Below, piece after piece: positions 1-45,179 of a DNA stretch of 45,179 bases. The stretch is from assembly GCA_042216015.1 (NCBI GenBank), contig JBDGUI010000020.1, positions 1 through 45,179 of the forward strand, read 5' to 3'. Source of the stretch: Halodesulfurarchaeum sp. Its GTDB lineage: Archaea; Halobacteriota; Halobacteria; Halobacteriales; Halobacteriaceae. Within the stretch, counting starts at the first letter, position 1, and each line of letters starts with the position of its first letter. The notes beneath the pieces are model-generated. The model had not been told where the DNA came from. It saw nothing but the letters and a program-made list of their open reading frames with translations, and did not search any database. Made by a program: the position numbers and the translations under genes.

Positions 1-20
1 GTCCACTACCCTACCAGGAC
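1..20 (-). tRNA. 5' end of a tRNA gene, probably tRNA-Arg(GCG), truncated by the window edge
   Basis: Reverse complement of 1-20 is GTCCTGGTAGGGTAGTGGAC: 7-nt acceptor strand, TA, then D-arm start GGGTAGTGGAC. It resembles the start of haloarchaeal tRNA-Arg(GCG) as I recall it; the anticodon lies outside the window. Confidence 0.6.
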
Positions 21-191
21 TCACCTCCGCTTGGCCCCACGCCGGTATATCCGTTACGGACCTGGGATTCACGACGAACCTGGGGCGGCATTCGCTTCGG
101 CCCCGGGAGATCACGAATCGGATGGGCCCCACCCGACCCGAAAGTCGACCCAAACCCTGGAATACCACCGGACCCAAGACCAATCCAGGAA

Positions 192-791
192 ATGCCAGTC
201 GACACCCGCGAGGACCCGACCGAGGCCCACCGCCATCTTCGACACGACGACCAGCTGGCCAGGCTGATCGACCGGCACGGCTATCTCGTCATCCAGCCCG
301 CCCCGGACCCGTTCCGACGGCTCGTGAAAGCCATCGCCCGCCAGCAGGTCTCGATGGCCTCGGCGGCGGCCATCTGGGAACGGCTGACCGACGCGTTCGA
401 CGTGACCCCGGCGGAAATCCGAGCGGCCGATCCGGCGGCGCTCCAGGAGGTCGGTCTTTCGGAGGCGAAGAGCGAGTACGTGAAGGCCACCGCCGAGGCC
501 TTCGAGGAGCGCGACATGTCGCGGGAGACGTTCGCTGACCTGTCCGACGAAGCCGTAATGGAGGAACTAACCGAGATCAGAGGGATCGGGCCGTGGACCG
601 CAAAGATGTTCCTGCAGTTCGGACTGGGCCGCGAGGACGTCTTTCCCGTCGAGGATCTGGGCATCCGACACGCGATGGAGACCCGGTACGGGATCGAAAG
701 TCGCTCAGCAATGCGCGAGCGAGCCGCCGAGTGGGCGCCGTATCGATCGATCGGGTCGCTGTATCTCTGGCGAACGGGCGGGGAGGAGTGA
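192..791 (+). CDS. alkA: 3-methyladenine DNA glycosylase, HhH-GPD family (AlkA-like)
   Basis: IARQQVS motif, HhH motif IRGIGPWTA, FPVEDLG with catalytic Asp, C-terminal WAPYRS. Confidence 0.9.
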   Translation: MPVDTREDPTEAHRHLRHDDQLARLIDRHGYLVIQPAPDPFRRLVKAIARQQVSMASAAAIWERLTDAFDVTPAEIRAADPAALQEVGLSEAKSEYVKATAEAFEERDMSRETFADLSDEAVMEELTEIRGIGPWTAKMFLQFGLGREDVFPVEDLGIRHAMETRYGIESRSAMRERAAEWAPYRSIGSLYLWRTGGEE

Positions 792-833
792 TCGAGAGGA
801 ACCTTTAGAGGGGTCCGCTCCGTGGAGGATGGT

Positions 834-1235
834 ATGAGACGGCCCCGCTTTCGCACGGCCGACGTGGCCCAGCAGGTCGTCGGTGCGCTTTTGCTCGCCG
901 GCCCGTTCGTGGTCACCGAGGAGGTCTGGGTGCTCGCGGACGGAATGGGGCCCGGCCACACCGCCGTCGCGATCCTCGCCGTGATCGTCGTCGGGTACAG
1001 CGCGCTGTACAAGGCCGACAAGGACCGGGACGTGGACCGCGAACGGGCGGTCGCGGGCATCCCGTTGCGCTTTCTCTCGGTACTGCTCGTGGCCGTCGGC
1101 TCAGTCGCGCTGTTGACTTTCGCGCTCGCCGCCCCCGAAACCTTCGGGGCCGATCGGATGGCCACGATCACCGCGATCAGCATCGGGTCGATGTTCTCGG
1201 TGGTCGGCGCGGCCGCCGCGGACTCGGTGCTCTGA
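834..1235 (+). CDS. Small integral membrane protein (DUF2391-like)
   Basis: Four hydrophobic segments; QQVVGALLLAGPFVVTEEVW motif; ATG at 834 preferred to GTG at 822. Confidence 0.7.
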   Translation: MRRPRFRTADVAQQVVGALLLAGPFVVTEEVWVLADGMGPGHTAVAILAVIVVGYSALYKADKDRDVDRERAVAGIPLRFLSVLLVAVGSVALLTFALAAPETFGADRMATITAISIGSMFSVVGAAAADSVL

Positions 1236-1279
1236 GAACGGCAAGGTTCAAGGCCGAACGCGCGGCCTAGTTCAACTCA

Positions 1280-2737
1280 ATGGGCGATATCGAGACGATC
1301 TACGAGGATCTCGACACGGAGGAGGTCTCACTCGAGGAGTTCCGCGAGGCCGTCGAATCCAAGGTCGAGCAGATGGGGGGGCTTGCCGACGAGGAGACGG
1401 CGGCGATGTTGCTCGCCCACGAACTCGATGATGGACAGGTGGAGGGCGTCGCCGACGTCGAGCCGGGCATGGAGGAGGTCGCCATCACCGCAAAGGTCCT
1501 CAGCGTCGGGGAGTTGCGGACCTTCGAGCGCGAGGACCCCGACCAGCCAGAGGGTCAGGTGCTCAACGCCGACGTGGCCGACGAGACAGGCCGACTCCGG
1601 GTCTCCTTCTGGGACGAAATGGCCAGTTCCGCGGACGCAGAACTCGAGGAAGGGCAGGTGCTGAACCTGAAGGGGCGGCCCAAGGAGGGGTACGACGGCG
1701 TCGAGCTGTCCGTCGATCGGGTCGAGCCCGATCCGGACACCGAGATCGAGGTCGACCTCACCGACGAGTACCGAGTGGCAGACCTCGGTCTGGGAGCGTC
1801 GGACGTGACGCTTCTCGGGGAGGTGCTCGCCACTGAACCCGTCCGTACCTTCGACCGGGACGACGGCACGGAGGGGCAGGTCTCGAACCTCCTCGTCGGC
1901 GACGAGACCGGTCGGGTCCGGGTCACCCTGTGGGACAAGCAGGCCGAACGCGTCGAGGACCTCTCGCCCCACGACACCATTGAGATCCTGGACGGTTACG
2001 TGCGGGAGCGGGACGGCTCGCTCGAACTCCACCTCGGGGATCGCGGAGCCATCGAGCAACGCGATGCCTCGGTGACATACGTCCCGGACGCCACCCCGAT
2101 CGAGGCCGTCGAACTCGGCGAAACCGTCGACATCGCGGGCGTCGTCCGCTCCGCGGACCCGAAGCGAACCTTCGATCGGGACGACGGCAGCGAGGGGCAG
2201 GTCCGAAACGTTCGGGTGCAGGACGAGACCGACGACATCCGCGTCGCTCTCTGGGGCGAGAAGGCCGACCTCGAACTTGGGCCCGGCGACGAGGTGCTCT
2301 TCGTCGACGTGGGGATTCAGGACGGATGGCAGGACGACCTCGAGGCATCGGCCAACTGGCAGACGACCGTCGTCCCGCTCGAGGAGGGACTCGGCACAGA
2401 CCTGGAGACCGGCGAGGACGGCTCCGACACGGGACTCTCGGCGTTCGGCACCGGTGAGGAGTCAGCCGAGGAGGGGTCGGATCGTCCGAGTTCGGAGCGA
2501 GGGGCGGGGAGCACTTCGGGGGCCGAGACGGGCGGTTCGCAAGCCGATTCGAGCGAGGAGGAGTCAGAATCCGTCGAGTTCACGGGTGTCGTCGTGCAGG
2601 CGGGCAACCCGATCATCCTCGACGACGGCGAACAGACGGTACGGGTTCAGTCGGACCTGGACGTCGAACTCGGCGAGGAACTCACGGTGACCGGCGAACT
2701 CGCCGAGGGCGTTCTCGAGCCCGACCGGGTTTCGTGA
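1280..2737 (+). CDS. rpa: Replication protein A (multi-OB-fold ssDNA-binding protein, haloarchaeal RpaC type)
   Basis: Three repeated OB folds (RTF[ED]R...GQV.N...DET...RV..W), an acidic linker and a short C-terminal OB-like domain; adjacent to the histone gene. Confidence 0.92.
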   Translation: MGDIETIYEDLDTEEVSLEEFREAVESKVEQMGGLADEETAAMLLAHELDDGQVEGVADVEPGMEEVAITAKVLSVGELRTFEREDPDQPEGQVLNADVADETGRLRVSFWDEMASSADAELEEGQVLNLKGRPKEGYDGVELSVDRVEPDPDTEIEVDLTDEYRVADLGLGASDVTLLGEVLATEPVRTFDRDDGTEGQVSNLLVGDETGRVRVTLWDKQAERVEDLSPHDTIEILDGYVRERDGSLELHLGDRGAIEQRDASVTYVPDATPIEAVELGETVDIAGVVRSADPKRTFDRDDGSEGQVRNVRVQDETDDIRVALWGEKADLELGPGDEVLFVDVGIQDGWQDDLEASANWQTTVVPLEEGLGTDLETGEDGSDTGLSAFGTGEESAEEGSDRPSSERGAGSTSGAETGGSQADSSEEESESVEFTGVVVQAGNPIILDDGEQTVRVQSDLDVELGEELTVTGELAEGVLEPDRVS

Positions 2738-2742
2738 GCGAC

Positions 2743-2757
2743 GGAAACAATTAAGCC
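2743..2757 (+). promoter_or_regulatory. BRE/TATA promoter of the histone gene (probably leaderless)
   Basis: GGAAACAATTAAGCC with TTAA about 27 nt upstream of ATG 2781. Confidence 0.5.
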
Positions 2758-2780
2758 GGTTACCGCCGGGGGTTGGGGAT

Positions 2781-3212
2781 ATGCGAGTCGAGCTTCCCTT
2801 TGCTCCCGTGGATTCGATCATCCGGAACCAGGCGGGTGATCTCCGGGTCAGTGCGAACGCCGCAGAGGCGCTGGCCCGTCGGATACAGGACGAGGGCGCC
2901 GAGATCGCGCGGGAGGCGGCCCAGCACACCGAGGCGGCGGGCCGCAAGACCATCATGGTCGAGGACTTCGGGCCCGTCGAGGTCCCCACTCGGAATTCGC
3001 TCACGATCCCGGTTGCGCCCGTCGATCGGATCGCCCGGCTCGACGTCGACGACCGGTTCCGGGTGGCCGAAGACGCCCGACTCGCATTGGCCAATCTCCT
3101 CGAAGCCCGGGCGTCCGAAATTGCGGCCGGGGCCCGAAAACTGGCCGAGCACGCCGGTCGACGGACGATTCAGGCCGAAGACATCGAGTTATTCGTCGAC
3201 CTCTGCGAGTGA
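2781..3212 (+). CDS. hstA: Haloarchaeal fused histone doublet (HstA/HpyA)
   Basis: Two tandem histone folds: ELPFAPVDSIIR..LRVS..AGRKTIMVEDF and IPVAPVDRIAR..RVAEDA..HAGRRTIQAEDI. Confidence 0.92.
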   Translation: MRVELPFAPVDSIIRNQAGDLRVSANAAEALARRIQDEGAEIAREAAQHTEAAGRKTIMVEDFGPVEVPTRNSLTIPVAPVDRIARLDVDDRFRVAEDARLALANLLEARASEIAAGARKLAEHAGRRTIQAEDIELFVDLCE

Positions 3213-4568
3213 GCGTGGGCTCGGATCGAGGTACGCGGCAAACTCCGGACCGAATTCCGTCGCCAGATCTGCCACCGCCGGACCGGCGAGGACGGTGTAC
3301 CCCTCCTCCAGTGCGGGTTCGATCTGGGCCCCGAGTGCGACGTCGAAGAGTCGGTTCTCGGCGAATTCACGGGCGGTCGTTATCTCCCGTTCCCGCTCGA
3401 TCACGTACCGATCGCGCTCGATGTAGGGGCCCGTGACCGGTTCGTCGGCGTAGGTCTCGTAGAACCGGCGGGCGTGCTCCGCGGCGTGAACCGGTGGGCC
3501 CTCGTGGCGCTCGATCGCCGGCAATTCCCAGACGGTCAATTCGACGAACAGCACCGCCCGGTCCCGGGCCCAGGTCGCGCTTCGAAGTACCTCGAAGCCC
3601 GCCTGGTCGAGGCCGCGAACCAGTCCCGAGAGCGAGCGTCTGAGCTGTGGATAGAGCTGGTCGTCGACCAGATCGGGCGGGGCAAAGACCACGGCGATCG
3701 GGGTGGTTCCCCGTTCCTGGATTGCCGTGTGGACTCCTGCAGGATCCATCGACTCAGGCTCCGGTGGGAAGAAGTGCTCCAGGTCGGGGTCCGCGAGAAA
3801 TTGCCGGGCGAAGTGGACGAGCCGGGCGACGTTCTCGGCCGAGACGACCGCAGCGACGTTTCGCTCCGGGTCGGTTGGGTCGACGACCACGAGTGGATCA
3901 TCGAAGCTGGCGACGGCGTGGTCGGCCGGGTCGAGAGTGACCGGTGGCTGCCAGTCCCGTGCCGCCTCGAGCGTCTCCCTGAAGCCCCCGTACTCCAGGA
4001 CGAGGAGTTCCGCGATGTACCCGGAGTAGCCCTGCCTCCGGAGATCGCTGCCGTAGGCACCGATTCCCTTGAGGAACTGCTTGAAGTATCTGATCGCTGC
4101 AGCCGTGGTGTCGTCGAGTCTGCCCGCGAGATAGGCGTTGTGGAACGGCGTTCGATCGACGGCGGACTGGATCTCGGTCGCATCCCTCACGTCGTAGCAG
4201 GGGACGAGATCGACGGCAAACCCGTGATGCTCGCCCGTGACGTAGGGATGCTCGGCGTATTCCAGATGGCCATCGGGGAGCACTGCTCGCCCGATTCGCA
4301 ACCCATAGCGCTCGAGATCCTCGCGGGGGAGATCCGGGTCGAACGTGACGAACACGTCGATGTCCCGATCACCGCTCACCCAGGTTCCCCGGGCCGTCGA
4401 GCCGACGTGAACAACGGTTGCGTCAACGCCGAGGTCGTCGATCGCCGACTCGATCCGCTCGATGAGGGACGTGACTGCCGCCTCGAGGGCGGCCCGCTCG
4501 TCCGGGTCCGGGTCGACCCGCTCGCCGACCCGCTCGAGCACCGACTCGTACCCGTCACCGGTCGCCAT
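3189..4568 (-). CDS. cca: Archaeal class I CCA-adding enzyme
   Basis: VGSTARGTW..DRDIDVF nucleotidyltransferase motif, YAEHPY, SAVDRTPFH, DPTDPERNVAA. Confidence 0.95.
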   Translation of the reverse strand: MATGDGYESVLERVGERVDPDPDERAALEAAVTSLIERIESAIDDLGVDATVVHVGSTARGTWVSGDRDIDVFVTFDPDLPREDLERYGLRIGRAVLPDGHLEYAEHPYVTGEHHGFAVDLVPCYDVRDATEIQSAVDRTPFHNAYLAGRLDDTTAAAIRYFKQFLKGIGAYGSDLRRQGYSGYIAELLVLEYGGFRETLEAARDWQPPVTLDPADHAVASFDDPLVVVDPTDPERNVAAVVSAENVARLVHFARQFLADPDLEHFFPPEPESMDPAGVHTAIQERGTTPIAVVFAPPDLVDDQLYPQLRRSLSGLVRGLDQAGFEVLRSATWARDRAVLFVELTVWELPAIERHEGPPVHAAEHARRFYETYADEPVTGPYIERDRYVIEREREITTAREFAENRLFDVALGAQIEPALEEGYTVLAGPAVADLATEFGPEFAAYLDPSPRSLAEVDE

Positions 4569-4612
4569 ACGATCTCCTTACCGGGGCCACCCCGAAAGGA
4601 TATCGATGGACG

Positions 4613-5410
4613 TTAGAGCACCGCAAGTGGTGTCATGATCACGACCCCGACCACGATTCCGAGGACCAGTTCGGCCCGACCCCCGCGGCGGAGGCCCTCG
4701 CCGAGATCGAGTGCCTCCGGGATGAATTCGGTGAAAACCAGGTAGATCATCGCGCCGGCGGCAAAGCCGAAGCCGAAGGGCAGGAACTCGCGGGCGTAGC
4801 GCACGAAGACGAACGCGATCACCGCGCCGATGGGCTGGGGCAGACTCGAGAAGACCGACCACCAGACCATCTTCCAGTTCGAGACGCCCATCGCCCGGAG
4901 TGGGATCGAGATCGCCGACCCCTCTGGAACGTTGTGGATCGAGATGGCGACGGTCATGAAGATCGCGAGAATCGGGATCGTGAATCCGAGAACCATCGGG
5001 CCATGACCGAGGTTCAGGTCCGCGAAGGAGACCCCGACCGCGACGCCCTCGGGGAAGCTGTGCACCGTGAGAATGCCGAGGATCAGGACCAGTTTCTTGA
5101 AGTCGGCCTCGGCGTATTCCCGGGGGTCGATCTCCGCGTGCGTGATGACCCGGTGGCTCACGACGACGAGCAGGGCGCCGACGAGCAGACCCGGGGCGAT
5201 TTCCCCGACCGTTCCCTCGGCAAGCCCCTCCTTGAGCAGTCCGAACACGGAAGCGGCGACCATGATTCCCGAAGCCAGCCCCCAGAGGCCCACGTTCCAG
5301 CGATCGGGGATGTCCCCGACGAGGAAGAAGGGAAGCGCACCCAGGCCGGTCGCAAAGGCAGTGAGTAATCCGGCGGCGAAGACCAGGGTCAGATTGGCCA
5401 GCAGACTCAT
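4613..5410 (-). CDS. ZIP-family divalent metal transporter (GufA/ZupT-like)
   Basis: About 8 TM helices; signature motifs HSFPEG and HNVPEG; FAAGAMIY. Confidence 0.92.
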   Translation of the reverse strand: MSLLANLTLVFAAGLLTAFATGLGALPFFLVGDIPDRWNVGLWGLASGIMVAASVFGLLKEGLAEGTVGEIAPGLLVGALLVVVSHRVITHAEIDPREYAEADFKKLVLILGILTVHSFPEGVAVGVSFADLNLGHGPMVLGFTIPILAIFMTVAISIHNVPEGSAISIPLRAMGVSNWKMVWWSVFSSLPQPIGAVIAFVFVRYAREFLPFGFGFAAGAMIYLVFTEFIPEALDLGEGLRRGGRAELVLGIVVGVVIMTPLAVL

Positions 5411-5460
5411 CCGTTGATTGTTCGAAGCCGTTCAGCGTAGTTAAAATTTCGGAAGAAAAT

Positions 5461-5489
5461 TTGGTGGAAACTAAATTAGTCTTTCCTAA
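5461..5489. promoter_or_regulatory. Two tandem DtxR/SirR-type operator boxes upstream of the ZIP transporter
   Basis: TTGG-TGGAAA-CTAA (5461-5474) and TTAG-TCTTTC-CTAA (5476-5489) fit the DtxR-family TTAG-N6-CTAA palindrome. The minus-strand TATA TTTTAACT is at 5439-5446. Confidence 0.6.
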
Positions 5490-5610
5490 CCGGAAGATTT
5501 TCGTCCCGAACGTGAGCGGGGTGGCGGAGCAGTCGATGGGTGAGCGATCCGAAAATCGTGGCCGGTCGAAACGAAAGCCCTATCAAAAGTAGCCAAGTAC
5601 GGTAATCCAG

Positions 5611-5683
5611 GCCGCCGTAGCTCAGCTGGTAGAGCACTCCGCTGTTAACGGAGTTGTCCCAGGTTCGAGCCCTGGCGGCGGCG
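5611..5683 (+). tRNA. tRNA-Asn(GTT)
   Basis: Full cloverleaf: GCCGCCG/CGGCGGC acceptor, GCTC/GAGC D-stem, CTCCG-CTGTTAA-CGGAG anticodon arm, CCAGG-TTCGAGC-CCTGG T-arm; no encoded CCA. Confidence 0.97.
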
Positions 5684-5732
5684 CTTCTGTCGAAGGTAAC
5701 GCTCAAGGCAGCGCCAGCGGTAGGACGTGGTA

Positions 5733-5807
5733 GGGCCCTTAGCTCAGTCTGGTTAGAGCGCGCGGCTCATAACCGCGTCGTCAGTGGTTCAAATCCGCTA
5801 GGGCCCA
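5733..5807 (+). tRNA. tRNA with CAT anticodon, most likely tRNA-Ile2 (agmatidine-modified, reads AUA)
   Basis: GGGCCCT/AGGGCCC acceptor, CGCGG-CTCATAA-CCGCG anticodon arm, AGTGG-TTCAAAT-CCGCT T-arm. The Ile-type GGGCC acceptor, lack of intron and position after tRNA-Asn favour Ile2 over Met. Confidence 0.9.
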
Positions 5808-6160
5808 TTTCTGAACCGCGTCACCGTCGAGGGACCCGAAGGTGTCCGGAGACGTGACCGAGCAGAAATGTGCAGCGGATTTGCAACCCAGGAAACCGAC
5901 CGAAGGGAGGTTTCCCTTGGTTCAAATCCGCTAAGGCCCATGATTCTCGAACGGAACCGTCGAGCGACCAGCGTGCTATGTCGCGAGACGTGACTTCGAG
6001 TGATCTGGGCAGCGGATTTGAATCAGGGAAGGAAGCAAGCGCAGCGAGCGGACTGACCGTGGTTCAAATCCGCCAGGGCCCACATCTCAAAGACCTCACC
6101 CCCGAGCGACCCGGAGGTGTCCCGAGAGGTGAGTCGGTGTGATTGGGCAAGCGGATTTGC
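5785..6160 (+). repeat. tRNA-linked array of three ~135-bp self-complementary units
   Basis: The 23-nt tRNA 3' end TGGTTCAAATCCGCTAGGGCCCA occurs at 5785, 5918 and 6060 (one mismatch in each later copy). Antisense copies centred on AGCGGATTTG are at 5874-5888, 6006-6025 and 6144-6159. The units share an inner motif. Confidence 0.9.
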
Positions 6161-6183
6161 GTTAAGAAGGAACCAGTCAGCAG

Positions 6184-6435
6184 TTACGACGATTCCACAC
6201 CCCACCCATCGCGCTCACTCGTCACGTCAGCCTCCTCGGTTCCCTCGTAGCCCTCGAAGTCGGCAAACGAGCCGACCTGTTGCTGGACGACTTGCACACG
6301 AATACGGTCATTCGCCTCCACCGACCAGCGGATCAGATCACCGTCCCCGGTGTCGAGTTCGCGGCGGATGAGGGCGGGAATGCGGGGCTGGCTGCCAGAC
6401 ACCGTGATCGCGCCGTCGATCGGATCCGGGCTCAT
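6184..6435 (-). CDS. AbrB/MazE/SpoVT-type DNA-binding protein (VapB-like antitoxin), orphan and possibly decaying
   Basis: IPALIRRELDTGDGDLIRWSVEANDRIRV matches the swapped-hairpin pattern; acidic C-terminal tail; no PIN toxin gene follows. Confidence 0.7.
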   Translation of the reverse strand: MSPDPIDGAITVSGSQPRIPALIRRELDTGDGDLIRWSVEANDRIRVQVVQQQVGSFADFEGYEGTEEADVTSERDGWGVESS

Positions 6436-6535
6436 GGGCGAAGATTGGACGTGTCGTTCATAAACGGATTTCTCAACGCGTTACCTCACCACCACTCCCC
6501 ACCCACTTTTCCCCATCCCCCACCACACCTCCACC

Positions 6536-7576
6536 ATGCGCGCTGCCGTCTACCGAGGCCCGGGCGAAATCGCCATCGAAGAGGTCCCCCGACCCGAACT
6601 CGAATCCCCCAGGGGCGCCCTGATCCGCGTCACCCACACCGCAATCTGCGGGTCGGACCTCTGGTTCTACCGCGGGCAGACCGACATGGAGGAGGGCGAA
6701 CGGGTCGGCCACGAACCCATGGGCATCGTGGAGGAGGTGGGAAGCGAGGTCACCTCCGTCGAGCCGGGCGACCGGGTCATCGCCCCCTTCGCGATCAGCT
6801 GTGGGGAGTGCGAGTTCTGCAGAAAGGGGCTGTACACCTCCTGCGTCGAAGGCGAGTCGTGGGGCGGCGCGAACGGCGGTGGGCAGGGCGAGTACGTGAG
6901 GACCCCGTTCGCCGACGGCCACCTCGTCCGCGTCCCTGACCGGCACGCCGACAGCGAGGAGACTCTCGAGAAACTCCTGCCGCTGACAGACGTGCTCGGC
7001 ACCGGACACCACGCCGCCGTGAGCGCCGAGGTCGGGCCGGGCGATACGGTGGTCGTCATCGGCGACGGGGCAGTTGGCCTGAGCGGGGTGCTCGCGGCCC
7101 AGCGCCTCGGGGCCGAGCGGATCATCGCCGTGGGCCATCACGAGGATCGACTCGAAATCGCCGAGGAATTCGGCGCGACCGAGACTGTCGCCGAACGCGG
7201 CGAGGCCGCAATCGAGCGCGTGAACGAACTCACCTATGGGGGGTCGAATCACGTCATGGAGTGTGTCGGCGCGGCCTCGGCGATGGACACCGCGATCGAG
7301 GTCGCGCGTGCTGGCGGGACGATCGGCTACGTGGGGGTGCCCTACGGCGTCGTCGAGGGGGGGATCGACATGGTCTCGATGTTCCGGGACAACCTCACCC
7401 TCCAGGGGGGCGTGGCCCCCGTCAGAAAGTACGCGGAGGAACTCATGGCCGACATCCTCGGCGGTACCCTCGACCCCTCCCCCATCTTCACGAAGACCGT
7501 CGATCTAGACGGAGTGCCGGAAGGCTACACGGCGATGGACGAGCGCGAGGCGATCAAGGTACTGGTGAAGGTGTGA
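6536..7576 (+). CDS. Zinc-dependent medium-chain alcohol dehydrogenase
   Basis: CGSD, GHEPMG, structural Zn site CGECEFC(x7)C, NAD-binding GDGAVG. Confidence 0.93.
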   Translation: MRAAVYRGPGEIAIEEVPRPELESPRGALIRVTHTAICGSDLWFYRGQTDMEEGERVGHEPMGIVEEVGSEVTSVEPGDRVIAPFAISCGECEFCRKGLYTSCVEGESWGGANGGGQGEYVRTPFADGHLVRVPDRHADSEETLEKLLPLTDVLGTGHHAAVSAEVGPGDTVVVIGDGAVGLSGVLAAQRLGAERIIAVGHHEDRLEIAEEFGATETVAERGEAAIERVNELTYGGSNHVMECVGAASAMDTAIEVARAGGTIGYVGVPYGVVEGGIDMVSMFRDNLTLQGGVAPVRKYAEELMADILGGTLDPSPIFTKTVDLDGVPEGYTAMDEREAIKVLVKV

Positions 7577-7604
7577 GCCGAGGGACAGACGAGCAGCCGG
7601 AAAG

Positions 7605-8285
7605 TTACTGGTCGGTGAACGCCTCGATCAGGTCCTGGCCGTCGACGTACGGGATGTCGTGTGCCTCTGCGTAGGCGCGGGCGTCCTCGATCGCGAGGGC
7701 CTCACCGGTCTCGTCGTCCAGCATCTCACACACCACCGCCGCCGGCGGCAATCCCGCTTCGTGGGCCAGCGCGACGGCCATCTCGGTGTGGCCCCTCCTG
7801 TCCGAGAGGCCGTACCGCGAGGCCCGGAGGAGGTGGACGTGACCCGGCGCGCGGAACTCGCGGGGGAAGTCGATTGCGTCGGGGTCGGCTGCGGCCTCCC
7901 CCAGTCGGCTGATGGTCAGCGCCCGGTCGTGATCCGTGATCCCCGTGTAGGTCTCCCGGTGGTTGACGGTGAGCGAGAAGGAGGAGCGCTCGTCGTACCC
8001 GAGGTGATCGCTCTCCGCGACCGGATGGTCGATCTCGTCGGCGAGAAAGGGCAACTCGAAGGCGTCGGCGACCTCCGGGCCCAGCGCGACACAGACCAGC
8101 CCGCCCGCGTCGTTTCGCAGCTGCGAGACCGCCGACGGGTCGATTGTCGCGGCCGGGTAGACCATGTCGACCTCGCCCTCGCGGTCGTCGAAGTCGTGGA
8201 TCAGCACCGGCTCCCCGGCCGCAAAGGCCGCGACTGCGCGCTCGACCGACGTTGCCCCCCGGGTGGCTTCACGCTGACTCGACAT
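7605..8285 (-). CDS. ribB: 3,4-dihydroxy-2-butanone-4-phosphate synthase
   Basis: DFDDREGEVD, TGITDHDRALT, FRAPGHV, RRGHTE, VCEML; ATG at 8285 overlaps the end of ribK. Confidence 0.96.
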   Translation of the reverse strand: MSSQREATRGATSVERAVAAFAAGEPVLIHDFDDREGEVDMVYPAATIDPSAVSQLRNDAGGLVCVALGPEVADAFELPFLADEIDHPVAESDHLGYDERSSFSLTVNHRETYTGITDHDRALTISRLGEAAADPDAIDFPREFRAPGHVHLLRASRYGLSDRRGHTEMAVALAHEAGLPPAAVVCEMLDDETGEALAIEDARAYAEAHDIPYVDGQDLIEAFTDQ

Positions 8286-8976
8286 CGACACTCACCTCGT
8301 CACCGTCGAGCAGGCCCAGTTCGTCCCGGATCCGTTCGGGAGCGATGATCTCCAGTTCGTCCGAATCGTGGTGGGTCCGGTCGGGCACGATGACGTGGGC
8401 CCCCTCGAAGGCGTGTCCCGTCTCGGCCTCGACCGTGGCCGGATAGCAGGTCGCCCCGCCGTAGGTGCGCTCCTCGTCCTCCCACTCGTCGATGTGGATC
8501 CCCTCGAGCGAGGCCAGAATCGAGCGTTCGCGCTTGCTCGTGGCCGTGAGGCTGACGTTGAGCGTTCCCGGGTAGGGATCGTAGCCCAGGTTCTCCTCGA
8601 ACTGCACCTTGTAGCCCGGGAGGGTGACGTAGTGACGGCCCTCGCCCATGCCAGTCGTGATTTTGCCCTCCAGTTCGACCGTGCCCTTCGCCTCGAAGAT
8701 GGCGCGGTAATCCTCGTATTCCCCTCTGAGCAACTCGATTCCCCGCTCCGTGAGTTCGACGAACTGTCCGTCGCCGACCGTCTCCCGCGAGATGCAATCG
8801 GCGTCCTCCAGGGCCTGGAGCCGCCTTGAGGCGGTCTGGGTCGAGACGTCGAGGTCCGCCGCGACGTCGGCCCCCGATATTTTCACCTTCCCGCGATGGC
8901 CCCCGTCGAGGGCCAGGAGCTTCAACACGGCGAGTTCGTCAAAGCCGACGGAGAGATTGCCGGCGCTGACTACCAT
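8269..8976 (-). CDS. ribK: CTP-dependent riboflavin kinase with N-terminal HTH (bifunctional RbkR/RibK)
   Basis: wHTH (DLDVSTQTASRRLQALE) fused to a kinase domain (TGMGEGRHYV, YPGTLN, PDRTHH, EIIAP); start placed at ATG 8976. Confidence 0.93.
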   Translation of the reverse strand: MVVSAGNLSVGFDELAVLKLLALDGGHRGKVKISGADVAADLDVSTQTASRRLQALEDADCISRETVGDGQFVELTERGIELLRGEYEDYRAIFEAKGTVELEGKITTGMGEGRHYVTLPGYKVQFEENLGYDPYPGTLNVSLTATSKRERSILASLEGIHIDEWEDEERTYGGATCYPATVEAETGHAFEGAHVIVPDRTHHDSDELEIIAPERIRDELGLLDGDEVSVDVESA

Positions 8977-9008
8977 GCTCCCGGGTTGGTCCGAGGCCCG
9001 GATAAGGA

Positions 9009-9044
9009 TATCGAATTTGGAATGGTTCTCAAATTTGAGATGGT
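9009..9044. promoter_or_regulatory. Candidate tandem RbkR operator upstream of ribK-ribB
   Basis: Perfect 14-bp palindrome TCTCAAATTTGAGA (9027-9040) plus a degenerate copy TATCGAATTTGGAA (9009-9022), both followed by TGGT, 18-bp period. Lies next to a minus-strand TATA-like CTTATC (9001-9006). Confidence 0.6.
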
Positions 9045-9109
9045 GTGACGGGGAAAAGCGATTCACGACTGGCTTCCCGTCCATGATCGGCGGCTACCGG
9101 GAAATCGGG

Positions 9110-10039
9110 CTATTCGCTGGATCCAGCCAGTTCGGGAACCATCGTCTCCCCGTCTTTCGCGAGCATCGCCACGTTCGAGGGTGGGGCCTCGCGGAATTCG
9201 TCGTGGCCCGGGAGGTGGTCCTGAACCGAGCGGGCGAACTCGACCACCTCCTCGTGGTCGGGCATCGCGTCCCGATCGAGTCGGTCGCGGGAGGTGCCGA
9301 CGTGCATGTAGCCCTTGATCTCGATGAAGTCCGGGTCTGCCTGTTCGTAGCGGGCAGCATAGCCCGCCGGATCGGCCATGTTCTCACCCGCGACGAGCGT
9401 CGTCCGGATCGTGGTCCGGCTCTCGTGGGTCCGGAGCGCGTCGAGAGAGTCCATCAGGTCCGCCCAGGCGGTCCCCTCCATCGGGCGGACCACCGCGTCG
9501 TAGGTCTCCCGATCCGGCGCGTCGAGGCTCACATAGAGCTGGGTGGGGCTCGCCTCCCGGAGCACGGCGGGGCGGGTCCCGTTGCTGACCAGGAACGTGG
9601 TGAAATCCCGGTCGTGGTAGGCCTCGATCAGTTCGGGCAGGTGGGGATAGAGCGTCGGTTCGCCGTCGAGGCTGATCGCGACGTGTTGGGGATCGAGTGC
9701 GTCCTCGAGACGGGATTCGGGGACGTCGTCGTTGCCGCCGAAGCCCGCGAGGAGTTCTCGCTGGAGTTCGATCGAGGCGTCGACGACGGCCTCGGGATCC
9801 TGCCAGTCCACGCCCTCGAGTTCATAGCTGTGTCCGGCGTGGTCACGCCAGCAGAAGACACACCGCTCGTTGCACCGGATGACGGGGGTCATCTGGATGC
9901 AGCGATGGGACTGGATGCCATAGAAGCGGTGCTTGTAGCAGGTGCCCTCCCCGTTGAGCGCGTTCTTCGTCCACCCGCAGGTCTGGACGGCCGTGTGACC
10001 GATCGTGTGGTAGTTCGGCCCGACGACCTGCTGGGTCAT
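9110..10039 (-). CDS. tyw1: 4-demethylwyosine synthase TYW1/Taw1 (radical SAM tRNA-modifying enzyme)
   Basis: HTAVQTCGWTK, CYKHRFYGIQSHRCIQMTP, CNERCVFC, ISLDGEPT, EIKGYMHVG; start at ATG 10039. Confidence 0.94.
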   Translation of the reverse strand: MTQQVVGPNYHTIGHTAVQTCGWTKNALNGEGTCYKHRFYGIQSHRCIQMTPVIRCNERCVFCWRDHAGHSYELEGVDWQDPEAVVDASIELQRELLAGFGGNDDVPESRLEDALDPQHVAISLDGEPTLYPHLPELIEAYHDRDFTTFLVSNGTRPAVLREASPTQLYVSLDAPDRETYDAVVRPMEGTAWADLMDSLDALRTHESRTTIRTTLVAGENMADPAGYAARYEQADPDFIEIKGYMHVGTSRDRLDRDAMPDHEEVVEFARSVQDHLPGHDEFREAPPSNVAMLAKDGETMVPELAGSSE

Positions 10040-10139
10040 CGCCCGCGCTTGGCGATGAACGGGCAAAAGAATGGTGCTCCCGGCGAGCGGGCAGCCGGCA
10101 TGCAGAACCCCTATAGGCCGTGGCCGACACCCAACCCGT

Positions 10140-11894
10140 ATGTTGCGCGCCTTTCGCGAGGAGGTCGAGGGTGCTCTCGCCGACGCACTCGACTCCCTCT
10201 CCCTTCCGGGAGACGACCTGGGGATCGAGACTCCGCCGACGGACGTCCCTGCACTCCTGGCCTCGAGTGTCTCCTTTCGCCTGGCCGGGCCCGCCGAGGC
10301 GGCCCCACCAGCGGTCGCCGCCGACATCGAACGCGAGATCGACGTCGACTCCCTCACCTACGTCGGTCGCGTGGTGACAGAGGGTCCCTATGTGAACTTT
10401 CATCCATCGGCGGCCTACTACGCCGACACCCTGGAGGCGGCCCAATCCGAGTCATATGGTCAGTTGCCCGACCGCGGCGAGTCAGTCGTCGTCGAGCACA
10501 CGAGTGCGAACCCGACCGGCCCGGTCCACGTCGGCCGCGCCCGGAACCCCATCCTCGGGGACGCGATCGCGCGGATCGTGGCCGCCGCCGGATACGACGT
10601 CGACACCCACTACTACGTGAACGATGCGGGCCGGCAAATCGCCGTGTTCACCTGGGCCTACGAGACCTTCGACGAGACCGACCTCCCCGATCCCGAGCGG
10701 GACAGCCCCGAGTACGCGATGGTCCGGTACTACCGGAAGGGGAACGAGTTCCTCGAGAACGGCCCGGAAGCGGAGGTCGAAGCCGCCGAAGCGGAGATCC
10801 AGTCGATCATGCAGGGACTGGAGGCCGGCGACGAGGAGGCCTACGAGCGGGTGGGAGAGGTGGTCGACACGGTGCTTTCCGGCATGATCCGCTGTCTCGA
10901 GCGGCTCCCCGCGACGTTCGACCAGTTCGTCAAGGAGACCCGCTTCATGCGCGACGGCAGCACCGACGACGTCGCGACCCGACTCGAGGAGACCGGCCTC
11001 GCCTACGAGGACGAGGGCGCGTGGCATCTCGACCTCGCCGATCGCGGCTTCGAGAAGGATCTCGTCTTCGAGCGCTCGGACGGCACCAGCCTCTACACGA
11101 CCCGCGATCTGGCCCATCACGAATGGAAGTTCGCACACTACGACCGGGCGGTGACCGTGCTCGGCGAGGACCACAAGCTTCAGGCACGACAGCTCCAGGC
11201 GGCTCTCGAGATCCTGGGGAACGACACCGACCAGCTCGAGGACGTGATCTACTCCTACGTGAACCTTCCAACCGGAAAGATGAGCACCCGGGCTGGCACG
11301 GGTGTGGACCTCGATGACCTCCTCGACGAGGCGGTCGACCGGGCCCGCGAGGCCGTCGAGTCCCGCATGGGCGACCGCATTCGGGACGACGACCTCACGG
11401 AGGTCGACGTCGAACGAATCGCCGAGCAGGTCGGAATCGGCGCGGTCAGATACGACATCGTCTCGAAACAGCCCAGCAAGCCGATCACGTTCAAGTGGGA
11501 GGACGCACTCGACTTCGAGGGGCAGAGCGCGCCCTACGTCCAGTACGCCCACGCCCGCACCTGCGGGATCGTCGACGAAGCCGAGGGACGGGTCGAGCCG
11601 GCCCTCGAGCCCGACCGTCTCGTTTCCGAGCCCGAAAGCGCGCTCATCGAGGTGATCGCCGCGTATCCGGCCCGGATCGAAGAGAGCGCCGCCGACCTCG
11701 AACCCCACGCGATCGCGACCTACGCCCGCGATCTGGCCGACGCGGTCAACGTGTTCTACCGGGAGTGTCCGGTGCTCAGTTCGGACGTGGATCCGGCGCT
11801 TTCGGCGGCCAGACTGGCCCTGGTCGTGGCGGCCCGCAACACGCTCGCGAGCGCGCTGTCGGTGCTCGGGATCGCCGCTCCAGAGTCGATGTAG
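10140..11894 (+). CDS. argS: Arginine--tRNA ligase
   Basis: [18 protein letters not shown] (HIGH-like), [17 protein letters not shown]-terminal APESM; start at ATG 10140. Confidence 0.97.
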
Positions 11895-11915
11895 CGCCGA
11901 GACGATCCGATCGGT

Positions 11916-13130
11916 TCAGCCAAAGAGGCCGCCGAAGAGCCGCCCGAGGAACGATCCACGATCGGAGGAGTCCCGGGACTCCCCGTCCGTCGATTCCGCC
12001 GGTCCCGGAATGACGTCGACGTCATCTTCGTCCGCTGCCGGCGGCGCTTCGCTCCCTGTCTCGGGGAGTGGGCTCGCTTCGCTGTCGCCCTCGCTCTCGG
12101 CAGTTCCCACCGGTTCGCCAGAAGGGTCCTCGCTCGCTCCGGTCTCCCCGGTACCCTTTTGCCCCCCCGCTGCTTCGCCCTCCATCGTTTCGAGCCGGGC
12201 TGCGATGCCCGTCTCGGGGGTGTCCCCCACTTCTGCGTTGCCGGTCGCGCCGCCTGTTGCTGCTTCGCCCGATTCCGTGGCCGAACCCCCGGCCGGGGAC
12301 GGAGCTGCCGTGTCCGCTGGGCCCATTCCCCGGGAGTCGGGCTGGGGCGAATCGCCGGCCGGATCGGTACCGCTTGCCCCGACGGAATCCTCGCTCTCCC
12401 CGGCCCAGTCCCGGGGCAGAGGCTCACCCAGCAGGCCGTAGGCGATCTCCCGGTAGGACTGGGCGGCGGGGCGCTCCCGGTCGATGGCCACGAGCGGGGT
12501 GCCCTCGTCCATGCTCGTCTGGATCGCCGCGTCCTCGGGAACCGCCCCCAGCACGGGACGGTCGATGCGATCGGAGACCACCTCGGGAGTCGCCCGGCCT
12601 GCGCCGCCGATGCGCGTGACGATCAGACCCTCGATGGAGCCCCCAATCCGCTCGACCAGGTCAATGGTCTTCTCGGCGTTGGTGACCGCGGCGTCTGCGG
12701 GCGTCGTGACGATGAGGACCCCGTCCGCGATTCCGAGCGGGACGGTCACGTCGTGGCTCAATCCACCACCGCCGTCGAGCACGACGACGTCGTATCGCTG
12801 CCCGAGATCCTCGATGACCTCCCGGAGGTTCGCCGGGTCGGCCCGACCGTAGTCCTCGATGGCCTGGCTTCCGAAGACGACGTCGAAGTCGCCCGGGGCC
12901 GCTCTGATAGCCTCCTCGATCGATTCGTCGCCGGCGAGCACGTCGTGCAAGGTCACCGCCACGGGATCGACGTCGAGGAAATCCTCGAGGTTGGCCATGC
13001 CCAGATCGGCGTCGACCACCACGACCGAGCGACCCGCCTCGACGAACGCGGCGCCGAGGTTGACTGCGGTCGTGGTCTTGCCGACCCCACCCTTTCCGCT
13101 CGCCACGGCGTACACGTTCCCTTCGGTCAT
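11916..13130 (-). CDS. minD: MinD-family ATPase with acidic disordered tail and C-terminal amphipathic helix
   Basis: Deviant Walker A SGKGGVGKTT, VVDADLGMANL, VPED; ends GSFLGRLFGGLFG (membrane-targeting-like); start at ATG 13130. Confidence 0.88.
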   Translation of the reverse strand: MTEGNVYAVASGKGGVGKTTTAVNLGAAFVEAGRSVVVVDADLGMANLEDFLDVDPVAVTLHDVLAGDESIEEAIRAAPGDFDVVFGSQAIEDYGRADPANLREVIEDLGQRYDVVVLDGGGGLSHDVTVPLGIADGVLIVTTPADAAVTNAEKTIDLVERIGGSIEGLIVTRIGGAGRATPEVVSDRIDRPVLGAVPEDAAIQTSMDEGTPLVAIDRERPAAQSYREIAYGLLGEPLPRDWAGESEDSVGASGTDPAGDSPQPDSRGMGPADTAAPSPAGGSATESGEAATGGATGNAEVGDTPETGIAARLETMEGEAAGGQKGTGETGASEDPSGEPVGTAESEGDSEASPLPETGSEAPPAADEDDVDVIPGPAESTDGESRDSSDRGSFLGRLFGGLFG

Positions 13131-13176
13131 TGGTGGGGATTCCGCGTTTCCGACCTTAAAGGGTTGGGCCACGGTC

Positions 13177-14346
13177 TCAGGAGTCCCCGGTCATGGCCCC
13201 GATCACCCGGTCGCCGAATTCCTCGATGGAGACCCCCTCCGAGGGACCGAGCCCGTTCATGTGATCGATCGAGAGCTGGCCGCCGCCCATCCGCGCGTGG
13301 CCCCCGGCTTCGGACATGGGAATGCCCTCGACGACGCGATCGAGCACCTCGCCCATGTGCACCCGATCGTCCCTGGAGCGACCCGAGAGGTGGAGGGTCC
13401 CGTCCTTTTTTCCCATGACCACGACGGCGGTCACCCCCTCGAGATGCAGGAGCTCCTCGGCCGCCTGTGGAATGGCGTCCACGTTCGAGACCGGCCCCAC
13501 GTAACTCACCACGAAGGGACCCTCCTTCCGCCGTTCCTCGATCGCACGGGCCTTGACGTCGAGCACTTCGGCGTCGACCTCGGGATTGGCGATGCGGTCG
13601 AGGAGGTCCTCGTCGATGCCGGGATACAGAAATGAACTGGCCTCGAACTCCGCGGTTGAGCAGCCCCGAGAGAGGTGGTTCGTGTCCGCGAGGATTCCGT
13701 AGAGAAGCCCCGTCGCGACGGGGACCGGAAGGATGCGTTCCCGATCGGTCGACCCGGTGTCGGGCTCGTACCCCAGTTCCTCGAGGTACTCCGCGACGAT
13801 CGTGGCACACGCTCCGTACGTCGGGCGGACGTCGGTGAATGCCCGTCCCGTCCCGTCGCCCGGGTGATGGTCCACCACGGCGAGCGGGTCGACGTCGCCC
13901 GCTCCGGTGAACCCGCGTGCCTCGTTGTGATCGACGAGCACGACGTCGCCAGCGAGGTCCGAGTCGGCCTCGATCGCCGCCACGTCGAGGGCCAGGACGG
14001 TGCGGAAGGCCCGGTTCTCCTGGTGGCGGATCTCCCCCGGATAGCGGATCGCGGTCTCGACCCCCACTTCCTCCGCGAGGTGGGCGATTCCCATGGCCGA
14101 GGCCATCGCGTCGGGATCGGGGTTCGGATGCAGGAGCAGCGTGATCGACTCGCGGCCGGCCAGGGCCCGTTTCAGGCGGGCACCTGCGGGACGGCGATAG
14201 TGCCGGACTGCCAGCCACAGGACCCCAAAAGCGAGAAGCACGACCAGGGCAATCGCCCCAGCGACGAGCGGGTTCTCGGCGACGGACCGGCGCAGGACCT
14301 CGAGGAGTTGTCCACCCGTCCCCGAGACCACTGATGACCACGGCAT
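13177..14346 (-). CDS. Membrane-anchored DHH-family phosphoesterase
   Basis: N-terminal TM helix; HPNPDPDA, VLVDHN, VVDHH, GILADT, GGHARMGGG (DHHA1). Confidence 0.9.
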   Translation of the reverse strand: MPWSSVVSGTGGQLLEVLRRSVAENPLVAGAIALVVLLAFGVLWLAVRHYRRPAGARLKRALAGRESITLLLHPNPDPDAMASAMGIAHLAEEVGVETAIRYPGEIRHQENRAFRTVLALDVAAIEADSDLAGDVVLVDHNEARGFTGAGDVDPLAVVDHHPGDGTGRAFTDVRPTYGACATIVAEYLEELGYEPDTGSTDRERILPVPVATGLLYGILADTNHLSRGCSTAEFEASSFLYPGIDEDLLDRIANPEVDAEVLDVKARAIEERRKEGPFVVSYVGPVSNVDAIPQAAEELLHLEGVTAVVVMGKKDGTLHLSGRSRDDRVHMGEVLDRVVEGIPMSEAGGHARMGGGQLSIDHMNGLGPSEGVSIEEFGDRVIGAMTGDS

Positions 14347-14480
14347 ACGCCCAAGGCTTACTCGGTCATCCGTTAAGAACTTTCAGGGCACGGCGGGCGG
14401 CACGGACGAATGAATCGGGCCCTGCCCGGGCATTCCGGCAGTTTAACTGTCTTCGTGGAAAATTGCCCATAACTAACCAC

Positions 14481-15740
14481 ATGAGTTCGGATTCGCAGGG
14501 CGAGTCGACGGAGCACTCCGACCGCCGAAAGTACGAGTTCCGAAAGGTCATCGAGGATCTGAAAGAGTACACCGGCAGCGGAACGCAACTCGTCAGTATC
14601 TACGTTCCCCCGGACATGCTGATCTCGGACGTGGTCGCCCACGTCACCCAGGAGTACAGCGAGGCCTCGAACATCAAGTCCAAACAGACCCGGACGAACG
14701 TCCAGGACGCACTCTCCTCCATCAAGGCCCGCCTGAAGTACTACGACACGAAGCCGCCGGCCCGCGGGATGGTGCTCTTCTCGGGAGCCGTGGACGAGGG
14801 GGGTGGCCAGACGAAGATGGTCACCGAAACCCTCGAGAACCCGCCGGACCCGATCGAGTCCTTCCGGTATCACTGCGACTCGGAGTTTTTGACCGAGCCC
14901 CTACAGCACATGCTCGCGGACAAGGGGCTCTACGGGCTCATCGTCCTCGACCGCCGGGAGGCCAACGTCGGGTGGCTCAAGGGCAAGCGGGTCGAGCCGG
15001 TCAAGTCGGCCTCCTCGCTCGTCCCGGGCAAGCAGCGCAAAGGGGGCCAGTCCGCCCAGCGATTCGCCCGGCTCCGCCTCGAGGCCATCGACAACTTCTA
15101 CCAGGAGATCGCGGAGATGGCAGACGAACTCTTCGTCCCGGAGCGCCACGAACTCGACGGCATCCTGGTCGGCGGCCCCTCCCCGACCAAGGACGAGTTC
15201 CTCGACGGCGATTACCTCCACCACGAGCTCCAGGAGAAGGTCCTCGGAAAGTTCGACGTGGCCTACACCGACGAGTCGGGACTTTATGACCTGGTCGACA
15301 AGGGCCAGGAGGCACTCGCGGACGCCGAACTCACCGCGGACAAGCAGGACATGGAGGAGTTCTTCAAGGAACTCCACGACGGGGACCTGGCGACCTACGG
15401 GTTCGGGCCGACCCGCGAGAACCTCATCATGGGTTCGGTCGAGACGCTCCTCCTCTCCGAGGATCTGCGAAAGGACGTCGTGACCTACGAGTGCCCCGAG
15501 GAGCACACCGATCGCGAACTGGTCGACCCGCGTCACGAGACGCCCGAGCACACCTGTGAGGAGTGTGGGAAAGAGCCCGAGTCGGTCGAGCGCGAGGACG
15601 CCATCGAGCACCTGATGTCCATCGCCGAACAGCGGGGGACCGAGACCCACTTCATCTCGACGGACTTCGAGAAGGGCGAACAGCTCCTGACCGCTTTCGG
15701 CGGGATCGCCGGCATTCTGCGCTACCGAACCGGGGTGTAG
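14481..15740 (+). CDS. prf1: Peptide chain release factor aRF1
   Basis: ASNIKS, YHCDSEF, GGQSAQRF, AFGGIAGILRY; start at ATG 14481. Confidence 0.97.
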   Translation: MSSDSQGESTEHSDRRKYEFRKVIEDLKEYTGSGTQLVSIYVPPDMLISDVVAHVTQEYSEASNIKSKQTRTNVQDALSSIKARLKYYDTKPPARGMVLFSGAVDEGGGQTKMVTETLENPPDPIESFRYHCDSEFLTEPLQHMLADKGLYGLIVLDRREANVGWLKGKRVEPVKSASSLVPGKQRKGGQSAQRFARLRLEAIDNFYQEIAEMADELFVPERHELDGILVGGPSPTKDEFLDGDYLHHELQEKVLGKFDVAYTDESGLYDLVDKGQEALADAELTADKQDMEEFFKELHDGDLATYGFGPTRENLIMGSVETLLLSEDLRKDVVTYECPEEHTDRELVDPRHETPEHTCEECGKEPESVEREDAIEHLMSIAEQRGTETHFISTDFEKGEQLLTAFGGIAGILRYRTGV

Positions 15741-16315
15741 GGAGGTGGACCGTCTCACCAGCAGTCAAACGGTGTGTAGTCCGACACACCGGCGACGCCG
15801 AGGTGGCTAGGCTTGCCCGGTCTTCCGCTGCTGCCAGCCGGTCGATCGAAGGCCTCGAATTGGGCCGTAAAATCCTCATCCGGGCGAAATTGGGGCGGGA
15901 AAGTTTCCGATTCGTGTCCGCTCAAACGTGGAAAGAAGCGGCCCACTCCTCGCGCTCCGAATGCGATGTCGGGCTGTCGTCAACTATTTGCGTCTCAGTG
16001 GCCTAGGGGTAGTATATTTGACATGGTTTCAGGGGACCCCATCACCCATCGGTGTCGGGGACGGGATCCCGACCCGGTGAGCCAGCCCATCGAACGCGAA
16101 CCCGAGTGCACCATGAAGGACCCGCCGATGGTCGTCGCCGACGGACGAATTTCGAATCGGGAGTCCAGACTGTCCGGGACGGACCCGGACGAAACAGGCG
16201 GGAGGATTTGCGCGACTGAGGGCACCTCAGGACCGGTTCGGCCACCGGGTCCGAGCGGAGGCCGGGCCGTCATCCAGGGGAGTCGAGTCGAGGACCGCGC
16301 GATCGAGGGGGCAGG

Positions 16316-18484
16316 ATGACCCCCGGGCCCACCACTTCCCCGGGCCCGATTCAGGTCCTCTACGTCGACGACGACAGGAGCGTCGGGGCCGTCGTCAGCG
16401 AGTATCTCGAACGGGTGGACGACGGACTCAGGGTCGAGACGACCGACGGCGTCAGCACAGGCCTCGAGAAACTCTCGCGGAACGGAATAGACTGTGTCGT
16501 CTCCGATTACGCCATGCCGGAACAGACCGGCGTCGAGTTCCTCGAGACGGTCCGGGAGCGGCGTCCGGACCTCCCCTTCATCCTGTTCACGGCGAAGGGG
16601 TCCGAGGCCGTCGCCAGCGAGGCGATCACGGCCGGCGTGACCGACTACCTCCAGAAGGGCACCAGTTCAGAGCAGTACGCGGTGCTGGCGAACCGGATTC
16701 GCAACGCCGTCGAACAGGCAAGGGCGATCCGCGAGCGGGAGGCGATGCGAGAGCGGATGGAACTTGCCCTCGAGAAAACCGATTCGCTCGTCTTCGAGAT
16801 CGACCTGGACACCGATCGGGTAGAACGACACGGCGCAGTCGACGAGTTCTTCGCCGTCGACCCCGATTCGATCCCGACCAAGCGGACCTTCGCCGAGCGG
16901 ATCGTCCACCCCGAGGATCGCGAGCGGTTTCTGGGGGTATTCGAGTCTCTCCGGGAGGGACAGTCGAGTTCCCACGTCTTCGAATACCGGACCAATCCCG
17001 ACCTGGGACCGGTTCGCTGGCTCCGGGCCCACGTCTCACTCGACGCGCCCGAGCGAGTCATCGGGTTCGTGCAGGACGTCTCCAAACAGAAGGCCCGTGA
17101 GCGATCGCTGCTCCAGTACAAACAGTCGGTCGAGAGTTCGAAGGACCTGCTGGCCGCCGTCAATGAAGACCTGCGGTATCTCTTCGCCAACGGGGAGTAT
17201 CGGACCTACCACGGGCTTCAGGACGTGGCAATCACGAAGCGTTCGCTACCGGACGTGCTCACCAGATCGCAGTTTCAGGCCGTCGAGCCGAAGGTGCAAC
17301 AGGCACTCACTGGTCAGCCGGTCCAGACCGAACTCGTCCGCCACCATCCGGAGAAAGGAACGCGAATTCTCGATACGAGACTCTTCCCGATCGAGGGCGA
17401 GGACGGCGGGGTTCACGGCGTCGGGGCCTCAATGCGGGACGTGACCGAAGAGCGGGAACTACAGCGGGACCTCGAGGAGTCAAAGGAACGCTATGAATCA
17501 CTCTTCAGGAGTATCCAGGACGCCATCCTCGTCGCCGATACGGATCGAACCGTTATCAACTGCAATCCGGCGTTCACGGACCTCTTCGGGTACGAACTGA
17601 GGGATATTCGGGGAAAACCCACGAAGTACCTCTACGAGAGCGAGTCGGAGTTCGAGGCGATGGGCGAGAAGATCGAGGCCCACCTGGACGATCCGACGTT
17701 CACCTACACGATACACTACGAAACGAAGTCGGGTACCACCTTCCCGGGGGAGACGAGCGTGTTCTACCTGCGGGACGCCGACAACGAGATCGCGGGTTTC
17801 ATCGGCGTGATCCGGGACGTCTCCGAAAAACGTGATCGGCTCAAGCAACTCCAGGTCCTCGACCGGGTCCTCCAGCACAACTTTCACAACGACCTGACCG
17901 TCATGGACGGATTCGCCGAGAATATCGAGCGCGAGGGGAGTCCACCGCTATCGAACTATGCAGAGCGGATCCGGGAGACGGGAACGCGACTGCTCGAGAC
18001 TGTCGACAAGGAGCGTGAGATTACGAAGTTCCTGTCCGATCCGCCCCCCGTGGGCCAACTCGAGTTCCCCCGGCTCTGTGAACAGGTCGTGGATCGGGTG
18101 GCCAGGGTGTATCCCGAGGCGGAGATCGCGACCGCGTTCGATGGAACCGCCAGGATCGAGGCGAGCGTGGCGATCGAGCGGGCGATCGAGGAACTGCTCA
18201 CGAACTGCATCGTTCATGCAGACTGGCGGTCGCCCCGGGCGACACTCTCCTGCTCGGTGAGGGACACGGCCGTGATTCTCGAGGTTCGAGACGAGAACGA
18301 GCCGATCCCCGAGATGGAACAGAAGGTTCTGACCGGCGAGGAGGAACTCCGGCCGCTTTACCACGGAAGCGGGATGGGCCTGTGGTTGGTCACGCTCATC
18401 GTGAACCACTCCGCGGCGACGCTCTCCTTCGAGCAGAACGAGCCGCGCGGAAACGTCGTGACGATCAGACTGCCACGCGAGTGA
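16316..18484 (+). CDS. REC-PAS-PAS-PAS sensor histidine kinase (haloarchaeal type)
   Basis: Receiver domain (YVDDD, VVSDYAMP, FTAKG, DYLQK), three PAS/PAC domains, H-box LQHNFHNDL, N-box ELLTNCIVH, G-box HGSGMGLWL. Confidence 0.9.
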   Translation: MTPGPTTSPGPIQVLYVDDDRSVGAVVSEYLERVDDGLRVETTDGVSTGLEKLSRNGIDCVVSDYAMPEQTGVEFLETVRERRPDLPFILFTAKGSEAVASEAITAGVTDYLQKGTSSEQYAVLANRIRNAVEQARAIREREAMRERMELALEKTDSLVFEIDLDTDRVERHGAVDEFFAVDPDSIPTKRTFAERIVHPEDRERFLGVFESLREGQSSSHVFEYRTNPDLGPVRWLRAHVSLDAPERVIGFVQDVSKQKARERSLLQYKQSVESSKDLLAAVNEDLRYLFANGEYRTYHGLQDVAITKRSLPDVLTRSQFQAVEPKVQQALTGQPVQTELVRHHPEKGTRILDTRLFPIEGEDGGVHGVGASMRDVTEERELQRDLEESKERYESLFRSIQDAILVADTDRTVINCNPAFTDLFGYELRDIRGKPTKYLYESESEFEAMGEKIEAHLDDPTFTYTIHYETKSGTTFPGETSVFYLRDADNEIAGFIGVIRDVSEKRDRLKQLQVLDRVLQHNFHNDLTVMDGFAENIEREGSPPLSNYAERIRETGTRLLETVDKEREITKFLSDPPPVGQLEFPRLCEQVVDRVARVYPEAEIATAFDGTARIEASVAIERAIEELLTNCIVHADWRSPRATLSCSVRDTAVILEVRDENEPIPEMEQKVLTGEEELRPLYHGSGMGLWLVTLIVNHSAATLSFEQNEPRGNVVTIRLPRE

Positions 18485-18545
18485 GGGTCTCCGCCCATTG
18501 CTGGGCCGCGAAGCGCTTATCACCGCCCCACAAGAACTGCCCTCC

Positions 18546-18935
18546 GTGAGTTCGCCACCAGGGAGCACACCCATCGAGGAATACTGGGACTGGTTCGCGG
18601 TCGCGCTGTTCGTGCTCATCACGGTCGACATGCTCACGACCGTGTATGCGGCCTGGTACGTCGGCCCCGCCGCGGAGGCGAACCCGCTGATGCGGTGGGC
18701 GCTCGGGCAGGGGCTGATGGCGGTAACGATCGTGAACCTGGCCGCCACCGTCGTCGCAGTGGGCGGGTTCTCCCTGCTCATGAAACTGCTCGAGGCGACC
18801 GAGCCGCCCTACGACCGCTACGTGGCTCTGAGCATTCAGGCCTGGCTGGGGCTCATGATTTCGGCAGGCCTCGTCGTCTTCGCCAACAACCTCACCGTGA
18901 TCGTCTATGGGAGATCGCTGTTCCTCGCCAGCTGA
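18546..18935 (+). CDS. Small membrane protein (DUF5658-like)
   Basis: YWDWFAVALFVLITVDMLTT and EANPLM motifs; 3 TM segments; GTG start inferred. Confidence 0.65.
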   Translation: MSSPPGSTPIEEYWDWFAVALFVLITVDMLTTVYAAWYVGPAAEANPLMRWALGQGLMAVTIVNLAATVVAVGGFSLLMKLLEATEPPYDRYVALSIQAWLGLMISAGLVVFANNLTVIVYGRSLFLAS

Positions 18936-18959
18936 TCGGGCAACGGCGGAAAAAGCCAG

Positions 18960-19352
18960 TCAACCGAGGATCTGTTCGAGCTGTGGCCGTCGTCGGTCGA
19001 TATCGAAGTGGGGTTGGATGCGGCCGCTCGCCGCGATCCGGTCGACGAGAAGGAGAACGTCCACACCCTGCTCCTCCGCGCGGGCCGCGAGTTCCTCGAG
19101 ATCGGGACGGTGGAGGGCAAGCGAATCGAGCAGCGAGACGAAGACCGCGGCGGTGACGCCGGCCTCGCCGGTTGGAAAGTCCGCGAGAATGCGCGAAAAG
19201 TCCGGTTTCCCGGCGGGCGGCTCCGGCCGGGACTCGAGGGCCAGACAGTCCCGGCAGATTTCGGCGTGTTCGGGTTCCTCCGGGAGGTGCTCCCGGAGCG
19301 GCTCGGGGACCGAGAACGCGAGCGTCTGGCCCCCACAGTTCGGACAGCTCAT
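18960..19352 (-). CDS. CPxCG-type zinc-finger protein (DUF6276-like)
   Basis: N-terminal CPNCGG and a second CRDC pair; acidic composition; follows atpD on the same strand. Confidence 0.75.
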   Translation of the reverse strand: MSCPNCGGQTLAFSVPEPLREHLPEEPEHAEICRDCLALESRPEPPAGKPDFSRILADFPTGEAGVTAAVFVSLLDSLALHRPDLEELAARAEEQGVDVLLLVDRIAASGRIQPHFDIDRRRPQLEQILG

Positions 19353-19429
19353 GGCTGGAACTCGACTCGAATGGGGAAAACGGCGTCGACCCGGTGGCGA
19401 ATGTCGCTCAGGACGGGAATCCGGGTCGC

Positions 19430-20098
19430 TCAGGATTCACTCGCCGCTTCGGCCGCAGCCGCCTCCTCCTCGGCGGCCTCCTTGTTCTCCTTGATCTTTT
19501 TCATTCTGAATATCTCCTCTCGCTCCTGCTCTTCGAGTTTGGACTCGATGTAGTCCTTGGACTCATAGAGGTCGGGAAGCAGGGTGAACTCGAGGGCGTT
19601 GACCCGCCGTTTGGTGGTCTCGATCTCCGTGAGCATCTTCTTCATCGCCGTCTCGACCTCCGCGGCGAGGACGATCGTCTCGACGAGTTCCTCGAAGGCC
19701 TCGGCTGTCTCGTCGATGCGGGCACTGGTTCCGAGCAGGCCGTAGCCCCGCTCGTCGAGGTCCTTGCGCACCTTCGTGGACTCGATCTGTGGGACGACCA
19801 CGCCCATGATGTTCTTCGACTCGACGGTGATCTCCGGGTGCTCCTTGATCGCCGCGGCGGCCCCCCGGACGGCGACGTCCCCCTCCATCGCGCGGGCCAG
19901 GTCGATCCGTCGCTGGGCCCGTTCGTACTGGGACTCCATGTCCCGTCGCACGTCCTGGGCCTGATCGAGGATGTCCATGAACTCCATGATGAGGCCGTCA
20001 CGCTTCTGTTCGAGCGTGTCGTGGCCCCGCTCGGAGAGCTCGATGCGATCCTCGATCTGCATCAAGTTCTTCCGGGTGGGCGTGACGTCGGTGGCCAT
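19430..20098 (-). CDS. atpD: A-type ATP synthase subunit D
   Basis: [46 protein letters not shown]. Confidence 0.97.
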
Positions 20099-20203
20099 AC
20101 CGTCACTCCTCGCTTGAGGGGGTAATCGTTTTCGGACCGGGATTCAGCCAGCGTCGATCTCCGCCGTGGCGAGATCGAGCTCTCGAGTGGAGGTGAGTGA
20201 TTC

Positions 20204-21235
20204 TCAGACCGTGTCGATCTCGCCGGCGTCGAGTGCCTCCTCCACGTTCGAGGCGGCCTCGACCATGTTCTCAAGCTTCGTTTCCGCCGGCTCGCGCTCC
20301 AGGGGTTTGAGCCCGCAGTCCGGCGAGACCGTCAACTGCGCCGGCGAGAGGTGTTCGAGGCCCTCGCGGATCCGGGACTCGATCGTCTCGACGGACTCGG
20401 CCTCCCGGGACTGGGTGTCCACGACGCCGAAGCCGATGTCCATCTCGAAGTCCCGACCCTCGAAGACGTCGGCCGGGTCGTCGGCGTCCGGGCTGGCGAA
20501 CTCGAGGTCGAGTTCGTCCACCGGAAAGTCGACCATATCGTCGGCGAGGTTCGAATAGTTGCCGGAGCAGACATGGGTGCCGAAGCGGACGTCCTCGGGA
20601 ACGGCTTCTGCGACCCGGGAGAGACACTCGTGGGCGAGTTCGCCATGCGGGGACATCCCCAGGCCTGGCTCGTCGAGCTGGATCCACGCCGCGCCGGCCT
20701 CGGCGAGTCGCTTCACCTCCTCGGCGATGAGGTCCGCGAAGTCGAGGGCCAGCTCCTCGATGGAGTCATAGGCCCCCGTGCTGGCAAAGGTGGCGAGGGT
20801 GAACGGACCGGTGATGGTCACCTTCACGGGCCGGCTCGCGACCGAATCTGCGAACTCGAAGTCCGAGACGAGCCAGGGCTCGGCGGTCGAGACCTCCTCG
20901 GTCACCTCGGGCATGCTCGCGTTCCAGTCCGCGCTGTCGCCATCACCCTGAGGGGCGTCGTAGCCCGTGATGACGTTCGTGAAGTAATCGACCATTCCCT
21001 CCCGGCGCATCTCGCCGTCGGTCACGACGTCCAGACCCGCGATCTGCTGGTCCACGATCGCCGCCCGGGTGGCGTCGTTCTCGGCCTCGGTGCGGTCTGC
21101 CGGAACCAGTTCCCCGGCCGCTTCTCCCTCCCGAACGTAGGAAAGCCAGTCGGGCTGGGGATAGCTCCCGACGACGGTCCGCAACAGGAAGTGCTCGTGG
21201 TCGTGGTGTGGCGGTCTGAAGTCTCCGCGTGGCAT
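20204..21235 (-). CDS. metE: Cobalamin-independent methionine synthase catalytic-domain protein (MetE C-terminal / split-MetE type)
   Basis: VGSYPQP, TDGEMRRE, TGPFTLA, IQLDEP, Zn ligands H-V-C...E...SPDCG; start at ATG 21235. Confidence 0.85.
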   Translation of the reverse strand: MPRGDFRPPHHDHEHFLLRTVVGSYPQPDWLSYVREGEAAGELVPADRTEAENDATRAAIVDQQIAGLDVVTDGEMRREGMVDYFTNVITGYDAPQGDGDSADWNASMPEVTEEVSTAEPWLVSDFEFADSVASRPVKVTITGPFTLATFASTGAYDSIEELALDFADLIAEEVKRLAEAGAAWIQLDEPGLGMSPHGELAHECLSRVAEAVPEDVRFGTHVCSGNYSNLADDMVDFPVDELDLEFASPDADDPADVFEGRDFEMDIGFGVVDTQSREAESVETIESRIREGLEHLSPAQLTVSPDCGLKPLEREPAETKLENMVEAASNVEEALDAGEIDTV

Positions 21236-21324
21236 CTGTCCGTGGATACGCGAGCGGGCACACAAAAACCCTTCCCGCCGATCGACGGTTCGAATCAGGC
21301 GTTCCGGTCCCAGTCGCCAACCGA

Positions 21325-22724
21325 TCAGGCCTCGACTTCGGCCTCGCTCTCGACGTAATACTCCTCGATGAACTCTTCGTCGATCCGGTTGAGTTCGGCC
21401 TTCGGGAACATCGAGACGAGTTCCCAGCCGATCGAGAGGGTCTCCTCGATGTCGCGGTCGTTCTCGAAGCCTTGGTCGACGAATTCCTCCTCGAACCGAT
21501 CGGCGAAGTCGAGGTAGGTGTTATCACGCTCGGAGAGGGCCTCGCGACCGACGATGTTCACGAGGTCCCGCAGGTCCTCGCCCTCCGCGTAGGCGGCATA
21601 GAGCTGGTCCGAGAGGTCGCCGTGGTCCTCGCGAGTGAGGCCCTCGCCGATCCCCTCGTCCATCAGCCGGGAAAGACTCGGCAGCACGTCCACCGGTGGC
21701 TCGACCCCCTGTGAGTTGAGACTCCGGTCGACGTAGATCTGGCCCTCGGTGATGTATCCCGTCAGGTCCGGGATCGGGTGGGTGTCGTCGTCCCCGGGCA
21801 TCGTCAGGATCGGGATCTGGGTAATCGAACCCTCCCGGCCCTCGATGCGGCCGGCCCGCTCGTAGAGCTGGGCCAGGTCAGTGTACATGTAACCCGGATA
21901 CCCCCGTCGGCCCGGCACCTCCTCGCGGGCCGCGCCGATCTCCCGGAGGGCCTCACAGTAGTTGGTCATGTCCGTGAGGATGACCAGGATGTGATAGCCC
22001 TTCTCGAAGGCGAGGTACTCTGCGGTCGTCAGCGCGAGGCGGGGGGTGATCGTCCGCTCGACGGCCGGGTCGTCCGCGAGGTTCAAAAAGAGCGTCGAGC
22101 GCTCCAGGGCGCCGGTGCGTTCGAAGTCAGCGATGAACTCGTTTGCCTCCTCGCGGGTGATGCCCATCGCGCCGAAGACGACGGCGAACTCGCTTTCGCC
22201 CTCGCTTTCTTCCTCTTCGGGAACGGTCGCCTGCCGGGCGATCTGGAGGGCCAGGTCGTTGTGTGGCAGGCCGGAGCCCGAAAAGAGCGGGAGCTTCTGT
22301 CCGCGGACGAGGGTGTTCATGCCGTCGAGCGCCGAGATGCCGGTCTGGATGAACTCCCGCGGGTACTCCCGCGCGTAGGGGTTCATCGCGGCGCCGACGA
22401 TGTCCCGCCGCTCGTCCGGGACGATCTCCGGGCCGCCGTCGATCGGCTGGCCGGAGCCGTCGAGCACGCGCCCCAGCAGGCTCTCGGTGACGGGCATCTT
22501 GAGGGTCTCGCCCAGGAACCGAACCGTGGCCTCGCGGCCGATCCCCTCGGTGCCCTCGAAGACCTGAATGGCGACGACGTCACCGGAGGTCTCGAGTACC
22601 TGGCCGCGCTTTACCTCCCCCCCGGGCGTCTCGATTTCGACGATCTCGTCGTAGCCGATCGGCTCGTCGGTCTCGACGAACACCAGCGGGCCGCTCACGT
22701 CCGTGATGGTGCGATATTCCTTCA

Positions 22725-22725
<1 letters not shown>
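21325..22725 (-). CDS. atpB: A-type ATP synthase subunit B
   Basis: [43 protein letters not shown]. The true start at 22725 overlaps the atpA stop (TGATG). Confidence 0.97.
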
Positions 22726-26026
<3,301 letters not shown>

Positions 26027-26030
<4 letters not shown>

Positions 26031-26362
26031 TCGGATTCCTCCTCGTCCATCAGATCGATGCCGATGGCCCGTTTGATCTGTTCGCGAAGCCCGGTTCCTC
26101 CGGCCTGGCCCCCGCCGAGCGTGACGACGGTGGGCTCGATGCTCTCGGAGACCGCGCGGGTCGTCCCCCGGGAGAGGTACTCGAGGTCGTCGGCGTGCAT
26201 GATGACGATCCCGATGTCCTCCCGATCGAGGACGGTCTCGACGGCCTCCTCGAACCGGTCTTCCTTCTCCCCCTCCCTGATGTTCTCGAAGACCCGGACC
26301 CCGGCGAGGCGGAACCCGGTCGTGAATTCGGGCGCCCCGACGACGGCGATCTCCCCGCTCAT
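26027..26362 (-). CDS. atpF: A-type ATP synthase subunit F
   Basis: [28 protein letters not shown]; operon position. Confidence 0.96.
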
Positions 26363-27408
26363 AGCATCACCAGTTCCTCCTCGATCGTCGATCGGGGCAG
26401 GTCCGTCTCCACGCCGTGGGCGATCGCCCTGATGTTGTCGACCTCCCGCTCCTTCGCGAGGACGTATGCGAGGACCGGACAGACCGACAGCGGATAGACG
26501 TGCGAGAGCCGATCGGAGTAGGAAAGCAGGGCCGCATCGAGTTCGCGCTCGAAGGCACTCACCCCGCGATCGTCCTGCAAGGCGTCGATGGCCGTGGAGA
26601 GGTCCTCTGCGTAACGGCTGTCCCGGATGTGGGCGATCAGCTGGTCGGTGTCCGAGACGAGCGTGCCGATCTCCGCCCGGGAGAACAGCTCTCCGCCCTC
26701 GATGAAGTACTCGGCCGGATCGATGTCGGCCCCCGAGCCCGCGATCCGGAGGGCGTTCAACAGGTTCCGGAAGTCGATCTCGGCCTGGAGGAACCGCCTG
26801 TAGAGAGCCAACGGCCCGGTCTCCCCCGTCGACTCGTAGAACAGTCCCTCGTAGTACGATCGATCGATGGCGTTCTCGAGCGGGGTGAGCAGGCCGGTCT
26901 CCTCGTAGTCCTCAAGAGCCGATCCGAGGCGCTCGCCGAAGTCGGTCTCCTCGATCACCATCTCGACGACGGCGTCGATGTCGGGGGCCGCGATCAGCCG
27001 GTCGAAGAACTCGGGATCGAGTTCCCCGGCGTCGATGAGGTTCTCCCTGATCTCCTCCGCCGTGGCCCCAGAGTTCCGCCCTCGCAGCACCGTCTTCAGG
27101 TTCCAGGCGTCGAACTTGCGCAGGTAGCGGGCGACCAGTTCGTACAGTTGCCCCTCCGAGAAGCGGAGCAGGTCGTCGAACTCGCGGGCGAGATTCCGGT
27201 TGAGTGCGTACTCGATGAGCTGCACGCCGCTGTAACGGGCCCCGAGGTCGTTGATCTCGGCCTGGTAGGGGGACTCCTCCATGAATCGGGCGATTCCGCC
27301 GGCCCCCATCCCGAGCAGTTTCCGGTAGTCATCCTCGGAAAAGAGAGACGCCCGTCGGTGTCGGACCCGGGCGACGACGTATTCGTAGTTGCCCGAGCGA
27401 GTACTCAT
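26359..27408 (-). CDS. atpC: A-type ATP synthase subunit C
   Basis: [39 protein letters not shown]; 4-nt overlaps with both neighbours. Confidence 0.95.
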
Positions 27409-27980
27409 TGCTCCTCGAAGAGCACGTCGCTGAGCGATTTCAGGTTCTCTTCCCAGACGGTCTCGAGGACGGAGTCGAACGTGTTGTCGACCCGGATGCG
27501 CCCGTCACCGCCCTCGAGGACGACGCCACCGAGACAGTCGGTTTCACCTGCGAGCGTGAAGCCGTCATAATCAGTGAGGATCTCCTCGAGGAGGTCGGCA
27601 TCCGCCGGGCGAGCATACACTGAGGCGGCTTCGAACTCGCTTGCGGCGTCCTCGAACAGTTCGCGGGTCAACGTCTCCCGTTCCTCGGCCGGGAGATCCT
27701 CAATGGCCTCCTCGACCCGATCGCGAACGGTCGAGAGAACGTCCTGGCGAGCCTCGAGCTTGGCCTGTTTGGCCTCGAGGGTCGCATTCGAGAGCCGCTG
27801 CTCGCGCTCCTGTTCGATCTCCGCCTCCACCTCGCGTTCGGCCGTCTCGCGGATCTCCTCGGCATCGGCCTCGGCCTCGGCCCGGATCTCCTCGGCCTCC
27901 TCCTCTGCGTCCTCGAGGATCTCCTCGGCCTGGGTCTTCGCCTCCGCTTCGATGTCCGCGACGACCGTATCAAGACTCAT
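27405..27980 (-). CDS. atpE: A-type ATP synthase subunit E
   Basis: MSLDTVVADI coiled coil, CLGGVVLE..RIRVDNTFDS. Confidence 0.95.
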   Translation of the reverse strand: MSLDTVVADIEAEAKTQAEEILEDAEEEAEEIRAEAEADAEEIRETAEREVEAEIEQEREQRLSNATLEAKQAKLEARQDVLSTVRDRVEEAIEDLPAEERETLTRELFEDAASEFEAASVYARPADADLLEEILTDYDGFTLAGETDCLGGVVLEGGDGRIRVDNTFDSVLETVWEENLKSLSDVLFEEQ

Positions 27981-27992
27981 TGATTGGCGATC

Positions 27993-28238
27993 TTAGACGA
28001 TGAAGACCGTCACGAGGGCCAGGATCACCAGCGTCTCGGGAATGACCGTCATGATCAGGCCGATCCCGAACAGATCCTCGTCCTCGGCAATCGCGCCCAT
28101 CGCGGCGGCTCCGATGCCTCGCTCTGCGATCCCGGCTCCGAGTGCTGCGAGTCCGACTGCCAATGCGGCCCCGGCCGTTGGCGGGATAGCTGATTGCTGT
28201 GCGACCAAACCGACGACGTTTGCAAGTGTGTCTAGCAT
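27993..28238 (-). CDS. atpK: A-type ATP synthase proteolipid subunit K (c)
   Basis: Single hairpin; AERGIGAAA and IPETLVI with the ion-binding Glu. Confidence 0.96.
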   Translation of the reverse strand: MLDTLANVVGLVAQQSAIPPTAGAALAVGLAALGAGIAERGIGAAAMGAIAEDEDLFGIGLIMTVIPETLVILALVTVFIV

Positions 28239-28245
28239 GGGTTAC

Positions 28246-30465
28246 TCAGTCCGTGGTCGTATAACGACGGGTGTATCCGAACGGTTCGTAGTTGGCTCCA
28301 CCGCCTTCATAAAACTTCCCAAAGAACTCCACGTATTCGAGGCGCACAGCCTGTAAGCCGGCACTTGTGATGCCGAGCGCCAGCACGAGCAGGTGACCGA
28401 CGAGGAGCACGGCCAGCCCGCCCAGCCAGCCGAGTGGGCCCATGTTGATGAGGCCCTCGAAGAGCGGCGTCGCCCCGTGTGGTGGGTGGGCGTGGCCACC
28501 GATCACGAGGAAGTGAAAGAGCCCCTCTGCGTCCAGGTAGGCCCCGAAAAAGAGCAGGTTGACCACGAAGGCCATCCCCGCCTTCGCCAGCAGGACCGCG
28601 GCGATCCGGGTGTAGGAGAGCACGTTCACGAGCACGTTGAGGCTCTCGAGCAGTCCGAGGGCTCCCTCCCCGAGGACCAGCAGGCCCAGTCCGATCGCGG
28701 CGAGTGCCAAACCCGCGAGGCCGACGACCTCGGGGAACCCGCCGAATCCGAGCGAGAAGGCCACCTGCTCGGCGGAGATCTCCGCTCCCGTCGGGAGCGT
28801 CGCCTCGGCGCTATTGAACACCGTGAAGAGCAGGTCCGGTTTCGCCCCGGCGGCATGAGTGCTGAAGATCCAGAGCCAGATCCCGCCCATCAGGACGATC
28901 CAGGAGCCCTTCTCGAAGAAGGCCTCTTTCACGCCGTGGGGGAGCAGGTTGACGAAGCCAAAGACGTACCCCGCGGTCAGGTGCAGGAGCCCGAAGAACA
29001 GCGTCAGGAACAGCCAGGCCTGCGCGTACGCGAGGAAGTTCGGCTGGAGTCCCTTGTGGAGCGGCGGATGACCGCCCCAGAGGACGTCCCCGAGCACGTG
29101 GAGTCCGAATATCTCACCGTAGAGCACGCCGAAGAGGACCGTGAACGCGCCGGCCCAGACGGCGACCCCGCCGAGGCTCTTGAGGCCGTCACTCTCGACG
29201 CGAGTGACGATCGCGTAGCCGATGGCGGCATACAGTAGCCCGTAGCCCACGTCACCGATCATGAAGCCGAACATGAGCGGGAAGGTGAGCAGGATGGCGA
29301 CCGTCGGGTCGAGTTCCCAGTAGGTGGGGCGGTTGATCGCCTTGACCAGCACCTCGAAGGGTTTCGCGATCGCCGGGTTGTCGAGGACGACCGGCGGAGA
29401 GTCTCCGGATTCGAGCTCGACGCTCCCGCCATCGGCGGCCACGTCCTCGCGGTCGGCGTCCGCCCCGGTCGTCGATCCGGGTTCCTCGTTCGCCTCGTCC
29501 TCCCCACCCGCCCCGTGGTCGCCGTGAGTCGGGGCGTATTCGCCGTGCTCGGCCACCTCGAGCTGATCGACCGCAACGTGGCCGTCGACGGCCTCCGTGA
29601 CGGCCGCCTCGAGGGTTTCGTAGTCCTCGGCGGGAATCCAGCCCTCGGCGACGAAGGCGTGCTCGGTCGTCGCGAACTGGAGCGGGGCTTCCCGCTTCTG
29701 GACCTCGATCCCGAGTGCCTCCTCGACCGCCAGCAGGAACTCCCCGTGATCCTCGCGGGCCGCAGTCAACTCCTCCTCGATCGACTCGAGTTCGTCCTGC
29801 AGCGAAGCGCGTCGCTCGCGGAGTTCCTCGGCCCTGGCTTCGGGGGCGCCCTCCCCCTCGGGAACCTCGTACTCGGTGAATTCCACGCCGACCAGGACGT
29901 CATCGACGGCCACCTCCGCCGGGTAAACGAAGGCGGCCAGGACGTCCTCCCCCGTGAAGACCTCGAACGCCTCGACGGCTTCGGCCTCCGTGAGTGCTTC
30001 CCGGACACCGTCGGCGTCGCCCGTGCCGACGATCACCGAGAGGCTCTCGTAGCCCCGGAGCAGGTCGAGGTCGATGCCGAGATCGACGAACGGGCGCAGG
30101 TCGCTCAGTTGGTCCTCGACGGTCGACAGATCACTCCGCACCGAGGAGCGGCGGTCGTCGAGTTCGGTGACCTCACTTCGGATCGATTCGATCCGATCGG
30201 GGACCGACTCGCGGTCCAGGATCCGGGGCTCCTCGACGTCGGTCTCGGTGATCCCCAACATCGACTGGAGCGAGCGGACAGTCACGAGCCTGTCGGCCGC
30301 GGACTCGGCCCCCGAAAGCGGGCTTCCCGTCTCGAAGCCCTCGATCTGCCCCTCGTATTCGGAGAGGTGGACGAGTTCGAGGTCGTGGGTGGTCTCGATG
30401 ACCGACTCGAGGACGCGATTCGAGCCCGTCACCGAGATTTTGCTCATTCGCTCAGGTCTGAGCAT
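28246..30465 (-). CDS. atpI: A-type ATP synthase subunit I (a)
   Basis: MLRPERMSKI start, ELDPT..FPLMFGFMIGDVGYG, SYTRIAA (essential Arg), RLEYVEFFGKFY; start at ATG 30465. Confidence 0.96.
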   Translation of the reverse strand: MLRPERMSKISVTGSNRVLESVIETTHDLELVHLSEYEGQIEGFETGSPLSGAESAADRLVTVRSLQSMLGITETDVEEPRILDRESVPDRIESIRSEVTELDDRRSSVRSDLSTVEDQLSDLRPFVDLGIDLDLLRGYESLSVIVGTGDADGVREALTEAEAVEAFEVFTGEDVLAAFVYPAEVAVDDVLVGVEFTEYEVPEGEGAPEARAEELRERRASLQDELESIEEELTAAREDHGEFLLAVEEALGIEVQKREAPLQFATTEHAFVAEGWIPAEDYETLEAAVTEAVDGHVAVDQLEVAEHGEYAPTHGDHGAGGEDEANEEPGSTTGADADREDVAADGGSVELESGDSPPVVLDNPAIAKPFEVLVKAINRPTYWELDPTVAILLTFPLMFGFMIGDVGYGLLYAAIGYAIVTRVESDGLKSLGGVAVWAGAFTVLFGVLYGEIFGLHVLGDVLWGGHPPLHKGLQPNFLAYAQAWLFLTLFFGLLHLTAGYVFGFVNLLPHGVKEAFFEKGSWIVLMGGIWLWIFSTHAAGAKPDLLFTVFNSAEATLPTGAEISAEQVAFSLGFGGFPEVVGLAGLALAAIGLGLLVLGEGALGLLESLNVLVNVLSYTRIAAVLLAKAGMAFVVNLLFFGAYLDAEGLFHFLVIGGHAHPPHGATPLFEGLINMGPLGWLGGLAVLLVGHLLVLALGITSAGLQAVRLEYVEFFGKFYEGGGANYEPFGYTRRYTTTD

Positions 30466-30784
30466 GCACCGCCTCCCTGAACCGTTCGAGGGCGAGTTCG
30501 ACCGCCTCGTCCATTCGCGACTCGGCCCGCTCCGTGAGGGCGTCTCGCTCGGCTCGCCCCTCCTCGAGGATGGCCTCGCGCGCTTCCTCGATCTCCTCGC
30601 GGGCGGCATCGAGTCGTTCCTCCCGGTGGGCCCGGGCCTCGGATTCTGCCTCCTCGCGGATCTCCTCGGCCTCTTCCTCGGCCTTCGCGACGATCTCTGC
30701 TGCCTCCTCCCGTGCGGCCTCGACCCTGGAATCGGCCGCCGACTCGGCCGCTTTGATGCGTTCGAGGACCTCTGGTCTCGGCAT
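30452..30784 (-). CDS. atpH: A-type ATP synthase subunit H (peripheral stalk)
   Basis: MPRPEVLERIKAAE Glu/Ala/Arg-rich coiled coil; first gene of the operon, overlapping atpI. Confidence 0.92.
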   Translation of the reverse strand: MPRPEVLERIKAAESAADSRVEAAREEAAEIVAKAEEEAEEIREEAESEARAHREERLDAAREEIEEAREAILEEGRAERDALTERAESRMDEAVELALERFREAVHAQT

Positions 30785-30979
30785 ACTGGTTTCTGCCTTT
30801 GGCTACCCAGAGCGCCTATTTGGGCGTTGCGAAAGGTGACGATCGGTTGGGATGGAATGCCATGCGATAGACTGTCACCGCCGAAGTCCACGACCGTCGA
30901 TGCCCGTCGGCCAGAATCGGTGGCTTCCGCCGGGTACGGAAAGGAAGCGCTAAAGGGTGCCAGCACCCAACTGCGGGCA

Positions 30980-31603
30980 ATGGGCGTCCTGGAGGACAAA
31001 TCACGAGCGCGACTCTTCTACAAGTACCTCTCGAAGGTGTACGACCGGGTCAACGCCTACGTCTTCACGGAGCCGATGCGGGAGGACGCGATCGACCACC
31101 TCGAGATCGGGGCGGGCGACCGGGTGCTCGACGTCGGCTGTGGCACCGGCTTCGGGACGGAGGGGCTGAAGGGGCGCACCGACGAAATCCTCGGCCTCGA
31201 CCAGAGCCCCCACCAGATGGCCAAAGCCCGCGAGCGCCTGGACGAGACCGAACTGCTGGGGTTCACGATGGGGGACGCGGAGCGGCTTCCCATCCGAACG
31301 AACGCCTTCGATGCCGCGTGGTCCTCCGGATCGATCGAGTACTGGCCCAATCCGGCGGAGGGGCTGGCCGAGATGCGCCGGGTCGTCAAGCCGGGCGGGC
31401 ACGTGGTCGTGGTCGGTCCCTACTACCCCGACTCGTGGCTGGGGCGCAAGATCGTCGACGCAATCATGCTCTTTTACGACGAGGAGGGGGCCGACGAGAT
31501 GTTTCGGGCCGCGGGGTACGAGGAGTTCCACCACGAGGTCGTCGGCTCGAAGTACAGGTCGAATCTCGCCATCGTCTCGGTCGGCGTCGTTCCCGAGGAG
31601 TAG
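30980..31603 (+). CDS. Class I SAM-dependent methyltransferase (UbiE-like)
   Basis: VLDVGCGTG, GDAERLP, WSSGSIEYWP, RRVVKPGG; start at ATG 30980. Confidence 0.88.
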   Translation: MGVLEDKSRARLFYKYLSKVYDRVNAYVFTEPMREDAIDHLEIGAGDRVLDVGCGTGFGTEGLKGRTDEILGLDQSPHQMAKARERLDETELLGFTMGDAERLPIRTNAFDAAWSSGSIEYWPNPAEGLAEMRRVVKPGGHVVVVGPYYPDSWLGRKIVDAIMLFYDEEGADEMFRAAGYEEFHHEVVGSKYRSNLAIVSVGVVPEE

Positions 31604-31652
31604 GATTTCCGGAGGGCGGGTCTGGAGGGGTCGTGGTCGGCGGGTGTCTGTG

Positions 31653-31686
31653 GTCAGCCACTCACGGCTCAAAGCCGTGGGCTTCC
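31653..31686. mobile_element. Solitary IS200/IS605-family terminal hairpin (remnant / PATE-like)
   Basis: GTCAGCCACTCACGGCTCAAAGCCGTGGGCTTCC: CACGGCT/AGCCGTG stem with terminal GTCA (TGAC on the other strand), resembling IS200/IS605 ends; no tnpA/tnpB nearby. Confidence 0.55.
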
Positions 31687-31728
31687 GCCGCGAAATCCGG
31701 GATGAGATCGCTCTCGCCCGTACGTCTC

Positions 31729-31764
31729 ATCGAGACAGATAGCACTATCGAGACAGACAGCACT
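31729..31764 (+). repeat. 18-bp tandem duplication
   Basis: ATCGAGACAGATAGCACT followed by ATCGAGACAGACAGCACT (one mismatch). Confidence 0.85.
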
Positions 31765-31922
31765 GGCGGCTTTCGCCCATGAGACACCCGGAACAGCCAG
31801 GAACCGGATGATTCAGGGCCATTCGACCGGACGCGGCAGGGGGTAGCTGGGACCGGGTATTGCTGCGGCTTTCGGTCCCTTTCCCCCCCCCCCTCGCCGG
31901 TTCGACCCTCTCCCCCGGGATC

Positions 31923-32417
31923 TCAGCCATCTCCTCCCTGCACCGTGACGCTGGCCTTCGCGACCGGTCGACCGTGTCGAAGCACCTCGACGGTCACCTC
32001 GTCGCCGGGGGCTGGCACCGGATCGTTCGTGTCGCTAATCGCGAACGAGGCGGTCTCGCCGACCGACCACACGGGATCGGCGGCCGAGTTGAAGGGCCCG
32101 GTCGGGCCCGGTTCGAACCCCTCCGTCGAGAAGAACGGCACCGGCGGCTGGGCCGCAAGTGACTCGCCGTCGACGGTGACCCTGACGGTGATCTCGGTCA
32201 CGTCGATCGAGGCGCCCGCCTCGTGTGTGAGGCGGATCTCGCCGTTGGGCCCGGCTTCGGCGGACAGCCGCGTGAAATCCGTCAGCTCCTCGCCGCCGGC
32301 ACCGACGGTCCCCCCGAGAGCGGCGGTTCCGACGGTGGTAACGAGGATGGCCGCAAGCGCGACGGTGATCGTGGCGATCATCAGCGTGCCGAACACGGGG
32401 GAGATGGCGCGGGTCAC
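31923..32417 (-). CDS. Archaeal type IV pilin-like protein (class III signal peptide)
   Basis: MTRA|ISPVFGTLMIATITVALAA fits a PibD cleavage motif plus hydrophobic helix; LTHEAGASID..WSVGE pilin-like domain. Confidence 0.85.
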   Translation of the reverse strand: MTRAISPVFGTLMIATITVALAAILVTTVGTAALGGTVGAGGEELTDFTRLSAEAGPNGEIRLTHEAGASIDVTEITVRVTVDGESLAAQPPVPFFSTEGFEPGPTGPFNSAADPVWSVGETASFAISDTNDPVPAPGDEVTVEVLRHGRPVAKASVTVQGGDG

Positions 32418-32449
32418 GCGGCGAGTTGGGCCGACTTTCGTAGATAAAC

Positions 32450-33685
32450 CTACGCCCCCCTCGAATCGGCCCGTTTCGGGTGGACCGCCAGTTCGAGCGA
32501 GCGAGTGCCCGTGTCGGCGGTCACGTTGAACGGCTCGTTCGGCACGAGCATCCAGACGGGTCCGGTGCCGGTGGTTCCGAGGGTCGTCCCGTTCGCGGTG
32601 ACCGTCGCCGTGATCGGGTTCCCGGTGGCGTTCACAACGGCGATTCGGAGGGGGGCGCCCACTCTCGCCTCGGAGACGCGAAGGGTGGTATTGTTGACCG
32701 TCGTGGATCGGCCCTCGACGACCGGCATGCTCGAGAGGGACTTGGTCTGGACCTCGCGATAGACGTTGCCGGAGGACGTATCGAGGAGGCTGTTGAGGAC
32801 CCCGTGTCCGTAGGAGAGCTGGAAGCGGAAGACGTCCTCGCCCACGGTGTTGATGCTCACGTCCCCCTTGTGTTTCCAGGCCCAGGGATAGAGCTCCGCG
32901 ATCCGGTTCTGGGCCGCATCGAGGTCGACGCCGCCAACCGCCTCGTCGCGGGCGTCCGTGCGCATGATCTCCCGGACGTACGTCCCGTCCTGAATCGCCG
33001 CGAGGACCATCCCGTTCTCCGAGACGGCGACGAAGCTCTCCCCCGTCCTTTCCCCACCCACCACCGCAGTCCCCACCTCGTCGGCCAGCGGACCGGTATA
33101 GCGGACCACCTCGGTTCGGGCCGCCGCCAGCCGATCCTGCAGGGAGGGATAGGTATCCACGAGACGCTCGTACGCCTCGATCGTCGATTCCAGGGCCCGG
33201 GCCTCACGGTTGACCTCGCCGACCGTCGCGAGGTACTCCTCGGGGCCGATTTTGCCCGTCCGGAACCGCTCGCGGGCAGCACGCTCCCGTTCGGCCAGGG
33301 CCTCGATTCGGGCCTCGATCCGATCGATTGCCGCGGACAGGATCCGTTCGTCGTTCACGCCAGAACCACCGAAACGGCGATCTGTGGCCCGTCTATCCAG
33401 TGCTGCCTCGACGGCCACGGTTTCGGCCTGCAACGCGTTCGTGACGGAGACCGATCTCGAGGCAATGGCGCTCTCCGCGAGGCTGTCGAGTTGCAGCATC
33501 CGGGTGGTGTTCGGTGCGATTTTCACGGGCTGGAACAGAAGCGGGTCCCCGGCCGTCGCCCGGGGCGGTTCCCCACTGCCGCCCATCCCGCTCGCCGCGA
33601 CCGGCGTGCCCGCTCCAAGGACGCTCCCGATCCCCACCAGAAGGAGCACGAGGATCGGGAGGACGGTTCGTCGCGGGCGGGTCAT
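32450..33685 (-). CDS. Secreted hypothetical protein (haloarchaeal, DUF7096-like)
   Basis: N-terminal signal peptide, coiled-coil region, AQNRIAELYPW, YREVQ, beta-rich C-terminus with NxT sequons; start at ATG 33685. Confidence 0.7.
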   Translation of the reverse strand: MTRPRRTVLPILVLLLVGIGSVLGAGTPVAASGMGGSGEPPRATAGDPLLFQPVKIAPNTTRMLQLDSLAESAIASRSVSVTNALQAETVAVEAALDRRATDRRFGGSGVNDERILSAAIDRIEARIEALAERERAARERFRTGKIGPEEYLATVGEVNREARALESTIEAYERLVDTYPSLQDRLAAARTEVVRYTGPLADEVGTAVVGGERTGESFVAVSENGMVLAAIQDGTYVREIMRTDARDEAVGGVDLDAAQNRIAELYPWAWKHKGDVSINTVGEDVFRFQLSYGHGVLNSLLDTSSGNVYREVQTKSLSSMPVVEGRSTTVNNTTLRVSEARVGAPLRIAVVNATGNPITATVTANGTTLGTTGTGPVWMLVPNEPFNVTADTGTRSLELAVHPKRADSRGA

Positions 33686-33846
33686 GCCCCTTGATTCGGC
33701 ACCCCCGCTCAAAAACGATGCGGAGACTCCGGCCACGATTTGATCGATCCGCGCTGCCCGACCGGTGAAGACCGACCGAAGGCGTCATCCAGTCGACATT
33801 GAAGCAATGGAAAGGACTTTGAGCGTCGGCAAGCCACCTTTTACCA

Positions 33847-34908
33847 ATGCGACGGGCCGCCCTCCTCGCCGTCTTCGCCCTCCTCGTGCTTTCGCTCGTG
33901 GGGACGCCGGCCGCGGCGACCCCCACCCACGAGCAGACGATTATCGGGATCGACATCCAGGAGGACGGCGACGCCGTCTGGACGGTGAAGACCCGCTACG
34001 TCCTCGAGAACGAATCGGACCTGAACGCCTTCGAACGGGTGCGAGCCGAACACGTCTCCGGAGCTTCCCCGGTTCCCGACCCGGACCTCTTCCGGGCCGC
34101 GGTCGAGCAGGTGGCCACGGAAACCGGCCGGTCGATGCAGATTCGAGACGTGAACCTGAGCAGTACCGTGAGGGAGCGGAAAAACGTCTCCGTCGGGGTG
34201 CTCAGTCTCGCCTTCACCTGGACGAACTTCGCCGTCGTCACGGAGAACCGGGTTTCGGTCAAGGCGGCCTTCGCGGGCGGGTGGTTCGGCGACCTGGCCG
34301 CAAACCAGACCCTCCTGATCCAGCCGCCGCCCGACTATCGGCCCCTCCGAGCCAACCCGTCGACCGACATCGTTGACGGCGGGCTCCAGTGGGAGGGCCC
34401 ACAGACCTTCGGACCGGGCGAACCCACCGTCGTGTTCGAGGCCTTCGAACCCGCCGCTGGGCTCCTGGATCTGCTCTCGCCGATGGTCGCCGCTGTCGGC
34501 GGTGCCATCGTCGGGATCTCACTCCTGCTCGGCTGGCGACGCGGGTACCTCGGCCGACGGGGCGGTGAGCCGGAGCGGGCGGCGGATTCAACCCCCGACT
34601 CCAGTGACGCCTCGGCTCCGGAAACCCCGAGAGGCGAGGAACAGGGGGTGGATGAGCCCGAATCCGCCGGGGAGGAGACGGCCGGCCCCGACGTGGATAC
34701 CGAATTGCTGAGCGACGAGGAACAGGTCGAGTATCTGCTCCGGCAGAACGATGGACGGATGAAACAGGCCCGGATCGTCGAGGAGACCCGATGGTCGAAC
34801 GCCAAGGTCTCCCAGTTGCTCTCCTCGATGGCCGAGAACGGCCGAATCGAGAAGCTCCGCATCGGCCGGGAGAACCTCATTTCCCTGCCAGAAGAAACCG
34901 AAGAATAG
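33847..34908 (+). CDS. Membrane-anchored protein: extracellular domain, one TM helix, cytoplasmic winged HTH
   Basis: Signal peptide, FTWTNFA domain, TM helix, C-terminal LLSDEEQV..GRMKQARIVEETRWSNAKVSQLLS..KLRIGRENLI. Confidence 0.8.
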   Translation: MRRAALLAVFALLVLSLVGTPAAATPTHEQTIIGIDIQEDGDAVWTVKTRYVLENESDLNAFERVRAEHVSGASPVPDPDLFRAAVEQVATETGRSMQIRDVNLSSTVRERKNVSVGVLSLAFTWTNFAVVTENRVSVKAAFAGGWFGDLAANQTLLIQPPPDYRPLRANPSTDIVDGGLQWEGPQTFGPGEPTVVFEAFEPAAGLLDLLSPMVAAVGGAIVGISLLLGWRRGYLGRRGGEPERAADSTPDSSDASAPETPRGEEQGVDEPESAGEETAGPDVDTELLSDEEQVEYLLRQNDGRMKQARIVEETRWSNAKVSQLLSSMAENGRIEKLRIGRENLISLPEETEE

Positions 34909-34954
34909 GCGGATTTCGCAAGGATTTAGCGCCGAGGACGGGTAGATCGACTCG

Positions 34955-35836
34955 ATGAAGATCTTGGTCACCTTCGCCGAGGTGGCAGCCGTCGCGGACA
35001 ATTTCGAGATCGAGGACGGAAGGATCGAGGAGCGATTCCTGGAGTACGACCAGAACGAGTGGGACGAGTACGCCCTCGAGGAGGCCGTCTCGCTTCGCGA
35101 GGCGGGAGTCGCCGACGAGGTCGTGACGGCGACCATCGGCCCCGAGCGGGCCGAGGACACGATTCGGATGGCGCTCGCGAAGGGGGCCGACCGCTCGATC
35201 AGGATCTGGGATGACTCCCTCGGTAGCGGGGCCCTGGCCGATGTCGCCATTCGAGCCGCCCTGCTGGCCCCCGTGATCGAGGCGGAGGAGCCCGCACTCG
35301 TCCTCTCGGGAGTGCAGGCGGCCGACGACGGCTACGCGGCGACGGGGGTGACCCTGGCGCGGACGCTCGGCCGCCAGTGGGCCGCCGTGGTCAACGACCT
35401 CTCGCTCGAACTGGACGCAAACACTGCTCGTGTCCGGCGGGAGCTCGAGGGCGGGATCGAGGAGGTGACCGTCCTCGACCTCCCGGCGGTCTTGACGATT
35501 CAGACCGGGATCAACGATCCGCGCTACGCGAGCCTGCGAGGGCTGCAAGAGGCCCAGACACGGGAAATCGACGTGCGCACGCCCGCGGATCTCGGCGTGA
35601 GCGTCGAAGGCGGAAGCGTGGGTGCTGAAGACGGAGGCGTGGGTGGTGAAGATGGCAGCTCGAGAGTTGAAGGTGGCAGTGGGGATGCCGGAGCGCTCGA
35701 ACCGGCACTGGAGCGGGGCGACTTTACCGAGCCGGAGGCCCGGGGCGACACCGAGTACGTCGAGGGGGACCCATCCGAACAGGCCGCCGCGATCGGCGAC
35801 CTGTTGGCAGGGCAAGGGGTGATCGAGAATGAGTGA
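34955..35836 (+). CDS. etfB: Electron transfer flavoprotein subunit beta
   Basis: NEWDEYALEEA, ALAKGAD, GVQAADD, QTGINDPRYASL; overlaps the etfA start. Confidence 0.94.
   Translation: MKILVTFAEVAAVADNFEIEDGRIEERFLEYDQNEWDEYALEEAVSLREAGVADEVVTATIGPERAEDTIRMALAKGADRSIRIWDDSLGSGALADVAIRAALLAPVIEAEEPALVLSGVQAADDGYAATGVTLARTLGRQWAAVVNDLSLELDANTARVRRELEGGIEEVTVLDLPAVLTIQTGINDPRYASLRGLQEAQTREIDVRTPADLGVSVEGGSVGAEDGGVGGEDGSSRVEGGSGDAGALEPALERGDFTEPEARGDTEYVEGDPSEQAAAIGDLLAGQGVIENE
35595..35678 (+). repeat. Four imperfect 21-bp in-frame tandem repeats inside etfB
   Basis: GCGTGAGCGTCGAAGGCGGAA / GCGTGGGTGCTGAAGACGGAG / GCGTGGGTGGTGAAGATGGCA / GCTCGAGAGTTGAAGGTGGCA. Confidence 0.75.
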
Positions 35837-36818
35837 GGAAGCGTCGGGGGAGGAAGACGGACCGGGCGACGTGCTCGCGATCGTCGAGCACCGTCGGGGC
35901 GAACTCCGCCCCGTGAGCCTCGAGGTGCTCTCCGCCGGCAGCGAACTCGCGGCGGCGATGGACGGCGAGCTGCACGTGGCCATGATCGGCGGGGCCGTTG
36001 AGAAATTCGCCGACCGACTCGACCGGGAGGGCGTCGACATCATTCACCCGGTGAGCGATGGAGCCGAGTTCGACCACGACGTGTACGTCCAGACCGTCGA
36101 CGCGCTCTGTGAGACGCTGGGCCCGGACGTGTTACTCACACCACACACCGTCAACGCGCTCGATTACGTGCCCGCAGTGGCCGTGGATCGAGACGTTCCA
36201 CTGGTGACCGACGTGCTCGGGTTGGAAATCGAGGAGAACCGGCTCGTGGCAACCCGCGGCTACTTCGAGTCGAAGGTGACCGCCCCGGTCACCGTCTCCT
36301 CGCGGCCGGTGGCGGTGACGATTCGTCCCGGCGAGTGGCCGGCCGCGGATGGACACGGCGAACCGGAGGTCCGGCCCTTCGAATTCGAGGCCCCCGCCCC
36401 CGAACTCGAATCGAGCGTCCAGGGCTTCGAGGAGGCAGGCGATGGGACGGTCGACGTGACGGCGGCCGACTTCCTCATCGGCGTCGGCCGCGGGATCGGC
36501 GAGCGGGAGAACCTCTCGGTGATCGAGGAACTCGCCGAGGCGACGGGGGCCACCATCGCCGCCTCCCGCCCGCTGGTCGATGCGGGCTGGTTCGAGACCG
36601 GACGACAGGTGGGCCAATCGGGAAAGACCGTCTCGCCCGACGTCTATCTCGCGGTCGGCATCTCCGGGGCGGTCCAGCACGTCGCCGGCATCAAAGGAGC
36701 CGATACGATCGTCGCCGTAAACACGGATCCCCACGCGCCGATCTTCGACGTCGCCGACCAGGCGATCGTCGGGGACCTCTTCGAGGTCGTCCCGGCGCTC
36801 ACCGACCGACTGCGGTGA
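35829..36818 (+). CDS. etfA: Electron transfer flavoprotein subunit alpha
   Basis: GVGRGI, ASRPLVDAGW, QVGQSGKTV, GISGAVQHVAG, NTDPHAPIF. Confidence 0.95.
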   Translation: MSEEASGEEDGPGDVLAIVEHRRGELRPVSLEVLSAGSELAAAMDGELHVAMIGGAVEKFADRLDREGVDIIHPVSDGAEFDHDVYVQTVDALCETLGPDVLLTPHTVNALDYVPAVAVDRDVPLVTDVLGLEIEENRLVATRGYFESKVTAPVTVSSRPVAVTIRPGEWPAADGHGEPEVRPFEFEAPAPELESSVQGFEEAGDGTVDVTAADFLIGVGRGIGERENLSVIEELAEATGATIAASRPLVDAGWFETGRQVGQSGKTVSPDVYLAVGISGAVQHVAGIKGADTIVAVNTDPHAPIFDVADQAIVGDLFEVVPALTDRLR

Positions 36819-36871
36819 GCCAAGGGCGGGGCTCGCAATTCGTTTAAAGCGCCGGCGCCAACGGCCGGTAG

Positions 36872-37762
36872 ATGGAGTACGTCGAGGCGCGTCGGGACGT
36901 CATCGAGAGCCGACTTGACGAGGTCGTCTCGGCGGTCGAACCGGCCGAACTCGAGGGGGAACTCGCCCACGTCGTGCTTGCCGGTGGGAAGCGGGTGCGC
37001 CCGACGCTGACCCTGCTCTCCTGTGAGGCGGCTGGCGGGGCGGTCTGGCGGGACGGCGGACCCACCGACTCGGTCTCGCTCGGCCCGAACGGCGAGACCG
37101 CCCTCGATTTCGCGGTCGGAGTCGAACTCGTCCACAACGCCTCGCTCGTGATCGATGACATCATCGACCGCTCCGAACTCAGGCGGGGCAACGAGAGCGC
37201 CTGGGCGGCCTATGGTCACGGCCCCGCGATCGTCTCGAGCGACGGGTTACTCGGCGAGGCCTTCGCCCTGTTTTCCGCCGATTCGCGCGCCCTCGAATCG
37301 GTCTCGCGAGCCCTCGTCGAGCTGGGAGAGGGGGAGGCCGTCGAACTGGTCGATCGGCCCAGTTCCGAGGCGGAGTACATGGACCTGGCCCGCCGCAAGA
37401 CTGGCGCGCTCTTCCGAACCGCGGCCGAACTCGGCGCGATCGCGGCCGACGCCGACGCCGCGACGATCGACGCCTTCGGCGAGTACGCAGAGCGGGTCGG
37501 GATCGCCTTCCAGATCAGGGACGACGTCCTCGACGCCGTCGCCGATTCCGAGGACCTCGGGAAACCGACCGGCCACGACGACACCATGGATCGACCGTCG
37601 ATCGTCAGGGTGACCGGAAAGGACCCGGAGACGCTGACCGAACGCGCTCGCTTGGAGTCCGCAGCCGCGCTCGCGGCACTCGATCGGGTGACGGGTGGTG
37701 ACCCCGAGGCGATCGGCTACCTCGAGGACCTTGCGGAGTTCGTCGTCGACCGGGATCGATAG
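36872..37762 (+). CDS. idsA: Polyprenyl diphosphate synthase (IdsA-like)
   Basis: GGKRVRP, FARM IDDIID..RRG, KTGALF, SARM FQIRDDVLD, GKPTGHD. Confidence 0.9.
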   Translation: MEYVEARRDVIESRLDEVVSAVEPAELEGELAHVVLAGGKRVRPTLTLLSCEAAGGAVWRDGGPTDSVSLGPNGETALDFAVGVELVHNASLVIDDIIDRSELRRGNESAWAAYGHGPAIVSSDGLLGEAFALFSADSRALESVSRALVELGEGEAVELVDRPSSEAEYMDLARRKTGALFRTAAELGAIAADADAATIDAFGEYAERVGIAFQIRDDVLDAVADSEDLGKPTGHDDTMDRPSIVRVTGKDPETLTERARLESAAALAALDRVTGGDPEAIGYLEDLAEFVVDRDR

Positions 37763-37777
37763 GACACCACCCGTGTC

Positions 37778-38866
37778 TCAGGCGTTCGCCCCCCGGGCCT
37801 GCCGGCTCCGTGACTCGACGACGGCAAAGGCCAGCGTGCTCGCCACGCTACCCAGCGTGCCGGCGGTGAGGACCCCGGCTAGCGTGGCGAGATCGACGTA
37901 GCCGAGGAAGAAGGCACTCATCGTGTGCAGGATCGCCCCGATGGCAAGGACGTAGACGGGGGCGTTGAGGTAGCGCCACCGGAACCGACCCGCGAGGAAC
38001 TCGTCGGTGATCTGGCCGAGGCTGGTGGTGAATGCCGCAGCGGCGAACCACTTGATGGCCCCGTAGAAGAGGGCAGCGAGCATGGTTCCCACCTCCACCG
38101 CCTGGTCGACGCGCACCATGTCGAGGGTGTCGACCGCCTCCACGCCGCCGACCACGAGCAGCGCCGCGGCCACGACGTAGGTGATGAGGGTGACTCGACC
38201 CGTGTAGAGGCTCTGACGGGCTCGCTCCACCCACTCGTCGATCGCGTCCTCGAGGCCAAGGCCGCGGACGAGTGCGTAGAGTCCCAGCGCGCCCGATCCC
38301 AGTCCCAGCACCGAGCCCGGAAGCCCGACCATATCGGCGAGGATCGCGAGCGGGTAGATCAACAGGAGGACCCCGAGCGGGACCAGAATCGTGCCCCGGG
38401 TCTCGGGGTCATCGAGGACCTGCTTGATCGTGTAGTACATCGATTCGAGGTCCTGGGCCTGCCGGACGACCACCCGGCGGACGGAGTCGATCTGGACGCG
38501 CGAGCGGATGACTGGAATCACGCTCTCGTCCTGGGCGCCGTCCGAGACCACGATGGTCCGAACCGCCTCCGCCGCCTGGAGGGCCGCGAGCACCTCGTCG
38601 AGTTCCCGACCCACCGCCCGGTTCGCGGCCACGTCCCCGCGCTCCTCGCCGGTCACGGCGGCGACCTCCACCGTCTCACCCTCGCTCGCGAACCGGTCGT
38701 GAAGATGAATCCCCTCGAAGAGCACGTTGACGTCGCTATCCTCGGGATCGGCTTCGGCCAGTGAGACGGCGGCGTGCTCGATCTCGTTCCGGCCGACGAC
38801 CGGCGTCGGCACGCCGGTCTTCCGACCGAGGTCGTCATCCAGGTCCACACACAGGACCAGCAGCAT
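37778..38866 (-). CDS. DUF373-family membrane protein
   Basis: LVLCVDLDDDLG, DPEDSDVN, VSDGAQDE, VVVRQAQDLESMYY, followed by ~6 TM helices. Confidence 0.85.
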   Translation of the reverse strand: MLLVLCVDLDDDLGRKTGVPTPVVGRNEIEHAAVSLAEADPEDSDVNVLFEGIHLHDRFASEGETVEVAAVTGEERGDVAANRAVGRELDEVLAALQAAEAVRTIVVSDGAQDESVIPVIRSRVQIDSVRRVVVRQAQDLESMYYTIKQVLDDPETRGTILVPLGVLLLIYPLAILADMVGLPGSVLGLGSGALGLYALVRGLGLEDAIDEWVERARQSLYTGRVTLITYVVAAALLVVGGVEAVDTLDMVRVDQAVEVGTMLAALFYGAIKWFAAAAFTTSLGQITDEFLAGRFRWRYLNAPVYVLAIGAILHTMSAFFLGYVDLATLAGVLTAGTLGSVASTLAFAVVESRSRQARGANA

Positions 38867-39096
38867 CAGGCGGGTCTACGGGTGGACCGGGGTAAGAATC
38901 TTCGGCCCGGGTGTTGCTGGCAGGGCTGATTGGACTCGGGTGTGGCCCGTCTGAGTGAGAATCTCCGGTCCGGAGAGTGATCAATCGGCGTGATATCGAG
39001 ATGGATCCTGTCTGGATTCGAATCGCCGCGACCCCTCACCCCGTCGAGACGGCTGGTACCGGGCCCCTTTTGGGGCATCACACCCTACCCCTGACA

Positions 39097-40092
39097 ATGA
39101 TATCGGAGGGGTGTGAGCAGTGTGCGATCGGCGGGAAGCTCGTGCTCTTCGTCCACGGGTTCTGTGACCGCCGGGACTGCTTTTACTGCCCCCTCGGCGA
39201 GAACCGGAAGAACGTCGACACCGTCTTCGCGAACGAGCGGCCCGTCGAGCGCGACGAGGACGTCCTCGAAGAGGCCCGCAAAATGGACGCGATCGGGAGT
39301 TCGATCACGGGCGGGGAGCCGCTCGAATCGATGGACCGGACCACCCACTACATCCGGCTCCTGAAGGACGAGTTCGGCGAGGACCATCACATCCACCTCT
39401 ACACGGGCATCACGGGCGACCGCGAGACGATGAGGGACCTGGCCGAGGCCGGCCTCGACGAGATCCGATTTCACCCGCCGATCGGGCTCTGGGGAAACCT
39501 CCACGGAACCGACTGGGAGGACATCCTCCACGTGGCCCGTGAGGAGGGGCTCACCCCGGCGTTCGAAATTCCGGGAATCGAGGCCGAACCGGAGTTCCTC
39601 GAGTTCATCGAGGAGGGGGCCGCGGAGTTCGTGAACGTCAACGAGTTCGAGTTGAGCCAGGGGAACTATCGCCGGATGCACGACCAGGGGTACACCCGCC
39701 GGGAGAACCACATGAGCGCGGTCGACGGGAAAGACGAGGGGGACCTGGCCGAACTCGTCGCCCACCCGAAGGTGTACTTCTGCACGAGCACGTTCAAGGA
39801 CGCCGCCCAGCACCGGAACCGCCTCAGGCGAACCGCCGAAAACGTCCGCCGGCCATTCGAGGAACAGACCGACGACGGGACGCTGGTCTACGGCGTCACG
39901 GATGTCGATCCGTCACGGCTGGAGGAACTCGGCGTCCCCGAGGAGTTCTACGAGGTGACCGAGAAGCGAATCGAGATGGCCTGGTGGCTGCTCGACGAGA
40001 TGGTCGAGGAGGGAGACGTCGAGAGCGGGGCCGTCATCGAGCAGTACCCGACCTGGGACGGACAGGTCGTCGAGCGGACGCCGCTAGGATAG
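39097..40092 (+). CDS. Archaeal radical SAM protein (PFL-activase-related, COG2108-like)
   Basis: GCEQCAIGGKLVLFV, CDRRDCFYC (CX4CX2C), TGGEP, HLYTG, GLDEIRFHP; start at ATG 39097. Confidence 0.85.
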   Translation: MISEGCEQCAIGGKLVLFVHGFCDRRDCFYCPLGENRKNVDTVFANERPVERDEDVLEEARKMDAIGSSITGGEPLESMDRTTHYIRLLKDEFGEDHHIHLYTGITGDRETMRDLAEAGLDEIRFHPPIGLWGNLHGTDWEDILHVAREEGLTPAFEIPGIEAEPEFLEFIEEGAAEFVNVNEFELSQGNYRRMHDQGYTRRENHMSAVDGKDEGDLAELVAHPKVYFCTSTFKDAAQHRNRLRRTAENVRRPFEEQTDDGTLVYGVTDVDPSRLEELGVPEEFYEVTEKRIEMAWWLLDEMVEEGDVESGAVIEQYPTWDGQVVERTPLG

Positions 40093-40153
40093 TCGGTTGC
40101 TCGGCTGATGCCGTGCCGGGCCACCCGCTCGACGGCCGTTCATCGGCCCCGGC

Positions 40154-41206
40154 TCAAAAGATCGTCGCGTCCCGGTAGACCGAGATCCCCTCGTTGGTTA
40201 TCTCGTAGGGTTTCGTCTCCCGGGAGTGATTCGCGTCCCTGATCTTCTGGATTTCGACCGCCAGGCGGGTCTCCTGAAAGTCCTCCGGACGGACGTACTG
40301 GAGCACGAAGACGGCGTCGGTGAGATACTCGATGATCCCGAACCTGGACGAATACGGCGTCTCGGCGGCGGCCTCGCTCGTCACCAGGGTGGTGACGCCC
40401 GCGTTCTTGAGCGAGCGGGCGAAGTCATAGATTTCGGTCCTGCGGGTGGCCTGCTCGTCGTACATCATCTCGAGCAGTGACACCGAATCGAGGGCCAGGC
40501 GTTCGGCCCCGAAGTTTTCGACGAGCCGTGGGAGTTCGCTCCGGATGCTCGTGAGACTGTTTGCCATGTCGACGGGATCCAGATCGAGGATCGCGAGGTT
40601 GCCCTTCGCCACTGCGCCCTCGAAGTCCCAGCCCTTCTGCTGGGCGCTCTTGTAGATCCGATCCCGGCTCTCCTCGAGGGTGATGAACACCCCCTTCTCA
40701 TCCGATTCGAGAGCCGCCTCGAGGAATTGCAGGGCGAAGGTCGTCTTGCCCGTTCCGGCCCCGCCGATGACCGAGACGAGCGAGCGCTCCGGGACCCCCT
40801 CCTGGATCATCGCGTCCAGCCCCTCGATGCCGATCCGGAGTCGGGGGATCTCGGCCTGATAGGCCTCCTCCTCGAATTCGTCCGCGGCCCCGTCCACGTC
40901 GAACCCGAAGCTCTCCCCACCCTCGAGATCGATGTCCAGAGGCTCCTCGCCCTCCTCGGAGGACTGGCGTTCGGCCGGCTCACCGCCGGTTCCGGACATT
41001 TCGGAGCCGCTTTCGGCCTCCGACGGTTCCCGGCCCGCGGCCCCATTCTCCCCCACCTCGCCACCAGCGTCCCTCCCGCGTTTCAGGTCGGCCATGGCCT
41101 CCTCCCAGTCGAGGTCGTCCTCGTCGGATCGTTCCTCGCCCTCCGTCGACTCCTCGAGCGCCCGTTCGAACCAGTCCTCGTCGTCTCCCTGGTCGTCTTC
41201 AGCCAT
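40154..41206 (-). CDS. KaiC-like RecA-superfamily ATPase with acidic N-terminal extension
   Basis: IEGLDAMIQEGVP, Walker A GGAGTGKT, ITLEE, LALDSVSL, IEYLTD, IQKIRDANH; start at ATG 41206. Confidence 0.9.
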   Translation of the reverse strand: MAEDDQGDDEDWFERALEESTEGEERSDEDDLDWEEAMADLKRGRDAGGEVGENGAAGREPSEAESGSEMSGTGGEPAERQSSEEGEEPLDIDLEGGESFGFDVDGAADEFEEEAYQAEIPRLRIGIEGLDAMIQEGVPERSLVSVIGGAGTGKTTFALQFLEAALESDEKGVFITLEESRDRIYKSAQQKGWDFEGAVAKGNLAILDLDPVDMANSLTSIRSELPRLVENFGAERLALDSVSLLEMMYDEQATRRTEIYDFARSLKNAGVTTLVTSEAAAETPYSSRFGIIEYLTDAVFVLQYVRPEDFQETRLAVEIQKIRDANHSRETKPYEITNEGISVYRDATIF

Positions 41207-41352
41207 GTCCGTTGTCTCCTTCGTTTTTCCTCCGACTGGTTCGCCCAAGTACCTTTCCCGTCGTCGGGCCGGGAGCGGGTGGCCGAGCCGGATATCCGCC
41301 GGCGCCAGCTTCGGGTGGCGCCATTTTTGTAGCGGCGGCCCGGACTCCCGGT

Positions 41353-42174
41353 ATGATCGTGGGAATCGTCGCACAGCGGGAGAACGGACGGGCCGTCGAC
41401 CTCGCCGCCGCCGTCGCGGATCGACTCTCCGAGGGGGACACGGCCGTTCGGTGCGATCGACGGACGGTCGAGGAGATCGATGTCGGGGGCTGTGGCGTCG
41501 AGGAGATGGACGAGTGTGACCTCGTCGTCTCCATCGGTGGTGATGGGACCTTCCTCTATGCGGCCCGAGGGGCCGGCTCGACGCCGGTCCTGGGGGTCAA
41601 CCTCGGGGAGGTCGGCTTTCTGAATACCGTCTCGCCCGAGCACGCCGTCGAGACGGTCGAGCGGGAGGTGGCCCAGTTCCGGGAGACGGGGTCCATCAGT
41701 CATCGCGAGGTACCGCGGGTGAAGCTCGCCGGCCCGGACTGGACGCTCTCGCCGGCGCTCAACGAGGTGCTCATCCAGGGTCACCGCCGCGGCCACGCCG
41801 ACGGTCTCGACGTGGAGATTCGGGTCGATGGGTCGACCTACGATACGATTCAGGGCGATGGCGTCCTCGTGGCCACGCCGACGGGGAGCACCGCCTACAA
41901 CCTCAGTGAGGGCGGACCCCTCGTCCACCCACGAATCGACGGGTTCGTGGTGACCCCGATGGCCGGGCGTGAGGCACTGCCTCCCCTCCTGGTCCCGGAC
42001 GACGCCGAGATCGAGATCGCCATCGGCGGGGCCGAAACGGCGGTCGTCTCGAGTGACGGCTCGGAGCACCGGGAGCTTTCCCCACCGACGACCGTGACCG
42101 TTTCGGCAGGTGACCCGGCGAAGGTAGCCGGACCGGGCGCGGCGTTCTTCGAGGCTCTCGGGAAGCTGGAGTGA
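41353..42174 (+). CDS. nadK: NAD(+) kinase
   Basis: [35 protein letters not shown]; start at ATG 41353. Confidence 0.94.
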
Positions 42175-42235
42175 TTGGAGAGCGATCGACCGCAATGGAA
42201 AGGGTAAACGTGTGGACTCTCCAAGCGGAGGACAC

Positions 42236-43168
42236 ATGAGTCACGAGCTGCCGGACGTGCAGGCGTCCAAGCCGGACGTAACCGTGGGACTCGAGCGTGT
42301 CGGGGTCACCGGCGTCGAGAAACTCGTCAAGATCGGCCGGACGAGCGGTCGACCGCTCGTGTTGATGGCCGAGTTCGAGGTCTTCGTCGACCTGCCACGC
42401 GGCCGAAAGGGGCTCGACATGTCCCGGAACATGGAGGTCATCGACGAGACCCTCGAGGACGCGGTGAGCGAGCCGGTCTACCGGGTCGAGGAGATGTGTG
42501 GCGAGGTCGCCGAGCGCCTCCTCACGAAACACGAGTACACCTCGAAGGCGATGGTCAGGATGGAGGCCGAGTACATGATTCGGGATGAGACCCCCGCCAC
42601 CGAGCGCCCGACCCAGAGCCGGGTCGACTTCCTCGCGAGCGCGACGGCCGTGGACGGCGAGGAGACCCGCGAGGAGATCGGGGCCCGCGTCGACGGGATG
42701 ACGGTCTGTCCCTGCTCGCAGGGCATGATGGAGGAGCGAGCCCGCGAGAAGCTCCAGAACCTGGAAGTCGACCCCGCCGCTGTCGACGAGTTCCTCGCAG
42801 CGGTTCCCCAGGCCGGTCACTCTCAGCGTGGCCATGCCACCCTCACCGTCGAGGCGCCCGGCGACCCCGAGGTGGACTTCCGGGACCTCGTGGAGATCGC
42901 CCGGGACGCCATGAGCGCCCGCATCTACAACATGGCTAAGCGCCCGGACGAGGACCACATGACCCATCAGGCCCACGTCCACGCCCGCTTCGTCGAGGAC
43001 TGTGTTCGGTCGATGGCCGAGCAGGTCGTCGACACCTGCGAGGCGGTCGACGACGAGGCGGTCATCACCATGAAACAGGAGAACGAGGAGTCGATCCACC
43101 AGCACGACGCCCACGCCGAGCGGGTGGCCACGATGGGCGAACTCCGATCGGAAGTCAACGGCAACTAA
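42236..43168 (+). CDS. mptA: GTP cyclohydrolase MptA (FolE2 family)
   Basis: [49 protein letters not shown]. Confidence 0.94.
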
Positions 43169-43262
43169 CGCCCGACCCCGTGCTCGCCGACCCCCGAGTC
43201 CGGGGTCGCCGTGCGGGCGGTGGGGCCGAAGGGTTATAGCCCCGAGGACGCTACGGAATCCC

Positions 43263-43838
43263 ATGTTGCGATGGGTGCTGGTCGGGCTGTTGCTCATTCC
43301 GCTCGCCGACATGGCCCTGCTGGTCGTCGTCGCCGGAGCGATCGGCTGGCCGCCGACGGTCGCACTCGTGGTATTGACGGCCCTTCTCGGGATGCTCTTC
43401 GTCCGGGCGGAGGGACGGCACACCCTCCGGAAGATCCAGCAGTCTCTCGCCCGGGGAGACCTCCCCACCGATCAGGTGATCGACGGGGGCCTGCTCATTG
43501 CGGCCGGTGCCTTCCTGCTCACGCCGGGACTGGTGACGGACGCGGTCGGCTTTCTGATCGCCGTGCCGCTCACGCGGATCCCCATCAGGTTCGTGCTCAA
43601 GCGCTACGTCATCACGCCCGCGATCGACCGCCAGACCGGGGGGTTTGCCACCGGGCGAATTTACCTGGGCGGGTTCCCCGACGACGGAGGTCCTGGAAGC
43701 GGTCCCACCGGCCCCGGCGGTCCTCGATCATCCGGGCCGGGACCGGACGGCGAAGCCGGTGGATCCGGGCAGGGATCGACCGTCGATCTCGGGCCGGAGG
43801 ACTACGATGTCTCGGTCGAGAATGACCGGAGAGAGTGA
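43263..43838 (+). CDS. fxsA: FxsA-family membrane protein
   Basis: LLIPLADM..IGWPPT..AGAFLLTPGLVTD motif and Gly/Pro-rich tail. Confidence 0.85.
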   Translation: MLRWVLVGLLLIPLADMALLVVVAGAIGWPPTVALVVLTALLGMLFVRAEGRHTLRKIQQSLARGDLPTDQVIDGGLLIAAGAFLLTPGLVTDAVGFLIAVPLTRIPIRFVLKRYVITPAIDRQTGGFATGRIYLGGFPDDGGPGSGPTGPGGPRSSGPGPDGEAGGSGQGSTVDLGPEDYDVSVENDRRE

Positions 43839-43917
43839 CCGATTTCGGCCGGGGAACGCCCCGCCGGCAGTCGAAAGGAAACCCTTTTAGTCGACAGCGG
43901 GCAATCCGGAGTTGTCA

Positions 43918-43991
43918 GGGCCAGTAGCTCAATTAGGTAGAGCGCCACTCTGATAAGGTGGAGGCTTGCGGTTCAAATCCGCACTGGCCCA
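43918..43991 (+). tRNA. tRNA-Ile(GAT)
   Basis: GGGCCAG/CTGGCCC acceptor, GCTC/GAGC D-stem, CCACT-CTGATAA-GGTGG anticodon arm, TGCGG-TTCAAAT-CCGCA T-arm. Confidence 0.97.
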
Positions 43992-45179
43992 TGCACGCGC
44001 TGCACGGTTCTTAGCGCGCCCGATTCCGTACTTCTGAGCCTTGTACAGGCCAAATCGTCTTCAAATCCGGCGTCAACGACCGCGCGCGCGGTCGTTAGTT
44101 GATTCAGACTTCGAACGGGGGTCGACGCTTGCTGGGATTTCGCTGTAGCCGAAAACCAGTATCTTAATGGAAAGTTTGGGAGGGAACCGCGACACTGTTC
44201 AGATAAGTTCCTGAGAAATTTCGACTGTTCAGCCCTACTTTCTCCGCGATTTTGAACGGATGAAGGCTATGTGGTGAGCACTTAGCGACATTCTTCCCCA
44301 GACGTTTATTCCGGGCATTACTGAAGGAACACTCTCCCGTGGGTGATCCATATCTTTCCTCGTTGATTACCGTCAGTATTATCCGAACAGTGCCGAGTGG
44401 AAATGAAAATTGCATAGCATATCCACTGGTGTCGAATCAGCATTCCCGGCGAAGGGACGAGTTGATATAGTGGCCAAAGTGGGAAAACTCAAGGTTTGAA
44501 TCCTGTCCTGATGTAAAAGGTGCAAGGAGCGGTGGCGACGACGCCCGTTATTGGTTGTTGGATTCTCTCCCAATCACACGCCATGTGCAAACGATTCGAG
44601 GCTGAAAATAGCCCCATCTGTGGATTGACTTGGACTATGCACGCATTGTGACCTAAATACCATCACCGATGCCCCAAATGGGGCCATCGGTAAACCGAAA
44701 GAAATCCCGTTCGTGAGGGACTAAAATGACCCCTATATTTAGCACAGGTAAAATAGGGAACGGGGACGAATTTCACGTCATTGATTTGATGTATGGGCAA
44801 CATTCATGATGTTCCTAGGTGGGTGTGGGGAACCACACTCGTCGGTGTCGGTTTTTGTCTAACCTTAGTTCATCTTTATCATTATACCCAAGAAAACCCC
44901 ACGCTGGCAATGATTATCGGAGTGATAATCCCAATTGTACTTTCACTCGTCGTTATGTGGGTTGGGTTCCAAATTATCCGCAATCGAGAGTTTCAAGAAA
45001 TAGCTCCCTGGTTAACGGGGTGGATGCTGCTGGGAATGGGGTGGATGGCGATTGCCGGGACAGGAGCGGTGTTATACGAGTCTGCTAAAGGAGCATCGCT
45101 CTCCCATACGTCGTTCCTCATTCTGATTTTCGCCACGTATGGCTGTCTACCCGGGCTGTTCACCGGCTGGTATGACGGA
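43992..45179. mobile_element. Left edge of a probable AT-rich genomic island at tRNA-Ile(GAT)
   Basis: Composition shift after the tRNA (hand count: 45/60 G+C at 43681-43740 vs 25/60 at 44881-44940), ~800 nt without a convincing ORF, then an ORF with AT-ending codons; no integrase inside the window. Confidence 0.55.
44793..45179 (+). CDS. Multi-pass membrane protein, probably the N-terminal sensor domain of a histidine kinase (runs off the window)
   Basis: Hand translation, open from ATG 44793 to the window end: MGNIHDVPRWVWGTTLVGVGFCLTLVHLYHY...IIGVIIPIVLSLVVMWVG...WLTGWMLLGMGW...GCLPGLFTGWYDG; about 4 TM helices. Confidence 0.7.
   Translation, partial: MGNIHDVPRWVWGTTLVGVGFCLTLVHLYHYTQENPTLAMIIGVIIPIVLSLVVMWVGFQIIRNREFQEIAPWLTGWMLLGMGWMAIAGTGAVLYESAKGASLSHTSFLILIFATYGCLPGLFTGWYDG

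Follow-up and report, generated by a model that had tools for sequence, protein, structure and literature searches.

Organization of the array behind tRNA(CAT)

The window, i.e. the whole stretch of 45,179 nucleotides of Halodesulfurarchaeum sp. DNA that was analysed, carries a tRNA(CAT) gene followed by an array of repeats (Table 1). Genes adjoining the array encode a CCA-adding enzyme, a ZIP transporter and a Zn-ADH. Both ARAGORN and Rfam label the gene at 5733–5807 as tRNA-Met(CAT). The other CAT tRNAs of the genome are an initiator-like one on contig C50 and an intron-bearing one on contig C3, and by elimination the tRNA that anchors the array is probably tRNA-Ile2.

The last 23 nt of this tRNA occur within 5785–6160 as three direct and three antisense copies, far above the numbers obtained in shuffled sequence. 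A direct-repeat search placed a 24-nt repeat at 5785, 5918 and 6060 (100, 96 and 92% identity) with spacings of 133 and 142, and members of the antisense motif family are located at 5873, 6010 and 6149. This confirmed the coordinates and motifs of the three units described in an earlier note made from the letters of this DNA, each unit opening with the 23-nt tail of the tRNA and ending in a reverse complement of the T-arm. The motif AGCGGATTTG occurs five times when both strands are counted, always inside 5790–6159; shuffles gave an expectation of 0.06 and none out of 100 reached five.

The array comprises two complete units and one truncated unit of a non-coding, modular element, referred to here as the tRNA-tail hairpin cassette. 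The third unit is regarded as truncated because neither hairpin B nor a tail copy is recognisable at 6160–6183. Units in the window are 133–142 nt long and the open reading frames across them are spurious, out-of-context frames only. At the DNA level, the array is supported by contigs of two metagenome runs that match 5795–6250 with no differences and 5751–6250 with three. A metagenome variant, 5934 A>G, makes tail copy S1 identical to the tail of the tRNA again. Of 21 sequencing runs listed, 20 contain some part of the queried stretch, and most of it is contained in two DNA metagenome runs only. Contigs labelled as RNA reach the tRNA-Asn side only (to approximately 5723 and 5755), short of the array, and are uninformative on its transcription.

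Table 1. Features of the tRNA(CAT) locus and of the array behind it.
Feature	Position	Strand	Remarks
tRNA-Asn(GTT)	5611..5684	+	Upstream neighbour, context only; ARAGORN; Rfam RF00005, 69.1 bits
tRNA(CAT), probably tRNA-Ile2	5733..5807	+	Array anchor; ARAGORN; Rfam RF00005, 64.7 bits; Ile2 by elimination
S0, the tRNA's own tail	5785..5807	+	Reference for the direct repeat; covers T loop, 3' strands of T-stem and acceptor, and discriminator
Hairpin A, unit 1	5808..5869	+	Opens with T run; palindromic; long-type core; fold; in hairpin A covariation alignment
A1, antisense tail copy	5870..5883	+	Imperfect; about 3 nt shorter than sense copy; inverted-repeat search
Hairpin B, unit 1 (type 2)	5874..5932	+	T-loop complement, structured interior 5884-5917, T loop of next tail copy; -33.1 kcal/mol, z -6.7
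S1, tail copy 1	5918..5940	+	One mismatch against tRNA; 96%
Hairpin A, unit 2	5941..6005	+	Long-type core; variant shared with Gly, Val, Leu and Asp tRNA loci
A2, antisense tail copy	6006..6022	+	3 nt shorter than sense copy; predicted fold has a 3-nt bulge on the sense side
Hairpin B, unit 2 (type 1, conserved order-wide)	6011..6074	+	z -5.1; fits order-wide patterns; aligned with H. salina and G002 copies
S2, tail copy 2	6060..6082	+	Two mismatches; 92%
Hairpin A, unit 3	6083..6143	+	Long-type core; 81% identity to unit 1 across 74 nt
A3, antisense tail copy	6144..6159	+	Array end; repeat search
Remnant 3' of A3	6160..6183	+	No recognisable hairpin B or tail copy

Folding and covariation

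Folded from sense to antisense copy, the three units reached -46.1, -48.4 and -44.1 kcal/mol (z -4.9, -4.9 and -3.6), and none of 200 shuffles folded as well. The alternative register, from an antisense copy to the next sense copy (5874–5932 and 6011–6074), was at least as significant (z -6.7 and -5.1), and the array is therefore a chain of alternating palindromes rather than three isolated hairpins. The hairpin of roughly 100 nt proposed earlier for each unit thus folds significantly in all three cases but is not the only register. The stems named in that proposal do pair, as CAUUUCUG/CAGAAAUG in unit 1 and CUCGAA/UUCGAG in unit 2. Its conserved apex stood in part: the apex sub-family covaries over 21 copies, but without the tRNA-derived arms the apex hairpins fold weakly in the window (z -2.4, -1.1 and -0.2), and the apex is one sub-family of a variable module. 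A blastn search of the apex (5808–5873) against this genome returned the query itself, all other matches having E≥0.05, and the family is detectable only via structure and context.

Covariation, the absence of which would have counted against a family, was found in hairpin A. In the alignment 94.8% of the cells are paired, as compared to 79.4% in shuffles, and the covariation score of 0.408 (0.133 in shuffles) was reached by none of 500 shuffles. Long-type hairpin A cores of at least nine tRNA loci align and covary, and orthologues of the hairpin A of unit 1 are present at loci L017, L019 and L020.

Hairpin B was collected in 36 copies, 35 of which were scored for folding on both strands. It is more stable on the tRNA-sense strand in 30 cases and on the other strand in 5, with mean folding energies of -28.3 and -22.4 kcal/mol, respectively. 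A C-GNA-G motif is found in the central 18 nt of 22/36 hairpins on the sense strand, compared with 6/36 on the opposite strand, and compensatory stems are present in the interiors. Asymmetry of G.T against A.C mismatches was discarded as a strand test, being confounded by pattern-selected loci and C-rich tails.

Anatomy of the cassette

Each cassette consists, in order, of hairpin A, an imperfect antisense tail, hairpin B and an exact copy of the local tRNA tail, and unit lengths across the family are 93–142 nt. Hairpin A is a variable palindrome that opens with a T run and usually occupies 25–65 nt; in rare relatives the same slot carries a gene. T-rich sequence comes after the tRNA and after most tail copies, within the genus and beyond it. 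The outer stem of hairpin B is formed by a T-loop complement paired with the T loop of the following tail copy, and the interior of the hairpin forms a purine-rich rod with a GNA-type triloop at its tip. Conserved boxes with a mismatch or bulge flank a variable structured centre, and the strands are asymmetric. Arrays frequently finish with a tail copy and a hairpin A copy, and distal units are decayed and truncated, as in unit 3 of the window and at L017 and L018.

The tail copy spans the last 21–23 nt of the local tRNA, from approximately G52/G53 through the discriminator, and the left limit of identity at G52/G53 is fixed across all hairpin B types. Among 80 units behind 27 tRNA types, the copy matched the local tRNA at 13/13 specific positions in 57 and at 11 or more in 69. 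At orthologous tRNA-Leu(TAA) loci it followed five different tail variants in 7 out of 8 cases. The antisense arm matches the local tRNA well in this genus and weakly across the order, where the match is confined to the T-stem part and acceptor positions agree at 0.20–0.35. Antisense arms are patchy and shortened matches to the local tail; ranked against non-local tails, they reached the top 5% for 21.6% of 250 anchors, as compared to 0.8% in the control. Recurrence of the core behind other tRNAs with its arms swapped to suit them, a check proposed in the earlier note, was thus observed for the tail copy, and for the antisense arm within the genus and, order-wide, in the T-stem part only.

Distribution and turnover

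Homologues of the core, for which the earlier note had proposed a search, were found behind other tRNAs in this genome and throughout the order. In this genome units follow at least 12 of the 33 tRNA genes, two of the units being cut by contig ends, and in the complete same-genus genome G002 they follow at least 21 of 42. A generic hairpin-B pattern was matched in 44 out of 47 sampled genomes of the order and in 2 out of 254 elsewhere in the phylum, with no control hits. Hairpin B type 1, with 31 fixed nucleotides, occurs at 120 loci or more in named Halobacteria of many genera, including Haloferax and Halorubrum species. Out of 84 type 1 matches, 80 lie 33–290 nt behind a tRNA on the same strand and represent 27 anticodon types. 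The remaining four comprise one at a contig end and three with either a larger insert between tRNA and unit or, at L176, a recombinase gene about 5 kb upstream and a tRNA that was not located. The units behind at least 12/33 tRNA genes, the same-genus genomes and the order-wide spread rule out a one-off local duplication.

Comparison of relatives, also proposed earlier, revealed that unit number and module order differ between same-genus genomes. At the tRNA(CAT) locus of seven such genomes the sets of units vary in number, type or order, and 6 of the 23 tRNA(CAT) loci listed are empty of units. Hairpin A types and hairpin B types assort independently. In G002, a two-unit block is duplicated at Ser-tga, a 68-nt hairpin A differs by only 2–3 nt between the Val-gac, Leu-tag and Leu-gag loci, and a Leu-tag unit combines the antisense arm of the Leu-gag unit with flanking tails that are Leu-tag-like. 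Hairpin B and the tail are near-invariant at orthologous loci of different genera, where the flanks, hairpin A and the antisense arm have diverged.

Gene-bearing versions and integrase elements

Some versions carry genes. In H. salina, tRNA-Ser is separated from an A+B+tail sequence by a low-GC cargo of 775 nt that contains a 187-aa ORF and takes the place of the hairpin A seen in relatives. In this genome, tRNA-Asp is followed by a stretch of 1.9 kb that contains a 354-aa ORF and has tail copies at its bounds. An insert of 3 kb, in which a recombinase gene is broken, separates tRNA-Val from a unit in H. salina; the broken fragment was missed by Pfam and PHROGs and was recognised by homology search.

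A widespread tyrosine-recombinase family was found in 133 of 201 genomes of the order, and 15 of the 32 loci examined read tRNA, element, integrase, tail copy. These integrase elements are mostly without hairpin B, and tail identity extends further 5' than in the short units. Short units follow in 6 of the 15 loci. At the tRNA-Tyr locus of G300, a 135-nt unit and the 4.7-kb element next to it have 78/81 nt in common at the right end of the element and 29/34 nt at its left end. In the other five loci the short units share nothing with their neighbour. Derivation from an integrase element is therefore shown once and not generally, and the idea that short units are deletion derivatives of neighbouring integrase elements was rejected as a general rule. 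No parent element was found for the unit types of the window itself.

The widespread family had no match at E≤1e-40 in this genome (87% complete), which carries three PF00589 genes. PF00589 is present in 5/5 same-genus genomes, and Cas1 (PF01867) and the IS200-type Y1 transposase (PF01797) in 2/5 each. Around the 42 tRNAs of G002 a PF00589 integrase was found in none of the 141 ORFs within 1.5 kb, and one TnpB gene was found nearby. Searches of phage and plasmid collections by blastn gave no match at E≤0.01.

Comparison with described families and systems

An Rfam cmscan of 4500–7500 at E≤10 returned only the two tRNA genes above gathering threshold and nothing on 5808–6160, other matches falling on the tRNA genes or upstream at 5173–5229 and far below gathering. 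The array also differs from a MITE in that its inverted repeat is internal and overlaps the duplicated tail, its outer ends are not inverted repeats and no parent transposase was found. No published description of such units was found, an unnamed mention in some supplementary table remaining possible.

Several other identities were rejected. A tRNA-like element or pseudogene does not fit since ARAGORN and RF00005 recognise just the two real tRNAs in 4500–7500 and the units hold the 3' 23 nt only. A BHB intron, a retroviral-type primer-binding site and a K-turn were rejected by eye for want of a second bulge, a CCA complement and a 3-nt K-turn bulge, respectively. An origin from REP/RAYT or IS200/IS605 elements is disfavoured by the occurrence of PF01797 in 2/5 genomes and its not being found in G009 (98% complete), G001 and G000, all array-bearing. 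Likewise, CRISPR-like or casposon (Cas1) integration is disfavoured as PF01867 occurs in 2/5 and is absent from the array-bearing G011 (99%) and G009 (98%). Given these gaps in near-complete genomes, neither Cas1 nor the Y1 transposase was retained as a required enzyme.

RtT repeats (Rfam RF00391) are tandem non-coding units behind E. coli tyrT, each ending in a copy of the tRNA 3' end, and resemble the cassettes in being tandem, non-coding and located behind a tRNA with a tail copy. RtT is, however, tied to one bacterial tRNA operon, whereas the cassettes are archaeal, serve multiple tRNAs and possess an antisense arm and two hairpins. In integrons, variable cargo is followed by attC, an imperfect palindromic site with conserved outer boxes, a variable structured centre and strand-asymmetric folding. 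The cassettes share this layout and the tandem stacking at one entry site, by analogy only; in their case entry is at a tRNA tail, of which each event makes a further copy, and the cargo is usually a hairpin, not a gene. Nor do the surroundings suggest an integron: within 1.5 kb of the G002 tRNAs none of the ORFs belongs to PF00589, and the array in the window adjoins the genes for the CCA-adding enzyme, the ZIP transporter and the Zn-ADH. REP/BIME sequences and REPINs with RAYT transposases are short palindromic intergenic units, and the cassettes are likewise short intergenic palindromes in alternating orientation; REP-type units have no link to tRNA tails and contain no copy of the adjacent sequence. 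RtT was not found mentioned in the available part of PMC10542128.

The cassettes also resemble elements that recombine at tRNA 3' ends. As outlined in the part of PMC5704250 available, cis-mobilisable elements (CIMEs) sit behind bacterial tRNA genes and accrete there. Like them, the cassettes hold no recombinase, integrase or transfer genes, lie between direct repeats that reproduce the 3' end of the target tRNA exactly (13/13 in 57/80 units) and stack in tandem at the target tRNA, sometimes beside integrase-bearing elements (6/15 loci). CIMEs are decayed islands of kilobase size (PMC5704250, in part), whereas the cassettes measure 93–142 nt, are highly structured and modular, include part of their target in antisense, are present at up to half of all tRNA genes and form one family for 27 tRNA types. 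Ends shared with an integrase element, another mark of CIMEs, were seen for one cassette unit (78/81 and 29/34 nt; none in 5/6 loci). SNJ2-type elements, with a repeat core of 13–14 bp, share with the cassettes the target in the 3' part of the tRNA, the orientation of the duplicated tail and the loci, but encode an integrase and are each specific for one tRNA (available parts of PMC5861418 and PMC8371274). At the loci examined, the repeats of their relatives extend further 5' and most right ends are without hairpin B. The words 'miniature' and 'remnant' are absent from the available part of the review PMC8371274.

Interpretation

We consider the units to be mobile cassettes that have no integrase of their own and undergo recombination at the repeated tRNA tail, a reading to which we assign a probability of roughly 0.55. 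Mobility is suggested by the comparisons of sequences between loci and genomes. Recombination at the repeated tail would insert and remove cassettes, duplicate them and shuffle their order, much as att-bounded cis-mobilisable elements accrete behind a tRNA gene. Every event would keep the tRNA intact and add a tail copy that could serve as the next target, and hairpin B with its antisense arm may be a conserved cis-acting site. A tyrosine recombinase acting in trans is the candidate enzyme, since of the classes considered it alone occurs in each of the five same-genus genomes tested. The argument that antisense arms are not explained by plain att scars is upheld, and a crossover in the T loop would place element-borne acceptor sequence in the tRNA, so that spread to 27 types would be hard via a classical att mechanism. 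Insertion that duplicates a 21–22-bp target would fit the exact local tail copies equally well. The constancy of hairpin B and tail across genera and the folding on the sense strand suit a host-level RNA function equally. No excised circle, dated pair of empty and filled sites, or RNA or DNA intermediate was seen in the sequence comparisons. The earlier reading of the array as either a mobile element or a trailer RNA is supported in that a family exists behind many tRNAs, which would fit either function.

The main rival, possible if doubtful, is that the units are trailer modules acting as RNA. Read-through tRNA transcripts would fold into hairpins A and B, and the tail copy with its T run would repeat the '3' helix plus oligo-T' of the tRNA as back-up termination, as 3' processing sites or as small hairpin RNAs, the release of which has reportedly been suggested in the case of the E. 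coli tyrT RtT repeats; the arrays would then grow and shrink solely by unequal crossing-over at tail repeats. The T-rich run after the tRNA and most tail copies, the stability of hairpin B (30 against 5 of 35) and its C-GNA-G motif (22/36 against 6/36) on the sense strand, the covariation of hairpin A (0.408 against 0.133), the compensatory stems in hairpin B and the retention of hairpin B and tail at orthologous loci across genera are all consistent with this. Covariation and strand asymmetry would, however, equally suit a folded single strand of DNA, and an RNA needs complementarity and not identity, yet the tail copy is exact (57/80) and its antisense partner poor outside the genus. One hairpin B type behind 27 tRNA types and a near-identical hairpin A at three loci require movement between loci. 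The decay and truncation of distal units (unit 3 of the window, L017 and L018) also count against trailer RNA, as does the presence of units behind only about one third to one half of the tRNAs, with 6 of the 23 listed tRNA(CAT) loci empty.

The exact local tails that flank a possibly foreign antisense arm, as in the Leu-tag unit of G002, would be explained if a unit were instead inserted just past the discriminator with cuts staggered by about 21–22 bp, thus duplicating G52/53–N73. The antisense arm and T-loop complement would pair with the target strand or fold as a mimic of the duplex tRNA gene end, by analogy with folded attC or CTX-type sites or with guide pairing at IS200/IS605 ends. A left limit of tail identity fixed at G52/G53 in all hairpin B types, the boxes, variable centre and strand asymmetry of hairpin B, and a cargo slot able to hold an ORF are in keeping with such an insertion. 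We nevertheless regard it as quite improbable. We know of no enzyme that makes a 21–22-bp duplication and none was found here: G011 (99% complete) and G009 (98%) lack Cas1, for which a search of G000 (87% complete) was also negative, and G009 likewise lacks the Y1 transposase, which was not detected in G001 or G000 either. Unit ends are without terminal inverted repeats, and rapid conversion of the distal tail copy by the tail of the tRNA could yield the same pattern. Least probable is that no dedicated mechanism exists and that replication template-switching and gene conversion act around terminator hairpins, a hairpin at the tRNA end 'mirroring' the 5' flank onto the 3' flank (quasi-palindrome correction) and so generating alternating sense and antisense copies. 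This would account for the alternating orientation with a hairpin at each symmetry centre, for antisense arms that are patchy and shortened (21.6% of 250 anchors against 0.8% in the control) and for arrays that often end in a tail copy and a hairpin A copy, and haloarchaea are polyploid and prone to gene conversion. It leaves unexplained the 31 fixed nucleotides of hairpin B type 1 across 27 tRNA types and dozens of genera, the conservation of hairpin B across genera, near-identical modules at separate tRNA loci and the limitation to one order.

A more far-reaching reading, in our view unlikely, is that archaea possess in these cassettes a new class of mobile element, able to target any tRNA gene via a nucleic-acid 'address'. 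A recombinase of the host or the element would insert the cassette after the discriminator with duplication of the 21–22-nt tail, the antisense arm and T-loop complement would pair with the target or fold into a single-stranded mimic comparable to attC or CTX sites, and the hairpin A slot would be the cargo position able to hold genes. If true, the arrays would be integron-like stacks of cassettes with tRNA genes as entry sites.

If the reading of the units as integrase-less mobile cassettes holds, tiny structured elements that have not been catalogued before follow one third to one half of the tRNA genes in many Halobacteria. Such cassettes break assemblies, several tRNA tails of this genome being contig ends, inflate counts of 'partial tRNA genes' and may be mistaken for prophage att scars. 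They also supply repeated recombination sites beside essential genes. The finding raises the question of how one element family addresses 27 tRNA tails and leaves each tRNA intact, whether targeting occurs by a folded single strand or a guide-like antisense arm, and whether the modules are transcribed and act in tRNA 3' end formation. Since the family occurs in cultivable and genetically tractable relatives, among them Haloferax and Halorubrum species, the hypotheses of mobility and of RNA function are directly testable.

The array behind tRNA(CAT)

The earlier note had proposed three structured repeat units behind tRNA(CAT), and the sense and antisense copies of the tRNA tail that it described were confirmed (see table). 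The 10-mer AGCGGATTTG occurs five times, both strands counted, inside 5790-6159, against an expectation of 0.06. The folding proposed from each sense to the following antisense copy was also recovered relative to shuffled sequences (fold z -4.9, -4.9 and -3.6), but the stretches running from an antisense copy to the next sense copy folded no worse (z -6.7 and -5.1). As both registers are significant, the region is a chain of alternating palindromes. Rfam recognised the two tRNAs only across the array, with no model for the units. The same array was found in two metagenome assemblies with 0 and 3 differences, and one of these differences (5934 A>G) removes the mismatch that separates tail copy 1 (5918-5940) from the tRNA tail.

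The genes flanking the array are ordinary (CCA-adding enzyme, ZIP transporter and zinc alcohol dehydrogenase). An ORF of 83 aa that matches no Pfam family (6184-6435, minus strand) lies between the truncated unit 3 and the alcohol dehydrogenase gene; in the same-genus genome G001 (locus L018) the dehydrogenase gene directly follows the array. The gap between tRNA-Asn and tRNA(CAT) is 48 nt in the window (5685-5732) and approximately 50 nt in G011, also of this genus, while the complete same-genus genome G002 carries a 153-aa PD-(D/E)XK endonuclease ORF (PF11645) there (L063:1660-2121, the same ORF as L070:985-1446). This ORF is a presence/absence difference among same-genus genomes.

Features of the array in the window and tRNA genes of the same assembly that are followed by units
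Feature	Position or tRNA genes
tRNA-Asn	5611-5684
tRNA(CAT)	5733-5807
Direct copies of the last 23-24 nt of tRNA(CAT)	5785 (within the tRNA), 5918, 6060
Antisense tail copies	5874, 6011, 6150
Unit layout, same assembly	Val-gac, His-gtg, Gly-ccc, Lys-ttt, Ser-tga
Unit layout, same assembly	Arg-ccg, Leu-tag, Trp, C27 intron-bearing tRNA, window tRNA
Partial copies, cut by contig ends, same assembly	Pro-tgg, Leu-gag

Anatomy of the unit

Each unit is composed of four modules, namely hairpin A, an antisense tail copy, hairpin B and a tail copy that spans the tRNA from G52/G53 through the discriminator. Hairpin A, a T run immediately 3' of the discriminator followed by a palindrome, is variable (approximately 25 to 68 nt). 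The three copies in the window are of a long type whose core could be aligned over 21 copies from at least nine tRNA loci. Covariation, suggested earlier as a check on the structure, was found in this long type: compensatory changes occur in 7 of 11 pairs, 94.8% of cells are paired compared to 79.4% in shuffles, and the covariation score of 0.408 (0.133 shuffled, 0.03-0.07 in slid controls) was reached by none of 500 shuffles, figures that overstate independence because the copies are related.

The antisense arm in this genus is a good yet shortened match to the tail, typically 3 nt short in the acceptor part, which results in a bulge. The outer stem of hairpin B forms between a complement of the T loop and the T loop belonging to the following tail copy. 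Type-1 hairpins B have conserved boxes on either side of a variable interior that is either a perfect mini-hairpin of varying, compensated sequence or a ladder of 2-bp GC steps and tandem G.A mismatches with a GNA triloop. The tRNA-sense strand of hairpin B was the more stable in 30 of 35 scored hairpins (36 collected, in a set not selected by pattern); no such bias was found when sought in hairpin A.

Distribution of the family

Unit layouts or partial copies were found behind 12 of the 33 tRNA genes of the 1.68-Mb assembly to which the window belongs. An automatic scan of G002 returned arm chains behind 21 of 42 tRNAs, in arrays reaching nine arms. Hairpin B of type 1 is present in at least 120 loci of the species-representative genomes scanned, the matches listed including Haloferax, Halorubrum, Natrinema, Natrialba, Haloarcula, Haloplanus, Halobellus and many more genera. 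Of the 47 genomes of the order that were scanned, 44 matched a generic hairpin-B pattern (T-loop complement, 20-50 nt, T loop), compared to 2 of 254 elsewhere in the phylum; the reversed control pattern had no matches.

The recurrence behind other tRNAs that the earlier note envisaged, with arms swapped to suit the local tRNA, was indeed observed for the tail copy: in the 80 type-1 loci analysed (of at least 120), 80 of 84 matches have a tRNA on the same strand 33-290 nt upstream, with 27 anticodon types represented, and the tail copy following a type-1 hairpin is local at all 13 tRNA-specific positions in 57 of 80 units and at 11 or more in 69. For the antisense arm it held across the order in the T-stem part only, where the per-position match runs 1.0, 0.89 and 0.74 before declining to 0.2-0.35; 21.6% of antisense anchors (n=250) rank in the top 5% for closeness to the local tail, compared to 0.8% in the control.

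tRNA genes or tails of the assembly often lie at contig ends (C4:88, C14:201, C25 end, C2 end, C44:22, C11:34, C8 end), as would be expected if these repeats break short-read assemblies. A second palindromic family behind tRNA genes, which opens T-rich and also contains a G/C hairpin, an A-rich stretch and a conserved tail, is frequently mixed into the same arrays (G002 loci L058, L059, L068, L081 and L118; C14:1-200 and C44:1-22 of the assembly). On contig C30, two tandem purine-rich repeats of approximately 75 nt each follow a single unit, some 100-250 nt past tRNA-Leu(TAG) (7651-7735).

Turnover and conservation

Unit sets at tRNA(CAT) differ among seven same-genus genomes, with 1, 1, 2+, 3, 3 and 4+ units and one masked locus; the earlier note had called for such a comparison among strains. 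Window unit 1 has orthologues in G011 (third position), G009 (second) and G008 (the sole unit). Hairpin A types assort independently of hairpin B types; that of window unit 2 is joined to a type-2 hairpin B in G001 and to type 1 in G009. Within G002 a two-unit block is duplicated at Ser-tga, and the 68-nt hairpins A at Val-gac, Leu-tag and Leu-gag differ from one another at 2-3 nt; at Leu-tag a Leu-gag-type antisense arm persists between Leu-tag-type tails. Decayed or truncated distal copies are seen in window unit 3 and at the tRNA(CAT) loci L017 and L018.

Orthologous loci in different genera have a near-invariant hairpin B and tail copy while hairpin A, the antisense arm and flanks diverge, which counters a reading of the units as simple junk. 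At tRNA-Leu(TAA) the tail copy tracks five tRNA tail variants in 7 of 8 loci. This conservation and tracking suggest that hairpin B and the tail are under selection, evolve in concert with the tRNA, or both.

Cargo-bearing relatives and integrase elements

Four type-1 matches lack a tRNA within the 400-nt flank, and three were informative. Behind tRNA-Ser(TGA) of Haloterrigena salina (contig_67, L246:13172-14086), 775 nt of low-GC cargo (45% GC) with a 187-aa ORF, matching nothing in Pfam or PHROG, occupies the place where relatives carry hairpin A only and is followed by an antisense arm, a type-1 hairpin B and an exact tail copy. On contig_37 (L247:450-3724) a 3-kb low-GC insert separates tRNA-Val(CAC) from a degenerate tail copy and then a normal unit; it encodes a 486-aa P-loop ATPase (phrog_14159, ORC/CDC6-like N-terminus) and a broken tyrosine recombinase, 62-71% identical to 334-aa PF00589/PF02899 proteins. 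In Saliphagus only the acceptor part of the tail precedes the unit, with a recombinase gene 5 kb upstream. Outside the window, a 1.9-kb stretch of the same assembly (C16:19412-21385) lies between the tail of tRNA-Asp(GTC) and a 19/20 tail copy, with a 354-aa ORF on the opposite strand, a long-type hairpin A at both ends, and an antisense arm and hairpin B before the distal tail; in G002, unlike here, a short unit directly follows this tRNA.

Members of the family to which the broken recombinase belongs were found in 133 of the 201 genomes analysed from the order. Of 32 recombinase loci examined, 15 read tRNA, 2.2-12-kb element, antisense int, 73-304 nt and tail copy. Short units follow the element in six of these 15. 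At tRNA-Tyr of genome G300 a 135-nt unit shares 78/81 nt with the right end of the element and 29/34 with the left, so that either the unit arose from the element by deletion or the element lies inside a unit; no shared ends were found in the other five loci. Since, in addition, hairpin B is missing from most of these elements, whose tail identity also extends further, descent of the units from decayed integrase elements is not supported as a general claim.

No PF00589 gene was found within 1.5 kb of the G002 tRNAs (0 of 141 ORFs, 42 tRNAs). Tyrosine recombinases, one of the candidate enzyme families, occur in 5/5 same-genus genomes; Cas1 and Y1 transposase occur in 2/5 each, and each is missing from at least one array-bearing genome that is 98-99% complete. 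In G002 a tyrosine-recombinase gene lies approximately 190 nt from an acceptor-only tRNA-Arg(TCG) tail copy followed by a short unit (C1:1220202-1221500, L248); the tRNA-Arg(TCG) gene itself is 54 kb upstream, a distance suggestive of a large integrated element.

Proposed mechanism

We favour, with a probability of roughly 0.55, a reading of the array as integrase-less DNA cassettes. In this reading, recombination at the tail repeats would add, remove and reorder the cassettes, and hairpin B, together with the antisense arm, would be the putative cis-acting site. The anatomy, the match of tails to their tRNAs, the spread through the order, the turnover, the relatives with cargo and the shared location with integrase elements were observed directly, whereas both mobility and an enzyme responsible for it are inferred. 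Were a classical crossover to take place in the universal T loop, foreign acceptor sequence would enter the tRNA; exact local tails beside sometimes foreign antisense arms favour either insertion with duplication of the target or fast conversion of the distal tail copy. The main competing account, in which the modules would function as RNA within read-through trailers during termination, 3' processing or small-RNA release, fits the T runs as well as the strand bias and conservation of hairpin B, but it leaves unexplained both an exact tail copy with a loose pairing partner and the spread of one module to 27 tRNA types, and we consider it rather unlikely. The cassette and trailer readings are compatible with one another.

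The closest concepts to these cassettes include the RtT repeats of E. coli and haloarchaeal tRNA-integrating recombinase elements; integron attC cassettes are close by analogy only. CIMEs and accretion (PMC5704250) also belong here. Such units are not described in the portions consulted of the Haloquadratum mobile-element inventory (PMC3119063), a review of archaeal tyrosine recombinases (PMC8371274) or the SNJ2 integrase paper (PMC5861418), and literature searches returned no description in the main text covered. The present analysis adds a quantified, largely negative test of whether the units descend from integrase elements, a unit census of two genomes and a controlled survey of how the family is distributed in the order. 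It further contrasts the tail copy with the antisense arm, documents strand bias and loop chemistry in hairpin B, shows that hairpin A covaries, and describes cargo-bearing relatives.
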